Part shown: positions 1 to 64,000 of the stretch, in pieces
How the letters are laid out: the number at the start of each line of letters is the position of its first letter
Position numbering within the stretch: the first letter of the stretch is position 1
From: Candidatus Poribacteria bacterium
GTDB lineage: Bacteria; Poribacteria; WGA-4E; PCPOR2b
Direction of reading: 5' to 3'
Assembly (NCBI GenBank): GCA_965215015.1
Contig: OZ244042.1
Location: forward strand, 1,152,001 to 1,216,000
DNA: 64,000 bases
Notes under the pieces: generated by a model
Database searches by the model: none
Told to the model about the DNA's origin: nothing
The model's input: only the letters and a program-made list of their open reading frames with translations
Position numbers and translations under genes: made by a program

Positions 1-2
1 CC

Positions 3-650
3 ACTTTTGCTAAAGCAGGGGCAAAGGTGGTTCTAGCTGCACGGAGTGCCGATAAGCTCGCAGCGTTGGCGGAAGAGATTGGCGAGAATGCGATCGCCTG
101 CCCGACCAATGTTCAAAATGTAACAGCCGTAGATAGGCTCATTGCAACAACGTTAGAACACTTCGGACGAATCGATGTGCTCGTCTACCTCACCGGCACC
201 AACATTCCCGAACGGAGTCTTGAAGTGTTATCCAATGAAACGTGGGATATGATGATTCAGACGAATCTGACCGGAGCGTTTTACTGCACGAAAGCGGTCC
301 TACCAACGATGCGCGATCAAAAGGATGGCTTGATTATCTATGTCTCTAGTGGAGCGGTGCAGCGTCCCGATACCTCTGGCGTCTCCTATCAAGCAACCAA
401 GCACGGGATGGTCGGTCTCGCTCACGGCACGTTCCAAGAAGAAAAAGAAAACGGCATCCGCACCTCAATGCTCTTCCCCGGTTTGACCGATACACCCCTC
501 GTCCTGCAACGTCCAGTGCCAACCCCACCCGAAGTGATGGCAAAATCCCTACAACCACAGGATGTTGCAGATGCGTGTCTATTGGTTGCTTCACTGCCAG
601 CGCGGGTTTATGTTCCGGAGTTAATTATGCTGCCTACGGGCTTGGCGTAG
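3..650 (+). CDS. SDR family oxidoreductase, 5'-truncated by the window edge
   Basis: Frame is open from position 3 (TFAKAGAKVVLAAR); FGRIDVLV, NLTGAF and YQATK (YxxxK) catalytic motif. Confidence 0.9.
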   Translation, partial: TFAKAGAKVVLAARSADKLAALAEEIGENAIACPTNVQNVTAVDRLIATTLEHFGRIDVLVYLTGTNIPERSLEVLSNETWDMMIQTNLTGAFYCTKAVLPTMRDQKDGLIIYVSSGAVQRPDTSGVSYQATKHGMVGLAHGTFQEEKENGIRTSMLFPGLTDTPLVLQRPVPTPPEVMAKSLQPQDVADACLLVASLPARVYVPELIMLPTGLA

Positions 651-737
651 TCTGAATCACGATTGGCAATGCTAAAGCGTTTAATCATATACAGGGACTC
701 TCTGTTTTTCCAACCGCTATCTAATCAAAAACTACAA

Positions 738-2900
738 ATGGTTAAGGGACTCATCTCTTTACTTATTCTTTCAATCTTAATTCCAACAAATCTCTTCGCC
801 GAAGAAGATTTGCTTATCAAGATTTCCGAAAGTTCTAATCGACACCTCCAGTTTCTGCAAGCCCATCATAAGGTCAAGTTACGCTACCGCACACGCGATT
901 TTGCTATCATTCAGGTCCCGTTGAATTCCGGCTCCATCGGGGCGAGTCAGAATGTGTTGACCGAGCTGCCAGACCCACAAATTTTAGATACAGTTACGCA
1001 CGGTTTTAACTATTATGTTCTTTGGCTCCCCTCAGCGGAAGAGCGAGCGGCAATTGAGGTGTATGGAGAAATTCTACACCAGTTCGGTGGATTTTCCCTG
1101 CTCAAGTTGCACACCAATCTTGAATCTGTCCTGTTAGACCTGCCTATACATCAACGTGCGAAATTGCCCGTCAATATTGTTCTGCCCGAATTCCAGCCGC
1201 CCTCATTCGCACCAAGTATACCGGCCTCGCCACAGCAGCAATCAGTGATTCAAGGTCTGCTCAATCAGGCGGATGGCCTCCGATGGCTTTGGCAGACTAT
1301 TACCCTCGTTGAGAATGAGGACCTCCAGCGGCCGGGGCAGTTTTTCCGAAGCCGGTACGCCCTCCGAGTCCGCGATGCTGTTCAATTTGATGACAATCCG
1401 AAACCCGATCACGCCTGCGATAACTCCGCAGAGTACATCGCCCAACAGTTTCGCAGCTACGGTCTAGAAGTCGAATTTGACCCCTTTGACCACCGGCGTC
1501 GATCCGCACTTGGGGCGTTAATTGGCGAATACGTCATGCGGAATGTGGTCGCCACGCTACCGGGTAAGGGACCCAACAAACATCGAATCTACCTGATGGT
1601 GGGGCATTATGACAGCATCGCTTCCAAGACCCCCGGTTGGGACGGGGGGTGGAGAAGGATGGCAGCCCCGGGGGCTTCCGACAACGCGTCAGGCATCGCC
1701 GAAATGCTGGAGACGGCGCGCATTCTCAGTCAACAAGACTTTGACTTCACCATTCGATTTGTCGCTTTTTCGGGAGAAGAGCTGTTTCTATTCGGAAGCA
1801 AACACTATGCACAGTTGGTTCAGGAGCGCGGAGATGACATCGCCGGCGTCATGAACTTCGATCTCCTAGGACATGACCCGGACGGGAACTTAGATATCCA
1901 TGTGCTTGGCGATGAGCAGTCACAATGGCTCGTCAACGCTTTCGGCACCGCTGCAGAACGATACAAACTGCCAATCGATCTGCGCCTGAAAAACGACCCC
2001 AGTTTTATCTTCAGCGATCATTCCCCATTTTGGGACCTCGGTATCCCAGCGGTGATGGTAGCGGAGGAATCATCCCTCGATATGCCGGACGAATCAACTG
2101 AATATATCCACAGCCAAGAGGATGACCTGACAAAAATCTCGATACCACTGTTGGGGGAATTGGCTATCAAGTTAGCCGTGGCGACCCTCGCCGAACTCGC
2201 TCGCCCCATCGTTGGGCCAGGCGATCCGCTTAATCCTGACCTCTTTTGGGAATCCGAAGGAATCAGCGTTTCCAATCCCTCTCCTACTAAAGGGGATGAA
2301 ATTACAATCACCGCGGATGTGATAAACGCAGGACCCGGCCCCGTTGAAAACATCACAGTGCAGTTTATCGTTGTCAACCCCGACGGAACCGCCGACACCC
2401 TACCCGAACAAAGCGTAGACCTGAGTGTCAATCAACCGAAAACGGTCACCGATCGCTTCACACCAGCCACTTGGGGCATCCTTACCCTCCGTGCCCTAGT
2501 GAACGACGATGCGCGTGTCTTTGAGTCCAATTTCAACAACAATCAGATCGAAACCGAATTGACGGTGGCGAACCCGCGCGTAACAATCGAACATATCATC
2601 GCTTACCCCAATCCGCTCCGTCTCAATCAGCAAGGGGCTACCAAGTTGACGTATGTGCTAAGTCGTGATGCAGAGGTCGTTATCTCCATTTACGACGCCG
2701 TCGGTGAGCAGATCCTTGAAAGTGCATTTCTCGCGGGAGACAACGGCGGGCGATTGGGCGCAAATGACGCCTTTACTTGGGAAGGCAGACGGAACTTTTT
2801 TGATCTTGTCACGCCCGGCGTCTACATCTGCCGAATCACCGCAACCGATGCAGATGGTGAATCACAGACAAAAGGCACAAAAATCGCTGTGATTCGGTAG
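738..2900 (+). CDS. Secreted M28-family metallopeptidase with CARDB and C-terminal FlgD/Ig-like domains
   Basis: Signal peptide after ATG 738; GHYDS, GASDNASG, FSGEE and SDH zinc-peptidase motifs; ESNFNNN CARDB motif; YPNP..WEGR..PGVY C-terminal domain. Confidence 0.85.
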   Translation: MVKGLISLLILSILIPTNLFAEEDLLIKISESSNRHLQFLQAHHKVKLRYRTRDFAIIQVPLNSGSIGASQNVLTELPDPQILDTVTHGFNYYVLWLPSAEERAAIEVYGEILHQFGGFSLLKLHTNLESVLLDLPIHQRAKLPVNIVLPEFQPPSFAPSIPASPQQQSVIQGLLNQADGLRWLWQTITLVENEDLQRPGQFFRSRYALRVRDAVQFDDNPKPDHACDNSAEYIAQQFRSYGLEVEFDPFDHRRRSALGALIGEYVMRNVVATLPGKGPNKHRIYLMVGHYDSIASKTPGWDGGWRRMAAPGASDNASGIAEMLETARILSQQDFDFTIRFVAFSGEELFLFGSKHYAQLVQERGDDIAGVMNFDLLGHDPDGNLDIHVLGDEQSQWLVNAFGTAAERYKLPIDLRLKNDPSFIFSDHSPFWDLGIPAVMVAEESSLDMPDESTEYIHSQEDDLTKISIPLLGELAIKLAVATLAELARPIVGPGDPLNPDLFWESEGISVSNPSPTKGDEITITADVINAGPGPVENITVQFIVVNPDGTADTLPEQSVDLSVNQPKTVTDRFTPATWGILTLRALVNDDARVFESNFNNNQIETELTVANPRVTIEHIIAYPNPLRLNQQGATKLTYVLSRDAEVVISIYDAVGEQILESAFLAGDNGGRLGANDAFTWEGRRNFFDLVTPGVYICRITATDADGESQTKGTKIAVIR

Positions 2901-2928
2901 GTTTCGGTCAAGAGGCAAGGGAGAAAAA

Positions 2929-4068
2929 ATGCACACAACACCCAATCGACAAACCACTCCCAAGCACGTTCTCATCAGCGTTGCCGGACTTTCACCGCAG
3001 GTCATCACGGAAACCCTCTACCACTACTGGTGCCTCGTTTCACCGCCCGTCCCAATCACCGAAGTTTTTGCCTTGACCACATTACGTAGCAAGCAAGCTG
3101 TGGAGGATACACTTCTCGGAGATAACGGGAAGCTTAAAGCCCTTTGCAACGACTACAACCTGCCACCAATCCATCTCGATATAGCGAATGTTCATCTCCT
3201 GAAGGGGGCGCACGGGCAGCCACTAAAAGACATTTCAAGTGTGATCGACAATGAAGCCCTCGCAGACCAGATTTTTAGCTTCGTGCGAAAGTTAGCTACT
3301 TCGACCGATATCTGTCTCCACGCCTCTATCGCAGGGGGGCGCAAAACCATGGGGCTTTATCTCGGCTTGGCGATGCAATTTTACGGCAAACCGGGCGATA
3401 CCCTTTCTCATGTCCTCGTGAATCCTGAACTTGAAAATCAGGAGTTTTTCTATCCACCGCCAAACGGTGCCGAGGTCGTTTTGAGGGATGGACGTACAAT
3501 TCCCGCAAATCAGGTTCGGCTTGAGCTTGCCGAAATCCCACTGCTGCTACTTAGGGAGAAAATCCCTTTTCTCAAGGGACACACTGACGCTAGCTACACG
3601 GAGTTAATCGAAATTGCTCAACGGGAGTATAATGCGTTGCAAGCGATTTTCCCTGTCGTTGTTGATACATGCTCCCGTTGCTTAGAAATTGGAGAGATCA
3701 CCATCAAGCTCACACCCCTTGAACTCGGGCTCTACCTGTTTTTTGCACGGCAGCATCTAGAGCATAAAGGTGAAGGCAGATACTCTATTTCACGTTCTGA
3801 AATCCGGGACGGGGTTCTAACGGACGCGCTTAGGAGTACTATACCTCAAATTCACGTACGAGACCTTCGCCTAGAGGAATTGAAAGGTTGGGACAGCGAT
3901 CCGACTAACCGCTTTTCGCAAACCCGATCCAATATCAATAGAAAAATTAGAGAGGGGTTGGCTAACACTGAGTCTGCTCACTATCAAATTCAATCTTGGG
4001 GTACAGACAATATCTATTACGGGTTGACACTTGCCAAAGACCGCCTCTACCTCCAACAGCACGCATAG
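2929..4068 (+). CDS. CRISPR-associated CARF protein, Cas_NE0113 (Crn1/Csx14-like) family, with C-terminal winged-HTH-like domain
   Basis: VAGLSPQVITETLY and HASIAGGRKTMG CARF motifs; IKLTPLELGLYLFF..RSNINRKI resembles an OmpR-type wHTH; directly upstream of cas10. Confidence 0.8.
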   Translation: MHTTPNRQTTPKHVLISVAGLSPQVITETLYHYWCLVSPPVPITEVFALTTLRSKQAVEDTLLGDNGKLKALCNDYNLPPIHLDIANVHLLKGAHGQPLKDISSVIDNEALADQIFSFVRKLATSTDICLHASIAGGRKTMGLYLGLAMQFYGKPGDTLSHVLVNPELENQEFFYPPPNGAEVVLRDGRTIPANQVRLELAEIPLLLLREKIPFLKGHTDASYTELIEIAQREYNALQAIFPVVVDTCSRCLEIGEITIKLTPLELGLYLFFARQHLEHKGEGRYSISRSEIRDGVLTDALRSTIPQIHVRDLRLEELKGWDSDPTNRFSQTRSNINRKIREGLANTESAHYQIQSWGTDNIYYGLTLAKDRLYLQQHA

Positions 4069-4107
4069 GATACGCGCATGTTAAGGAATCATGCACAACC
4101 CCTAAGA

Positions 4108-4250
4108 ACCCCCCTCGGTCCCCCCGCAAGCAGGGGGAAGAGAACCGTGTGGGTATTCGGGGTTATGGGGGTATCCCAAAGAACTCTACCTCCCAAGCCC
4201 CCCTCGGTCCCCCCGCAGGCGGGGGGAAGAGCGCAAGCGGAGGGGAATGG
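4108..4250. repeat. Dispersed C/G-rich hairpin element (CCCCCCGCAAGCRGGGGG), two arms
   Basis: Related copies at about 9535-9600 and 38266-38441; GAAGAG(A/T)ACCGTGTGGGTATTCGGG is shared between about 4137 and about 38406. Confidence 0.75.
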
Positions 4251-4312
4251 GTTACCCCTAAAGGATTTTTGATAAAAACTGAGTTGCTACGATAAAAATT
4301 GAATTGTTATCC

Positions 4313-4341
4313 TTGAAAGTGCTCAGAACGAGAGATATACT
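4313..4341 (+). promoter_or_regulatory. Putative sigma70 promoter of the csm operon
   Basis: TTGAAA-17 nt-TATACT, 34 nt upstream of the cas10 ATG at 4376. Confidence 0.5.
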
Positions 4342-4375
4342 TATGCCAAAATCTCAAATCTCAAGAGGTGACCGT

Positions 4376-6688
4376 ATGCTCCAAGACATTGAACGCTTAC
4401 AGCTTGCCGCCCTGCTCCACGACATCGGGAAATTTCGGCAACGGACGATTGCAACACCTCCCTTTCGCCCTCATGAAAGGCACGGTTGGGAGTTTGTAAC
4501 AGCAGACTTTAGAGGCTTCTTTCACCCATGCGGCGATGATTTGGGCGATGCGATTCTAAACCACCATTCTAGGCAAAAAAAGGAGATTGAAAAACAGGTA
4601 ACCTTGGCAGACCGGCTCTCCGCCAAGGAGCGCGAGACCGAACAGCGCGAGCAGGAGAAACCTTCCGACGCCGCGTTGGTCTCGATTATGTCGCGTTTAC
4701 AAGTCCCTGACACACCGCGACCAACAACGGAATTGCGATATGATCTCAATCCATTAGACATCCGCCGAGAGACTATTTTTCCAACAGAGGAAGGCTCTGT
4801 TGACCCGGGCCGGTACGAGGAGCTCTGGGGAGAGTTCAGTCGAGAGCTGCAGCGATTGGCGGCTGAACGAGGCTATCAGTCTGTGGACTATCAAACGCTT
4901 GTCGCGCTCCTGCACAAATACACCGCCCGTATGCCTTCTGCGCCCCAGTGGGAGAGAGGAACCGAGCAGACTATTCCCGATGTGTCGCTCTACGATCACC
5001 TCCGCACAACGGCGGCAATCGCAGCGTGTGTCCATCGGGAAATTGCCCCCGATGATTTGAATGGCTACCTCAACCGGTTTCCTGAACAACCTTTATGCAC
5101 CTTGCTCAAAGGCGATATTTCAGGGCTCCAGAATTTCCTCTACCGGATTGAGTCGGAAGGCGCATCGCGGGAGTTGCGCGGGCGGTCGTTCTACCTTCAA
5201 CTGTTGACGGAGGCGATTGCACAGTGGATCTTGCGGCGATTTGACCTACCGATAACGAATCTGCTACTTGCAACCGGTGGGCACTTCTACCTGCTTTTGC
5301 CCCATAGAAAGGCTACGGAGGAGATCGACGCGCTCCACTCCGAGATTGCCGAAAAACTGTGGGGGGCACATCGGGAAGAACTTTCGGTTCTTCTGGCGGG
5401 TGTCCCTGTAACAGCGAAAAATTTCGAGAAATTTTCCAGTAAATGGGACTCAGTTTCAGCGGAAGTCAACCGGCGGAAGCAGACGAAGTGGCGGGAGCTA
5501 GCGACGGAGAAGATGTTTGACCTCTTTTTCACACCTCGCAACGAACGGGAAACAGAGGACTACGGATTCCCGGAACTTGGGAGGCAATTACGGGATGTCA
5601 AATATCTTGTCGCCTTTGAGATTCCTGAGCAACCGATTTCCGATAGACCGGATTGGCGTGAAGTCATCAGCAGCTTTGGGTTAGAGATTCACCTCGTCGA
5701 CAAACCGGAAGACAAGCCGCCTCCGCCCCGTGACACAACCTGTGCAACGGTATATCGGCTCGATTCAACCGATTTTCTTTCTGACGAAATTCTCGAAAGC
5801 TTCCGATGGGGAAACCTCCCCGTGAGCTACGATTTCCGCCTCCTGCCGCAGGTCATCCCACGCAGACCGGATAGCGATGCGGTGGCAGACTTCGACCAAC
5901 TCGCCGACGCGTCGGAAGGGACAAAGTGGCTCGGCGTGTTGCGGATGGATGTAGACAATCTCGGGAGGTTGTTCAAGGACGGGCTTGGCGAGAGTGCGAC
6001 AATTTCGCGGATGTCCACGTTGAGCGAATCGGTGCGGCTCTTCTTTGAAGGCTACGTCCCGAAACTCTGCCGCGATTACAACCACCGTCGCACGCCTGAA
6101 ATTTTGGAGTTAATCTACGCAGGCGGCGACGACCTTTTTCTCGTCGGTGGGTGGAGTGCCCTCCCCCAAATCGCACGACAGATTCGGGACGAATTTCGTG
6201 AATTTGTCGGCGGCGGGCATGTCACCCTTTCGGGGGGCATCGCGATCGAGCATAAAAAGTACCCGCTCTACCAATTGGCGAGCGACGCCGGCAACGCGCT
6301 TGATGATAACGCAAAAGAGTTACGGAAAGAGAAGGACGCCCTTAGCTTCCTGCAAAAACCGATGCCTTGGGAAGAGTTCAACCAGGTCGACGAGTGGCAT
6401 AAACGACTGTTTGACGCAGTCAGTAGTGAAAAGCCGTTGCCAAGCGGATTCCTTACACGCTTGAGCGAGATCTACCATCTCTACGAGAGCGACAAAGAGA
6501 GCCACAGCAAATGGGCTTGGCGGCTCATTTATCATCTGAGTCGTGCCAAGCAGATGTACAGAAGTCATACCGACCTGATTGACGACCTGCGTCGAGGGTT
6601 GGTTCGCAATCACAGTGAAGAAGGTGAACTCCTTAAATTTCTCCGCGTCATCGTACGTTGGACAACTTTACAAACAAGGGAGGATTAA
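4376..6688 (+). CDS. cas10: Type III-A Cas10/Csm1
   Basis: HD nuclease LLHDIGKF, SLYDHLRTTAAIA, GDISGLQNF, LRGRSFYL, RMDVDNLG and intact YAGGDD cyclase motif; GAGGTG SD before ATG 4376. Confidence 0.97.
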   Translation: MLQDIERLQLAALLHDIGKFRQRTIATPPFRPHERHGWEFVTADFRGFFHPCGDDLGDAILNHHSRQKKEIEKQVTLADRLSAKERETEQREQEKPSDAALVSIMSRLQVPDTPRPTTELRYDLNPLDIRRETIFPTEEGSVDPGRYEELWGEFSRELQRLAAERGYQSVDYQTLVALLHKYTARMPSAPQWERGTEQTIPDVSLYDHLRTTAAIAACVHREIAPDDLNGYLNRFPEQPLCTLLKGDISGLQNFLYRIESEGASRELRGRSFYLQLLTEAIAQWILRRFDLPITNLLLATGGHFYLLLPHRKATEEIDALHSEIAEKLWGAHREELSVLLAGVPVTAKNFEKFSSKWDSVSAEVNRRKQTKWRELATEKMFDLFFTPRNERETEDYGFPELGRQLRDVKYLVAFEIPEQPISDRPDWREVISSFGLEIHLVDKPEDKPPPPRDTTCATVYRLDSTDFLSDEILESFRWGNLPVSYDFRLLPQVIPRRPDSDAVADFDQLADASEGTKWLGVLRMDVDNLGRLFKDGLGESATISRMSTLSESVRLFFEGYVPKLCRDYNHRRTPEILELIYAGGDDLFLVGGWSALPQIARQIRDEFREFVGGGHVTLSGGIAIEHKKYPLYQLASDAGNALDDNAKELRKEKDALSFLQKPMPWEEFNQVDEWHKRLFDAVSSEKPLPSGFLTRLSEIYHLYESDKESHSKWAWRLIYHLSRAKQMYRSHTDLIDDLRRGLVRNHSEEGELLKFLRVIVRWTTLQTRED

Positions 6689-6689
6689 G

Positions 6690-7100
6690 ATGGGACAACA
6701 TCACAGAGGTAATCGCAATTCTCAACAGGGGCGCAATAGCGGTTCTACGAGAGACAAACTGGATGCCAGAGTTATCACTGAAGGTGGTGAAATTTTGGTA
6801 AAAGAGGCAGAGCAGCGTGGGCGGCAACTCGCGAAGGGGTTGACAACATCTCAGATTCGCAATATCTACAGTGCGGTCAAGAAGATGCAGATGAAGGGCG
6901 AACTTGACACACACAAGCTCTTGATGCTCAAGCCGAAGCTCGCATACGCCGCAAAGCGACACGGCGGAGGTGTCAATACGCTGAAGGATGTTCTGACACA
7001 GGCAATTGATCTTGTGGGAAGCGATTCAAAGAAATTCAATCGGTTTGTCGATTTCTTTGAGGCAATTTTAGCGTATCACAAATTCCACGGTGGAAATTAA
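6690..7100 (+). CDS. csm2: Type III-A small subunit Csm2
   Basis: TTSQIRNIY, LKPKLAYAAKR, FVDFFEAILAYHK motifs; GGAGG SD before ATG 6690. Confidence 0.95.
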   Translation: MGQHHRGNRNSQQGRNSGSTRDKLDARVITEGGEILVKEAEQRGRQLAKGLTTSQIRNIYSAVKKMQMKGELDTHKLLMLKPKLAYAAKRHGGGVNTLKDVLTQAIDLVGSDSKKFNRFVDFFEAILAYHKFHGGN

Positions 7101-7111
7101 GGAGGAGCGAA

Positions 7112-7942
7112 ATGGCAAGCATTCAACTACAAGGGAAGATCTTTATCACAGGTGAAATTGAAGCGACGACAGGACTACACATCGGTGGAAGCGCGGGTGA
7201 GTTGGACATCGGCGGTGTGGATAACCCCGTCATCCGAAACCCGCTCACGCGTGAGCCGTACATCCCCGGTTCATCGCTGCGCGGCAAGATGCGATCTCTG
7301 CTTGACCGGCACCTCGACCGACCCCTGAATAAACCTATCCGTCGGGGTCGCCCACAGGTTCGCGTCCACGAGTGCAATAGGTTGGCTGACTACAAGGACT
7401 GTTCGGTTTGTCAAGTATTCGGTATCGCTCCAAACCGCGACATGGACGACACGATGCCCACGCGTCTGATTGTCCGCGACGCGCTTCTGACCCCTGAAGC
7501 GAGGGAGCGTTTTGACCAAATTGACACCGATATGCCGTATACAGAGGTCAAAACCGAGGTTGCAATTGACCGCATCACTTCGGCGGCAACGCCACGCCAG
7601 AGCGAACGTGTGCCCGCAGAGGCAACCTTCGGTCCGATGGAGATGATCTATAGTCTCTACACTCTCGACACCGATTCCAAGGGAGGCGTTGACCGTGAAA
7701 TCGCACTTTTTGACGCGGTGTTGATGGGCATGGAACTGCTCGAAGATGATTATCTCGGTGGCTCCGGGTCACGCGGCTCAGGGAAAATTGCCTTCCGTGA
7801 TTTGGAGATGACCTTCAAATCCCGAAAGCATTACGAAGCCCCCCAGTCGGCCCCTGTTACCACCCTTGCCGACGGGGATGGTGTTGCGGCATTGCGGAAG
7901 GCGAATTACCGTAGCCAGATTTTAAGCGCAATCCAGGCGTAG
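7112..7942 (+). CDS. csm3: Type III-A RAMP Csm3
   Basis: TGLHIGG, catalytic GGVDNPV, PYIPGSSLRGKMR, LGGSGSRGSG loop. Confidence 0.97.
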   Translation: MASIQLQGKIFITGEIEATTGLHIGGSAGELDIGGVDNPVIRNPLTREPYIPGSSLRGKMRSLLDRHLDRPLNKPIRRGRPQVRVHECNRLADYKDCSVCQVFGIAPNRDMDDTMPTRLIVRDALLTPEARERFDQIDTDMPYTEVKTEVAIDRITSAATPRQSERVPAEATFGPMEMIYSLYTLDTDSKGGVDREIALFDAVLMGMELLEDDYLGGSGSRGSGKIAFRDLEMTFKSRKHYEAPQSAPVTTLADGDGVAALRKANYRSQILSAIQA

Positions 7943-7952
7943 GGAGGGGATC

Positions 7953-8933
7953 ATGTTAAAACATGTCACCTACCATCTTAACTTTCGCTCGTCCCTCCAT
8001 CTCGGTCGGCGCGGGGTTGGGTTGGAGGAAACCAAGATCTCAATCCCAGCGGACACCCTCTTTTCAGCAATCTGTCAGACGTGGCGGACCTTTTACGGGG
8101 AGGAATGTCTCACCGAATTTTTGGCTCAGTACAAAACGGGTGAACCGTTTCTGTTGACCTCTGCCTTTCCCTTTGCGGGCGATATCAGATTCTTCCCCAA
8201 GCCGCTAATCGATCTCAAGGTTCATGCGGACGATAATCGCAAAAAACTCAAGAAGGTTCGCTACCTCTCCGAGAGACGTTTTCGTCAAATTGTCAACGAT
8301 GATTCGATTGCGTTTGAATCCAATGACTTCATCAACGACGGACAACTCTGGATTCACGACGATGAACGGGCACAATTTCAAGATAATCCCATCGTTTGGA
8401 AACCTGATAAGAGGCCTCGTGTAACCGTTGACCGTCAATCGTCCGCATCGGAAATTTGGTACTTAGGAAATGTTAAGTTTAGCGAAGGATGTGGGTTGTG
8501 GTTCGATGCGAAATTTGAGGCAGAGGAGACCCAAACGCGAATCGAAACAATCCTCCGTGTACTCGGTGATACGGGCATCGGTGGTGAGCGGAGTGCAGGA
8601 TACGGTATCTTTGACCTCCATAGTAAACCAGCCGAGATTGAATCAGACCGAGAGATGGATCGGTTTGTTACACTCTCACCGGTCTGCCCCCGAGATGCCA
8701 ATGAGTTGAACCGACTCATCCAAGGCGATGTCGGTTATATGTTGGAGGAGCGCTCCGGTTGGATCGGTTCTGCTGAGGGGAGCCACCTACGTCGTCAACA
8801 GGTCTGGATGTTTGCGGAAGGCTCCGTATTGAGTGGGAATGGTAGGCGAGTAGGTCGTCTGGTGGACCTGAAACCCGATCCGTGTCCCCATCCGGTCTGG
8901 CGATACGCCTACGCATGGCCCCTAAAGATTTGA
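7953..8933 (+). CDS. csm4: Type III-A RAMP Csm4
   Basis: PADTLFSAI, LTSAFPF, GIGGERSAGYG, MFAEGSV. Confidence 0.95.
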   Translation: MLKHVTYHLNFRSSLHLGRRGVGLEETKISIPADTLFSAICQTWRTFYGEECLTEFLAQYKTGEPFLLTSAFPFAGDIRFFPKPLIDLKVHADDNRKKLKKVRYLSERRFRQIVNDDSIAFESNDFINDGQLWIHDDERAQFQDNPIVWKPDKRPRVTVDRQSSASEIWYLGNVKFSEGCGLWFDAKFEAEETQTRIETILRVLGDTGIGGERSAGYGIFDLHSKPAEIESDREMDRFVTLSPVCPRDANELNRLIQGDVGYMLEERSGWIGSAEGSHLRRQQVWMFAEGSVLSGNGRRVGRLVDLKPDPCPHPVWRYAYAWPLKI

Positions 8934-8985
8934 CGTACTTCCACCCCTAAAGGATTTTTGATAAATGCGGGAGGCTCATAAAGTC

Positions 8986-9453
8986 GTAGGCACGATTCGC
9001 GTGCCGTAAACCCCACAACGTTATGGCATATGGCTTGACTAAGACGCAACTGCCATTAAATTCCCAACCCCGTCGGCGGGTGCTGCATCTGCGATTCAGA
9101 TAATTATTATGAACACGCCTCATGTATGTAGTAGGGTGATTAATCACCTGTTGTGACGCGCAATGAATTGCGCTACTACAAACTGAAAAAAGTGGTAAGC
9201 ACGATTCGCGTGCCGCAAACCCCACAACGTTATGGCATATGGCTTGACTAAGACGCAACTGCTATTCAACTCCCAACTCTGTCGGCGGATGGTGGATCTA
9301 CGATTCAGATAATTTTATGAACACGCCTCATGTATGTAGTAGGGTGATTAATCACCCGTTGTGACGCGCAATGAACGCGCTACTACAAACTGAAAAAAGT
9401 GGTAAGCACGATCTGCGTGCCGCAAACCCCACAACGTTATGGCATATGGCTTG
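8986..9453. repeat. Tandem ~208-bp repeat (about 2.2 copies) built from GTAG-hairpin REP-like units
   Basis: Units start at 8986, 9195 and 9402; the full units contain GGCACGATTCGCGTGCC-type, GTAGTAGGGTGATTAATCACC and GCGCAATGAA(TT)GCGCTACTAC hairpins. Confidence 0.9.
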
Positions 9454-9831
9454 GCTTCATCAGGTTAAACAGTCCCTAATCCAATGATGCAACGGAAACC
9501 TCCGCTCCATTGTTCAAGCTCGTGACCTTCTCGGTTCTCCCTGCAGCGGGGAGAAGAACCCCCCTGTTTCCCCCCGCAAGCGGGGGGACATAGGAGGCAA
9601 AATCTGTGAAATCGAAACTGAAAACGGCGCGGAGGAGCGCAAGTGGGGGACCTCCGTAATCTTAGCGAACCGGTTCTATTTTGTGGAGCTTTGATGGATG
9701 TTTTGCTACTCTTTGCGTATGTCTATAGAATCGCGAGGCCTCTGATGCCTATGCTCCGGAGGAGCACAATGTGTAGGATGCATCAGTTCAATCAACCAAT
9801 GAACTAATGAACCAATACAATCGGGGAAAAT

Positions 9832-10980
9832 ATGAAATACCAACTAAAAACCATCACACCGGTCCACATCGGTACGGGCGAAACATTGAGCCAAATTGAC
9901 AGCTTCTACAACAACGGACGGTGGCATCGAGTTGACATCGATGCGGTCCTGGCGGCTGTCCCTGAATCCGAGCTAAATAGCCTCACCATTGCGATGGGAC
10001 AACCCAATTTTCAATGGGGTAGATATCTTCCAACGAATCAGCCATCAGCGTCTTACACCCTCCCGTGCCCCGAAGATCCTCGGGCAACTGAAAGCCGCGA
10101 AGCAATTAAGGATGTCTTTGGTCGCCCGATGATTCCCGGCAGCAGCATCAAAGGTGCGATCCGCACCGCGCTCCTGTGGAAGTTCATCGATGATAACAAT
10201 TCAGAAGCCCAAGAAGCTTTTAAGTATTCAGTCAACTATTTGAAAGAACAGCTACGACGAAAGCCGAATCGCAATTGGGTAGGACAGTCGATTGAAGAGC
10301 GTGTGCTTGGAAAAGATCCGAACCACGACCTGATGCGAGTCGTGCAGGTCAGCGACACCGCGCCGATTCCGATCGAAGCCCTAGAAATGGGCGTATCGTG
10401 GACTGTCACACTCAATCAAGATGGCGAACTTATCCAGAAACGGGAGGGCAATCGTGAGTACAAGATCTTTGTCGAGCAAATTCGAGCCAATCAGATGTTC
10501 GACTTCTCAATCAAGATTGACAAATCCCTCTTCCGTCCGCGTGAAAAACATGAACTCGGCTTCAGTGCACAGCAGGAGAAGGTAATCTGCGAGGAACTCG
10601 CCGATGCGTGCAACTATGTGGCGAAAGACCTCGCCAATGAAGAAGCGGAATTTTACGATTACTACAAGTTGCCTGAGCTTGCCAATTTCTATGAATCCCT
10701 CTCGAACCAAATCACAAATCTGCCGGACGGTGCATTTGTCCTGCCGATCGGTTGGGGAACAGGGTATCGCGCCAAAACAGTCACCGAACTATTGACCGGA
10801 GACAATAATGACGAAGGCGATAATGATTTGATGATGAAGTTGCGGCGGCACTATCGTCTGGGCAAAAGCCGCTCGGGGCAAGATTACTACGATGATGAGT
10901 TTCCGAAGACCCGGCGGGTGGTGTATGATCGGCAGAGACCGAAATCCCCACTCGGCTGGGTACAAATCACACCAGCCTAA
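9832..10980 (+). CDS. csm5: Type III-A RAMP Csm5
   Basis: TITPVHIGTG, PMIPGSSIKGAIRTA, DLMRVVQVSD, IGWGTGY, FPKTRR..PLGWV. Confidence 0.95.
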   Translation: MKYQLKTITPVHIGTGETLSQIDSFYNNGRWHRVDIDAVLAAVPESELNSLTIAMGQPNFQWGRYLPTNQPSASYTLPCPEDPRATESREAIKDVFGRPMIPGSSIKGAIRTALLWKFIDDNNSEAQEAFKYSVNYLKEQLRRKPNRNWVGQSIEERVLGKDPNHDLMRVVQVSDTAPIPIEALEMGVSWTVTLNQDGELIQKREGNREYKIFVEQIRANQMFDFSIKIDKSLFRPREKHELGFSAQQEKVICEELADACNYVAKDLANEEAEFYDYYKLPELANFYESLSNQITNLPDGAFVLPIGWGTGYRAKTVTELLTGDNNDEGDNDLMMKLRRHYRLGKSRSGQDYYDDEFPKTRRVVYDRQRPKSPLGWVQITPA

Positions 10981-11103
10981 AAGGTTGAGACTCATGTTAG
11001 GAAATCGTGGGACAGAAGCCGATTTAGTTCACTAGTTCAGTAATGAACCCACCTGTGTTTTGCACTTTCTTTTTACATGAACCAAGGTTGATTAATTAGG
11101 TTC

Positions 11104-11125
11104 GTAGTAGCGCAATTCATTGCGC
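11104..11125 (+). repeat. REP-like element GTAGTAGCGCAATTCATTGCGC
   Basis: Identical copy at 17872-17893; reverse-complement copy at about 9158-9179. Confidence 0.8.
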
Positions 11126-11181
11126 GTTCGTGTAAATCGTACCTCCCGAAAAGTCAATTTTCATTACATAGAGATAAACCT

Positions 11182-11943
11182 ATGCGAATCAAAATTACGT
11201 GCGACATCGGCGAAGGTATCCACCTGCCGATCAACTACAACTACTTTCTCACGGGCGTTATCTATCAATTTCTTAGAGAATCTGACCCTGAATACGGACA
11301 TTTCCTCCACCAAGAGGGCTATAAAGTTGAGAAGCGGCGTTTCAAACTGTTTACCTTCTCTCAACTGATGGCAAAACCGCGGGAGATTCGCGGCGACCAG
11401 ATCCACTTCCGTTCACCACTGACATGGTACATCTCCTCATCTCAGCAACCGTTTTTGGAAAACTTCGCCGCCGCGCTGATGGAGACGGGAATCCTACGGA
11501 TTGGAGGGCACAAGCTTCGGGTGCGGGATGTGGAGGTGTTGCGTCAACCCCGTTTTGGACCGCAGATGACCTTTCGGTGCCTCTCACCGATTACGATGTC
11601 TACTGTGCGCGAGCGGTACAGTACACCTTACTACTGTCTCCCCGGTGATCCTCAGTTCTCCGAGTTAGTTCGACAGAACCTGATTCGGAAGTACGAAGCG
11701 GTATACCAACAGCCGCCGCAAGAGAAATCGTTTGCGATGACCTTCGATCAGGCGTACATCGACAAACAGGAGGGACGTGTAACACGCTTAGTTGATTTCA
11801 AAGGGACCAAAATTCGCGGTGTTGTCGCTCCATTTCACGTCATCGGTACACCGGAGTTAATCCGCGTCGGCTATGAATGCGGCTTCGGGGATAAAAATAG
11901 CATAGGATTTGGGATGGTAGAGGTTGCAAGAAAGAATATATGA
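11182..11943 (+). CDS. cas6: CRISPR endoribonuclease Cas6
   Basis: LPINYNY, FLHQEGY..FKLFTFS, CLSPI and C-terminal GFGDKNSIGFGM G-rich loop. Confidence 0.96.
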   Translation: MRIKITCDIGEGIHLPINYNYFLTGVIYQFLRESDPEYGHFLHQEGYKVEKRRFKLFTFSQLMAKPREIRGDQIHFRSPLTWYISSSQQPFLENFAAALMETGILRIGGHKLRVRDVEVLRQPRFGPQMTFRCLSPITMSTVRERYSTPYYCLPGDPQFSELVRQNLIRKYEAVYQQPPQEKSFAMTFDQAYIDKQEGRVTRLVDFKGTKIRGVVAPFHVIGTPELIRVGYECGFGDKNSIGFGMVEVARKNI

Positions 11944-11951
11944 AAACTATG

Positions 11952-11980
11952 TTGACTTAACACTTGTGGGGTGATATAAT
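11952..11980 (+). promoter_or_regulatory. Near-consensus sigma70 promoter for the type I-B module
   Basis: TTGACT-17 nt-TATAAT with extended -10 TG; AGGAGG SD downstream. Confidence 0.7.
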
Positions 11981-12012
11981 TCTGGATCAGTTTTCGCGGA
12001 AGGAGGAGGGAG

Positions 12013-13383
12013 ATGGTAATTTATGAAAAACTGATGGGCAATCCGTTTGTTGATGCAGGTGTGAGTGCGATCTGTGGGTGGCTGGGGCCAGGTACTCAGC
12101 CAGAGGAGATTACAACCGAAGATTTGCAAATAATGATAAATCAGTGGGCGCCGATTTATTGTACATCTGCGTGGAGTAAGAATCTCTATTCAATTTTTCC
12201 AAACAGTCCTGTGACCTATGCTGCACGTGAAAATAGGGATACCGTCGCGAAACTTGTATCTAAATGGTCGGACTGGCGTGAGAGAATCACGCCAATGAGT
12301 CAAGCGGGTGATTGCCTTGGCTGTGGACGTCGAGTGACAATGGAGAAATTACTTACAAAAACTGATGTACCCTTAACGGGTTCGGGCAGCCTGCGGAATT
12401 TCTTTCCGTTATTCAGCGATGGGCAAGGGTATTGTGCCGCTTGTGCCCTGGCGATTCAGTTTATCCCGCTTTCCTTGGTTTCCAGTGGCGGTAAATTCCT
12501 CATGTTGCACTCAAACGCTTGGCGGGTTCAAAGGAAGTGGACACAGATTTGTGTCTCCGATATCCAAAGCCGTTCCGCGCGGAATGAAGTCACTGGCTGT
12601 TTTAATCCGGGATACATTAACCCGCGTAATGGTCTATTCTACATGACGAGCCAGCTGATTGACTATGAGGAACGTCGCACAACCGAAGATATCACGATGC
12701 AAATCTTCTATTTCTCCAACTACAATCAAGGCCCAGAACTCGAAATCTTCCACCTGCCTGCACCGGTATTCCGTTTCCTACGCTACGCTTCTCAAGACCA
12801 ATTTCGGAGGGCATGGCAACGGATTGTCCGAAGTGGGTATCAGCGAGTCAAATGGGACGAAATTGAATCGGAAGATGATTACAAAAACTATTCCAATCGT
12901 GTCTACGAATTTCTGTTGCAAGGTCGATCCATCCTCCAATTTTTCATCAATAGACCCGCTCGGAAAACGCGTAGTAATTGGGTATTGCTTTACCTTTACC
13001 TAAAGGAGGTTAGGAATATGAAGGAATCGAGGCTTGACGCCATAAAACAGGTTGGCGACTTTATCGCCGAAAGCATTCGTAAATCTGAACGTGACCGACG
13101 GCTCCGACAACTTGAGGCCGCCGGAAGCTATAGCGAATGCCGAAACATTTTACGTTTTGTAATCCGAGACCGGATTCAACAAGGTGAAGAAGCACCGCTT
13201 TTTTCGCTAGATGATTACGTTACATGTCTATTTCCAGCATCACCGGATCAGACAACATTTTGGCGGGAAACCCGGGACCTACTCGTTTTTCGGATTTATG
13301 AAACTCTTCACGATTGGTTAGTTACAAGCGGTTTTGTTGATGATGCAGACGACGAAATCGATCAACTGACTGATCAACCATAG
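12013..13383 (+). CDS. cas8b1: Type I-B large subunit Cas8b1/Cst1 (CXXC_CXXC family)
   Basis: GNPFVDAG N-terminus, CLGC and CAAC pairs, PLTGS..NFF; located between cas6 and cas7. Confidence 0.88.
   Translation: MVIYEKLMGNPFVDAGVSAICGWLGPGTQPEEITTEDLQIMINQWAPIYCTSAWSKNLYSIFPNSPVTYAARENRDTVAKLVSKWSDWRERITPMSQAGDCLGCGRRVTMEKLLTKTDVPLTGSGSLRNFFPLFSDGQGYCAACALAIQFIPLSLVSSGGKFLMLHSNAWRVQRKWTQICVSDIQSRSARNEVTGCFNPGYINPRNGLFYMTSQLIDYEERRTTEDITMQIFYFSNYNQGPELEIFHLPAPVFRFLRYASQDQFRRAWQRIVRSGYQRVKWDEIESEDDYKNYSNRVYEFLLQGRSILQFFINRPARKTRSNWVLLYLYLKEVRNMKESRLDAIKQVGDFIAESIRKSERDRRLRQLEAAGSYSECRNILRFVIRDRIQQGEEAPLFSLDDYVTCLFPASPDQTTFWRETRDLLVFRIYETLHDWLVTSGFVDDADDEIDQLTDQP
13018..13383 (+). CDS. cas11: Putative Cas11 small subunit translated from an internal in-frame start in cas8
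   Basis: AAGGAGGT SD at 13003-13010, 7 nt before in-frame ATG 13018; helical 121-aa C-terminal domain. Confidence 0.7.
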   Translation: MKESRLDAIKQVGDFIAESIRKSERDRRLRQLEAAGSYSECRNILRFVIRDRIQQGEEAPLFSLDDYVTCLFPASPDQTTFWRETRDLLVFRIYETLHDWLVTSGFVDDADDEIDQLTDQP

Positions 13384-13396
13384 GGGAAATTTAATC

Positions 13397-14386
13397 ATGT
13401 CGAAACATGTTATAGGTTTGGTATTGATTGATGCACCGCACTCTGCACTCAATAATGCGGGGACTGAAGCATCGCAAGCAACAGAGAACATCGTCGTCGT
13501 TAAAACACTACGCAAAGGAAATCAGCCGTATCCGTATGTTTCAGGGCAAGCGTGGCGGAATTGGTGGCGAACGACGTTAGGTGAAGAGTCTAATTGGGAG
13601 CTTTCGCCAATCGAACGTGAGAAAAAAATTGCTTTCACCGCTGCTGATCCGGTCGTCTACGATGACGATGACGTTTTTGGCTACATGCGGGCAGTAAAGA
13701 AAGAAACGTTGACTCGACTCTCACCGTTGAAAACTTCACCGCTGATTTCGATTGAGCCGCAACGCCCCACGGACGACTTTGGTGTGATGGCACGACACGA
13801 AGGTGATCCAGTCCCCTACGAGCATCAGTTTTACTCATGCACCCTTAAGGGCATCTTTTCCCTCGACCTTGATGCTGTCGGTGCTTTCTGGAACGTCAAT
13901 AAAACCGGATACAAAAACATCACCGATACGCACATCCCAACCATTCAACTGGCTGGCGGAGAACAGGCAAACGAAAAATCGCCATGGGTCTTACCACCGG
14001 ACATCCGTCTGCGGCGTTGCCGCCAAACGCTTGAGGCACTCCCAATTCTCAGTGGTGGTGCGAAGTTGACCTCTCACTTGACTGACGTAACACCGAAGTT
14101 GATTATTCTATCTGTGCTCAACGGTGGCAATCATCCCTTCATGAACGTGATGGTTGAGCGAGACGGGCGAGGTGAATTGAGTATTGCGGCGCTGCGACAG
14201 GTTATTTTCGATTATGGGAGTCGTTTCCTTGATTCAATTTATATCGGTCGCCGTGAAGGGTTTATGGATGAATTAGACGAATCCTTGCGCCAATTGGCAG
14301 CAGACGGGTCGGTCATATACGATTCGCCCAACCAGGTCGTCGCCCAATTAGCGGGTGAACTCTCAAAACATTTCGGAGGAGAGTGA
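13397..14386 (+). CDS. cas7: Type I-B Cas7/Cst2/DevR
   Basis: ALNNAG, YPYVSGQAWR, DDDVFGYMRA, RLSPLK, PYEHQFY. Confidence 0.95.
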   Translation: MSKHVIGLVLIDAPHSALNNAGTEASQATENIVVVKTLRKGNQPYPYVSGQAWRNWWRTTLGEESNWELSPIEREKKIAFTAADPVVYDDDDVFGYMRAVKKETLTRLSPLKTSPLISIEPQRPTDDFGVMARHEGDPVPYEHQFYSCTLKGIFSLDLDAVGAFWNVNKTGYKNITDTHIPTIQLAGGEQANEKSPWVLPPDIRLRRCRQTLEALPILSGGAKLTSHLTDVTPKLIILSVLNGGNHPFMNVMVERDGRGELSIAALRQVIFDYGSRFLDSIYIGRREGFMDELDESLRQLAADGSVIYDSPNQVVAQLAGELSKHFGGE

Positions 14387-15018
14387 TGAAAGTTCTTCGT
14401 GTTCACATCAACGGTTGGGTGGCGTCGTTTCGGAACCCGTTATTCATCAGTGGATTCCAACCCACCCTTGCTGTGCCCCCGCTTTCAACCCTCTACGGCT
14501 TACTATCGGCTGCGCGAGGCGATTGGATAACACCTAACGATGCGGCGATTGGATTTATCTTCCAAAGCCAAGGTAAAGCCGTAGACTTGGAAACAGTGTA
14601 CGAGTTCGATCGGACACGGTTCCGAGCGAAACCGAATGTCTGCAAACGCGAATTCCTCGTTTCACCTGAGCTTTATCTCTACACGCCTGCGCTGTGGTTG
14701 AGACCCCATATCGAATCGCCTCATTATCCACTACTGTTGGGGCGTTCGACGGAATTAGCAACGGTTGTGTCAACCGCAGAGATTGAGTTGGAGGAGGTAT
14801 CCGAAACCATTTATCGCAATACACTCCTCCCATTTCCGAATGAGCGGATTTACGGGCAGATACAGGCGTTGCCAACCCATTTCACACCGGATCGCCCCCG
14901 CCGTCCGCAAGGCATCCGGCCGTTTTACATGCTAACGGAGCAAATTCCATATAGCGGTCCAGCGTTACAAGATACGGAGATGGGTTGGGGTGTGTATCTG
15001 CACGGAAATTCGAGATAA
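14383..15018 (+). CDS. cas5: Type I-B Cas5
   Basis: ASFRNP..QPTLAVPPLSTLYGLLSAARG, REFL..P, LLLGRSTEL. Confidence 0.95.
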   Translation: MMKVLRVHINGWVASFRNPLFISGFQPTLAVPPLSTLYGLLSAARGDWITPNDAAIGFIFQSQGKAVDLETVYEFDRTRFRAKPNVCKREFLVSPELYLYTPALWLRPHIESPHYPLLLGRSTELATVVSTAEIELEEVSETIYRNTLLPFPNERIYGQIQALPTHFTPDRPRRPQGIRPFYMLTEQIPYSGPALQDTEMGWGVYLHGNSR

Positions 15019-15021
15019 ATT

Positions 15022-17259
15022 ATGACAGAACTACTTGCCAAAAGGGATCCCCCCGAGACACTGGCCGAACATACCGAAAACTGTCTTGCTGTCTATTTCA
15101 GTATGCAAAAAACTATGCCGTTTCTCGCGGAGATTTCTGGTGAACCGGATTTCTTTGACCATCTTTTCTACACGGTTGCTCTTCACGATTTCGGCAAGGC
15201 GGCAACCGGATTTCAGGCACAACTCCGATCGGCTGCCGAACGGTGGGGCTACCGTCACGAAATTTTATCAGCGGGATTTGTGGGTGGGCTAGATCTACCA
15301 CCCCACATCAAACAAGCTATCGGCTTGGCGATTCTAACCCATCACAAAGATATTCAGACACTGAGGGACCAATATCCTTGCTTTCCACCACAACAGCCGG
15401 GCTATGAAACATGGAAAGCGCGGAGAGCAGAATTAGTACCGAATTGGGATGCCTTGATGCGGATTCAAGAACAGGTTAGTCATTGGTATCCGAGCGAGGA
15501 TTGCCGTTTTGCCCCTCTACTTTCGCTGGATGGATTCATTAACGGAGATCAGGATTTTCTTGTGCCGTATCTTAACGATTTTGAGGATTGTGAATTGACG
15601 GTGTTGCATGGTCGTTACGGTATGTTGTTGCGCGGCTGTATGATTGCCTGCGACCATCTCGCATCGGCGGGAAAAATCAAGATTTACCGCGCTCTTGATG
15701 ATTTGGGGGGACATCTTCGCAACCAAATTGAGAAAAGAGGACGGGTGTTTCGAGGCTGGGATGAGTTTCAAGAGGCCTCCGCGAAAACGTCTGGACATCT
15801 AATGCTCTCTGCACCAACAGGTTCTGGGAAGACGGAAGCGGCTATACTCTGGTCAGATGCAAATGAGAGTGAATCCCTTGGACGGCGCGTGTTTTATGTT
15901 TTGCCTTACACCGCTAGCGTCAACGCGATGTACGACCGCCTGCTTAATATCGTCTCTGAAGACCGCATTGGGGTGTTGCACGGGAAAGCGAGTTATTTCC
16001 TCTATCAATCAATGGTAGATAAAGAATACACGCCTGACGAAGCGAAAAAAGCGGTTGCAAGAGCCCGGAAAAGCCAAAATCTGACGCGGAAAATTTATAG
16101 ACCCTACAAAATACTAACACCGTTTCAACTGCTCAAAGCCTTTTTCGGTATACGCGGTTTTGAGATGCAATTCGCAGAAATGGCGGGTGGCTTGTTCATC
16201 TTTGACGAAATCCACGCCTATGACCCGCATACAACCGCGCTAATCTTGATAATGGTTGAGAGACTCCGTCGAGATTACGGCTCGCAATTCTGCATTATGA
16301 CTGCGACGATGCCGAGATTCCTCAAAGAGATGTTTGTAAGTGCTATTGGCGAAATTGCTGAGGTTGAGATGTCTTCTGAGAAACGAGATCAATTCACTCG
16401 CCACCGCGTCAACCTGTTTGATGGCGGAATTCTTGATACAATTCCTGATATTGTCAAACGATTGGAAACCGGTCAACGAATATTGGTCGTCTGTAACACG
16501 ATTGGGCAGGCACAGACGGTTTTTGAGCAGTTATGCCCAAGTGCTACCAATCCGCAACTAGTCCATAGTCGTTTTATCCTCCGAGATCGAGAGCGAATCG
16601 AAAAAGAGTTGAAGGAGACTGACTTGCTTGTTGGAACACAAGCTGTCGAAGTTTCACTCGACATTGACTTTGATGTGTTATTTTCTGAACCTGCACCCAT
16701 TGATGCACTGATACAGCGATTCGGACGGGTAAACCGTACACGAAAGAAAGGTATCTGTGATGTATGTATCTGCCGCGAAGGGGGAGAAAACGACAAATAC
16801 GTCTATTCTACCGAGCGGGTGAACCGGACGCTTGATGCCTTTGCTGCCGTTGATATCTTGTACGAATCAAAGATTCAGCATCTCATTGATACAGTTTACG
16901 GCGACAGCTACGATACAAAGGAACAAGAGGTATTCGATAATGCCACAGCAATCTTCAGTCAATATTCACGAAATATCGTACCGTTCATCGAAGATGCCTC
17001 AAGACGCGAGGAGTTTACCGAACCCTTCAAGAGTGTTGAAGTTGTACCTTCGGATTATGAGGACGAATTTCTGGGACATATCAGGGCAAAGGAGTTTTAC
17101 GAGGCAATGGCTTACGTCACCTCAATTTCTGAGCAGCAATTCGCACGACTCTACAAGGAAGGGCAATTATACAAGCAGGAGGGACAGTGGTTCGTGCGGG
17201 TTGGCTACGATTCTGAACGTGGATTGGCACTCGATGAGTTAGCGGGGAATGTGTTGTGA
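15022..17259 (+). CDS. cas3: Cas3 HD nuclease-helicase
   Basis: LHDFGKA, RHE, APTGSGKT, DEIH, MTAT, QRFGRVNR. Confidence 0.97.
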   Translation: MTELLAKRDPPETLAEHTENCLAVYFSMQKTMPFLAEISGEPDFFDHLFYTVALHDFGKAATGFQAQLRSAAERWGYRHEILSAGFVGGLDLPPHIKQAIGLAILTHHKDIQTLRDQYPCFPPQQPGYETWKARRAELVPNWDALMRIQEQVSHWYPSEDCRFAPLLSLDGFINGDQDFLVPYLNDFEDCELTVLHGRYGMLLRGCMIACDHLASAGKIKIYRALDDLGGHLRNQIEKRGRVFRGWDEFQEASAKTSGHLMLSAPTGSGKTEAAILWSDANESESLGRRVFYVLPYTASVNAMYDRLLNIVSEDRIGVLHGKASYFLYQSMVDKEYTPDEAKKAVARARKSQNLTRKIYRPYKILTPFQLLKAFFGIRGFEMQFAEMAGGLFIFDEIHAYDPHTTALILIMVERLRRDYGSQFCIMTATMPRFLKEMFVSAIGEIAEVEMSSEKRDQFTRHRVNLFDGGILDTIPDIVKRLETGQRILVVCNTIGQAQTVFEQLCPSATNPQLVHSRFILRDRERIEKELKETDLLVGTQAVEVSLDIDFDVLFSEPAPIDALIQRFGRVNRTRKKGICDVCICREGGENDKYVYSTERVNRTLDAFAAVDILYESKIQHLIDTVYGDSYDTKEQEVFDNATAIFSQYSRNIVPFIEDASRREEFTEPFKSVEVVPSDYEDEFLGHIRAKEFYEAMAYVTSISEQQFARLYKEGQLYKQEGQWFVRVGYDSERGLALDELAGNVL

Positions 17260-17340
17260 TTAGACGTGAGACCTCTCTAATCAAGCTACCATAAAATAAA
17301 TATAATACATTCAAGGCCAGCTGAGCGAAAGGACGTATTT

Positions 17341-17856
17341 ATGCAAACTGAAGATCTTACTACAATCCGTGTTACTGGCACAATGATCAACTACCTCTAC
17401 GTCTGCCCCCGAGAGCTCTGGTTCTTTCAGAACCATATTGAAATGGAACACACCTCGGACCTCGTTTCTATGGGTAAACTCCTACACGAGGAGAGCTACG
17501 GGCGTGAAAAGCGGAAGGAACGCTCGATCGATGATCTCATCCGCATCGACTTTGTTGACAAAGACGGCATCCTCCACGATATCAAGTCGGGGCCAGCGAT
17601 GGAGAAGGCGCACGAAATGCAAATTCTCTACTATCTCTATCTACTCAAACAGAAGGGGGTATCCAACCGCAAAGGCGTTATCAACTACCCGCGCCAACGA
17701 CGAACCGTTGAGGTCGAATTGACCCCAGAGAAAGAGTATGAAGTCGAGGAAGCAATCCAAGAGGTCAAAAAAATTTCCAACCTGCCAACGCCTCCGGATG
17801 TGGCATTTATGAAAATCTGTAAGTCGTGTAGCTACATGGAATTATGTTGGAGTTAA
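17341..17856 (+). CDS. cas4: Cas4
   Basis: CPRELW, RIDF..HDIK, QILYYL, CKSCSYMELC Fe-S cysteines. Confidence 0.96.
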   Translation: MQTEDLTTIRVTGTMINYLYVCPRELWFFQNHIEMEHTSDLVSMGKLLHEESYGREKRKERSIDDLIRIDFVDKDGILHDIKSGPAMEKAHEMQILYYLYLLKQKGVSNRKGVINYPRQRRTVEVELTPEKEYEVEEAIQEVKKISNLPTPPDVAFMKICKSCSYMELCWS

Positions 17857-17871
17857 TACGATACTTAGTTC

Positions 17872-17950
17872 GTAGTAGCGCAATTCATTGCGCGTGGGGG
17901 TTCTTGACGGTACCGCCCTCCCTTAAGAGGCGCAATGAACGCGCGCCTAC
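17872..17950. repeat. REP doublet (REPIN-like) between cas4 and cas1
   Basis: GTAGTAGCGCAATTCATTGCGC followed by an inverted GCGCAATGAACGCGCGCCTAC. Confidence 0.75.
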
Positions 17951-17995
17951 AAAGTGGATAACCTCAATAAAAACAAATAAAGAAGGAAAACAACC

Positions 17996-18991
17996 ATGTC
18001 TCGTAACTACTACATCAGCCAGTCCGGTAGATTGCGCCGAAAGGATAACACCATCTATCTTGAAAAAGAGGACGGTTCGCGTGTACCGATTCCGATCGAG
18101 GATGTGGACGCATTCTATCTCTATGGTGAACTGGACCTGAACACGCGGCTCCTCAACTTCATGGCACAGAAACAGGTGCCCATTCATGTCTTCAACTACT
18201 ACGGCTACTATTCCGGCACCTACTATCCGCGAGAATACCTAAACTCTGGGTTCCTGACCGTCAAGCAGGTGCAGCACTATGAACGAAAGTCGAAACGGCT
18301 GCCGATTGCCCGCGAATTTGTTTCGGCGGCGGTGGCGAATATCCTGCGAAACCTGCGTTACCGGGCGAATCGGGACAGCGATTGCTCCGAGCAACTTAGC
18401 ATCATTGAGGCGATAGAGATTGAGATTCCACACGCGCAGCGCGTCGACGAACTGATGGGGTATGAGGGAAATGTCCGCGAGACCTACTATCGTGCCTTTA
18501 ACGCCATCATCAACCTGCAAACCCCGTTTGAGAAACGCGTCCGCCAACCACCCGATAATCCCATCAACGCCGCGATTTCGTTTGGAAATTCGCTGATGTA
18601 TACCGCCTGTTTGACCGAAATCTATCGAACCCAACTGAATCCGACAATCAGCTTCCTCCATCAGCCGGGAGAACGTCGATTCTCTCTGAGCCTCGATCTA
18701 GCAGAAATCTTCAAACCAATCATCGTTGATCGAGTGCTTTTCCGGTTGTTCAATCGAGGTCAACTCAAAGAGGCGAAGCACTTTGAAACCGAGATGGAGG
18801 GCTGCTATCTGAACGAAAATGGGAGACGACTGTTTCTCCAAGCCTTCGATGAGCAGCTCAAGCAGACAATTGACCATCGAAAACTGAGGCGAAAAGTGTC
18901 TTACCAACGCCTGATCCGCCTTGAATGCTACAAATTGATTAAGCATCTGACAGATATGGAAACCTATCAGGCATTTCGGGCCTGGTGGTAA
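17996..18991 (+). CDS. cas1: Cas1 (type I-B)
   Basis: GRLRRKDNT, FNYYGYYSG, MGYEG, PPDNPINAAISFGN, SFLH, LDLAEIFKP, FRAWW. Confidence 0.97.
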   Translation: MSRNYYISQSGRLRRKDNTIYLEKEDGSRVPIPIEDVDAFYLYGELDLNTRLLNFMAQKQVPIHVFNYYGYYSGTYYPREYLNSGFLTVKQVQHYERKSKRLPIAREFVSAAVANILRNLRYRANRDSDCSEQLSIIEAIEIEIPHAQRVDELMGYEGNVRETYYRAFNAIINLQTPFEKRVRQPPDNPINAAISFGNSLMYTACLTEIYRTQLNPTISFLHQPGERRFSLSLDLAEIFKPIIVDRVLFRLFNRGQLKEAKHFETEMEGCYLNENGRRLFLQAFDEQLKQTIDHRKLRRKVSYQRLIRLECYKLIKHLTDMETYQAFRAWW

Positions 18992-19141
18992 AATATAGGA
19001 AAGCTGTAATCCTTTCGTAGGGGCACGGTTCCCCCACCCATTGGCCACGGTAATGAAACCGTAAGTTGGGCTTACTAGCTCGACCCGAAATCCGTGTCTC
19101 CCCGCCCGTTAGATGTGGTGGTAAAACAGGAGGAAATTATA

Positions 19142-19405
19142 ATGTATGTCATTATTGTTTACGACATCGACGTGAAACGGGTTGCGAAAGTCTGCAAATA
19201 CCTACGTCAACATCTCAATTGGGTACAAAATTCCGTCTTTGAAGGCGAATTGACAAAGGCTCAACTCGCGCGAGTGAAATCAGGGCTTTTGACTATCATT
19301 GACGAAAGTGAAGATTCCGTGCTCATGTACCAGATGCGCCATGAGAAATGGATGGACAAACAGGTCATGGGCATCGAAAAAAATCCGGTGACAAACCTCT
19401 TATGA
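19142..19405 (+). CDS. cas2: Cas2
   Basis: MYVIIVYDI, WVQNSVFEG; AGGAGG SD before ATG 19142. Confidence 0.96.
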   Translation: MYVIIVYDIDVKRVAKVCKYLRQHLNWVQNSVFEGELTKAQLARVKSGLLTIIDESEDSVLMYQMRHEKWMDKQVMGIEKNPVTNLL

Positions 19406-19657
19406 CAAGACACGACAAGGGGTTAAAGCGTTTTCACGTGATTGGTAAGTCGTCAACCTCAATTTCTGAAGCAATTTTTTAATTCATAAGACAAGCTTTT
19501 TGTCCATATTATCTCAATTTGAAACGTAACCACGCGATGTCGTCAACCTTCCATTAATTTTGCACAACCGGAGGTTGACGACTTTTGAAGGTAGGCGCAG
19601 TTTTCTCCTTGCAGAAATGGCGTAGGTTTTGTATAATATTTCTGTTGGTTTTTCGGG
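19406..19657 (+). promoter_or_regulatory. CRISPR leader with inverted repeat and promoter
   Basis: AT-rich; GTCGTCAACCT..AGGTTGACGAC inverted repeat (19539-19582); TTGCAG-17 nt-TATAAT at 19609-19637. Confidence 0.8.
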
Positions 19658-22600
19658 CTTTTAATCGAACCAGTGTGGAATTGAAACATACTATGCTCGT
19701 CTACCTCGCCGAGGTAAGTCTCTCCTTTTAATCGAACCAGTGTGGAATTGAAACGCGCGTTTGGCAAGCAGATCGTCCATCGTTTCAATCTTTTAATCGA
19801 ACCAGTGTGGAATTGAAACGTTGGCAGGACGTTGAGTTTAACCACTTCACCTGCCGCTTTTAATCGAACCAGTGTGGAATTGAAACGAAGGAAGTTGCGA
19901 AGGAGGTGCAAGCATGATTGGCACTTTTAATCGAACCAGTGTGGAATTGAAACATAGTAAACATGCCAAGACGCCTTATAGACGCCTTTACTTTTAATCG
20001 AACCAGTGTGGAATTGAAACTCGCGACGGTCGTGATTCACCGACAGGGGCAACCCTTCTTTTAATCGAACCAGTGTGGAATTGAAACTTACGTCACCGGC
20101 TTGGCTTGGCTCCTGTTCTAAGCCTTTTAATCGAACCAGTGTGGAATTGAAACGTCCCCTCGCCGACGGTATAATCTTGACCGGGCCAGCTTTTAATCGA
20201 ACCAGTGTGGAATTGAAACATCTGAAAGCTATAGCTAAGCGGCTTGCTCAAGTTCGGCTTTTAATCGAACCAGTGTGGAATTGAAACACGGAAAAGGGTC
20301 GGTTCTCAGAAGCGTTTGCATATTCTTTTAATCGAACCAGTGTGGAATTGAAACTGGATTCAAAAACGACTAACGGACTCGAAATCTCAACTTTTAATCG
20401 AACCAGTGTGGAATTGAAACAAAACTAGAACTTCTTTTAAGCCTGCCTTAACCTTGCTTTTAATCGAACCAGTGTGGAATTGAAACATATCCAAGCCGTC
20501 AAGCTCCGCCAACGCCTGGGCACTTTTAATCGAACCAGTGTGGAATTGAAACCGCCGAACCGATTGGAGGAAGGGCAGGGGGGTCAACCTTTTAATCGAA
20601 CCAGTGTGGAATTGAAACAAGTTTAAAAGGGAGATTTACAATGCCTGTGCAAACCACTTTTAATCGAACCAGTGTGGAATTGAAACTCTTTCGGTTGACT
20701 CAACCGAAAATCATCAGTGCGAGCTTTTAATCGAACCAGTGTGGAATTGAAACAGATACCGTCGAACGAATCATGAAACGCCTCCTCACTCTTTTAATCG
20801 AACCAGTGTGGAATTGAAACCGCCTTCAAATGTCCAGTCTTGAACTACCCAGTCCTCCTTTTAATCGAACCAGTGTGGAATTGAAACATGCAACAGGGGT
20901 ATCGGGTGTATCTGGGGATGGCGCCTTTTAATCGAACCAGTGTGGAATTGAAACAAGCCGGTCATATCTTCATAAATCCGCATCGCGAGGCCTTTTAATC
21001 GAACCAGTGTGGAATTGAAACTTCCACCACGCGGCTGTATACGTAGTGCCGATCACCCTTTTAATCGAACCAGTGTGGAATTGAAACGCATTCGTCGAAT
21101 TGCAGATCAGTTGTCTTGAAGTAACTTTTAATCGAACCAGTGTGGAATTGAAACATCGCTGTATCATCAAAACTGCCCGCCGCATCCCCGCTTTTAATCG
21201 AACCAGTGTGGAATTGAAACATTTTCGCGATACGTCTCTTCCATCATACCGCGTCGCTTTTAATCGAACCAGTGTGGAATTGAAACAGGATCAGATACGC
21301 AGAATACGCACTCTGCGCCGCCTTTTAATCGAACCAGTGTGGAATTGAAACGTCCCCTTATGGACCCCGGAGTTAACGGTTGGGCCACTTTTAATCGAAC
21401 CAGTGTGGAATTGAAACGTGAGGTTCATCTCAGAGATGGTACGAATGTGTCCGACTTTTAATCGAACCAGTGTGGAATTGAAACCCATATTAAGGCCATG
21501 ATGCCTAGAATAGGAAGACACTTTTAATCGAACCAGTGTGGAATTGAAACGATTGCGACGCAAGAGATTGCAGCGGACACGCAGCCCTTTTAATCGAACC
21601 AGTGTGGAATTGAAACTTGCCCTCGCCGACGGTATAATCTTGACCGGGCCAGCTTTTAATCGAACCAGTGTGGAATTGAAACTTACCCGCCGTGCTTCCA
21701 ATTTCTTTTTCCAAGACACACTTTTAATCGAACCAGTGTGGAATTGAAACCTGTCCCCGACTTTTTGGCGATGAACTCGTTGCCCACTTTTAATCGAACC
21801 AGTGTGGAATTGAAACATGCAATCCAAAACCGCATCCTGAGGCCGCTTGTCGTCTTTTAATCGAACCAGTGTGGAATTGAAACACCCGCTACTCAAAAAC
21901 AATCGGGGCAGATCGATGACTTTTAATCGAACCAGTGTGGAATTGAAACACTGGAAATAGTTGTTGTTCGGATCGAGACTGGCCTTTTAATCGAACCAGT
22001 GTGGAATTGAAACTTAGGACTGGGTGTTGTCCCAGTCTTCTTGTTCCCTGCTCATTACGAAGCACTGGGCTTCGTAAAGGTCAACTTTTAATCGAACCAG
22101 TGTGGAATTGAAACTATGTTTGGCGGCTTCAAGCTTGCGGTCTTTTTCCTTCTTTTAATCGAACCAGTGTGGAATTGAAACTAAATCCGCATCGCGAGGC
22201 GTAACGGCACGCCGAGCGCTTTTAATCGAACCAGTGTGGAATTGAAACAAGATCGACTTTGACTCTACATCTTTGGTGTTTTCACTTTTAATCGAACCAG
22301 TGTGGAATTGAAACGTTCGCCTCGACTTCGGATTTGAGAGACTGAATCTCCTTTTAATCGAACCAGTGTGGAATTGAAACACAAACCCCCATGGGAACAA
22401 ATCCTGCGTTTCCATTCTTTTAATCGAACCAGTGTGGAATTGAAACGTTTTCTCCAGTACGCAGGGCTCGAAGAGTTCATGCGCCTTTTAATCGAACCAG
22501 TGTGGAATTGAAACAACTCATAACGGCTTAAAAAATCAGCTAACACCTCTCTTTTAATCGAACCAGTGTGGAATTGAAACTGGTCTTTTTTTGCCGCTTC

Positions 22601-25600
22601 CAGTTCGTTCTCAGCTTTTAATCGAACCAGTGTGGAATTGAAACCTGTCCGCTATCTTGAGCTTTCCAGCGCCGGCACCTTCTTTTAATCGAACCAGTGT
22701 GGAATTGAAACAAACCCTTCTCAAACGTGCGGAATATCGGATTCGCGCTTTTAATCGAACCAGTGTGGAATTGAAACACAGGTAGCCTGCCATGTCCGCG
22801 AGACGAAGTTTGGGCTTTTAATCGAACCAGTGTGGAATTGAAACAAATACTCGAACTCACAGGCGCTTACAGGAGAATTGCTTTTAATCGAACCAGTGTG
22901 GAATTGAAACTGCTCCTCACCCGAAAATGTCGTAATCGGGATGAACCTTTTAATCGAACCAGTGTGGAATTGAAACGGACTCAGCGGCGCCCACGTGCCG
23001 TTGCCCTGCGACTCACTTTTAATCGAACCAGTGTGGAATTGAAACTCATTCCCCGTCATTCGTACTTCCCACGGGGTTTCCTTTTAATCGAACCAGTGTG
23101 GAATTGAAACCGACGTAAATACGTATACTCTTGCCAATCCCAACCGCTTTTAATCGAACCAGTGTGGAATTGAAACAAGAGAAAGGATACCTATCACAAA
23201 CACCGAAAGCGCACTTTTAATCGAACCAGTGTGGAATTGAAACTGCGTCGCAATTCTCCTGTAAGCGCCTGTGAGTTCGCTTTTAATCGAACCAGTGTGG
23301 AATTGAAACTAGTCACTATGGTGTCCATAGTGATAGTGAGATAGCCTTTTAATCGAACCAGTGTGGAATTGAAACCACCCTTCGTGCATGATACTCACTT
23401 CTATGTTAATCACTTTTAATCGAACCAGTGTGGAATTGAAACCTTTACAGGTTAAAGACCTATTGAATGTTATCCATACTTTTAATCGAACCAGTGTGGA
23501 ATTGAAACCGAGCTGAATAAGCTAGGGATAAAGGAAAGCCTAGCCTTTTAATCGAACCAGTGTGGAATTGAAACAGACCAAAAGCACGATTTGCCAAGGT
23601 GTATAGTTTTTCTTTTAATCGAACCAGTGTGGAATTGAAACGCGAGTCTAGGAAAAAGAACTAGGGTTTTCAGCGATTCTTTTAATCGAACCAGTGTGGA
23701 ATTGAAACATCGCAGCGGGCCTTTTCAAACTGGACAGGATTACGCTTTTAATCGAACCAGTGTGGAATTGAAACACGAACGCAGATTTGACGGATGCCCA
23801 TATAGGCGGGCTTTTAATCGAACCAGTGTGGAATTGAAACATGCTAACAACATTGCTTTACACGCTAGAACGAGTGACTTTTAATCGAACCAGTGTGGAA
23901 TTGAAACTCCAGAGTCATGATTGGCGCTAAAACGTCTTTAAGACTTTTAATCGAACCAGTGTGGAATTGAAACATGGCCATGCGGGTTTGAAGCCGATCA
24001 CGCCAAAAAACTTTTAATCGAACCAGTGTGGAATTGAAACATAGGCATGCGGGTTTGAAGCCGATCACGCCAAAAACTTTTAATCGAACCAGTGTGGAAT
24101 TGAAACTTTCCCAGCTGCTTATACTGGCATTATACCTAACTTGCTTTTAATCGAACCAGTGTGGAATTGAAACGTGTCAGTCTTTGACGCTTCCGCTGGA
24201 TCGCCGTCGCTTTTAATCGAACCAGTGTGGAATTGAAACCGATGAGATTCGACTCCTTGCAGAGGAGTCCGTCGAACTTTTAATCGAACCAGTGTGGAAT
24301 TGAAACCTGTAAATGCGCCTGAGCTCAGACGCTATTGAGGTGCCTTTTAATCGAACCAGTGTGGAATTGAAACTGTTCTTGTGGATATACGCTTGAACGT
24401 AAAGCAATCCTTTTAATCGAACCAGTGTGGAATTGAAACAAACTCTTCCATGCTAAGGTTGCTTATGGTATCCGACTTTTAATCGAACCAGTGTGGAATT
24501 GAAACACAAAGGCAACCCTTTTTTGTAGCCATCCCGCATCTGACTTTTAATCGAACCAGTGTGGAATTGAAACTGACGCCATCTTCGAAGCGAGGCAAGA
24601 CTTCTGGCGTCTTTTAATCGAACCAGTGTGGAATTGAAACTAGGCAATCGGTAAACACGCAGTTCATTACTAACAACTTTTAATCGAACCAGTGTGGAAT
24701 TGAAACCTCTCACGCGTGCATGCGTAATAGCGTCATGCTTGCGCTTTTAATCGAACCAGTGTGGAATTGAAACGAATGAGAACGCGGGCAAAGGGCTGTT
24801 TGTGAAAACCTTTTAATCGAACCAGTGTGGAATTGAAACTCATAACGCAGCTGCAGCGTCGCACCGATCTTGGTAGCTTTTAATCGAACCAGTGTGGAAT
24901 TGAAACATAATCTTGCCATCGTCATCCGTCTCCTCGGCGATCCTTTTAATCGAACCAGTGTGGAATTGAAACTATGATAGAACACCATAACCGCGTGTTC
25001 AAACTTTGGCTTTTAATCGAACCAGTGTGGAATTGAAACCCGTTTTGATGGATGACGCCATCTTCAAACTCAATCTGCTTTTAATCGAACCAGTGTGGAA
25101 TTGAAACAAGTCACAACCTTCCGACCATGACGTTAGGCTTTTACTTTTAATCGAACCAGTGTGGAATTGAAACGTTAGCACGGGCAATCGTCGAGTTGTT
25201 AGAAAAGCTCTTTTAATCGAACCAGTGTGGAATTGAAACTTCCGTCAGACGTTGACCAAAGCGTTTGCCTCCATACTTTTAATCGAACCAGTGTGGAATT
25301 GAAACTCGGTCTTAAAATACAACTCAATACGCATTCTCTTACTTTTAATCGAACCAGTGTGGAATTGAAACCGGGTTTGAGTACAGCGGTGGGGTCGTAT
25401 GGTATGACTTTTAATCGAACCAGTGTGGAATTGAAACTCGTGATTCATAATCGGTTCTAAAACGTCTTTCAAAACTTTTAATCGAACCAGTGTGGAATTG
25501 AAACAGCGGCTCCGCTTCTTTGATCACGACAATCATCGTACTTTTAATCGAACCAGTGTGGAATTGAAACAACGGGTCTGCGTTGAGATTCAGTTTCGCG

Positions 25601-28600
25601 GTGGGGCTTTTAATCGAACCAGTGTGGAATTGAAACGTCTGTTCTGTCTGCGGCAATGACTGGCGCGACTACCTTTTAATCGAACCAGTGTGGAATTGAA
25701 ACGTGAGCTTGGCGTGGTGGGTTTTGACCCAAGGGTCGGACTTTTAATCGAACCAGTGTGGAATTGAAACTTATCTTCACTGTTGATGACCGTGATTTCG
25801 ACTTCATCTTTTAATCGAACCAGTGTGGAATTGAAACTTCCACCACGCGGCTGTATACGTAGTGCCGATCACCGCTTTTAATCGAACCAGTGTGGAATTG
25901 AAACTGGTTTCAACGACGCCCTCTCCCCCGGTGGGTATGCGCTTTTAATCGAACCAGTGTGGAATTGAAACTGGTTCTTACTTGTGTGCAGAATCTCTAC
26001 TAACATCTTTTAATCGAACCAGTGTGGAATTGAAACACTTCCGGGTTTCGTGCGTGTCCCACTGGTCGAATCCCTTTTAATCGAACCAGTGTGGAATTGA
26101 AACACCTTTGCGGCTTTCGCGAGCTCGTCGTGCAACCCTTCTTTTAATCGAACCAGTGTGGAATTGAAACACTAATGCCATCGTAATCTCCTCAGTTAAG
26201 TTGTTGCTTTTAATCGAACCAGTGTGGAATTGAAACTTGGTGCTACTGGTCTGGAACGAAAGTGTAAGCTTGCTTTTAATCGAACCAGTGTGGAATTGAA
26301 ACTTTTCAATCTCCTTTGTTGCGGTTGGTAGCTCTGCATCTTTTAATCGAACCAGTGTGGAATTGAAACCGACTAATGCCGCGCCGGCTGGCTTCTGCCT
26401 TGAGTATGCTTTTAATCGAACCAGTGTGGAATTGAAACATCTCATTACAATCTCCATGTTTACGAAAAATATAGCTTTTAATCGAACCAGTGTGGAATTG
26501 AAACCTGCATGCATACGCACGCATGACGCTAGGGCTCCTGCTTTTAATCGAACCAGTGTGGAATTGAAACGTGTTGGCACGCCCGGTAGTCGCGCCAGTC
26601 GTTGCCCTTTTAATCGAACCAGTGTGGAATTGAAACATTGATAAACTGCATATTCAAAAATCTCCTTTGATTGCTTTTAATCGAACCAGTGTGGAATTGA
26701 AACCGGTGTATGTCCCCGGCTGCCACTCAGGGACCCTTGCCTTTTAATCGAACCAGTGTGGAATTGAAACTACTCACTGCTGATTTTCGACCGACGGGGT
26801 TTCTTGCTTTTAATCGAACCAGTGTGGAATTGAAACCTTTGTTTCTGTCGTGTGCAGAATCTCTACCAACATCTTTTAATCGAACCAGTGTGGAATTGAA
26901 ACACTGCCGTGAGATACCTTGAGATCAGGCAAGTCCTTCTTTTAATCGAACCAGTGTGGAATTGAAACTGTTCCCCGTTGTTTTGCAACGCGTCCAGTTC
27001 ACTGCTTTTAATCGAACCAGTGTGGAATTGAAACTGGCCACTCGGTTCTAAGACGAGGTTGTTAGCCTCGCTTTTAATCGAACCAGTGTGGAATTGAAAC
27101 CTGAAACTGGGGTATTCACCGGCCGTGTAACCACCGACTTTTAATCGAACCAGTGTGGAATTGAAACTCGTGCAACCCTTTGATCTCCGCTTGCTTCTGC
27201 TGGCTTTTAATCGAACCAGTGTGGAATTGAAACGCGGGATGCAGCTGGTCAGCATCTTCTTTGTAGTTCTCTTTTAATCGAACCAGTGTGGAATTGAAAC
27301 TCAGCTTGACACAAGACCGATGCAACACGCATCGTACTTTTAATCGAACCAGTGTGGAATTGAAACAAATCTCCTTTTAGTTAAAACCTAAATTATTGAA
27401 CCCTTTTAATCGAACCAGTGTGGAATTGAAACGAGTCTGCCTTGTCGCTCTTGTTCGTGCTGTATGTACTTTTAATCGAACCAGTGTGGAATTGAAACAG
27501 AGCCCAGAGACATGGTCTTGTTATTTTTCGGATACTTTTAATCGAACCAGTGTGGAATTGAAACATCGGCTTGATCTCCCAACACGTCTTCAAAGCCGTC
27601 CTTTTAATCGAACCAGTGTGGAATTGAAACTTGCACCGTCGCAGTCATCGTACTCTTAACCATGTCTCTTTTAATCGAACCAGTGTGGAATTGAAACCGT
27701 TGTTAATCGCTAATAACGACTGCACCAGGGGTTGCTTTTAATCGAACCAGTGTGGAATTGAAACGCATAGACAAGTTAGAACATGTATCTGACATCATAT
27801 CTTTTAATCGAACCAGTGTGGAATTGAAACAAACGCACATGCGTCGTAATAGCGTCTATAATCGGTCTTTTAATCGAACCAGTGTGGAATTGAAACGAGT
27901 TTGCCCCTGTCGTCCCACGCGTACTGTTGGAGCTTTTAATCGAACCAGTGTGGAATTGAAACACGTTTGACCAATCCCCAGCCCGTCGCGACGGTCGTGC
28001 TTTTAATCGAACCAGTGTGGAATTGAAACTATGTTTGGCGGCTTCAAGCTTGCGGTCTTTCTCCTCTTTTAATCGAACCAGTGTGGAATTGAAACTCGCT
28101 CGAGTATGCAGAAACCGAAACATTTTTAACACTTTTAATCGAACCAGTGTGGAATTGAAACTGGTTCATTCATAACGGTTTCTTCGATTTCTCGCACCTT
28201 TTAATCGAACCAGTGTGGAATTGAAACTCTTTTGGTTCGGGTATGTTACAACCTAAGCAACAGACTTTTAATCGAACCAGTGTGGAATTGAAACAGCACA
28301 GCCTCACTACGTTTTGCCTGACTGATTTGACTTTTAATCGAACCAGTGTGGAATTGAAACATCGCATCAACGCGAAAGAACGGAAACGCGAGGCGGCTTT
28401 TAATCGAACCAGTGTGGAATTGAAACTAGACGCGTCATCGTGATCGCCAATGTCAATACCTGCTTTTAATCGAACCAGTGTGGAATTGAAACAATATCTC
28501 CGCCTCGCGTTTCCGTTCTTTCGCGTTGACTTTTAATCGAACCAGTGTGGAATTGAAACTCTTTCGGTTGACTCAACCGAAAATCATCGGCACGCCTTTT

Positions 28601-31600
28601 AATCGAACCAGTGTGGAATTGAAACAAACCCGCAAGTGGTTAGGATGCTTTACCCGATAAACCTTTTAATCGAACCAGTGTGGAATTGAAACTGATTTAG
28701 GTAAATCCCGGTAACGTGGTGGAAATGGCTTTTAATCGAACCAGTGTGGAATTGAAACGATAAACTCAACGGTCATTTGCTGGTTCTCAACAGTCTTTTA
28801 ATCGAACCAGTGTGGAATTGAAACCAACTTCCTTAAGAAGGGCAAGCACATCTAATCTGCCTTTTAATCGAACCAGTGTGGAATTGAAACGTGTCAGGTA
28901 CTGAAATCCAGATGCCTCTGCGGATGGCTTTTAATCGAACCAGTGTGGAATTGAAACCCGGCCGGCTTGCTTTACCCGATAAAGGTAAAGCCGTCTTTTA
29001 ATCGAACCAGTGTGGAATTGAAACATGTCCAGGACTTCCCAACATTGGTCAACTTCATTCCACTTTTAATCGAACCAGTGTGGAATTGAAACGTATAATG
29101 CCCACCAGAGATCGACAAGGGATGCCGGCTTTTAATCGAACCAGTGTGGAATTGAAACATGAAGTTACTGACGGCGTCTAACACAACCCAGTTACTTTTA
29201 ATCGAACCAGTGTGGAATTGAAACCCGGCCGGCTTGCTTTACCCGATAAAGGTAAAGCCGTCTTTTAATCGAACCAGTGTGGAATTGAAACATTCACTGG
29301 CGTTCATGCTGGTTCTCCTTAAGTTGTGCTTTTAATCGAACCAGTGTGGAATTGAAACATATGAGTCCCAGTTACTTTATACTCACCCATTGCCTTTTAA
29401 TCGAACCAGTGTGGAATTGAAACTTTACCAGCGAGGGTCGATCGCTGATATGCCTAGTACCCTTCTAATCGAACCAGTGTGGAATTGAAACTGGATTCAG
29501 GCGTGTGATTAGACGTCGGCGTGCATCGCTTCTAATCGAACCAGTGTGGAATTGAAACAAGGGATGATCGGGCGTGGCGTCAACACCCGCTTGGCCTTCT
29601 AATCGAACCAGTGTGGAATTGAAACTTAACATCAGGTCAGATAGGTTATTGCCACCACACTCTTCTAATCGAACCAGTGTGGAATTGAAACACAGCCCTG
29701 ATCCATCATTGTTGCCATAATGTCCTCCTTCTAATCGAACCAGTGTGGAATTGAAACACGGACGGAACGCCGCAGCAGTACCCACCTGCCCTACTTCTAA
29801 TCGAACCAGTGTGGAATTGAAACGGAGGCCTGGTTGATGACCTCCCGCACCGTTGACGGCTTCTAATCGAACCAGTGTGGAATTGAAACTAGGGTCCTTC
29901 TGTCCATTTTGCTTTGGCAATATACACTTCTAATCGAACCAGTGTGGAATTGAAACAAGCATAGGATATTCCTATCTTCATTAATTTTTATTACTTCTAA
30001 TCGAACCAGTGTGGAATTGAAACCTGGGATATGCCTCTGCTAAGGTTACTTTTGTTCCTTCTTCTAATCGAACCAGTGTGGAATTGAAACTGGGTTGAAA
30101 TTCTCTGCTACGATGTTGTATATGGTCTTCTAATCGAACCAGTGTGGAATTGAAACCTGTCCCCATCATATACAAGATTGATAAGTATAATCGCTTCTAA
30201 TCGAACCAGTGTGGAATTGAAACGTGGTTAGAATGACCTATTGTGTAAATCATTAGTGCCTCTTCTAATCGAACCAGTGTGGAATTGAAACCCGGGCGTC
30301 CCGATTTCAGATAACACCGGCCGCTCGTACTTCTAATCGAACCAGTGTGGAATTGAAACGCGTTCAAGACGTCCTGAGTCACTTTGAGAATCTTGCTTCT
30401 AATCGAACCAGTGTGGAATTGAAACGTTGAATCAAAACCCGCATTGTGCAACGCGCGGCCGACTTCTAATCGAACCAGTGTGGAATTGAAACACAGGATT
30501 AGGATTGCCCAGTTTAGTACTCTTAACACTTCTAATCGAACCAGTGTGGAATTGAAACCCCTCAAACTTGAGGGTTTCATTTCGGTTGTCGCTCACTTCT
30601 AATCGAACCAGTGTGGAATTGAAACGAGAGTTTCAGTTGAGTGATTCATCTTGATACCTTTCTTCTAATCGAACCAGTGTGGAATTGAAACGAAACTGCG
30701 AAGCCCCTCCGCATATTCCTCATCAGTCTTCTAATCGAACCAGTGTGGAATTGAAACTGATAATTCTCCTTGCCTTAGTAGGCATTGTGTAGGCCTTCTA
30801 ATCGAACCAGTGTGGAATTGAAACTTGAAGTTACGATAAACCCTATAAAGGACCTTCTGACTTCTAATCGAACCAGTGTGGAATTGAAACCCAACCGTGC
30901 CGTCTGCTCCGATGGGGGCGCATGCTTCTAATCGAACCAGTGTGGAATTGAAACACGGTATCAATGAGCGTCGGTTCATGAACCTGACTGCTTCTAATCG
31001 AACCAGTGTGGAATTGAAACATTGGAACATTTTTCTTTTCTAACGTTCTCATTACACCTTCTAATCGAACCAGTGTGGAATTGAAACAGATTTCAAAGTA
31101 GTACCGTACCGACGCTTCGAGACTTCTAATCGAACCAGTGTGGAATTGAAACTGAATTAAGCTATCCTGGCCCTGTGACGGTGCTTTGCTTCTAATCGAA
31201 CCAGTGTGGAATTGAAACGTATCATCTTGGGAAACTAAAAACGGGTGAGTCACAGCTTCTAATCGAACCAGTGTGGAATTGAAACAAGGGGGGGCATTCC
31301 TTATAGTCGGAATCCAATCGACTTCTAATCGAACCAGTGTGGAATTGAAACGGAGCCTAACGACATGGTCTTATTGTTCTTAGGATACTTCTAATCGAAC
31401 CAGTGTGGAATTGAAACGATGAGTAGACTCAACCAAGACCTCAAAGACATAACCCTTCTAATCGAACCAGTGTGGAATTGAAACGAGTCCAACGATCGTG
31501 CTTTCCGTTTCAGTCGAGTCACTTCTAATCGAACCAGTGTGGAATTGAAACTAGCAATAGAGGAAATATAAATCAAGGTCGTAAAGGACTTCTAATCGAA

Positions 31601-34600
31601 CCAGTGTGGAATTGAAACCCGGTAGTGCCCGTGAAAGTAAACTTGAGATTCCCACTTCTAATCGAACCAGTGTGGAATTGAAACAAGACCAAACGACCTT
31701 TTTCGGACAACCCGGCCGTGCTTCTAATCGAACCAGTGTGGAATTGAAACCGGCACCACCAACAGTGATAGGCCACGATCCAACGGCTTCTAATCGAACC
31801 AGTGTGGAATTGAAACTGGTATATTCTGATACAATCCTTTTTCCTACATCTCCTTCTAATCGAACCAGTGTGGAATTGAAACATTGATAAGAAACTGACG
31901 AGCGGAAGGGAAGCCCCCTTCTAATCGAACCAGTGTGGAATTGAAACAGATTGGTGGGGAGCTCATCAAAGTCCATACTTCAACTTCTAATCGAACCAGT
32001 GTGGAATTGAAACCAATATCGATATGGCATGTATATGTTGTGTTATTGACTTCTAATCGAACCAGTGTGGAATTGAAACCAGAATTGAACGGATTGCACA
32101 GTGGTTTTTCATTATGCTTCTAATCGAACCAGTGTGGAATTGAAACCTTCAATGATCGCCCCTTCGGGTGACCTGAAGGTCTGCTTCTAATCGAACCAGT
32201 GTGGAATTGAAACACATTCACGAGGACAGGGAGCTCCTTGTTCCTGAATCCTTCTAATCGAACCAGTGTGGAATTGAAACACGGTATCTTGATGACTCGC
32301 TATCCGAGTCGAGTACTCTTCTAATCGAACCAGTGTGGAATTGAAACACGGCGTTAATCCGAGTTTACGCCGTTCCTCGTTGCTTCTAATCGAACCAGTG
32401 TGGAATTGAAACAAAAAAGGGCGTCAGGGCTTTGAAAAAGGCCCTGACTTCTAATCGAACCAGTGTGGAATTGAAACTGAATCCAGACTCTTCGAGTTGC
32501 CAGTTTAAAAGTGCCTTCTAATCGAACCAGTGTGGAATTGAAACCAAGTATCACGAAAAGGGCACGTCTCGTATGCCTGCACTTCTAATCGAACCAGTGT
32601 GGAATTGAAACAGGTAGAATATGATACTCATGTCTAGTCTCCTTCTACTTTTAATCGAACCAGTGTGGAATTGAAACTCTGATTGAAACTCTTTGATCAT
32701 ACCCGCTAGCCGCTTTTAATCGAACCAGTGTGGAATTGAAACAATCAAACGGATAATCTTGTCGACGACGACGTCGCTACTTTTAATCGAACCAGTGTGG
32801 AATTGAAACTAGATGCCGCCGAGCGTGAAATAACGCCCGTTCCTCACTTTTAATCGAACCAGTGTGGAATTGAAACATTTCAGGGGTGTTGATTCTGGCA
32901 AGCCTAATACTACTTTTAATCGAACCAGTGTGGAATTGAAACTACCTAACTTGCAGCGTCGCACCGATCTTGGTAGCTCTTTTAATCGAACCAGTGTGGA
33001 ATTGAAACGGGCGAGGGCGGTATCAGTCCGACCACCTGGAATGACTTTTAATCGAACCAGTGTGGAATTGAAACCAAAGGAGGTGTCAGCATGAAAGGGA
33101 CGGCAGTCTACTTTTAATCGAACCAGTGTGGAATTGAAACGGAGGTTGTATGTCCAGAGGTAATCCTCGTAGTCAGCTTTTAATCGAACCAGTGTGGAAT
33201 TGAAACACGGTAGGCAAGAGACGGGTTGGCTTGATCGCTGCGCTTTTAATCGAACCAGTGTGGAATTGAAACAAACTTGTTGACTTGAGAACGGGGTGGG
33301 CAAGATTCATCTTTTAATCGAACCAGTGTGGAATTGAAACGACTTTTTGTTACCACTTTTCCCTAGCTTCCCAACACTTTTAATCGAACCAGTGTGGAAT
33401 TGAAACTAGTATGGAAGAGTTTTGCACGCAATACAACAATAACTTTTAATCGAACCAGTGTGGAATTGAAACACATCGTATAAAACTTCATTACCGCGTC
33501 TTCAAATTTTCTTTTAATCGAACCAGTGTGGAATTGAAACTTGTTATCTCCTCTTGGAATGTAGCCTGTATCTTCTACTTTTAATCGAACCAGTGTGGAA
33601 TTGAAACTGTATTAAATCCTTGTAAGACATATATTCTCCTATCTTTTAATCGAACCAGTGTGGAATTGAAACGAGAGATTATCCACCAATTGCCGCGTAG
33701 AAGATACCTTTTAATCGAACCAGTGTGGAATTGAAACGATAAACTCAACGGTCATTTGCTGGTTCTCAACAGTCTTTTAATCGAACCAGTGTGGAATTGA
33801 AACGTTTCTTCCTTACCGCCCCGCTCGACCGCCTAAACCCTTTTAATCGAACCAGTGTGGAATTGAAACTGTTTCATCTAGGAAGTTGATGGTTTTCGTG
33901 TCAGACTTTTAATCGAACCAGTGTGGAATTGAAACTAGTGTCCAGAACTGCAATATGGAAACTCAACATCGGCTTTTAATCGAACCAGGGTGGAATTGAA
34001 ACCGGATGCGGGTCAATCGACCGTCCGCAGCCGTGGCACTTTTAATCGAACCAGTGTGGAATTGAAACGGTGCATGCCTTGGTAGAAGATTCGGCCACTG
34101 GTTCCTTTTAATCGAACCAGTGTGGAATTGAAACTGTTCATTATTGTGTCTCCATCATAGACCTGTGTGTCTTTTAATCGAACCAGTGTGGAATTGAAAC
34201 ATTGAACGGTGCACCGCGTTTAGAGACGGGAAGGAACTTTTAATCGAACCAGTGTGGAATTGAAACAATCAAGCGTAAACCGAAAAGGCGACGGAAGCTT
34301 TGACTTTTAATCGAACCAGTGTGGAATTGAAACACCTTCACTCCAGGTTGTAAGGGATTTATTACCCTTGCTTTTAATCGAACCAGTGTGGAATTGAAAC
34401 GGGTGGAGTGTGATGTGAAGGTTGGTTATCGTTGGTACTTTTAATCGAACCAGTGTGGAATTGAAACCTGTTCGGTTAGAATCTTTCAGCAAGACCTGAC
34501 TTACTTTTAATCGAACCAGTGTGGAATTGAAACCATCGCTGCAATCTGAAAGCGATCGATTTGTTGCCTCCTTTTAATCGAACCAGTGTGGAATTGAAAC

Positions 34601-35329
34601 ATGGCGAGCGATTCGTGAGTGCGATGATACTGCCCGCTTTTAATCGAACCAGTGTGGAATTGAAACACACTTCTTGCTTGACTTATTCAATTCATCGATG
34701 AGCTTTTAATCGAACCAGTGTGGAATTGAAACGGGCGAGCTCCTGCTCTTCATGAGAGTGCGACTCCCACTTTTAATCGAACCAGTGTGGAATTGAAACT
34801 GCAACTCCTCCAACCTATCCGCTTCATATTCTGCCCTTTTAATCGAACCAGTGTGGAATTGAAACAGGGAAATCGTAGAAAACCGAAGGTATCTTGACCG
34901 ACTTTTAATCGAACCAGTGTGGAATTGAAACCCAGCTATCTTGATCTCTTCACGCTTGGCAAGTAAACTTTTAATCGAACCAGTGTGGAATTGAAACAAA
35001 CTTAGATGTCCGTAAGCAACGGGACCCACCAGTGCTTTTAATCGAACCAGTGTGGAATTGAAACTTGCTTGTTTATACATCTCATCGTTGGTGAGTCGTA
35101 CTTTTAATCGAACCAGTGTGGAATTGAAACTTTACTGTACAAAAAAAAGGGACGAGATAGCGTGGTCTTCTAATCGAACCAGTGTGGAATTGAAACCCGA
35201 AGTCGTCGATCAGGATGTCGTCCTCGTTCACTCTTCTAATCGAACCAGTGTGGAATTGAAACGGGTGTGGGAGGAACATGATTGGAATATCATAGACTGC
35301 TTTTAATCGAACCAGTGTGGAATTAAAAC
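19658..35329 (+). CRISPR. CRISPR array, about 236 repeats CTT(T/C)TAATCGAACCAGTGTGGAATTGAAAC (30 bp), spacers mostly 33-39 nt
   Basis: About 66-bp periodicity; ATTGAAAC 3' handle; leader on the cas2 side; degenerate terminal repeat (AATTAAAAC) at 35300-35329. Confidence 0.99.
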
Positions 35330-35371
35330 AAAAAGAGCCGATGGAACGGGAGAGTTCCATCGGCTCTTTTT
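35330..35371. terminator. Bidirectional intrinsic terminator between the array and the convergent CARF-RelE gene
   Basis: AAAAAGAGCCGATGGAAC-GGGAGA-GTTCCATCGGCTCTTTTT perfect stem with A/T tails. Confidence 0.85.
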
Positions 35372-35411
35372 ATTGTACGCTATAGGATAGTTTTAGATAG
35401 TTTCCTCAATA

Positions 35412-36557
35412 CTACGGATTTTTGTACACGTAGTCATGACCCCCATAATGCCGCAGGATTAATCCACCTTCTTCAGCAACCGTGCAACTGACACGGCTAG
35501 CTTGGGTAATACGGAACGTGTGGATACCAGCTTTTCCTTCTGCCCCCTGAAGCTTTTCATAATTCAGGGCACCTCCTGTAAGACCGCTAGTATGCCCCCC
35601 ATCTTTTTCAAGGATATATGCAACCTTTGCTAAAGTTTCTTGCAGTTTGAGACGTGCCTTGGGGGCTTTCTCACGGTTGAAGTCACTACGGAAACTTACC
35701 GCGTACTCCAATCGTGGGAACAGCAATAGCTCTTCTCCCAACAAATCCACTTTGGCTCGGTTCCAAATCAAGGTTCCCCACGCCGATAGTCCTGTATCCG
35801 TTTCGTCATCGCCTTCCTCCAGAAATTCAAGCAGCGTCTCTGGGATGCCGTCAAGCTCTCGACGCGGATACAATTTTCCAGCAGCCATCAACGCAAATTC
35901 CGTCCGATATTCCTGAATTACAGTGGTATCAATCTGAATTGGCAGGCGCGGAATCGTGATTAAGCCCGCAGCTTCCGCCTCAAAGATGTAGATTACCTCA
36001 TCGGCGTAGAACGCGCCGAAAGTATGCATGTAGCCTTGCAGGCTTTTGAATCCGCCGACAAGGTTGAAAATCACACGATAGCCACTGTTCCGTCGCCACG
36101 GTACGTTCTCCTCCAGCCACCGAATGAGTGCCTTTGTCCCTGCGGTGAAAGCAGCAGTATCTTGTGTCGAAAGCCCTTCAGGGGTGTAGATGCCTACGCT
36201 AAACCCCTGCGCCTTAAGAAAGTCCTTAATCAGTTCGCCCGTTCTTTGTCCCTGTGCGGTATCGGTGCAGATGAGATAGTGTTGATCGAGACTGTTTTGC
36301 GGCAGTCTACCATTGTATATGCCATAGATGCCGTTCAGTTCGGCACTGATTCGACGGTTGGGTTGCGGGTCATCTTGCAGGAGTTTATCGAGTGCCCGAT
36401 CAGCAAGTGTATCAATCACCGCTTCCGCCTCCGAATCCAATTCATCCCTTTTGCGGTTTGCTGAATCGCGCAGCAGTTCCCTCCATTCACTGGGATCATC
36501 CTCACGGATTTGGTTGTTCAGGCTGCTCGTCCCGACGGTCGATAAAATGAAACGCAT
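35412..36557 (-). CDS. cami1: CARF (APE2256-type)-RelE fusion, Cami1-like cOA-activated mRNA interferase
   Basis: ILSTVGTS, SAELNG, TDTAQG, FNLVGGFK, YIFE CARF motifs; C-terminal LNYEKLQG..HTFRIT..RV..LRHYGGHD RelE/ParE-like domain; GGAGGT SD before ATG 36557. Confidence 0.8.
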   Translation of the reverse strand: MRFILSTVGTSSLNNQIREDDPSEWRELLRDSANRKRDELDSEAEAVIDTLADRALDKLLQDDPQPNRRISAELNGIYGIYNGRLPQNSLDQHYLICTDTAQGQRTGELIKDFLKAQGFSVGIYTPEGLSTQDTAAFTAGTKALIRWLEENVPWRRNSGYRVIFNLVGGFKSLQGYMHTFGAFYADEVIYIFEAEAAGLITIPRLPIQIDTTVIQEYRTEFALMAAGKLYPRRELDGIPETLLEFLEEGDDETDTGLSAWGTLIWNRAKVDLLGEELLLFPRLEYAVSFRSDFNREKAPKARLKLQETLAKVAYILEKDGGHTSGLTGGALNYEKLQGAEGKAGIHTFRITQASRVSCTVAEEGGLILRHYGGHDYVYKNP

Positions 36558-36639
36558 GGTCGGACCTCCAAATGTTTGAGGGGTGTGCATAATTCGAGAC
36601 ACATGATAGCGGAATTCGAGCGAGGGTGCCCGGGTCAAT

Positions 36640-36688
36640 CTAGGGGCTTGGTTTCCAAGCCCAACGGGTTGGGAGCTCCACCCCTACG
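36640..36688. repeat. REP doublet
   Basis: TAGGGGCTTGGTTTCCAAGCCC..GGGTTGGGAGCTCCACCCCTAC. Confidence 0.6.
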
Positions 36689-36823
36689 CATGGAGGGGTG
36701 TTGAGAAGTATACATGTCAAAACCTATTTATGAGCACCCCTCAATTATTTAAAATATATTCAGAAAATAAATTTAAGAGACAACAACTGTATGTTTGACC
36801 TGCTGAGGTTATAACAGCAATGA

Positions 36824-38188
36824 TTAACGCTCCTGAAACCGAAACGCAAATAGATCCACGTCCTTGAGGGCGAAACGTAACCGCACCGGCTGACCTGCCA
36901 GCGAGCGCGCATCTGCCCCTCCCTCCCACTTCACCACACCGTCAATCTCGTCACCGAATATCTCGGGGCAATCATCCAGTGTGAAGCCCGGCTGCGGATG
37001 CCCTTCCGTATCTTGAATCTCAACCCGAACAAATCCCACCGCCGAGGTCGAAAAGTTCAATCTTAGTGCCTCGCCTGTGAAAACCAACGGGCGGGTCGTG
37101 AACTCACCGCCGGCGTAGCCTGCGCGGACCGACACGAACCCGTCGGTTCGGATCGAGAATCGACGAATATGAACGGTCGGCAGCCGCCAGTTTGCCATAC
37201 TGTAGAGCGAGAGTTCTTCAGGCGAGGTTTGTAGGATACCCCGCTCCATGTAAATCCCACGCTCATGCCAGTTGCCCCCATCGAGGCCGGGACGGATAAA
37301 AGCCTCCATGAAGCTGCGATCGAAGTGGAGCCCATCGCGGCTGGACATAAGCACAATGTCATTTACGCCTGGACCGTATTCCCAATTCGGGATCGGCTCG
37401 CGTTCTGGCACAAAGCGCGCAGGAAACATCAGGTACATCCCCGGCGCTCGCTCGTAGGATACACAGGCGTTAGTGTAGAGATGTTCAAAGGGAGTCTCGC
37501 CGGCGTCAATCGGTTCGAGCGGTGTCCAACGGCGAAAGTCTTTAGACGTTGTGCGACGAATCCAGCGCACTCCATTTTTAAAGTTGCCCCTACCTGCCAC
37601 CCCCCGCGTGTAGGCAACATATTCCTCCCGTTCCGTGTCCCAAAAGGCGATATTGTGCGAATCAAAGGGTCGATCGGTCAGGATTGGTGAGTCCTGCATC
37701 AGTTGCCAACGGAGCCCGTCCGGCGAGACCAACGCGAGTATATCGCTGGTACGCACGATGGCTTTGTACCGTTCTTCGTCCGACACGTCGGGGTTCAAAT
37801 CGAGAAACGGTGACATATTGTTGCCCGGTCCCGTCCAAACAAGGTTATTATCCTTTGAGCCTTGAAATTCAATCAATCCGAGTCGTGGCTTCTCCCAGTG
37901 AATTCCGTCCGTGCTTTCAGCGTAGGCGATGAGCGGCTGACGCTCACCCCGGATTGGCATCTCCTGATCGCAGCGATACCACGCGCGGAAGCGATCGCCG
38001 TCACGGAAGGTCACCATGTAAGAAACACCGCCCCGTTCCCACGGTTGTTCAGGGGCAATTACAATCTCACGACGCCCCGGCTCATGCAACCGCCGCGTGA
38101 CATCTTTCGCCTCAGTGATCCAGAAATCGTCCACAAATAATTGACGGTCTGTGCCGATGTGGATACTGTCATTATCGTGTGGTGCCAT
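36824..38188 (-). CDS. Hypothetical beta-propeller (GH32/GH43-like fold) protein
   Basis: RQLFVDD, AYAESTDGIHWEKP, repeated SxDG..W boxes, RTDGFVSV..GEFTTRPL. Confidence 0.7.
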   Translation of the reverse strand: MAPHDNDSIHIGTDRQLFVDDFWITEAKDVTRRLHEPGRREIVIAPEQPWERGGVSYMVTFRDGDRFRAWYRCDQEMPIRGERQPLIAYAESTDGIHWEKPRLGLIEFQGSKDNNLVWTGPGNNMSPFLDLNPDVSDEERYKAIVRTSDILALVSPDGLRWQLMQDSPILTDRPFDSHNIAFWDTEREEYVAYTRGVAGRGNFKNGVRWIRRTTSKDFRRWTPLEPIDAGETPFEHLYTNACVSYERAPGMYLMFPARFVPEREPIPNWEYGPGVNDIVLMSSRDGLHFDRSFMEAFIRPGLDGGNWHERGIYMERGILQTSPEELSLYSMANWRLPTVHIRRFSIRTDGFVSVRAGYAGGEFTTRPLVFTGEALRLNFSTSAVGFVRVEIQDTEGHPQPGFTLDDCPEIFGDEIDGVVKWEGGADARSLAGQPVRLRFALKDVDLFAFRFQER

Positions 38189-38471
38189 TTTAGCCTCTAT
38201 AAATTGATGGTTATGACTCCTGCTTTCTGCTATAATTATAGTAGTAGACATCCTCCGTATGCCGTTCCCCCTTCCCCGTTAAGGCCCCCCCCGCAAGGAG
38301 GGACGCAACCCGGTGGGGTGCCCGTCAATTCCTGGCTCATCGAGTCTGTCTCCCCCTGCTTGCGGGGGGATTAAGGGGGGTGCCTTTGTCCCCCCGCAAG
38401 TAGGGGAAGAGTACCGTGTGGGTATTCGGGATTAGAGGGGGGTGACGGCACCTATTACTTTGAGGAATATC

Positions 38472-39929
38472 ATGTCCCAATCGCGTCCCAATATTATCCT
38501 GATAATGTGCGATCAGATGCGCTGGGATGCCGCTGGCTTCGCAGGGAGTTCAATTGTCCAGACGCCGCATCTAGATCACTTGGCTCAAAGCGGGATCTGC
38601 TTTGAAAATGCCTACTGTGCCTCCCCAGTCTGTTCACCCGCCCGCGCCAGTTGGCTGACGGGACTCTACCCCCACGCCCATCTGCAACTGAAAAATTACG
38701 GTCCCGGCTCAATTGGCAAATGGGGTAGCTACCTGCCCCCTGACCGCGTGACCATCGGCGATGTCCTCAAATCCGCCGGATATCGCTGCGGCATGGTCGG
38801 ACCGTGGCATCTTGGGAACGATCACCTTCCCCAGCATGGATTCGACGATTTCTGGTGCGCCTATCGCTATCTCGGCAAAGACTACCCCGATCCGCTCTTT
38901 GATTCTTTTGATCGCGCGAGAGTTCCCAATCTCTACCTCAAAGACGCCGAAGGGATGACACAGTACGGAAACACGCTGGAGTTTGGGGTAATCACTGACC
39001 CCCGACAGCAGCGCACCACCTGGACGATAGATCGATCCCTTGAATTTATCCGGCAGCCGCACGATGCCCCCTTCTTCCTGTTCGTAAGTGTCAAGGACCC
39101 GCACCCGCGCGTCTTGGTCCCACCTGAACTGCTTGAACTTTATCCAGAAGACCAGATACCGCTACCCACTTCGTTTCGGGATACCCTCAGGGGCAAGCCC
39201 GCTTTCCAAGCGCGTGCAAAGTTTCGCATCCCCCCAACCGTGACCGATGATCAATTTCGTCGGGTAATCGCGTACTATTACGCCCTAATCACGCATATTG
39301 ACGCACAGGTTGACCGTCTACTCCGTGCCCTTGAGATACAAGGCATCACTCAGAATACAATTGTAGCCTTTATCAGCGATCACGGTGAGATGCTCGGCGA
39401 CCACGGTTTCACGGAGAAGTGTCTCATGTATGAGGCGTCGGTGCGTGTGCCGTGTCTACTCTCTTGGGACGGAACCTTACCTGCGAACACACGGGTGAAA
39501 ACACCCTTGGCTGGCGTTGACCTAATGCCGACCCTTCTTGAGCTAGCAGGAGAGGAACCACCACCGATTGATGGACGCTCTGTCGCCGCGGCAATTCTCG
39601 CGGGCAGAGAACCCATCCCACAGCCAATCTTTGCCGAGATTGCCAGCAATGAAGCGATTTATCGCGGTGCACAAGATCTGGAACAGTTAGCTGCTCACGT
39701 GATGGTCCACGATGGACGGTGGAAATATATCCGTAACCGCTTTGATCTTGATGAGTTGTATGATTTGGAGACAGATGCAGACGAAATGCGAAACCTCGCT
39801 GTCCAGTCCGAACATCGTGAACGGATAGATTCGATGCGCCGTCAAATCGCTGAGATGGTGCGCCATACCGGTCCCGGCCCTTACGACTGGTGTTTATCTG
39901 ATGGCGACGGGACGGCTGCAGCTCAATAG
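38472..39929 (+). CDS. Sulfatase
   Basis: PNIILIMCDQ, CSPARAS formylglycine motif, SDHG, ELYDL..D..E..NL. Confidence 0.93.
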   Translation: MSQSRPNIILIMCDQMRWDAAGFAGSSIVQTPHLDHLAQSGICFENAYCASPVCSPARASWLTGLYPHAHLQLKNYGPGSIGKWGSYLPPDRVTIGDVLKSAGYRCGMVGPWHLGNDHLPQHGFDDFWCAYRYLGKDYPDPLFDSFDRARVPNLYLKDAEGMTQYGNTLEFGVITDPRQQRTTWTIDRSLEFIRQPHDAPFFLFVSVKDPHPRVLVPPELLELYPEDQIPLPTSFRDTLRGKPAFQARAKFRIPPTVTDDQFRRVIAYYYALITHIDAQVDRLLRALEIQGITQNTIVAFISDHGEMLGDHGFTEKCLMYEASVRVPCLLSWDGTLPANTRVKTPLAGVDLMPTLLELAGEEPPPIDGRSVAAAILAGREPIPQPIFAEIASNEAIYRGAQDLEQLAAHVMVHDGRWKYIRNRFDLDELYDLETDADEMRNLAVQSEHRERIDSMRRQIAEMVRHTGPGPYDWCLSDGDGTAAAQ

Positions 39930-40735
39930 ACGGCAACTTCGCAAAATTCAAAAAGCTTCCGTGCTCGCTCTGACAATCCCTCGTACGTCTCCGGCGGCAC
40001 TTTCATCGCATGACCGATGCTAATCCACGCCAGTCCGTAGCAGACCACAATTTCGGGGCGCGGTCCATTGGAGGTGTTGGGGGTGCCACGATGCAGGGTG
40101 CGAACATCCTGTATCCACATCGTGCCTTTTTTCATGTTGAGTCGACGGGCGGACGGAAAATTGCCTTGCGTCAGCACTTCATCGTAACGTCCCTCTAGGT
40201 CGGGATTGGCGATGTACTGCGTTGATGGCAACACCTCGATGCTACCATTCTCCTCTGAAGTATCCACAAGCGGAAACTTGATGCCCAATATCGGACAGGT
40301 ATCTAGCCCGACATGTGGAATCTCGCGTGCCAGTCCGGTGTCTCGGTGCCAACGCTGAAACTCGCTTCCCGGATAAGGGTTATTCGAGTGGAAACACTTG
40401 ATGTAGAAGTCGTCCTTGCCCCAATAACGCTTGAGGAACTCCAGAATGACCGGATTCTCGTACACCTCCGGATCGGCGAACGGCGGCACCCACGGAAGGG
40501 TCAGCGTGTAGCGGTTGATGACCTGTTGGCGACCAAAGCCTGTGCGCAAGTTGCCCCATTCTTTCTCGGCGAAGTCGGTTTCGCGCGTCCTGACATGTTC
40601 CAGCATCGGTATGAACGCCTCTCGGATGCGATCTACGATCTCGACAGACAACACATCCTCAATCACCGCATAGCCGTTGATCCTGAACTCGGCTATCTTT
40701 AGATCGAAATCTATGTCTTCACATCGTGCAGTCAT
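39923..40735 (-). CDS. Phytanoyl-CoA dioxygenase (PhyH) family protein
   Basis: NGYAVIEDVL, QRWHRD, ENGSIEVLPS, LHRGTPN. Confidence 0.88.
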   Translation of the reverse strand: MTARCEDIDFDLKIAEFRINGYAVIEDVLSVEIVDRIREAFIPMLEHVRTRETDFAEKEWGNLRTGFGRQQVINRYTLTLPWVPPFADPEVYENPVILEFLKRYWGKDDFYIKCFHSNNPYPGSEFQRWHRDTGLAREIPHVGLDTCPILGIKFPLVDTSEENGSIEVLPSTQYIANPDLEGRYDEVLTQGNFPSARRLNMKKGTMWIQDVRTLHRGTPNTSNGPRPEIVVCYGLAWISIGHAMKVPPETYEGLSERARKLFEFCEVAVY

Positions 40736-41086
40736 GGATCCTCCGTTGATAGTAGTAGGGATACGCCGTATGCCGTAACCTCTGTTTGCTTACATCCCCA
40801 GCGAGACGACAGTATCGTAGGTTGGGTTGAACGGTTGAAAGTGCCTATCTACCAAAGAGAGTCGAGCTTTTCTCTCAACGCCACATTCTCACAGACAGCG
40901 AGAGTGAAACCCAACACTCACGAATTTAATTGTATCATAGGACGTTCCGGCGCGTCCAGAAAAATAGGGGAGAGCGGATCTGCGTTTCTGTGTGTCGATT
41001 TTCTGGATTTGTGCTATTATAATTATATTAGATATTCCGATTCGGGGTGGGAGATAGACATAACCTAAAAAAAGGGGAAAGAGGTT

Positions 41087-41295
41087 ATGCGACACGAAAA
41101 ATGGAAATGTCCCAAATGCGACAATGATGAGTTCGAGACAGATATTTTCCAAGCACAGGTGGTACGCTTGCCAAGCTGTTTGATGTCCAAAACCGGAAGT
41201 TTACGACTGTTTCATGTATGCAATGCCAATACACCGAAGTCTACAAAGCAGAAACCTCACGCCTAAGTAACATCTTCGATTTCTTTACCAGTTAG
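41087..41295 (+). pseudogene. Small zinc-ribbon protein (DUF2082/YpzJ-like) with a 1-nt frameshift
   Basis: MRHEKWKCPKCDNDEFETDIFQA, then in a shifted frame TGGTLAKLFDVQNRKFTTVSCMQCQYTEVYK..IFDFFTS*; length 209 nt. Confidence 0.75.
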
Positions 41296-41314
41296 CATTG
41301 GGAGGTAGTTTCTG

Positions 41315-41716
41315 ATGAGAGGATTCACCGACGCTGAAAAACAGCAACTGCAAGCGAAAATTAAAGATGAGCGAGAACGGCAACGGGTGCTTAGGGAAAT
41401 CGTCCAAATCGAAAACGAAAAGGAATCAAAAAGGATGCGGGGTGTCATTTCAACAGCCTTAAGCTTTAAGTACGGTTTCCTAGTGCTTATTATTTGCCTG
41501 CTTGTCTGGGACGTGGGTTCCCTACTGAAGTGGCGGCATTTTGATTACGGTCAATACCCCGGCCTCATGATCGGGTTGACGCTACTATTTAATCACGTTG
41601 CGCTTCATTTCACAAAAAGAGGTTGGCCCAGTCGCGTAATGAAAACGATTGCGTGGATTTGGACAGTGTTTGTATGTATTTACCTGTTTTGGTTCTTTAA
41701 GACCGGGACCGCCTGA
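41315..41716 (+). CDS. Hypothetical membrane protein (coiled N-terminus, about 3 TM)
   Basis: GGAGG SD; hydrophobic segments. Confidence 0.7.
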   Translation: MRGFTDAEKQQLQAKIKDERERQRVLREIVQIENEKESKRMRGVISTALSFKYGFLVLIICLLVWDVGSLLKWRHFDYGQYPGLMIGLTLLFNHVALHFTKRGWPSRVMKTIAWIWTVFVCIYLFWFFKTGTA

Positions 41717-41743
41717 CATATCAGCGACGAGGACTGAGAAAAC

Positions 41744-42006
41744 ATGAGCAAAACGTTCTTTGAGAAAATTGACGTATTTCTGCCCGGGCAGGGCGAAGAG
41801 CTAACACAAGCCCCGGGCTACCATTGGGAGCACAAGCGGAGCGTGCCAACCCCCAAATCTACTACTGGGGCATCTCGCGGCAGCTTGAGCGAGGATTGTC
41901 ACGATATTCAAATCCCGCAGTGACAGTCGATGGGACAATCCCCTGTCTGTATACCAATGGAGTCATTCGGGATAGAAAAAAATCGGTGTGGTCCGATTTA
42001 ACTTGA
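41744..42006 (+). pseudogene. Probable sialidase remnant
   Basis: N-terminus MSKTFFEKIDVFLPG and, out of frame, GLSRYSNPAVTVDGTIPCLY resembling the last sialidase blade; middle absent. Confidence 0.4.
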
Positions 42007-42048
42007 GGTGGTTGATGGGTGCCGGCGATTAGATGGCTGAGTCGTGGT

Positions 42049-42804
42049 CTATAGAACCTCGTACCTGTCCGCACGGTTGTGCCCCAAAAGGCCGGGGCAC
42101 AGTTGCTTCATTTCTGGGGGCATCCGCTTGTACGTCTCGGGCCACACCGGTTGGTGCCCGCCTTCAATCCAGTTGTTGAACCACGGTGGGTAGTAAGCGA
42201 TATTCAATCCGACACGGACCTGATCGCTCGTATTTGCACGGGCTTGGTGAAAGGTGCCGCCATGCCACATAAGTACTGAGCCTGCTCTGCCAGTGATTGG
42301 CTTGATCAGCGGGCTGTCTGGAGTGATGTCTGGCGGCGGAGCCTTCCGGCGTGAGCGGTGGCTCATGGGGACCACACCCGTTGCCCCGTTATCTTCCGTG
42401 AAATCCGTCAGCATCCAGATGGTGTTAATGATCCACGGCACATCCGGCACTTCATGGAATTCACGGGCGGAATCAACATGCAGATGCTGCCCCGGCGCAC
42501 CGGGCCATGTCGGCTTGGAACAGGCTTCAACCACCCGACAGTTTTGCCCCAAAAAATGCCGTGCAATTGCCACCGTGTCCGGATGACTGGCGCACATCCA
42601 GACGCGGTCATCCAGATTCATCATGCCAAACAACGTCTGATAGTACCGATCACCCGTGTTGTAAATTTGGCACTTCGGGTCGGCGTGCAATTCAAGGAAC
42701 TGTTTCGCCATGCTATGTGCCGTGTCTTCGGAGATGCGATTCTCCAGCAGGCAGTAGCCGTAGGTTGCCAAGCAATCAATTGCGGCCTTGAGGTCACTGT
42801 TCAT
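42049..42804 (-). CDS. Phytanoyl-CoA dioxygenase (PhyH) family protein
   Basis: QHLHVD, NTIWMLTDFTEDNGAT..PMSH, GSVLMW..FH..AN. Confidence 0.9.
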   Translation of the reverse strand: MNSDLKAAIDCLATYGYCLLENRISEDTAHSMAKQFLELHADPKCQIYNTGDRYYQTLFGMMNLDDRVWMCASHPDTVAIARHFLGQNCRVVEACSKPTWPGAPGQHLHVDSAREFHEVPDVPWIINTIWMLTDFTEDNGATGVVPMSHRSRRKAPPPDITPDSPLIKPITGRAGSVLMWHGGTFHQARANTSDQVRVGLNIAYYPPWFNNWIEGGHQPVWPETYKRMPPEMKQLCPGLLGHNRADRYEVL

Positions 42805-42911
42805 CTGTTCCTCCTCTGCAGATTATCGCTAAGCAATAATTATCATATCACGCACATAAGAACTAGGCGCGGTATACTCACGCGCCCTGTTCGGCAATCC
42901 GTATTTTTGAT

Positions 42912-43790
42912 TTATACAGGCATGGTCCTACCGCTATGAGCCCTGCCAGCAGCCGCTATCTCAGGACTTCCGCCCATAATCCTCACCCCCTCATCAATCC
43001 GCTCGCCGATTGTCTCCGCGGGACCACCTTCCAAGAATGCAACACCCGCCTCCTTACAAGCGGTATATACCCGGCCTCTTGCCTCAAGCATTTCAGACGG
43101 GAACGGGTGCGGGGCACTCTTGTAACCAAACGACATACTGAGATCCCCAGGTCCCCATTCGGCAAACGCAATACCGGGCACCCGAAGTGTCATTTCAGCG
43201 TTAGCGATTGCCCGCACGTTCTCAATCTTCAGTCCAAGCATTAGCTCGCCATTGGGATTAAGGGGCCAAGGGTCAGCTGTATCCAAGTATTCATCCACAG
43301 AAATACCCCAAACAGGTGCCGCAGACCCCTGTCCCGCTGAACCCCTGCGCCCGACGTTTAGTTGTGTGCCAACGCCAATCGTCTGGAATGGATACCGGCA
43401 ACATTCAACAAATGTCTTCACCGCCTCCGGCGACTCCGCATGGCATAGGAGCAAGCCGTGTACACCTATCGCCAATAGCTGCCGGAGCTGCCACGCATTC
43501 GCTCGGATGACATCAGGACTGGAGCCATCCACCGGCAATTCTATGACGACCGCTGGTGTCCGATGACCGCTGTTGGTTGGTCCACCGTCCACAAGGCCTC
43601 GCATAAAATTCTCTAGGCCTACCAGATCGAAGGGGCCATGCTCCATACCGATGTTGATGTAGTCTGCCCATGTTTTTGCCATCTCCTTACCAGCCTCATA
43701 GGTGAGGTTGGCACCTGTGTGGCTGCCTGTGTAGTAGACAGGTTGATCTTGCTCAAGTAATTCAATTGCTTTGTTGACTCGCTTCGGCAT
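42912..43790 (-). CDS. HpcH/HpaI aldolase/citrate lyase family protein
   Basis: MEHG, KIEN, WGPGDLSMSFG. Confidence 0.85.
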   Translation of the reverse strand: MPKRVNKAIELLEQDQPVYYTGSHTGANLTYEAGKEMAKTWADYINIGMEHGPFDLVGLENFMRGLVDGGPTNSGHRTPAVVIELPVDGSSPDVIRANAWQLRQLLAIGVHGLLLCHAESPEAVKTFVECCRYPFQTIGVGTQLNVGRRGSAGQGSAAPVWGISVDEYLDTADPWPLNPNGELMLGLKIENVRAIANAEMTLRVPGIAFAEWGPGDLSMSFGYKSAPHPFPSEMLEARGRVYTACKEAGVAFLEGGPAETIGERIDEGVRIMGGSPEIAAAGRAHSGRTMPV

Positions 43791-44017
43791 AATTAACCTC
43801 TCTTAAAAAAAGTAATTGGTTTGTTGGGACGTTTCAATCGCTCAAAAGATTCATAAATGCAAATACAACAGCGCACCGATTGAACGCTTTTCGACACCTC
43901 TAGGCGAAATGTAAACGAAGGTAAAAACTTAATGAAAGATTATAGCATAGTTGCGAATTTGAGTCAAATAGTGAATCCGATGTGCATCTGCATATTTCTA
44001 TATTCGTCGCTCCCTTC

Positions 44018-44046
44018 TTGACATTCCCGCGAACCAAAAGTATAAT
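44018..44046 (+). promoter_or_regulatory. Consensus sigma70 promoter
   Basis: TTGACA-17 nt-TATAAT upstream of the TPR gene and cimA. Confidence 0.75.
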
Positions 44047-44136
44047 GAATAAGTTTCCTATCAATAAGATAGCTTCTTCACCCGAATTGCACAGGAGCGG
44101 AAAACTGGTATCAGTCAAGCGAAAGCGAGAAAAAAC

Positions 44137-44454
44137 ATGCTAACAAAAGAGGAACTTTACGATCAGGCTTTAACACATTTCGGAAACAACGAACTTGACG
44201 AGGCGGTTGCTGCGTTCAATACTCTCCTCGAGCAATACCCTGATTATGTGGACGGACATATTGGGCTTGGACACGCGTACGAACGGCTGAGCAGATATGA
44301 TGAGGCGATTGAGGCAATCAAAAAAGCAATCGAAGTTGACCCGACCGATCCGCTTAACTACACCAGTTTGTCGATCTGTTACCAGCGCAAAGGGATGATT
44401 CAGGAAGCGGAAGACGCAATGGCAAAATCGCAGCAGCTACAGATGGGAACATAA
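44137..44454 (+). CDS. Small TPR protein
   Basis: About three TPR motifs. Confidence 0.85.
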   Translation: MLTKEELYDQALTHFGNNELDEAVAAFNTLLEQYPDYVDGHIGLGHAYERLSRYDEAIEAIKKAIEVDPTDPLNYTSLSICYQRKGMIQEAEDAMAKSQQLQMGT

Positions 44455-44504
44455 TGTACCGCACATTCTGCAAATGAGCAAACGAGGAAGGAAACACAAG
44501 CAAT

Positions 44505-46073
44505 ATGCTTGAACTTTACGATACAACACTCAGAGACGGAAGTCAGGGGGAGGGGGTCGCTTTCTCAGTTGAGGACAAGCTGCTCATCATTAAAGCCCTT
44601 GACCGCCTAGGTATCCATTACATCGAGGGCGGATACCCCGGCTCAAATCCAAAAGATATGGAATTCTTCAAAGGTGCGAAAGCACTTGAACTCCAGCAGG
44701 CGGTGGTCGTGCCCTTTGGCAGTACGCGCCATCCACGCTATCAACCCAGCGAAGACCCCAATCTGTTAGCCTTACTAGATACAGGTGCCCGCACTGTCAC
44801 GATTTTCGGAAAAAGCTGGGAGCTCCACGCCACAGACGTACTTCGTGTCACAGCGCAGGAGAACATCGAACTCATCGAAAGTTCAGTCCGTTTTCTGGTC
44901 GAGAATGGATGTGAGGTCATCTACGACGCAGAACACTTCTTTGATGGCTACGACGACCAGCCGGATTATGCCCTTCAGACACTCAGAGCCGCGGCGCGAG
45001 CCGGAGCCAGATGTGTCGTGTTATGCGACACGAACGGGGGGCGATTACCTCTGGAAATTCAGGAAGGGGTGCGAGCGGTCATGGCGGATATTAACCTGCC
45101 GGTTGGCATCCACACCCATAACGATGCTGGAATGGGGGTTGCAAACGCTGTGCTGGCCGTGCAAGCGGGGGCAGCGCATGTGCAGGGCACATTCAACGGT
45201 TACGGTGAACGCTGCGGCAACGCAAATCTCGCTTCTATCATCCCGACGCTCAAACTCAAGCTGGGGATTGACTGCATTAGCGAGGTGGGGCTCAGGCAAC
45301 TCACCGAAACATCGCGCCTCATCAGTGAATTGGCGAACCTGCCGCACGACGAACGTCAGGCGTACGTCGGGAGCTCTGCTTTCGCCCACAAAGGCGGCAT
45401 GCACATTGACGCTGTACACAAGAATCCGCGCACCTTTGAACATATCGATCCGGAGTTGGTTGGCAATGAACAACGTATCCTGATTTCAGATCAGGCAGGT
45501 AAAAGTGCTATCCTGAAAAAGATTGAAAGACGCTATCCAAATTACGACAAAAATTCACCGGAGGTTATCGCCCTTTTTGATCAGTTAAAGGCAGCGGAAA
45601 ATGAAGGCTATCAATATGAGGCCGCTGATGCGTCGTTTGAACTGCTAACCCGTACACTCTTGGATGGCTATCAATCATTTTTCGATCTGCTCGGATTTCG
45701 TGTCATTATCGAGAAATTCAAAGACCATGGCATACGGTCTGAAGCGACGATAAAAGTGATGGCACCCGATGGTGAGGTGGAACACACCGCCGCTGATGGA
45801 GATGGTCCCGTCAATGCCCTTGACGGTGCCCTACGCAAGGCCCTTGAGCATTTTTATCCTTCGTTACAGGAGGTTCATCTGACCGACTATAAGGTGCGCG
45901 TTTTGGACACCCAAGCCGGCACCGGCGCAAAAGTTCGCGTGCTAATCGAAGCAAGTGATGGACGCGAGCATTGGGGTACGGTTGGCGTATCGGAAAACAT
46001 CATACAGGCAAGCTGGGAGGCTCTTACAGATAGCTTGGAATATAAGCTCTACAAAGACAGCCGTGAGACGTAA
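44505..46073 (+). CDS. cimA: Citramalate synthase
   Basis: DTTLRDGSQGEG, GKSW, YDAEHFFDG, HTHND, GERCGN, AFAHKGG, GDGPVNALD. Confidence 0.92.
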   Translation: MLELYDTTLRDGSQGEGVAFSVEDKLLIIKALDRLGIHYIEGGYPGSNPKDMEFFKGAKALELQQAVVVPFGSTRHPRYQPSEDPNLLALLDTGARTVTIFGKSWELHATDVLRVTAQENIELIESSVRFLVENGCEVIYDAEHFFDGYDDQPDYALQTLRAAARAGARCVVLCDTNGGRLPLEIQEGVRAVMADINLPVGIHTHNDAGMGVANAVLAVQAGAAHVQGTFNGYGERCGNANLASIIPTLKLKLGIDCISEVGLRQLTETSRLISELANLPHDERQAYVGSSAFAHKGGMHIDAVHKNPRTFEHIDPELVGNEQRILISDQAGKSAILKKIERRYPNYDKNSPEVIALFDQLKAAENEGYQYEAADASFELLTRTLLDGYQSFFDLLGFRVIIEKFKDHGIRSEATIKVMAPDGEVEHTAADGDGPVNALDGALRKALEHFYPSLQEVHLTDYKVRVLDTQAGTGAKVRVLIEASDGREHWGTVGVSENIIQASWEALTDSLEYKLYKDSRET

Positions 46074-46207
46074 AACGTAGGACGTGAATATTCGCAACCG
46101 AAATAAGAAAAACCAACCCTAAATCAATCTTAATTCTTGACGAGGGATGCTTCTATGTGTTATAATATGTATAACAATTCGATAGTTAAATCGACAGGAG
46201 ATTCCAC

Positions 46208-46765
46208 ATGAATGGCTTACAACAGATTGCAAGGGCAGCGCAGGAGATTATCCAGATCTGCGAGCAAGAACGAACTAACAAAGCGGACAAAGAGAAGCTG
46301 CTGAAGCTACAAGCGGCAATCTTCACGCATATTGAAGACCTTACCGAATGCGAAGCTTGCGGGGCAATTACCGACCTCATTGTGACGATGACGATTGAGC
46401 CGGTGACCGCAAAGTTATGCAAAGATTGTGGGATAAACGCAATCAAAGCCGGAAAGATTAAAAAAACGACGACGCGGAAACGATCTCCCCGAACCACACG
46501 GAAAAAGGTGCCCGCGGCAAAGAAAAAATCACCGCCACAACAGGCATCACCCAAGAACACTGACGAGCTATATGCTGAGGTGGAAAAGCAGACAAGCCTG
46601 AAAAAAACCGATATCAAACGCTTGCATAAAATCATCCAAGAAATCTCAAGTCCGATGAACCTTGAGAATACGGTCTTATATGTGAAGCATGAGGTTGAAC
46701 TTGCGAAACTAAAGATGGAACAAGATGCTTTGAGGACAGCAGTTGGGTTGCTTATGGCGGCATGA
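46208..46765 (+). CDS. Hypothetical protein with C4 zinc finger and basic linker
   Basis: CEAC..CKDC; K/R/T-rich tract; AGGAG SD and TTGACG-18 nt-TATAAT promoter at 46137-46166. Confidence 0.75.
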   Translation: MNGLQQIARAAQEIIQICEQERTNKADKEKLLKLQAAIFTHIEDLTECEACGAITDLIVTMTIEPVTAKLCKDCGINAIKAGKIKKTTTRKRSPRTTRKKVPAAKKKSPPQQASPKNTDELYAEVEKQTSLKKTDIKRLHKIIQEISSPMNLENTVLYVKHEVELAKLKMEQDALRTAVGLLMAA

Positions 46766-46853
46766 AATTCTTCTTTCACTTCTCAGGTCGCGCCTAATCT
46801 AGCCCAACCAATCTTACGCAAATCTAGAAGCTTTGATCAAATTCAAGAATTTC

Positions 46854-46880
46854 TGAAACAGATTTTCGCCTGACAGCGTT
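46854..46880 (+). promoter_or_regulatory. Putative ECF-type autoregulatory promoter
   Basis: TGAAAC-17 nt-CGTT upstream of the ECF sigma gene. Confidence 0.45.
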
Positions 46881-46927
46881 TAGAATAATACGATCTTGGC
46901 AACGATAGGGACAAGGAGGCACTTATT

Positions 46928-47536
46928 GTGACAGATAAAATGATCGATGACCTATCGGATCAAGAAGATACAGAGCTAGCAATGTTGACAAAGGTAGGTA
47001 ACGAGGAAGCCTTTAGATCGTTGTTCGATAAACATTATAACTGGGTTTATAGTAAAACATATCGTATGCTATGCAATCATCAGGATACAGAGGAAGTATC
47101 CTTAGACATCTTTATGAAGGTGTGGCAAAAGATTGGGAAGTGGGATACTGTTCAAGGCAGTTTTCAAGCGTGGTTGAACGTTGTTGCAAAAAATACAATA
47201 ATCGATGCAATCCGCAAGAAAGAAAGGATTCGCGAGTCACTTTTAAGTATGGAGGATGAATCTGAATTGCCACTCGTTGAATACCAAGACGGGCGACCAA
47301 CGCCTGACAAGCAGGTCGAATCCCGAGAAGCCCAAGAGATTCTTGAATGGGCACTCCAAATGGTGAAAAAACCGAACCACCGAGTCGCTTGGATTTTACG
47401 CCATCTGGAAGGGTGTAGTATTGCCGAGATTTCGCAAACCCTCCAGCGCAAGGAAGGAACCGTGAAAATTTGGATCTTCCGTTGTACAGAGGAATTGCGT
47501 CAAATTCTTACCAGAAAGGGTCTGAAATGGGTTTAA
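46928..47536 (+). CDS. ECF sigma-70 factor
   Basis: GNEEAFRSLF, DTEEV..DIFMKVW, FQAWL..VAKN..ID..RK, EGCSIAEIS..GTVK..IFR; AGGAGG SD. Confidence 0.93.
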   Translation: MTDKMIDDLSDQEDTELAMLTKVGNEEAFRSLFDKHYNWVYSKTYRMLCNHQDTEEVSLDIFMKVWQKIGKWDTVQGSFQAWLNVVAKNTIIDAIRKKERIRESLLSMEDESELPLVEYQDGRPTPDKQVESREAQEILEWALQMVKKPNHRVAWILRHLEGCSIAEISQTLQRKEGTVKIWIFRCTEELRQILTRKGLKWV

Positions 47537-47553
47537 TAATTTGGGAGGATAAA

Positions 47554-48663
47554 ATGAAATTTTGGAAAAAGTCAATGCAAAATTTCAGTAGAGATGAGGC
47601 CAGAAAAGCGGAGATGCTAGAGATTCATACGCGCAGAATCCGGGGAGAGCGGCTATCCCGCAAGCAGACACAGTTGTTAAAAGCGAGCGAACAATATCCG
47701 GAATTGGACCCTTTGAAGGAGCTCATCGATTTTGCACATCACCGTTTTGAAGAAAAAGAAAACGTCACCCCGCTTCCCGGAGTAAAGCGACGAGTCGCTA
47801 ACGATTTGATGCAGCTAATAGGGCGGGCGACCGCGCAAGATGATGTGCTATCAGGAGATGAATTCGGATTACAACCCGCTTACAGTCCTGATCTGGTCGG
47901 AAGTGATAGCGAACTTGCCATGCCACATACTTCCGATAATCCGCCACCACTCATTCCTGAGGAGGTGGATCCGCTTAATGAAACGGTTATCCTTGACGAT
48001 GGAAGCACCGAATCGGCAACGTTTCCATCAATAGAGAAAGCGTGTCACCTGAAATTGAAGGTTGTACAGGGCGACGAAGTTGGACGTGAGTATGACATCT
48101 CTTTCCAACCCATGGTGATTGGAAGTGGAGAGGAAGCAGCTATCAAGTTAGATACCAATACCGTTGTATCACAGCATCATGCGTTGCTCACTGTTGATAA
48201 CGATGAGGTATTGATTACAAACCTTGACAGTGGTAGCGGCACAGTCATTGATGGGACTCAGATTGCTGAACCAACACCACTTCATGTTGCCTCTCGGGTA
48301 CAAATTGGTGGACAGGTGCTCGAAGTCACTGCATTTCGACGAGACGCTAGCGCGCTTGGGGTCTCCTTTGAAATCGTAGAAGGACCAGATGTCGGCTTAG
48401 GGCACTGGATCTATTTCAAAGAAATGACAGTGGGACGCAGTGCAGCCGCACAAATTAAATTCACTGATTCAACCGGAACCCTCTCCCGTCTGCACGCCCG
48501 GTTCAATCTGAAAAGCGGCGAAGTGTACCTTACTGACCTAGGTAGCAAAAACGGGACTTACGTCGATGGCTTTCGTATAGAGGAGCCAACCGTCGTTGAG
48601 CAAGGCATGTGTATTGGGTTCAGTGGAATTGTTTGTGAAGTCATGAACATTGAACACATTTAG
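47554..48663 (+). CDS. Tandem FHA-domain protein, putative anti-sigma factor
   Basis: Second FHA canonical (GR, SRLHA, SKNGT), first degenerate (GS, SQHHA, SGT); GGAGG SD before ATG 47554. Confidence 0.8.
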   Translation: MKFWKKSMQNFSRDEARKAEMLEIHTRRIRGERLSRKQTQLLKASEQYPELDPLKELIDFAHHRFEEKENVTPLPGVKRRVANDLMQLIGRATAQDDVLSGDEFGLQPAYSPDLVGSDSELAMPHTSDNPPPLIPEEVDPLNETVILDDGSTESATFPSIEKACHLKLKVVQGDEVGREYDISFQPMVIGSGEEAAIKLDTNTVVSQHHALLTVDNDEVLITNLDSGSGTVIDGTQIAEPTPLHVASRVQIGGQVLEVTAFRRDASALGVSFEIVEGPDVGLGHWIYFKEMTVGRSAAAQIKFTDSTGTLSRLHARFNLKSGEVYLTDLGSKNGTYVDGFRIEEPTVVEQGMCIGFSGIVCEVMNIEHI

Positions 48664-49195
48664 CCGACGAGTCAGTCTGCAATTTGGTAGTGTAACATAA
48701 GAAAAATAAAGAGATAAGGGCGGGCAGATATAACACACTGCCCATTATAGACATACCGCATGTTTCTTTCCGCTGTTGAGCAGAGAGAGGGGTGCGGTAT
48801 TTTTTTCTCTTTGAATTTTTAGCCATCTCAGGTATAATATTTTAACCCAAGTTGCTAAGGCGTGTTAACATTCTGCTGGCGTCAATTAGAAATCTGTTAA
48901 ACGTTAACAATTCGTAAGTTGAGCTTGCTAGCCCAACCGATGTGCAGGCACAAAGTCGGACAAGACGCCCGACTTACCGGTGTCTGCCTCAACCTGTAGG
49001 TCGAGATTCACATCTCGACAACCACTGCCCGCCCCCAACACTCACAACCAATGGATCCGCATAGCCCCAGCGGACCGGCACGGTGAGGTTTATTCGTAGG
49101 GAACGGTGATCTCCGTTCCGTTTATCCTTACCATTACGTATTATGCCTCATTAGTCCCAACGGGGCGACAGGTGTATAGAGTTCGTCATCTACCC

Positions 49196-50329
49196 ATGAA
49201 TCAAACACAAGCTGCATTTGCCTATTTTAAGCGCGCTGCGAATTTTTATCGGCAAGTCTGTTACGCCCAAGCCATTCGGTGCTATTTGGCGGGGTTAAAG
49301 ATCGATCCAATGTGCGTGGAGGCACATGCAGACTTAGCAAAGGCGTATGAAAAGCTGGGGTACTGGAATCAAGCGGTTGAATCGCTTGAAGTCGCGCTAC
49401 AGCTGCGTCCCGGTTACCCAACTGCTCTTCGTCGTAAACAACGCATTCTCGAAGAGAAAAATGTTTATGATAGCTTAACTGATGAACTGAATCTAGCCCT
49501 TGATGCTACCGATCAACATCAGCCGACCAATCCTGTTCAGGTGGAACACTCTCGGAACGGAGGTGGCCTCCCCAAAATCAAACACGAATTTTTCACGCTC
49601 ACCGGTGGGCACACAATCCCGCACAACTTATTATGGGTCGTATCCCAAATCGTCGAACATACCTATCACAAGGTTGGCAAAGTTTTCCAATGCTACCCGC
49701 AACACAAAGTACCAATTTTTATTGAAGCTGTCAATCAAGCAAGAGCGTCACAAACCGTGAATTCGGCTTACAACGCAAAATCTCCGATTGGAGTTGGGGC
49801 TCACACATCATCTTTAGATTCTTCTCTCTCACAATGGGCTGTAGCCTGCTATGACAATGGGAGCATTCGGCTGACTTACCGGCCTTATAGCGATTCCAGC
49901 ATCGGTGTTTTGTACGCAGTCATCCGCCACGAATGGACGCATCTCCTCGTTGACCTGCTCACGGGGGGACGCTGTCCCAAATGGCTTGACGAGGGGCTCG
50001 CTCAATTTATGGCACGTCCGTTGATACGCTCGGAGAAGACACGCTTACAGCAGGCGAGCCGAGATCGACAGCTCTTACCTCTCCACAGACTACAAAAACC
50101 GTTTCAGCACCTTCCGAGCCAACAACGTCGTTTAGCCTATCTCCAGTCCTACGCAATCACCAAATACCTAATACAACAGTTCAGTTTTTCTGCGATTCGT
50201 GATGTTCTCAAACACCTCGACGACGAAAAATTGACCGATACTGCATTTCAAGAAATTTTCGGGAAAACAGAGGAAGAAATTGTCATCGCTTCAAGTACGG
50301 AGAATTGTATGGCCATTTGGGAGGATTAG
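49196..50329 (+). CDS. TPR plus peptidase MA-like metallohydrolase
   Basis: N-terminal TPRs; HEWTH and PKWLDEGLAQ; AYLQSY; start codon uncertain. Confidence 0.82.
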   Translation: MNQTQAAFAYFKRAANFYRQVCYAQAIRCYLAGLKIDPMCVEAHADLAKAYEKLGYWNQAVESLEVALQLRPGYPTALRRKQRILEEKNVYDSLTDELNLALDATDQHQPTNPVQVEHSRNGGGLPKIKHEFFTLTGGHTIPHNLLWVVSQIVEHTYHKVGKVFQCYPQHKVPIFIEAVNQARASQTVNSAYNAKSPIGVGAHTSSLDSSLSQWAVACYDNGSIRLTYRPYSDSSIGVLYAVIRHEWTHLLVDLLTGGRCPKWLDEGLAQFMARPLIRSEKTRLQQASRDRQLLPLHRLQKPFQHLPSQQRRLAYLQSYAITKYLIQQFSFSAIRDVLKHLDDEKLTDTAFQEIFGKTEEEIVIASSTENCMAIWED

Positions 50330-50331
50330 CC

Positions 50332-50826
50332 ATGGAAAAACTTGATATTGCCATCATAATCATCACTGGCGTAGGGGGGCTGAGCTGTCTATGGGCGGGC
50401 TTTACACGTAGCGTCTGGGGAATTGCTGCACTATCTGCTGGCGCATTCATCGCCAGTCAAGTATGGCAAGATGTGATGCCCTTCCTCCTCCGCTTCATAA
50501 AGCAAGAACCGCTCGCCAAATGGATTAGCATTATTGCTATCGTCGCCGCTGTCAGCATCGTGATTGATATGATATTTAGTCACATTCAGAAGGTCGTAGA
50601 GCGGGGCGTCTTAGGGTGGATCAATCACATCATCGGGGGAGCTTTTGGAATCGTGTCTAGTGCCATTTTGATTGGAGGTTTCCTCTTGTTGTTGGATCGC
50701 TTCGGCGGAGAGGAAGCCAAACAAGCCGTTGCCAATTCTCGTTTCGCGCCCAATCTCTTAGAGATTGTCAAGCAAGTTTTCGACTTTGGGGAGGAGGCAA
50801 TTAAAGAGCATTTTGGACCAATGTAA
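50332..50826 (+). CDS. cvpA: CvpA family membrane protein
   Basis: LDIAIII..GF, LGWINHIIGGAFG, NSRFAP. Confidence 0.8.
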   Translation: MEKLDIAIIIITGVGGLSCLWAGFTRSVWGIAALSAGAFIASQVWQDVMPFLLRFIKQEPLAKWISIIAIVAAVSIVIDMIFSHIQKVVERGVLGWINHIIGGAFGIVSSAILIGGFLLLLDRFGGEEAKQAVANSRFAPNLLEIVKQVFDFGEEAIKEHFGPM

Positions 50827-50871
50827 AAGGCTGATTTGTCAAGGTATCCCAATCCCCGGTAGAACCGACCC

Positions 50872-51594
50872 ATGTACAGTTGCTATGTTCCACCCGCGCA
50901 AATATCCAAAGACACCATCCGTATCGGCGAATCCGAGCGACATCACCTGCTCAATGTGCTGCGCCTGAAAGTTGAGGACCGAGTTGAGGTTTTTGACGGA
51001 GCGGGTAATCGTTATGTTGCCTCGCTCTGCGATACCCGCATCTCTCCACTACAGGCAAAAATCCGCCAACATCAGTTCCACCCACATACCCCACCATATA
51101 TTACCCTGTTTCAAGCCTTACCTAAATTTGATAAAATGGATCTAATCGTGCAGAAGACGACCGAGATTGGTGTGAATGAAATCGCGCCGATGATCTGTCA
51201 ACGTTCAATACCGAAATCGATCATTCAGCAGAAGCGGATGACACGCTGGCAACGAATCGCAAACGAAGCCGCCAGACAGTGCAAACGTCCCCATTTGGGC
51301 CACGTGCTCGCGCCTCAGGGGCTGGAAGAGTGTCTTAGAGGGGTAAACCATTTCGATCTGCTAATTCTTTTGTGGGAAGGTGAAAAACGGCGAGGGCTCA
51401 AGGAAATATTACGAAATCATGGAGAGGCAAAGTCCGTTGGACTTTTTGTTGGACCCGAAGGGGGATTTACAGATGAAGAGGTGGAGTTGGCACTTCAAAA
51501 CGGCTGTCTGCCTGCAACGCTCGGCGACAATATCTTGCGCACAGAGACCGCTGCAATCGTTGCTGTGGCATCGGTGATGTATGAACTCAGATGA
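50872..51594 (+). CDS. rsmE: 16S rRNA m3U1498 methyltransferase
   Basis: HHLLNVLRL, QKTTEIGV, EAARQC, VGPEGGF, LGDNILRTETA. Confidence 0.95.
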   Translation: MYSCYVPPAQISKDTIRIGESERHHLLNVLRLKVEDRVEVFDGAGNRYVASLCDTRISPLQAKIRQHQFHPHTPPYITLFQALPKFDKMDLIVQKTTEIGVNEIAPMICQRSIPKSIIQQKRMTRWQRIANEAARQCKRPHLGHVLAPQGLEECLRGVNHFDLLILLWEGEKRRGLKEILRNHGEAKSVGLFVGPEGGFTDEEVELALQNGCLPATLGDNILRTETAAIVAVASVMYELR

Positions 51595-51661
51595 ATCCCC
51601 CTCCATTGCCCATCTAAATGTGCAATGAATTGCTACTAAAAACTAAGAAGCGTTACATAAT

Positions 51662-51810
51662 TAGGAGTTGTGCACTTGAGTGTGTCGTAACGCCATTCAA
51701 CTCGCGTCACCATAGACATAAATCGCTAACTGTCGCCGCCCGATGAATCGAGCGTTGTGAGGCATGTTCACCGACGACAAGGCTTCGAGGGGTCAACTGC
51801 GTAGGTCCTA
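51662..51810. mobile_element. Possible degenerate MITE
   Basis: Imperfect terminal inverted repeats TAGGAGTTGTGCACTTGA / TCAACTGCGTAGGTCCTA (13/18 identical); non-coding. Confidence 0.35.
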
Positions 51811-51877
51811 GTTATATTACCACGAAAAAAATAAAAAACTCTGCGTCTCTCCGGTCAATTTAAGCCAATATCAACTC

Positions 51878-52840
51878 TTACTTCCAGACCAGCAAGACCG
51901 CTAGGGCCTCACCCGGCGTATTCCACAAGAAATCAAACGCCTCCTTTGCCTGTGCATACGGAAAGCGACGGGTGATCATCCGATCGGTTTGGATCTTTCC
52001 GGTCCGAATCTGCTCCAATGCTCGAAACGCTGTTTGGGAAAGTGGCTCGTCCATGAGGATACCTGCTACAAGCTGCTTACTCATAATCTTCGATGAATGC
52101 AACGGCAACGGTTCACCCTGATATAACGCGATTAGCTGAAGGGTGCCTCCTCTACGCACCATATCCTGTGCCTGATCAAACGATTTAACACCCGCATGTC
52201 CACCAACACAGTCAACGACGAGATCCGCACCTTTCCGATCGGTCAAACGATGCACCGCCTCAACAGGGTCCTCCGCCGAAGCATCAATGACCACATCCGC
52301 CCCCAGTTCCTTTGAGAGCTGACAGCGCAACGGCAGCGCATCAACCGTGATGATTCTGGCTGGTTCATATCCCCGCAAAATCTGCAGCATCAAGCTGCCC
52401 ACTACGCCCTGCCCAAGAATGACAATCGTATCTCCTGCCTGTGCTCCTGACGACGCCGCCCACGCCGTTGCTTCCGTCGAAAGGAGGAGGAACGTCCCCG
52501 CCTCGAAGGAAACATCATCCGGGAGTCGGACTAAATGCCCCCGCGTCGAGTCCACATCGCCAACCGCATATTGGGCGTGTGGAGCAGCGACCATCACCCG
52601 TTGTCCAATTTGATACTCGGTGACATCAGCACCGACCTCCTCGACGGTGCCCGTGAGGGAATACCCCATTATTGAATGTGGAAGTGCTTCTTCACTGATA
52701 TAACGACGGAACAGTTCAGAACCGCGGCTAATCAACGTCCTCTCCGTCCGTACCAAAACTTGACGGTTGTTGATTTCAGGGATGGGTGCATCTTCCAACT
52801 GAATATTTCCGAACCCTTCTGGCTTAACCACACGAATCAT
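51878..52840 (-). CDS. Zinc-binding (MDR) alcohol dehydrogenase family protein
   Basis: LISRGSE, GYSLTG, GQGVVG, GADLVVDCVG. Confidence 0.88.
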   Translation of the reverse strand: MIRVVKPEGFGNIQLEDAPIPEINNRQVLVRTERTLISRGSELFRRYISEEALPHSIMGYSLTGTVEEVGADVTEYQIGQRVMVAAPHAQYAVGDVDSTRGHLVRLPDDVSFEAGTFLLLSTEATAWAASSGAQAGDTIVILGQGVVGSLMLQILRGYEPARIITVDALPLRCQLSKELGADVVIDASAEDPVEAVHRLTDRKGADLVVDCVGGHAGVKSFDQAQDMVRRGGTLQLIALYQGEPLPLHSSKIMSKQLVAGILMDEPLSQTAFRALEQIRTGKIQTDRMITRRFPYAQAKEAFDFLWNTPGEALAVLLVWK

Positions 52841-52862
52841 CGATATTAGCTCCTGTCATCGA

Positions 52863-53261
52863 TTAGGTGATGAACCTTCCAATATCAAGGACCGTTGCAT
52901 ACACCATGAGTCCAGGGATAAACAGCCAACCTGCGACTCCCAAAGGTACATGAAGTCGGGCTAATTTGGGATGCAATTTCTCCAGTACATGTAGGCAGAT
53001 TTTGCCACCATCTAACGGCGGAATAGGCAACAGGTTGAGAATTGCAAGTTTCCTGCCCTTAACTCCCCAGAATTTAGGACCGAAACCGATTGAAAATCGG
53101 GCGATGGGTATCTTCACCCATCGTGCAGCAAGAAAGTGACCGAGTTCATGTACAAGTATCAGAAGGCCAACTAACCAGCCTACGATGAGATAGTTAACGA
53201 TAAAGGTCTGAACGAATGTGGGTTCTCCCCCTTCGCACGCTCTAGCATCGGTAGGATTCAT
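52863..53261 (-). pseudogene. Internally deleted RseP/M50 site-2 protease
   Basis: HELGH and FSIGFGP joined directly to NLLPIPPLDGG; central part missing. Confidence 0.65.
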
Positions 53262-53269
53262 ATTGATTT

Positions 53270-54607
53270 CTATCCAAGCGGATCAATACCTCGATATGAC
53301 TGGTCAAGGAGTTCGATTGGGTGCATCACCTTCATGGGCAATTCATTTGCTTTAACACCGAGTTGAATCTGTAGAATACAACCGGGGTTTCCTGTCGCAA
53401 CGATTTCGGCATCTGTCTCAGCGATGTGCTTTATCTTGCGCTCCAGAATTTCACGCGACATCTCCGGCTGCGTAATATTGTAGATACCCGCACTGCCACA
53501 ACACCATTCCGATTCAGTCAGTTCAATGAGCTCCAACCCCGGAATCGATTGGAGAACTGTGCGGGGTTGGGATTGGACCTTTTGCCCATGAACGAGGTGG
53601 CACGGTTCATCATACGTCACACGCCGCTTAATCTCTCCTTCGGGGGGTATCATTTCAATCTCCGCGAGGAACTCGCTGACGTCCCGCATCTTGCTGCCAA
53701 ATACTTTTGCCCTTTCCGAATAGACCGGATCGTATTCCATCAAGGCTTCGTACTCTTTCAGGGTCGCCCCACAACCCGCAGAGTTAATGATAATCACCTC
53801 CACATCTGCGGCTTCAAAGACATCAATATTGTTTCGAGCAAGTTCTAACGCCGTGTCTCGGACACCGTTATGGACATGCAATGCACCACAACACATCTGC
53901 TGTGTCGGTGTGATTACATCGCAGCCGTTTTCTGTCAAGACCCGAATCGTTGCTAAATTGGTCTCAGTGAACACCTGATTCATCACACAGCCCGAGATAA
54001 ATCCAACCCGATGCTTTGCCTTCCCTTTGGCAGGGGTAAATTCCCGTATGTTGTGTTTGAGCGACGGATTGGGAATGTCAGGCAGCAGTGATTCCATCTC
54101 TCCCAACTTTCCCATCAGCTTGAGAATCCCCAATTTTTGCACCAACCAGCGAATCCCAAGGCGTTGATACAGCCACATCAGTTCAAAGATAAAGTCTAAG
54201 CGATCTCTGTTGGGTAAGAGCTCCTTAAAGGCCAAATGCCTCCAAAACCGTTGTTCGGTTGGACGCTCAGCGTTCAATTCATAGATTGCGCGGGCTTCTT
54301 CGATAACCTCGCCAAAATGTACGCCAGAAGGACATGCTGTTTCACAGGCGCGACAATCCAGACAGCGGTAGATGTATTTTACCCAATCGTCGTTGATCGG
54401 CATCGGGTTCTTATCCCTGAATGCCGCCCCCATCAGATAGAGCCTTCCACGCGGCGAATCCGTCTCCAGTCCTAACTCGCGGTAAGTCGGACAGGTCGGC
54501 AGGCATAGCCCACAATGGGTACAAGCGTCCCATTTGTTCCAGCTAAAAAGTTCAGACCCGATAAGAGGGTTAGTCTGTGGATCTGGTTGAGTTTGTGGCT
54601 GTTGCAT
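53270..54607 (-). CDS. glcF: Glycolate oxidase iron-sulfur subunit (Fe-S plus CCG domains)
   Basis: CTHCGLCLPTCPTY, SPRGR, CLDCRACETACPSGV, CCGALH, CCGSAGIYN; start could lie up to 54715. Confidence 0.88.
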   Translation of the reverse strand: MQQPQTQPDPQTNPLIGSELFSWNKWDACTHCGLCLPTCPTYRELGLETDSPRGRLYLMGAAFRDKNPMPINDDWVKYIYRCLDCRACETACPSGVHFGEVIEEARAIYELNAERPTEQRFWRHLAFKELLPNRDRLDFIFELMWLYQRLGIRWLVQKLGILKLMGKLGEMESLLPDIPNPSLKHNIREFTPAKGKAKHRVGFISGCVMNQVFTETNLATIRVLTENGCDVITPTQQMCCGALHVHNGVRDTALELARNNIDVFEAADVEVIIINSAGCGATLKEYEALMEYDPVYSERAKVFGSKMRDVSEFLAEIEMIPPEGEIKRRVTYDEPCHLVHGQKVQSQPRTVLQSIPGLELIELTESEWCCGSAGIYNITQPEMSREILERKIKHIAETDAEIVATGNPGCILQIQLGVKANELPMKVMHPIELLDQSYRGIDPLG

Positions 54608-54924
54608 TTTTTTAAGGATTCTCGTTTCTTTTGCTTCAGCGGCATTTTTAATTGCGCCAACCTTCTCTGCCATACAATCTTGTGTATAGGCGTAGGTGAT
54701 AAAACGGTGTATCAACCAATGGTGCTAGCTTGCAACCCAAAACGCCCTCCGGTCAAAGACCGAATGTGAAACGTGATACGTAAATGGTCAGGGAGTGCTA
54801 TGGGTTCATTGGTACATTAATGAACCAATGGACTCTTGAACAAAGTGGAGAGGCAGTATATATTTTTGCGGATTACAAGTTGTCGGTCAATTCACAATGA
54901 GAGGTTGCGGACTACCAACACCTT

Positions 54925-55776
54925 CTAATGAGCTACTAATTTTGAAATATTCAGTAATCCTTCATTCAAACTCCCCGATCTATATCCCTGTAAATCAAGG
55001 GCAACATGCTCATATCCAAGCGATTTAAATTTTTCGTTGATTTGGGTGCGGATGGATTTCGCAGCGACGAACTCAATCTCTTGCGGATCAACCTCAATGC
55101 GTGCGAGCGTATCATGATGGCGGACGCGGAATTGACGAATCCCTAAATCGAACAAAAACTGCTCCGCCCGGTCAACGAGGCGTAGGTTTTCGCGGGTAAT
55201 CCGTGTACCGTAAGGAAAACGGGAGGAGAGGCAGGCAAAGGCGGGTTTGTCCCACGTCGGCAGCCTCCAACGTTTTGAAACTTCGCGGATCTCCGCCTTT
55301 GTCAAGTTCACATCGATGAGCGGTGCCTGAATACCCATCTGTTTGGCGGCATCCATACCAGGACGGTGATCACCCACATCGTCAGGAATAGCCCCGTAGA
55401 CGGTCGTGCCAATCTTATACTGTTCAGCAATCGGACGAATCTGTTCAAAGAGTTCGGTTTTGCAGAAATAGCAGCGATTGGTCGGGTTGCTCGCGTACCC
55501 CTCGGTTTCCAATTCGTCGGTGTTTATTGTTTCATAGCGGATGCGAATCTGTTTGGCGATGTCCTGTGCTGCTTTCATTTCGCGCTCCGGGTAGGAGTCA
55601 GAAACCGCTGTCACAGCAAGGGCATTGTTTCCCAACGCCCGTTTTGCAGCTTCCGCCAGAAAGGTGCTGTCTACTCCACCAGAGAATGCGACAATGACTT
55701 TTCCGTAGGATTTTAAGAGCCGATCGAGCTGATCTAGCTTCTGATCAATATCTGGATATTTTTCTTTTTCCGACAT
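54925..55776 (-). CDS. larE: ATP-dependent sacrificial sulfur transferase LarE
   Basis: AFSGGVDS, RCYFCK, HRPG, WDKPAFACLSSRFPYG, GYRSGSLN. Confidence 0.92.
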   Translation of the reverse strand: MSEKEKYPDIDQKLDQLDRLLKSYGKVIVAFSGGVDSTFLAEAAKRALGNNALAVTAVSDSYPEREMKAAQDIAKQIRIRYETINTDELETEGYASNPTNRCYFCKTELFEQIRPIAEQYKIGTTVYGAIPDDVGDHRPGMDAAKQMGIQAPLIDVNLTKAEIREVSKRWRLPTWDKPAFACLSSRFPYGTRITRENLRLVDRAEQFLFDLGIRQFRVRHHDTLARIEVDPQEIEFVAAKSIRTQINEKFKSLGYEHVALDLQGYRSGSLNEGLLNISKLVAH

Positions 55777-55794
55777 CTATTTGACCTTTCTGAT

Positions 55795-56400
55795 TTACTG
55801 TTGTGCCTGCTGTTGAAGCTTTCTTAGTTTTCCACGGAGGAGTTGTCGCTTCAAACCCCTAATGTAATCGATGAACAATATACCATTGAGATGATCAATT
55901 TCATGCTGTAGCGCGCGCGAGAGCACGTCCTCCGCTTCGACACGGAGGGGCTCACCGTCAATATTTTGCGCCGTCACTACCACCTTCGCCGCCCGCTTAA
56001 CTTCGACGGTGATACCGGGGAAACTCAAGCACCCTTCCTCCTCAATGAGTTTACCCGCTAGGCTTTGAATTTTCGGGTTAAACAGCGCTAGTGGGGACGC
56101 TTCTGGATTATCTCGGTCCACATCAATTACAATCAGACGCTTCAAAACCCCAACCTGTGGTGCTGCCAACCCCACTCCGATCGGGGACGCATACATCGTG
56201 GCTAGCATATCCGCTGCAAGTTTCCGTTCAACATCTGTGATTTCCTGAACAGGGAGTGCTTTCTCCCGAAGTACCGGATCGTTATAGAGTCGAATACGGA
56301 AGGGTGCCTCGGTACAGCCATGAGGAAGCATATCCACAGGCACCGACCTAGCAACCTTTGGTGATGATGCTGTCCGTTTTCTGTGCTTGCGTCTTGCCAT
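55795..56400 (-). CDS. def: Peptide deformylase
   Basis: GVGLAAPQVG, EGCLS, QHEIDHLNG. Confidence 0.95.
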   Translation of the reverse strand: MARRKHRKRTASSPKVARSVPVDMLPHGCTEAPFRIRLYNDPVLREKALPVQEITDVERKLAADMLATMYASPIGVGLAAPQVGVLKRLIVIDVDRDNPEASPLALFNPKIQSLAGKLIEEEGCLSFPGITVEVKRAAKVVVTAQNIDGEPLRVEAEDVLSRALQHEIDHLNGILFIDYIRGLKRQLLRGKLRKLQQQAQQ

Positions 56401-56570
56401 TTCCGAGTCGTGGAGTCCTCCTATCCCAATCAAAGATTCTGAGATTTTATCAAAAATCCTTTAGGTGTGGGAGTATGTCAAAATCATATCACCCGGAGAA
56501 AGGTTGGTCAAGCAAAAACGGGAGATACAGGAATGTGATGACATCATCAACCGTCCCAGTAAAGTCAGTT

Positions 56571-57524
56571 TCAACCTTGCTTGACTAACTTCTGAAGGGA
56601 GCGAAGTTCTCTGGGCGGATCCATCTGGCTGCCATAGTCACTCCAGGAGACCTCAGCAACGTAGATATTTCCCTTAGAGTCAACGGCGATTCCGTGGGGT
56701 GAGTAGAATCGTCCGGGCTCATCGCCGTAGGATTGATCGCTCAGTTGCGCCAATATGCGCCCCTTGGTGTCCATGATGCTGACGCGGGGTCCCAGACAAG
56801 TGCCCATTGCATTTGACGCAATGCCACCGAAGTACTCACCCACGTAAACTAACGGTTCATCTCTGGTGTCCAGACAGATACAAGCAGCCCTGGATAGGTT
56901 TAACCACTGCGTTTCATACTTCCCGTCAGGAGAGAATACCTGCACCCGATGATTCTCACGGTCAGCAATGTATACCCAGCCATCTTTATCGGTGGTGATA
57001 TTATGGACGATGTTGAATTGTCCCTCAGCCGTGCCTGACTCGCCCCAAGAGAACAAAAAGCGTCCATCGGGCGTAAATTTGTGGACCCGTGCGTTGCTGT
57101 ATCCATCAGCCACATACAGGTCACCGCTACGCGGATCAATTGCCAAATGCGTTGGAAGGTTAAAGGGTTCGCCGCTCATAGGGGAGGAAGGTTGATTGGG
57201 TTGACCGAGAGTCATCAACAATTTCCCATCCGGTGTAAACTGACGAACGGTGTGGTCTCCATTATCTACGCAATAGACCGAACCGTCGGGCCCAATGGTT
57301 ACACCGTGTGGATTGGCGAATATGCCATCCCCCCATGTCCGAAGTACATCACCCTCAGAGTTGAAAATAACCATCGGATGTGTTCCACGATTAAAGACAT
57401 AAACATTATCCTCCACATCAACAGCAACGGCAGTAGCTTCTTTGTAAGTCCAATCTTCGGGTATATTGCCCCAGTCTTCTCCCGATACTTGATATGTAAA
57501 ATCTCCAGTCCCTAAAGTAACCAT
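56571..57524 (-). CDS. NHL-repeat (peptidyl-alpha-hydroxyglycine lyase-like) protein
   Basis: PHG, FNLPT, YVADGYSNARV, ADRENHRVQ repeats. Confidence 0.88.
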   Translation of the reverse strand: MVTLGTGDFTYQVSGEDWGNIPEDWTYKEATAVAVDVEDNVYVFNRGTHPMVIFNSEGDVLRTWGDGIFANPHGVTIGPDGSVYCVDNGDHTVRQFTPDGKLLMTLGQPNQPSSPMSGEPFNLPTHLAIDPRSGDLYVADGYSNARVHKFTPDGRFLFSWGESGTAEGQFNIVHNITTDKDGWVYIADRENHRVQVFSPDGKYETQWLNLSRAACICLDTRDEPLVYVGEYFGGIASNAMGTCLGPRVSIMDTKGRILAQLSDQSYGDEPGRFYSPHGIAVDSKGNIYVAEVSWSDYGSQMDPPRELRSLQKLVKQG

Positions 57525-57715
57525 TTTTTCCCTCCAATAGTATGAAAGCCCAAATTGCTATGTATTGAAATTCCATTTGGAGCGCAATTGGATTGATTAT
57601 AACACACCTATCGCAACGATGTGAAGATCAAAATGGTTGATGACCATTGACAGGGTAGTTTGAATATGTTACCATGCGCGCCAAATTATCTTTAGTGGAG
57701 CCATGAAATCTGCCA

Positions 57716-58744
57716 ATGCAAGAGGTATACGCGCTGTTTTTGAACACAGTTATCAACGGTGCTCTTGCCCTTTGGGTATACAAGGATAGTAGACTGCAAG
57801 AGCGATCTGGGTTTTGGGCTTTGGGGACTTTTTTTTTCCCGTACGCATGTTTCCCACTTTACTTTTGGAATCAGATGCCCGAACTCATCTGGATTTGCCC
57901 TAAATGTCAACGCGATAACCGGGCATGGTCGCGTAAATGTGAACGCTGCGATCAATTTTACACAGCGGAAGAAACAGTTGCAAGACTGCACGGCTATCTG
58001 AATCCATCAGATCCGGTAGTCATTTTCCTAGTAACCTTTTTATTTCAAGAGGTCGCGCGTTATGTCGCAATGTTAGCGGCGGAAGGGGTTGAAGGCCTTA
58101 TATCAACAAACTTAGCTGCGTATATGCTCCCAGCTTCCCACTTTTGGATCGTTAAGCTAGTCATTGGAAATGTGCTAATTTGGCTATCTCTTTTCTGCAT
58201 AACTGGGCGTTATCGCAGAAATGTGAGATCTCTTGGGTTGGGATACAGCGGCAACCGTGCCGACTTTGGACTGCCTCTATTGCTCGCACCCGCTTTAGCC
58301 TTTGTTTCGGTAGGTTTTCGGCAAGGGATAGATTGGTTCAGCGGACACATCCCCCTGGAAGGACTAGAGAACTTAGCTCAATGGGAGCAGCAGCAATGGT
58401 CGAACAGTATGCCAGAAAACTTCGGAGATAGTACAATAATCCTCCTCGGTTTTGTGATGTTAATTCTAATGCCAGTAGGGGAGGAGATTCTATTTCGGGG
58501 AATTGCGTATATCGGTCTCGCCGGTCGATTTGGTCAACCCAAAGGAATACTACTCAGTGCCCTCCTTTTTGCGGTGCTCCATGGATACATCCGTGCTTTC
58601 ATGCCGTTGGTTTTGGGAGGGATTCCAATATTTATCATGGGGCTTGCCCTCGCGTGGCTATACATTCGGACGAAATCGTTAATCCCGTGCATAATCACGC
58701 ATAGCTTGGTAAACTTGATTTTAATCCTGATTCACTGGATGTAA
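57716..58744 (+). CDS. CPBP/CAAX-protease family membrane protein with zinc ribbon
   Basis: WICPKC..CERC; EEILFRG, FAVLH, HSLVN; TTGACA-17 nt-TACCAT promoter at 57647-57675. Confidence 0.88.
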   Translation: MQEVYALFLNTVINGALALWVYKDSRLQERSGFWALGTFFFPYACFPLYFWNQMPELIWICPKCQRDNRAWSRKCERCDQFYTAEETVARLHGYLNPSDPVVIFLVTFLFQEVARYVAMLAAEGVEGLISTNLAAYMLPASHFWIVKLVIGNVLIWLSLFCITGRYRRNVRSLGLGYSGNRADFGLPLLLAPALAFVSVGFRQGIDWFSGHIPLEGLENLAQWEQQQWSNSMPENFGDSTIILLGFVMLILMPVGEEILFRGIAYIGLAGRFGQPKGILLSALLFAVLHGYIRAFMPLVLGGIPIFIMGLALAWLYIRTKSLIPCIITHSLVNLILILIHWM

Positions 58745-58777
58745 GGGTTAAATTGCTACAATTGGAGCCCCCTCACT

Positions 58778-59842
58778 CTAATCCCCAGCCGGATAAGCCC
58801 CTAAGATTTTCACTAGTACGCAAAACTCTTCAATTTCTGTAAGTGCTTTTCGGACATTTTCATCCTCCGCGTGCCCCTCCAAATCTACAAAGAAAACATA
58901 CTCCCACGCTTTGGTACGAGAGGGCAGGGATTCAATCTTGCTCATATTAATTGCATAGTTTTTCAAAACCTGCAACACCTCCCATAATGCGCCAACCTTA
59001 TCCTTAACCGCGAAAAGGATAGATGTTCGGTCGTTTCCAGTTCGTGCCGCCGAGTGACTCCCAATAACAAGGAAGCGCGTCGTGTTATTTGGTCCATCCA
59101 TGATCGATTCCCCCACTACAGACAGCCCATAAATCTCGCCGGCGAGTTGACCCGCTATTGCTGCCGTATTTGGCTCACTGGCTGCCAGTTCCGCCGCTTC
59201 TGATGTGCTGGGAACCTCAATCTGTTGTACACCTGATATATTTTGACCGATCCATTGACGACATTGGGCGAAAGCCTGCGGATGGGAATAAATCTTTTGA
59301 ATCTGGGCGAGGGGGGATTTTGAGAGGAGATGCTGCTCGATCGGCAAGAAGCACTCCCCGCAAATTTGAAGGGATGTGTACTGAAACATCTCTAAAACAT
59401 CACGGACCGTTCCATACGTAGAATTTTCGATCGCGACAACACCATAATCCGCTTGACCGGATTCCACAGTCGCAAAGATGTCGGGTTGGGGCGTCACCGC
59501 GATAAACTTGACTGACTGGCCAAAGAGGTGCGAACCCACCGTGTGACCAAAACTACCAACGGGACCGAGGAAGGCAATGGATAGCGGCCTTTCGAGCGCA
59601 CGACAGGCAGAGATAATCTCAGTATAAATAGTGCGTAGGGCGTCGGCAGGGAATTGCCCTCGGTTCTGCATTTCCAACCGAGAGAGAATTTCCCGCTCTC
59701 GATGCGGCGCATAAATCTGTTCAACGCCGGTGCGCGATTTCAGCTCACCGACACGTTTGACAATAGTCGCCCGTTCCTGTAAAAGGGCTAAAATCTGGTC
59801 ATCAATCTGATCTAGCAGATTGCGGTAGTCTTTTAATTTCAT
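58778..59842 (-). CDS. pheA: Chorismate mutase/prephenate dehydratase
   Basis: N-terminal CM domain, FLGP, IENST, SHPQAFAQC, NTTRF, IESLPS ACT domain. Confidence 0.95.
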   Translation of the reverse strand: MKLKDYRNLLDQIDDQILALLQERATIVKRVGELKSRTGVEQIYAPHREREILSRLEMQNRGQFPADALRTIYTEIISACRALERPLSIAFLGPVGSFGHTVGSHLFGQSVKFIAVTPQPDIFATVESGQADYGVVAIENSTYGTVRDVLEMFQYTSLQICGECFLPIEQHLLSKSPLAQIQKIYSHPQAFAQCRQWIGQNISGVQQIEVPSTSEAAELAASEPNTAAIAGQLAGEIYGLSVVGESIMDGPNNTTRFLVIGSHSAARTGNDRTSILFAVKDKVGALWEVLQVLKNYAINMSKIESLPSRTKAWEYVFFVDLEGHAEDENVRKALTEIEEFCVLVKILGAYPAGD

Positions 59843-59867
59843 AATAGCTGCGTCAAACGCTATCTCC

Positions 59868-60047
59868 TAATCCGTATTCCCTACAAGAAAGTGTGGACGC
59901 TCTCCTGTTTCGGTATTCCAGATACGGATTTTGATCCCAACTCCGACCGACGAGTATGCGACCCTCCGGACCAAAAACGATGCTCAAGACATGGCTCTCA
60001 TGCCCGGTGAGCACTCTGATTTCCTCGCCTGTTTTAACGTTCGACAG
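59868..60047 (-). pseudogene. WD40-repeat protein remnant
   Basis: Reverse strand reads KTGEEIRVLTGHESHVLSIVFGPEGRILVGRSWD, then frameshifted IRIWNTETGE. Confidence 0.65.
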
Positions 60048-60235
60048 GCGGGTTATCTTGTGCAGCTATTTGATAGAAATAGTGCAGAGATTAGCAATAA
60101 AATGAGGCTAAGAAACATCGTCTTTTGCATTGAGATTAATTTTCCGTTAGGAATCGGAGCAGGTTGAGCGCAGCGAAATCCCGATGTCTCGGGAGAGATT
60201 GCTGCCCGCTCCCCTGCTCGCCGTTTCAATACTTA

Positions 60236-60478
60236 TCAATTGAGCTTCTGCATCGCGGCAATCATATCGTCGTCTGACGGATTGCTTTTCACCATCTCAA
60301 CAAACTCGTCAGCGTCTAGCTTGTGTTCCTCCAGGAACTTTTTGTCCTGCGGTCACGGATAGATGTATTCACCGATAGTACCGTTCAATTTGGCACGCGC
60401 CTTATCTGTAACCCGCGCCAACCACCAGTACCCGCCAATGAGCATATCTCGATGACGTGGTTTCCAATCGAGTCCCAT
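60236..60478 (-). CDS. DUF5069-like small protein with in-frame TGA (candidate selenoprotein, 80 aa)
   Basis: AAAGGAGGTG SD; MGLDWKPRHRDMLIGGYWWLARVTDKARAKLNGTIGEYIYP-TGA-PQDKKFLEEHKLDADEFVEMVKSNPSDDDMIAAMQKLN-TGA-TAA; hairpin 14 nt after the TGA. Confidence 0.75.
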
Positions 60479-60601
60479 GTAATTCACCTCCTTTACGTCA
60501 GTCTCAAACCCAGAAGCCGAACTCCTAAAAGACAGGATAACGGAGATACCAACGATACACCCGTCTCATTTTCACGTCTACTCGTCCTCTCGTTTTCAGG
60601 C

Positions 60602-63600
60602 TTATTGGACGTCCGCCTCAATCTGCTTCAAGGTCGCTTCAAGGAGATTAAGGTAACGTCCATATTCCGCCCAATTTCCTGTGCGTTGTGCTGCTTGTGC
60701 CGCCTCAAACTGCTCCCGCGCCTGTTTTGCCAATGCCGAAATAGATATCGATTCGGTGGCACTCACCCCTTCGGCGGCTTCATCAGCGGATAGAATATCT
60801 TGCGTCAGCGCGCCCTCCAACCGCTTGCCGAACATGTTAATCAACGCCTCATCAAGGCTCGCCCCCCATGCGACATTCTCCTTATAGCCCACAACAACGC
60901 GACGCAATTCAGGAATTGCGGCTTCTTCGTTCTCCGCTTGGATATAGATTGGCTCAACATAGAGAATCGCCTCATTCATTGGGATAATAAGTAGGTTACC
61001 GCGCAGGACGCGTGAACCCTGTGTATTCCACAAGCTAATCTGCTGGGAAATTCCAGGTTCTTGCGTAATGAAATTTTCCACCTGCATCGGTCCAGGGGCG
61101 AGCTTTCCCTTCGGGAACCGATAGACAAGCAGTTGTCCATACTGCGGTAAATCGCATCGCGCAGCAATCCAAGCGGTAAGATTCGGCTTGTTTTTCGGTG
61201 TGAAGGGGAGCATCAGAACAAATTCCGCACGTTCCTCTCCCGGTATCTTGACAACCACATAGTAAGGCGCAACCTCTTGCACATTTGTGACCGTCTCCGG
61301 CAATTGTTGGGTACGAGCAAATGGACTTGGGGGTTGCGGTGCCTGAGCGGGACGAAGACGCTCAGTGTTATCGTAAAGCTCCTCACCAATCTGCCACTGG
61401 TCTTCACTCGCGTAGAACGTTATCGGATCCTTCATGTGATAATCCTGATACATTTGCGCCTGAATGCGAAACATGGTAGTCGGATAGCGGATATGCGCCT
61501 TGAGATCTGCGGGCATCTCATCGAACGATTTGAATAAGTCGGGGAAGATACGGCGATAACACTCCGCAACCGGATCTTGCTCCTGCTCCATCAGATAGAA
61601 ATTCACGCTGCCATCGTAGGCATCAATCGTGACTTTGGCGGCGTTGCGGATATAATTTCCCCACGGCCTTTCGCCACCGACGACGCGCCCCGCAGCGCGT
61701 CTGCCGCCCTGTTCCGCAATGGTTCTGCGGATGGCATCCTGCATCGGTGCGGAATAGGGATAGCGGGCGGTCGTTGTATAAGCATCAATCATCCAGATCA
61801 GCCGACCGTTGTGGATGACAAGGTACGGGTCAACATCATATTTCAGGAATGGGGCGATTTGGTTGACGCGCTCTTTTATGTTTCGATTGTAGAGAACCCG
61901 ACTCGTTGATTGGATTTCACCGGGCAGGATGAAATTGAGCGCGTTGTTGAATTTCAGCATGTACGCAAACTTTCGCAAGAACGAAGAGAGTTTGACACCC
62001 CCCTCGCCTTGGTAAGAGTATTTGGCGAAATCTTGTCCAAACGTTTCGGGGTAATCAAACTCAAGGCTCTCTAATCGGTCTGGGTGGACGATGACATAAT
62101 GGTTGGTGCGCTCGCCGTAGTAAATTCGGGGACCAGGGTTGTCGTTAAACCGATATGACCATTCAGGTTCGTAATTGATTGGATCCATATCTCGAATGTA
62201 CATCTTCGGCTTCCCGTCCAGGATTTCGTTCACAGGACTTAGCACTGCTCCATAGCCGTGGGTATAGACGTAAGTGCGCTTAAACCAGTCCCGACTCACT
62301 TCACGGTCCAAATCGTTGATATTCAGTTCACGCCCGGCAAGCATCACCTGTCGAGGTTCACCGCTTTCCATCGTGTAACGATCGATATCTACGTCGGGAA
62401 AATCGTATTGTGAACGCAACTCCTGCAGCTGGCGGAAAGTTCGCCGCAGCGGACGCCAATCCCAAAGCCGGATGCTGTTAATCACCGCCGCATTCTCCTG
62501 CCCCGTGATGTTATCATAAGACAATTCCCCCATCAAAGGGTACTCCGTCTCTGTCACGGTGCTATCCTCCAAATCATACGCGTGCAGCGTTGCCCTGATA
62601 TTATAGTTGATATATCTGCTCTCAAGTTCCTGCTTACTCGGTTCAACTTTCAGCTTTTGAACGATACGGGGATAAGCTTGTCCCATAAAGGCAACAAGTA
62701 TCAGAACAATAACGCTCCCAACAGCGAAGGAGATACGTCGTAGAAAGATGCTGATGAAGAAGATCAGCGCACAGGCGGTGGTCAGCGCGAGCAGTATCCA
62801 TAACACAGGCAGCCGTGCCTGTATCGCTGCGTAACCGCCCCCACTCCGCACAACATCGTTGGTCGTGTAGAGCAGGTCATACATCACAAACTGATAGTTC
62901 CATGCACGAAACAGCAATGTCAACCCAATCAGTATAAACAGATGAGTCTTGACGCGCTGCGGCGGTGCGAAGCGGTTATCCTCATTAATGAGTAGTCCGT
63001 GAAAAAAGTAGAGTACCCCCGTAAACAGGGTGACTAACATGAATAGACCGAAAAGATAACCACAGATCAGCCGTTCCAAGGGCATCCGAAAAACATAGTA
63101 GCTGACATTCTTATTGAAAACGGGATCCCGCGCAGTGCCGACCAAAACCGCATCTTCAGTAGCATCGAAGCTAAGCCCTTGGTTTAATGCAATTCTAACG
63201 CTCCCATCACCAGCCGGACTTATCGAGCGGATTTTCGCGCTATGACTGCTATCTTCCTCTTCGATTGTAACCGCATCCCCTACTTTAAGTCCTTTTGCAC
63301 TATATTCCAATTCAGAAATAAGGACCTCTGTCGTATCCCGATTTGCCGGTGCATCGAGCGACGTTGCGGATTGAAAGGAAAGATTACTAGCGTTTGAATA
63401 GCGGAGAAATTGCTCCCAGTAGTCTGTCGAGGCATAACCGCCCACGATACTCCCTCCAATCGCCAAGAGTGTCAGTACCACATAAACAGCTTTTCGGAGG
63501 TTAAAATCGGGCATCCCTTCAAGGGGGATCGATTCGACCAGCGTTGGACTCAGTCGAGGGGGGGTAAAGCGATACAGCAGATAGAGATTGGTGAGGGTTA

Positions 63601-63793
63601 CCGCAAGAAAGAAACCACCGACAACAATTCCCAACCCTATTTTTGTCAGTAGCACCTTTTTGTAAATGGCGAGATAGCCGACCATATCAAACCAGAGCAG
63701 GTCGGGATAGATTTTGACGAACAGCGCACCCCCGCCAATAATTACTACTAGAACAACAAGGGTAATAATCAATCGAGTCAAGTTTGCTTGCAT
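60602..63793 (-). CDS. UPF0182 family membrane protein
   Basis: LWFDMVGY, DPVFNKNVSYYVF, IRLWD, DIDRY, YTHGYG, PRIYYGE, NYIRN, RGNLLIIP..LYVEPIY. Confidence 0.93.
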   Translation of the reverse strand: MQANLTRLIITLVVLVVIIGGGALFVKIYPDLLWFDMVGYLAIYKKVLLTKIGLGIVVGGFFLAVTLTNLYLLYRFTPPRLSPTLVESIPLEGMPDFNLRKAVYVVLTLLAIGGSIVGGYASTDYWEQFLRYSNASNLSFQSATSLDAPANRDTTEVLISELEYSAKGLKVGDAVTIEEEDSSHSAKIRSISPAGDGSVRIALNQGLSFDATEDAVLVGTARDPVFNKNVSYYVFRMPLERLICGYLFGLFMLVTLFTGVLYFFHGLLINEDNRFAPPQRVKTHLFILIGLTLLFRAWNYQFVMYDLLYTTNDVVRSGGGYAAIQARLPVLWILLALTTACALIFFISIFLRRISFAVGSVIVLILVAFMGQAYPRIVQKLKVEPSKQELESRYINYNIRATLHAYDLEDSTVTETEYPLMGELSYDNITGQENAAVINSIRLWDWRPLRRTFRQLQELRSQYDFPDVDIDRYTMESGEPRQVMLAGRELNINDLDREVSRDWFKRTYVYTHGYGAVLSPVNEILDGKPKMYIRDMDPINYEPEWSYRFNDNPGPRIYYGERTNHYVIVHPDRLESLEFDYPETFGQDFAKYSYQGEGGVKLSSFLRKFAYMLKFNNALNFILPGEIQSTSRVLYNRNIKERVNQIAPFLKYDVDPYLVIHNGRLIWMIDAYTTTARYPYSAPMQDAIRRTIAEQGGRRAAGRVVGGERPWGNYIRNAAKVTIDAYDGSVNFYLMEQEQDPVAECYRRIFPDLFKSFDEMPADLKAHIRYPTTMFRIQAQMYQDYHMKDPITFYASEDQWQIGEELYDNTERLRPAQAPQPPSPFARTQQLPETVTNVQEVAPYYVVVKIPGEERAEFVLMLPFTPKNKPNLTAWIAARCDLPQYGQLLVYRFPKGKLAPGPMQVENFITQEPGISQQISLWNTQGSRVLRGNLLIIPMNEAILYVEPIYIQAENEEAAIPELRRVVVGYKENVAWGASLDEALINMFGKRLEGALTQDILSADEAAEGVSATESISISALAKQAREQFEAAQAAQRTGNWAEYGRYLNLLEATLKQIEADVQ

Positions 63794-64000
63794 ACATTCC
63801 TTCCTTAAGTAAGAGTGAGCTAGAGTGCCTAGCTATAGGATTTACACACTTCAGTAGAGAACAACAATCGTCGTTCCTTACAGGCTAAAATGCCTGACCT
63901 AAACCGAAATGGAACGTTGTATCCGGATCGATACTAGCGAGATCTGTGCGACGTGCTACGTCAAAGTCGAGCGAGAAAAACCCAAGCTGCAATCGAAGTC

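Follow-up and report, generated by a model that had tools for sequence, protein, structure and literature searches.

Does an in-frame TGA on the minus strand of a Candidatus Poribacteria genome end a small open reading frame, or is it decoded as selenocysteine (Sec) inside a longer protein? The question was raised by an earlier note on a stretch of 64,000 nucleotides of this genome, called the window in what follows. The note had described, from the letters of the DNA, a hidden gene of the DUF5069 type with a TGA at the place of a conserved Cys and a SECIS-like hairpin 3' of it. Judged from the sequence comparisons presented here, positions 60236-60478 (minus strand) very probably constitute one selenoprotein gene that is Sec-decoded at codon 42.

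Gene layout and the domain across the TGA

The features of the locus are listed in Table 1. A Shine-Dalgarno sequence followed by an ATG at 60478, 41 codons, the TGA, 38 more codons and a double stop TGA-TAA had been described for this place, and all coordinates were reproduced by direct reading. Codons 1-41 are open, codon 42 is TGA, and codons 43-80 are open again, giving 38 sense codons after the TGA. The sequence AGGAGGTGA precedes the ATG in most of the orthologues shown. Both halves of the gene had been said to be shorter than 60 aa and to be missing from the ORF track for that reason; the ORF list shows neither half at 60 residues.

Table 1. Features of the DUF5069 locus and its neighbours (window coordinates)
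Feature	Position	Strand	Basis or remark
Shine-Dalgarno AAAGGAGGTG	60485..60494	minus	about 6-8 nt 5' of the ATG at 60478; read directly
Start codon ATG	60478-60476	minus	read directly
Probable DUF5069-family selenoprotein CDS, 80 residues	60239..60478	minus	translation, Pfam, orthologues, pS/pN
UGA codon 42, probably read as Sec	60353..60355	minus	TGA in 160 genomes; aligned with Cys of 3omd_A and of metagenomic Cys forms
Putative SECIS hairpin GUUCC-UGGA-GGAAC, within the CDS (codons 47-52)	60325..60338	minus	RNAalifold, suppressed pS, coupling to TGA
Stop TGA, then TAA	60236-60238, then 60233-60235	minus	read directly
pheA (chorismate mutase - prephenate dehydratase - ACT), downstream neighbour	58778..59842	minus	Pfam CM_2, PDT and ACT
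UPF0182 family gene, upstream neighbour	60602..63793	minus	Pfam UPF0182, E 5.7e-239

In the proposed mechanism, translation would start at the ATG at 60478, and the UGA at 60355-60353 would be decoded as Sec by SelB and tRNA-Sec, recruited by an in-frame SECIS hairpin (5 bp, 4-nt loop, 60338-60325) that lies 14 nt past the UGA. Translation would end at UGA-UAA (60238-60233), and the product would be a mostly helical protein of 80 residues corresponding to the N-terminal core of the DUF5069 fold known from PDB 3OMD.

The read-through protein was matched by Pfam DUF5069 (PF16798) with 60.6 bits (gathering cut-off 27; E 2.2e-16). Its residues 7-77 corresponded to profile positions 4-74 of 133, which indicates a single domain running across the TGA. 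The assignment to DUF5069, which had been made from a family pattern (PR..GG..WL.R..DKARA..GT.GEY.Y.CP.D..FL), was thus borne out by the HMM search that had been proposed along with it. When the genome was searched with PF16798, the match (54.8 bits) contained one TGA. Profile positions 75-133 have no counterpart in the protein, which is thus no full-length DUF5069 domain and belongs to a short-form subfamily. No family of NCBIfam release 20.0 matched the read-through protein at E values up to 1.

The pS and pN values were calculated from 43 TGA-form CDS (678 pairs), with pairs of less than 15% nucleotide divergence excluded and the CDS of locus L052 left out because of a one-codon insertion. 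Codons 2-41 gave a pS of 0.758 and a pN of 0.157, and codons 43-79 without codons 47-52 gave a pS of 0.778 and a pN of 0.202. Since the values past the TGA resemble those before it, the second half appears to evolve as translated protein. A lack of downstream conservation, which the earlier note had named as a finding that would speak against the gene, was therefore not seen.

Public records treat UGA 42 as a true stop that leaves one 41-residue peptide or two small ORFs. In exact look-ups the product appeared at 41 residues, under the name 'hypothetical protein' or 'DUF5069 domain-containing protein [Candidatus Poribacteria bacterium]'. One of these short sequences is present on 180 contigs, and in one MAG the neighbouring ORF of 40 residues is the second half of the gene. 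Full-length public versions are code-4 calls with W at the site. TGA is also an ordinary stop codon in this genome. A true stop at codon 42 is nevertheless very improbable, since a single Pfam domain extends across it, neither the Cys orthologues nor 3OMD are interrupted at the site, 160 genomes preserve the frame, and pS/pN for the 37 codons past the TGA is the same as for the codons ahead of it. Most orthologues, moreover, have no start codon right past the TGA, the sequence going on as P-Q/A-D-K.

Distribution and the residue at codon 42

An orthologue (E 1e-16 or better) was found in 168 of the 176 genomes of the phylum Poribacteria. It carries the TGA in 160 genomes, and the 8 genomes in which it has no stop all belong to family f8, where all 8 distinct sequences have TGC or TGT at codon 42. 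TGA/Cys pairs at this column with conservation on both sides, as the earlier note had expected of a genuine Sec site, are thus present, and both halves are conserved. The 41 nearest genomes, which span 4 families and 13 genera, each have an orthologue (66-99% identical) containing a single TGA, which is at the same codon in the translations shown. The 8 genomes without a match comprised two of family f2 (81%-complete), three of f5 and three of other classes. Because selA was kept in 5/5 f8 genomes tested, the Cys form is no consequence of a loss of the Sec trait.

The species-genome collection contains 579 related loci. Of the best 80 of these, 78 bore the title Candidatus or uncultured Poribacteria and the other 2 that of 'uncultured bacterium', and the relatives of 99% identity in this set were Poribacteria records. 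The sequences of proteins P0022, P0102, P0109, P0139, P0073 and P0154 give a hint of TGA forms outside Poribacteria.

A contig of an unrelated study (run X5) covers positions 60100-60620 with 7 differences. The TGA is unaffected, and both differences listed within the gene (60365 and 60407) are synonymous third positions. For this uncultured organism, no RNA run was among the sequencing runs listed for the stretch, a result that has no bearing on expression. With a TGA in 160 genomes and in this contig, the codon is neither private to the assembly nor contradicted by reads of TGC or TGT, two outcomes that had been named beforehand as counter-evidence. A pseudogene or an assembly error confined to this genome, for which nothing speaks except that a stop codon is there, can scarcely be credited, given a TGA shared by 160 genomes of at least 4 families and by the contig of the independent run, and purifying selection on both halves.

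Metagenomic homologues fell into three groups: proteins in which code-4 gene calling has put W at the site; proteins ending in ...YIYP; and true Cys forms, which include P0009, P0013, P0014 and P0024. In a survey of 171 DUF5069 domains, taken from the 150 best representatives of 828 matches, the Sec column was occupied by Cys in 116, Ser in 33 and W in 2, and was absent in 7 that were cut at the TGA. Ser was found mostly in tandem multi-domain DUF5069 proteins. Judged from these domains, Cys is the commonest residue at the Sec column of DUF5069, though not a universal one. Cys is the usual counterpart of Sec in homologues. The TGA had been placed at the Cys of the CP motif (here YP-U-PQD), and this placement held up, with Cys at the column in f8, in the metagenomic short forms and in PDB 3OMD; the possibility that homologues would lack Cys there, raised at the same time, did not materialize in these forms. 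Through the Sec/Cys pair, the likely active site can be narrowed to one residue in DUF5069, a family with a solved structure (3OMD) and no assigned function.

Sec42 is the sole Cys or Sec among the 80 residues, so the protein has neither a UxxC nor a CxxU motif. The motif around it is Y-P-U-P-x-D, of which the neighbouring Tyr, Pro and Asp are invariant.

Among the closest counterparts of the window protein are the f8 Cys orthologues and the short metagenomic DUF5069 proteins (P0009, P0013, P0014, P0024; L165-L213), which are of the same length class (80-135 residues) and share the N-terminal W-K-P-R, the D-K-A-R-A and the Y-x-Y-P-C-P-x-D motifs with it. The f8 forms also have pheA downstream, as does the window gene. 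These Cys forms differ from the window gene: TGC or TGT replaces the TGA, the hairpin is missing, and the F-L-E-E motif varies.

A search of solved structures with the orthologue profile gave one match, 3omd_A ('uncharacterized protein', 145 residues; E 6.2e-19). This protein of Leptospirillum rubarum, of unknown function, has the family and the fold in common with the window protein, and the Cys of its Y-N-C-P-L-D motif is aligned with Sec42. In contrast to its 145 residues, the window protein has 80 and is without the C-terminal half, the difference in length being due to the missing region of profile positions 75-133; 3omd continues for about 60 residues beyond the end of the window protein. 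An AlphaFold2 model built from a 16-row alignment (A1; pLDDT 77.8, pTM 0.67) has helices at residues 20-32, 43-51, 56-65 and 69-79, and residue 42 is located just ahead of the second of these. VIA-align superposed the model on 3omd with Z 10.7 and an rmsd of 3.0 over 79 residues (42% identity). Foldseek aligned the two with E 2.7e-3 and a TM of 0.82 by query, and returned nothing for the model at E 0.001 or better. The VIA-align matches other than 3omd had Z values of at most 3.7 and were mostly helix-turn-helix proteins of the TetR or LuxR type, a noise level for a small helical model. No thioredoxin-fold chain scored above Z 3.7 against the four-helical model, where absence from the match list excludes no family.

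Selenocysteine machinery and the hairpin past the UGA

The genome contains selA (610 bits) and selB (371 bits), which are adjacent, and selD (369 bits), which has an in-frame TGA of its own; all three are above the NCBIfam cut-offs. A tRNA-SeC(tca) was predicted by ARAGORN at C1:4766553-4766646, about 110 nt past selB. The absence of Sec machinery would have counted against the gene, and the look for selA, selB, selC and selD that had been called for in the earlier note found all of them. One TGA each was also present in 6/15 AhpC-TSA, 1/2 CMD and 1/1 Rdx (SelW-like) matches, indicating that this genome is rich in selenoproteins. In most sponge-symbiont bins, SelA and SelB are reported to occur together (PMC5649159), and Poribacteria are listed in part of PMC13582414 among the phyla with Sec-containing group 4 hydrogenases.

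Metagenome gene callers give 81-residue products with W at the site, as would be expected if the UGA were read through without Sec, by a near-cognate insertion of Trp, Cys or Gly or by a lineage-specific reassignment. Such a decoding is hardly plausible here. TGA ends 467/1399 open frames of at least 400 codons, and with a third of the long frames ending in it, it is a normal stop in this genome and not a reassigned codon. The Sec machinery is complete, at least nine other members of known selenoprotein families bear a TGA, and the homologous residue is Cys. Further, the hairpin tied to the TGA is a requirement of SelB-dependent decoding.

This hairpin is composed of GTTCC (60338-60334), the loop TGGA (60333-60330) and GGAAC (60329-60325) on the minus strand. 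There are 14 nt between the TGA and GTTCC, which puts the start of the loop 19 nt past the UGA, and the loop UGGA has G at positions 2 and 3. The stem, the loop distance of 19 nt and the G among the first two loop bases, all described previously, were confirmed on rereading. We take the hairpin at 60325-60338 to fit the bacterial SECIS criteria of loop distance and loop G. In the printed folds of the same genome, the hairpins past the TGA of selD, several Prx, Rdx and CMD had stems of 5-8 bp and loops of 3-6 nt, with a G in the first two loop positions and the loop starting 17-24 nt past the UGA; the candidate hairpin (5 bp, UGGA, 19 nt) is like these. A search of positions 59500-61000 against Rfam, bacterial SECIS families included, gave no match at E values up to 10, and only five unrelated hits below threshold.

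For the hairpin codons (47-52), pS was 0.166 and pN 0.067, so that synonymous change was about 4.6-fold below that of the flanks. Codons 48-51 (TTC CTG GAG GAA) were identical in 40/40 distinct CDS, whereas 2-6 different codons are in use at invariant positions elsewhere (Leu, Pro, Ala and Phe). RNAalifold, applied to 31 distinct stretches of 48 nt, gave exactly the 5-bp stem, a short one, as the consensus (-5.6 kcal/mol). Because the hairpin is near-invariant, covariation is limited to one compensatory pair and one wobble, and the RNA case rests for this reason on the suppressed synonymous change and the coupling to the TGA. The compensatory change (G-C to A-U) was found in L052, in which the inserted codon (Val) and a His-to-Tyr change extend the stem to 7 bp. 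Single-sequence MFE folds often favour a competing pairing over the 5-bp stem.

The coupling of hairpin and TGA was assessed on 108 distinct orthologue contexts from 135 loci. The hairpin was kept in 100/100 TGA contexts and in 0/8 Cys contexts. The core was exact in 99 of the TGA contexts, and the remaining one (L110) has a C-to-T change that retains a G.U pair. In the Cys forms, the F-L-E-E motif varies (FLER, WLRK, FLKQ, FLEK, WLQK, FLQR). On this comparative evidence, the hairpin is selected for and coupled to the UGA, and the earlier proposal of a SECIS-like element was substantiated by the RNAalifold consensus, the low pS and the contrast between TGA and Cys contexts. The TGA forms, with an invariant hairpin and a frozen F-L-E-E, set against the Cys forms, with the hairpin gone and the motif free, would represent a SECIS that constrains protein sequence, and are useful for testing programs that look for selenoprotein genes.

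A hairpin of this kind might have another job, as a terminator on the plus strand or an attenuator, and not be a SECIS. The hairpin at 60325-60338 was indeed also called from the opposite strand in a pattern scan, in which the palindrome followed by TTTTTG was classed as terminator-like on the plus strand (2 sites vs 0.8 expected). There is no plus-strand gene end nearby, pheA and the UPF0182 gene both being on the minus strand, and the stem is gone exactly where the TGA is replaced by TGC or TGT. In addition, its spacing and loop are like those of the other SECIS elements of the genome. We consider a function of the hairpin other than SECIS most improbable, and the reading as a plus-strand terminator was rejected on account of gene orientation, TGA coupling and SECIS-like geometry.

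Novelty, gene neighbourhood and possible function

A literature search for DUF5069 or PF16798 found no paper, one for 3OMD returned, among the matches listed, only other meanings of the string, and searches on the sponge selenoproteome or on Poribacteria together with selenocysteine or selenoprotein gave nothing on the DUF5069 gene. Table 1 of a 2026 selenoprotein review, which lists 119 families and subfamilies with domain identifiers, does not contain PF16798 (PMC13188914). DUF5069 is not among the nine new families of deep-Sep as given in part of PMC12013277, and the available portion of the BSepDB supplementary file has no entry for 'DUF5069', 'PF16798' or 'Poribacteria' (PMC13326102). The earlier note did not recall the family among the classical selenoproteins and had left its novelty in doubt. 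With no NCBIfam match and no entry in these portions of the inventories, the doubt is resolved towards a new family, and as far as these sources go, DUF5069 is unreported as a selenoprotein family. Its addition would extend current inventories, which have missed it together with the annotation pipelines: the gene is near-universal in a candidate phylum of sponge symbionts, yet is public as 41-residue fragments.

The small single-Sec bacterial families in Table 1 of the same review (SelW-like/Rdx, HesB-like and UGSC-containing; PMC13188914) are uncharacterised too. As listed there, they have Cys homologues and the same decoding as proposed for the window gene, with an in-frame UGA, a SECIS within the CDS and SelB. 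The window protein differs from them in fold and motif, with no UxxC or CxxU and no thioredoxin-like fold found.

In Poribacteria, pheA was found directly downstream of the DUF5069 gene in 13/13 further loci scanned, including four f8 Cys-form loci, and the pair is therefore present in 14/14 loci examined when the window is counted. An ACT domain was also matched in 12/13 of the scanned downstream pheA ORFs at the threshold used. Altogether 17 further loci were laid out, and the other 4 have an ORF of 354-381 residues at the place of pheA. The upstream gene varies by family. Families f1-f3 have a UPF0182 gene of about 1060 residues. In f4 its place is taken by a fusion of glutaredoxin and thioredoxin reductase with 408 residues, which was confirmed for L153 and L154, and L155 shows an ORF of equal size. 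A GFO_IDH_MocA oxidoreductase is upstream in f6 and f9, and f8 has yet another gene there. Outside these loci, pheA adjoins only 1/80 of the metagenomic Cys short-form loci (L204), and the protein of L204 has the same sequence as the one encoded at L147, an f8 locus. Among the neighbouring ORFs of the metagenomic Cys short forms, 50/86 were scanned, and NIF3, MaoC, glyoxalase, NHL and GFO_IDH_MocA families were found alongside many ORFs without a family; no common theme was seen among those scanned.

Positions at which Sec takes the place of Cys are almost all reactive, and most of them are redox positions. We infer from the sequences that Sec42 is a reactive residue, and most likely it would be a redox-active selenol in a single-Cys-type oxidoreductase or sensor with a non-thioredoxin fold. 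For the protein as a whole, the chances of a redox function appear about even. In favour of it, residue 42 is positioned right before a helix start in the model, and a position just ahead of a helix start often lowers the pKa of a thiol. Sec42 is flanked by the invariant Tyr, Pro and Asp, and the fusion of glutaredoxin and thioredoxin reductase is next door in f4. Against it, there is no resolving Cys, the structure searches found no known redox fold, and the gene neighbourhoods outside Poribacteria are heterogeneous. The proposal in the earlier note of a redox or metal-binding residue is weakened somewhat by the Ser at this column in 33/171 DUF5069 domains. A search of the ESM Atlas with P0017 returned only DUF5069 clusters (Verrucomicrobiota, Poribacteria) and no functional lead.

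Sec42 may not be a redox catalyst, serving instead to bind a ligand (e.g., a metal or selenium) or forming part of a small regulatory partner of the P-protein PheA. This alternative is unlikely but has several observations on its side: the DUF5069-pheA pair is constant in the Poribacteria loci while the upstream gene changes, Ser can take the place of Cys, the single Sec has no resolving partner, and the structural echoes beyond 3OMD are only weak and helix-turn-helix-like. It is opposed by the f4 fusion gene upstream and by the metagenomic Cys short forms, of which the only one adjoining pheA is of the Poribacteria f8 type. Section 7 of the selenoprotein review likewise describes Sec in known families as overwhelmingly redox-active (PMC13188914). 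The mark on residue 42 makes the function of DUF5069 testable. A broader version of the redox reading, which we regard as quite improbable, is that DUF5069 would be a new selenol/thiol redox class with a non-thioredoxin four-helix fold, whose Sec form in Poribacteria partners PheA in an operon and links the synthesis of aromatic amino acids to the redox or selenium status within the sponge host.

In Poribacteria, the DUF5069 gene and pheA probably share a transcript. The pattern scan of the minus strand called no terminator-like site between the two genes, and no Phe-type leader or riboswitch was found there. Between the gene and pheA there are about 30-50 nt in families f4 and f8, and 393 nt in the window.

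Selenoprotein genes of the genome and public annotation

Genes with one in-frame TGA each, followed by a hairpin, were identified in the genome to which the window belongs, including six AhpC-TSA/Prx-like genes, one CMD/AhpD-like gene, one Rdx (SelW-like) gene, and selD. This genome is rich in selenoproteins; TGA-containing genes located outside the window are listed in the table.

In the public annotation (NCBI) of one Poribacteria MAG, the two halves of the DUF5069-family selenoprotein gene are recorded as separate proteins of 41 and 40 residues (MDE0186092.1 and MDE0186091.1; P0168 and P0170), and in other public records, on up to 180 contigs, just the 41-residue N-terminal piece was called.

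Coordinates of the features (window positions unless a genome or locus is named)
Feature	Sequence	Position
TGA-containing selenoprotein genes	G000:C1 (own genome)	5599224-5600045, 2692529-2692921, 2801177-2801560, 5639612-5639992, 4567523-4567912, 5655296-5655454, 5383547-5383762, 3518779-3519699
Two-domain DUF5069 paralogue	G000:C1	48101-48925
Double stop TGA-TAA	window	60233-60238
Spacer to pheA	window	59843-60235 (-)
25-codon ORF in spacer	window	60056-60130
Sub-threshold Rfam match in spacer	window	60157-60208
33-nt piece of spacer	window	60161-60193
Beta-propeller gene	window	56571-57524 (-)
Similar beta-propeller genes	L188	3502-4917
	L195	3366-4532
Glutaredoxin fusion gene	L153	4262-5485 (-)
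	L154	2752-3975 (+)

Gene end and DUF5069 forms beyond the orthologue group

Among the orthologues compared, the double stop was seen in this genome alone; in the other 40, codon 81 encoded an amino acid (Arg, Gln, or others), and the stop after it was TAA or TAG. Codon 81 of the window gene has changed to TGA immediately ahead of the old TAA, and the protein is therefore one residue shorter.

The genome also encodes a two-domain DUF5069 paralogue (289-residue frame; L018 and L019), which has Ser at the Sec position of the selenoprotein, within the motif G-E-D-S-G. Relatives have versions with two or three such domains, 285-457 residues in length. Metagenomic DUF5069 proteins with different N-terminal motifs (P0022, P0102, P0109, P0139, P0073, and P0154) likewise end at ...Y-x-Y-P or have W at that site. 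In one group among them K-K-F-L-E-E is retained, and locus L210 encodes a Cys counterpart of this group. At the level of protein sequence, these forms suggest that Sec forms may be present in lineages outside the Poribacteria orthologue group.

Neighboring genes and the spacer to pheA

In the Poribacteria family f4, a gene encoding a 408-residue fusion of glutaredoxin and pyridine-nucleotide-disulfide-oxidoreductase lies directly upstream of the selenoprotein gene, and the fusion is a possible redox partner of the selenoprotein. In the window, an NHL-repeat or SGL-like beta-propeller gene was located two genes downstream of the selenoprotein gene, and a similar gene directly adjoins, on the downstream side, short DUF5069 forms with Cys at the Sec column in two metagenomic loci, which may be a coincidence.

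The spacer to pheA in the window was unusually long (393 nt), compared with about 30-50 nt in f4 and the Cys-form family f8, and its folding was stronger than that of shuffles (z -3.58). It contained a 25-codon ORF, signal-peptide-like on reading of the sequence, and a 53-codon ORF with a below-threshold WD40 match (19.5 bits against 27; E 0.0015); this ORF content probably represents the remains of an inserted gene. The Rfam 'COG3860 RNA' gave a sub-threshold match in the spacer as well, and a 33-nt piece matched an otherwise unrelated contig in sequencing run X7.
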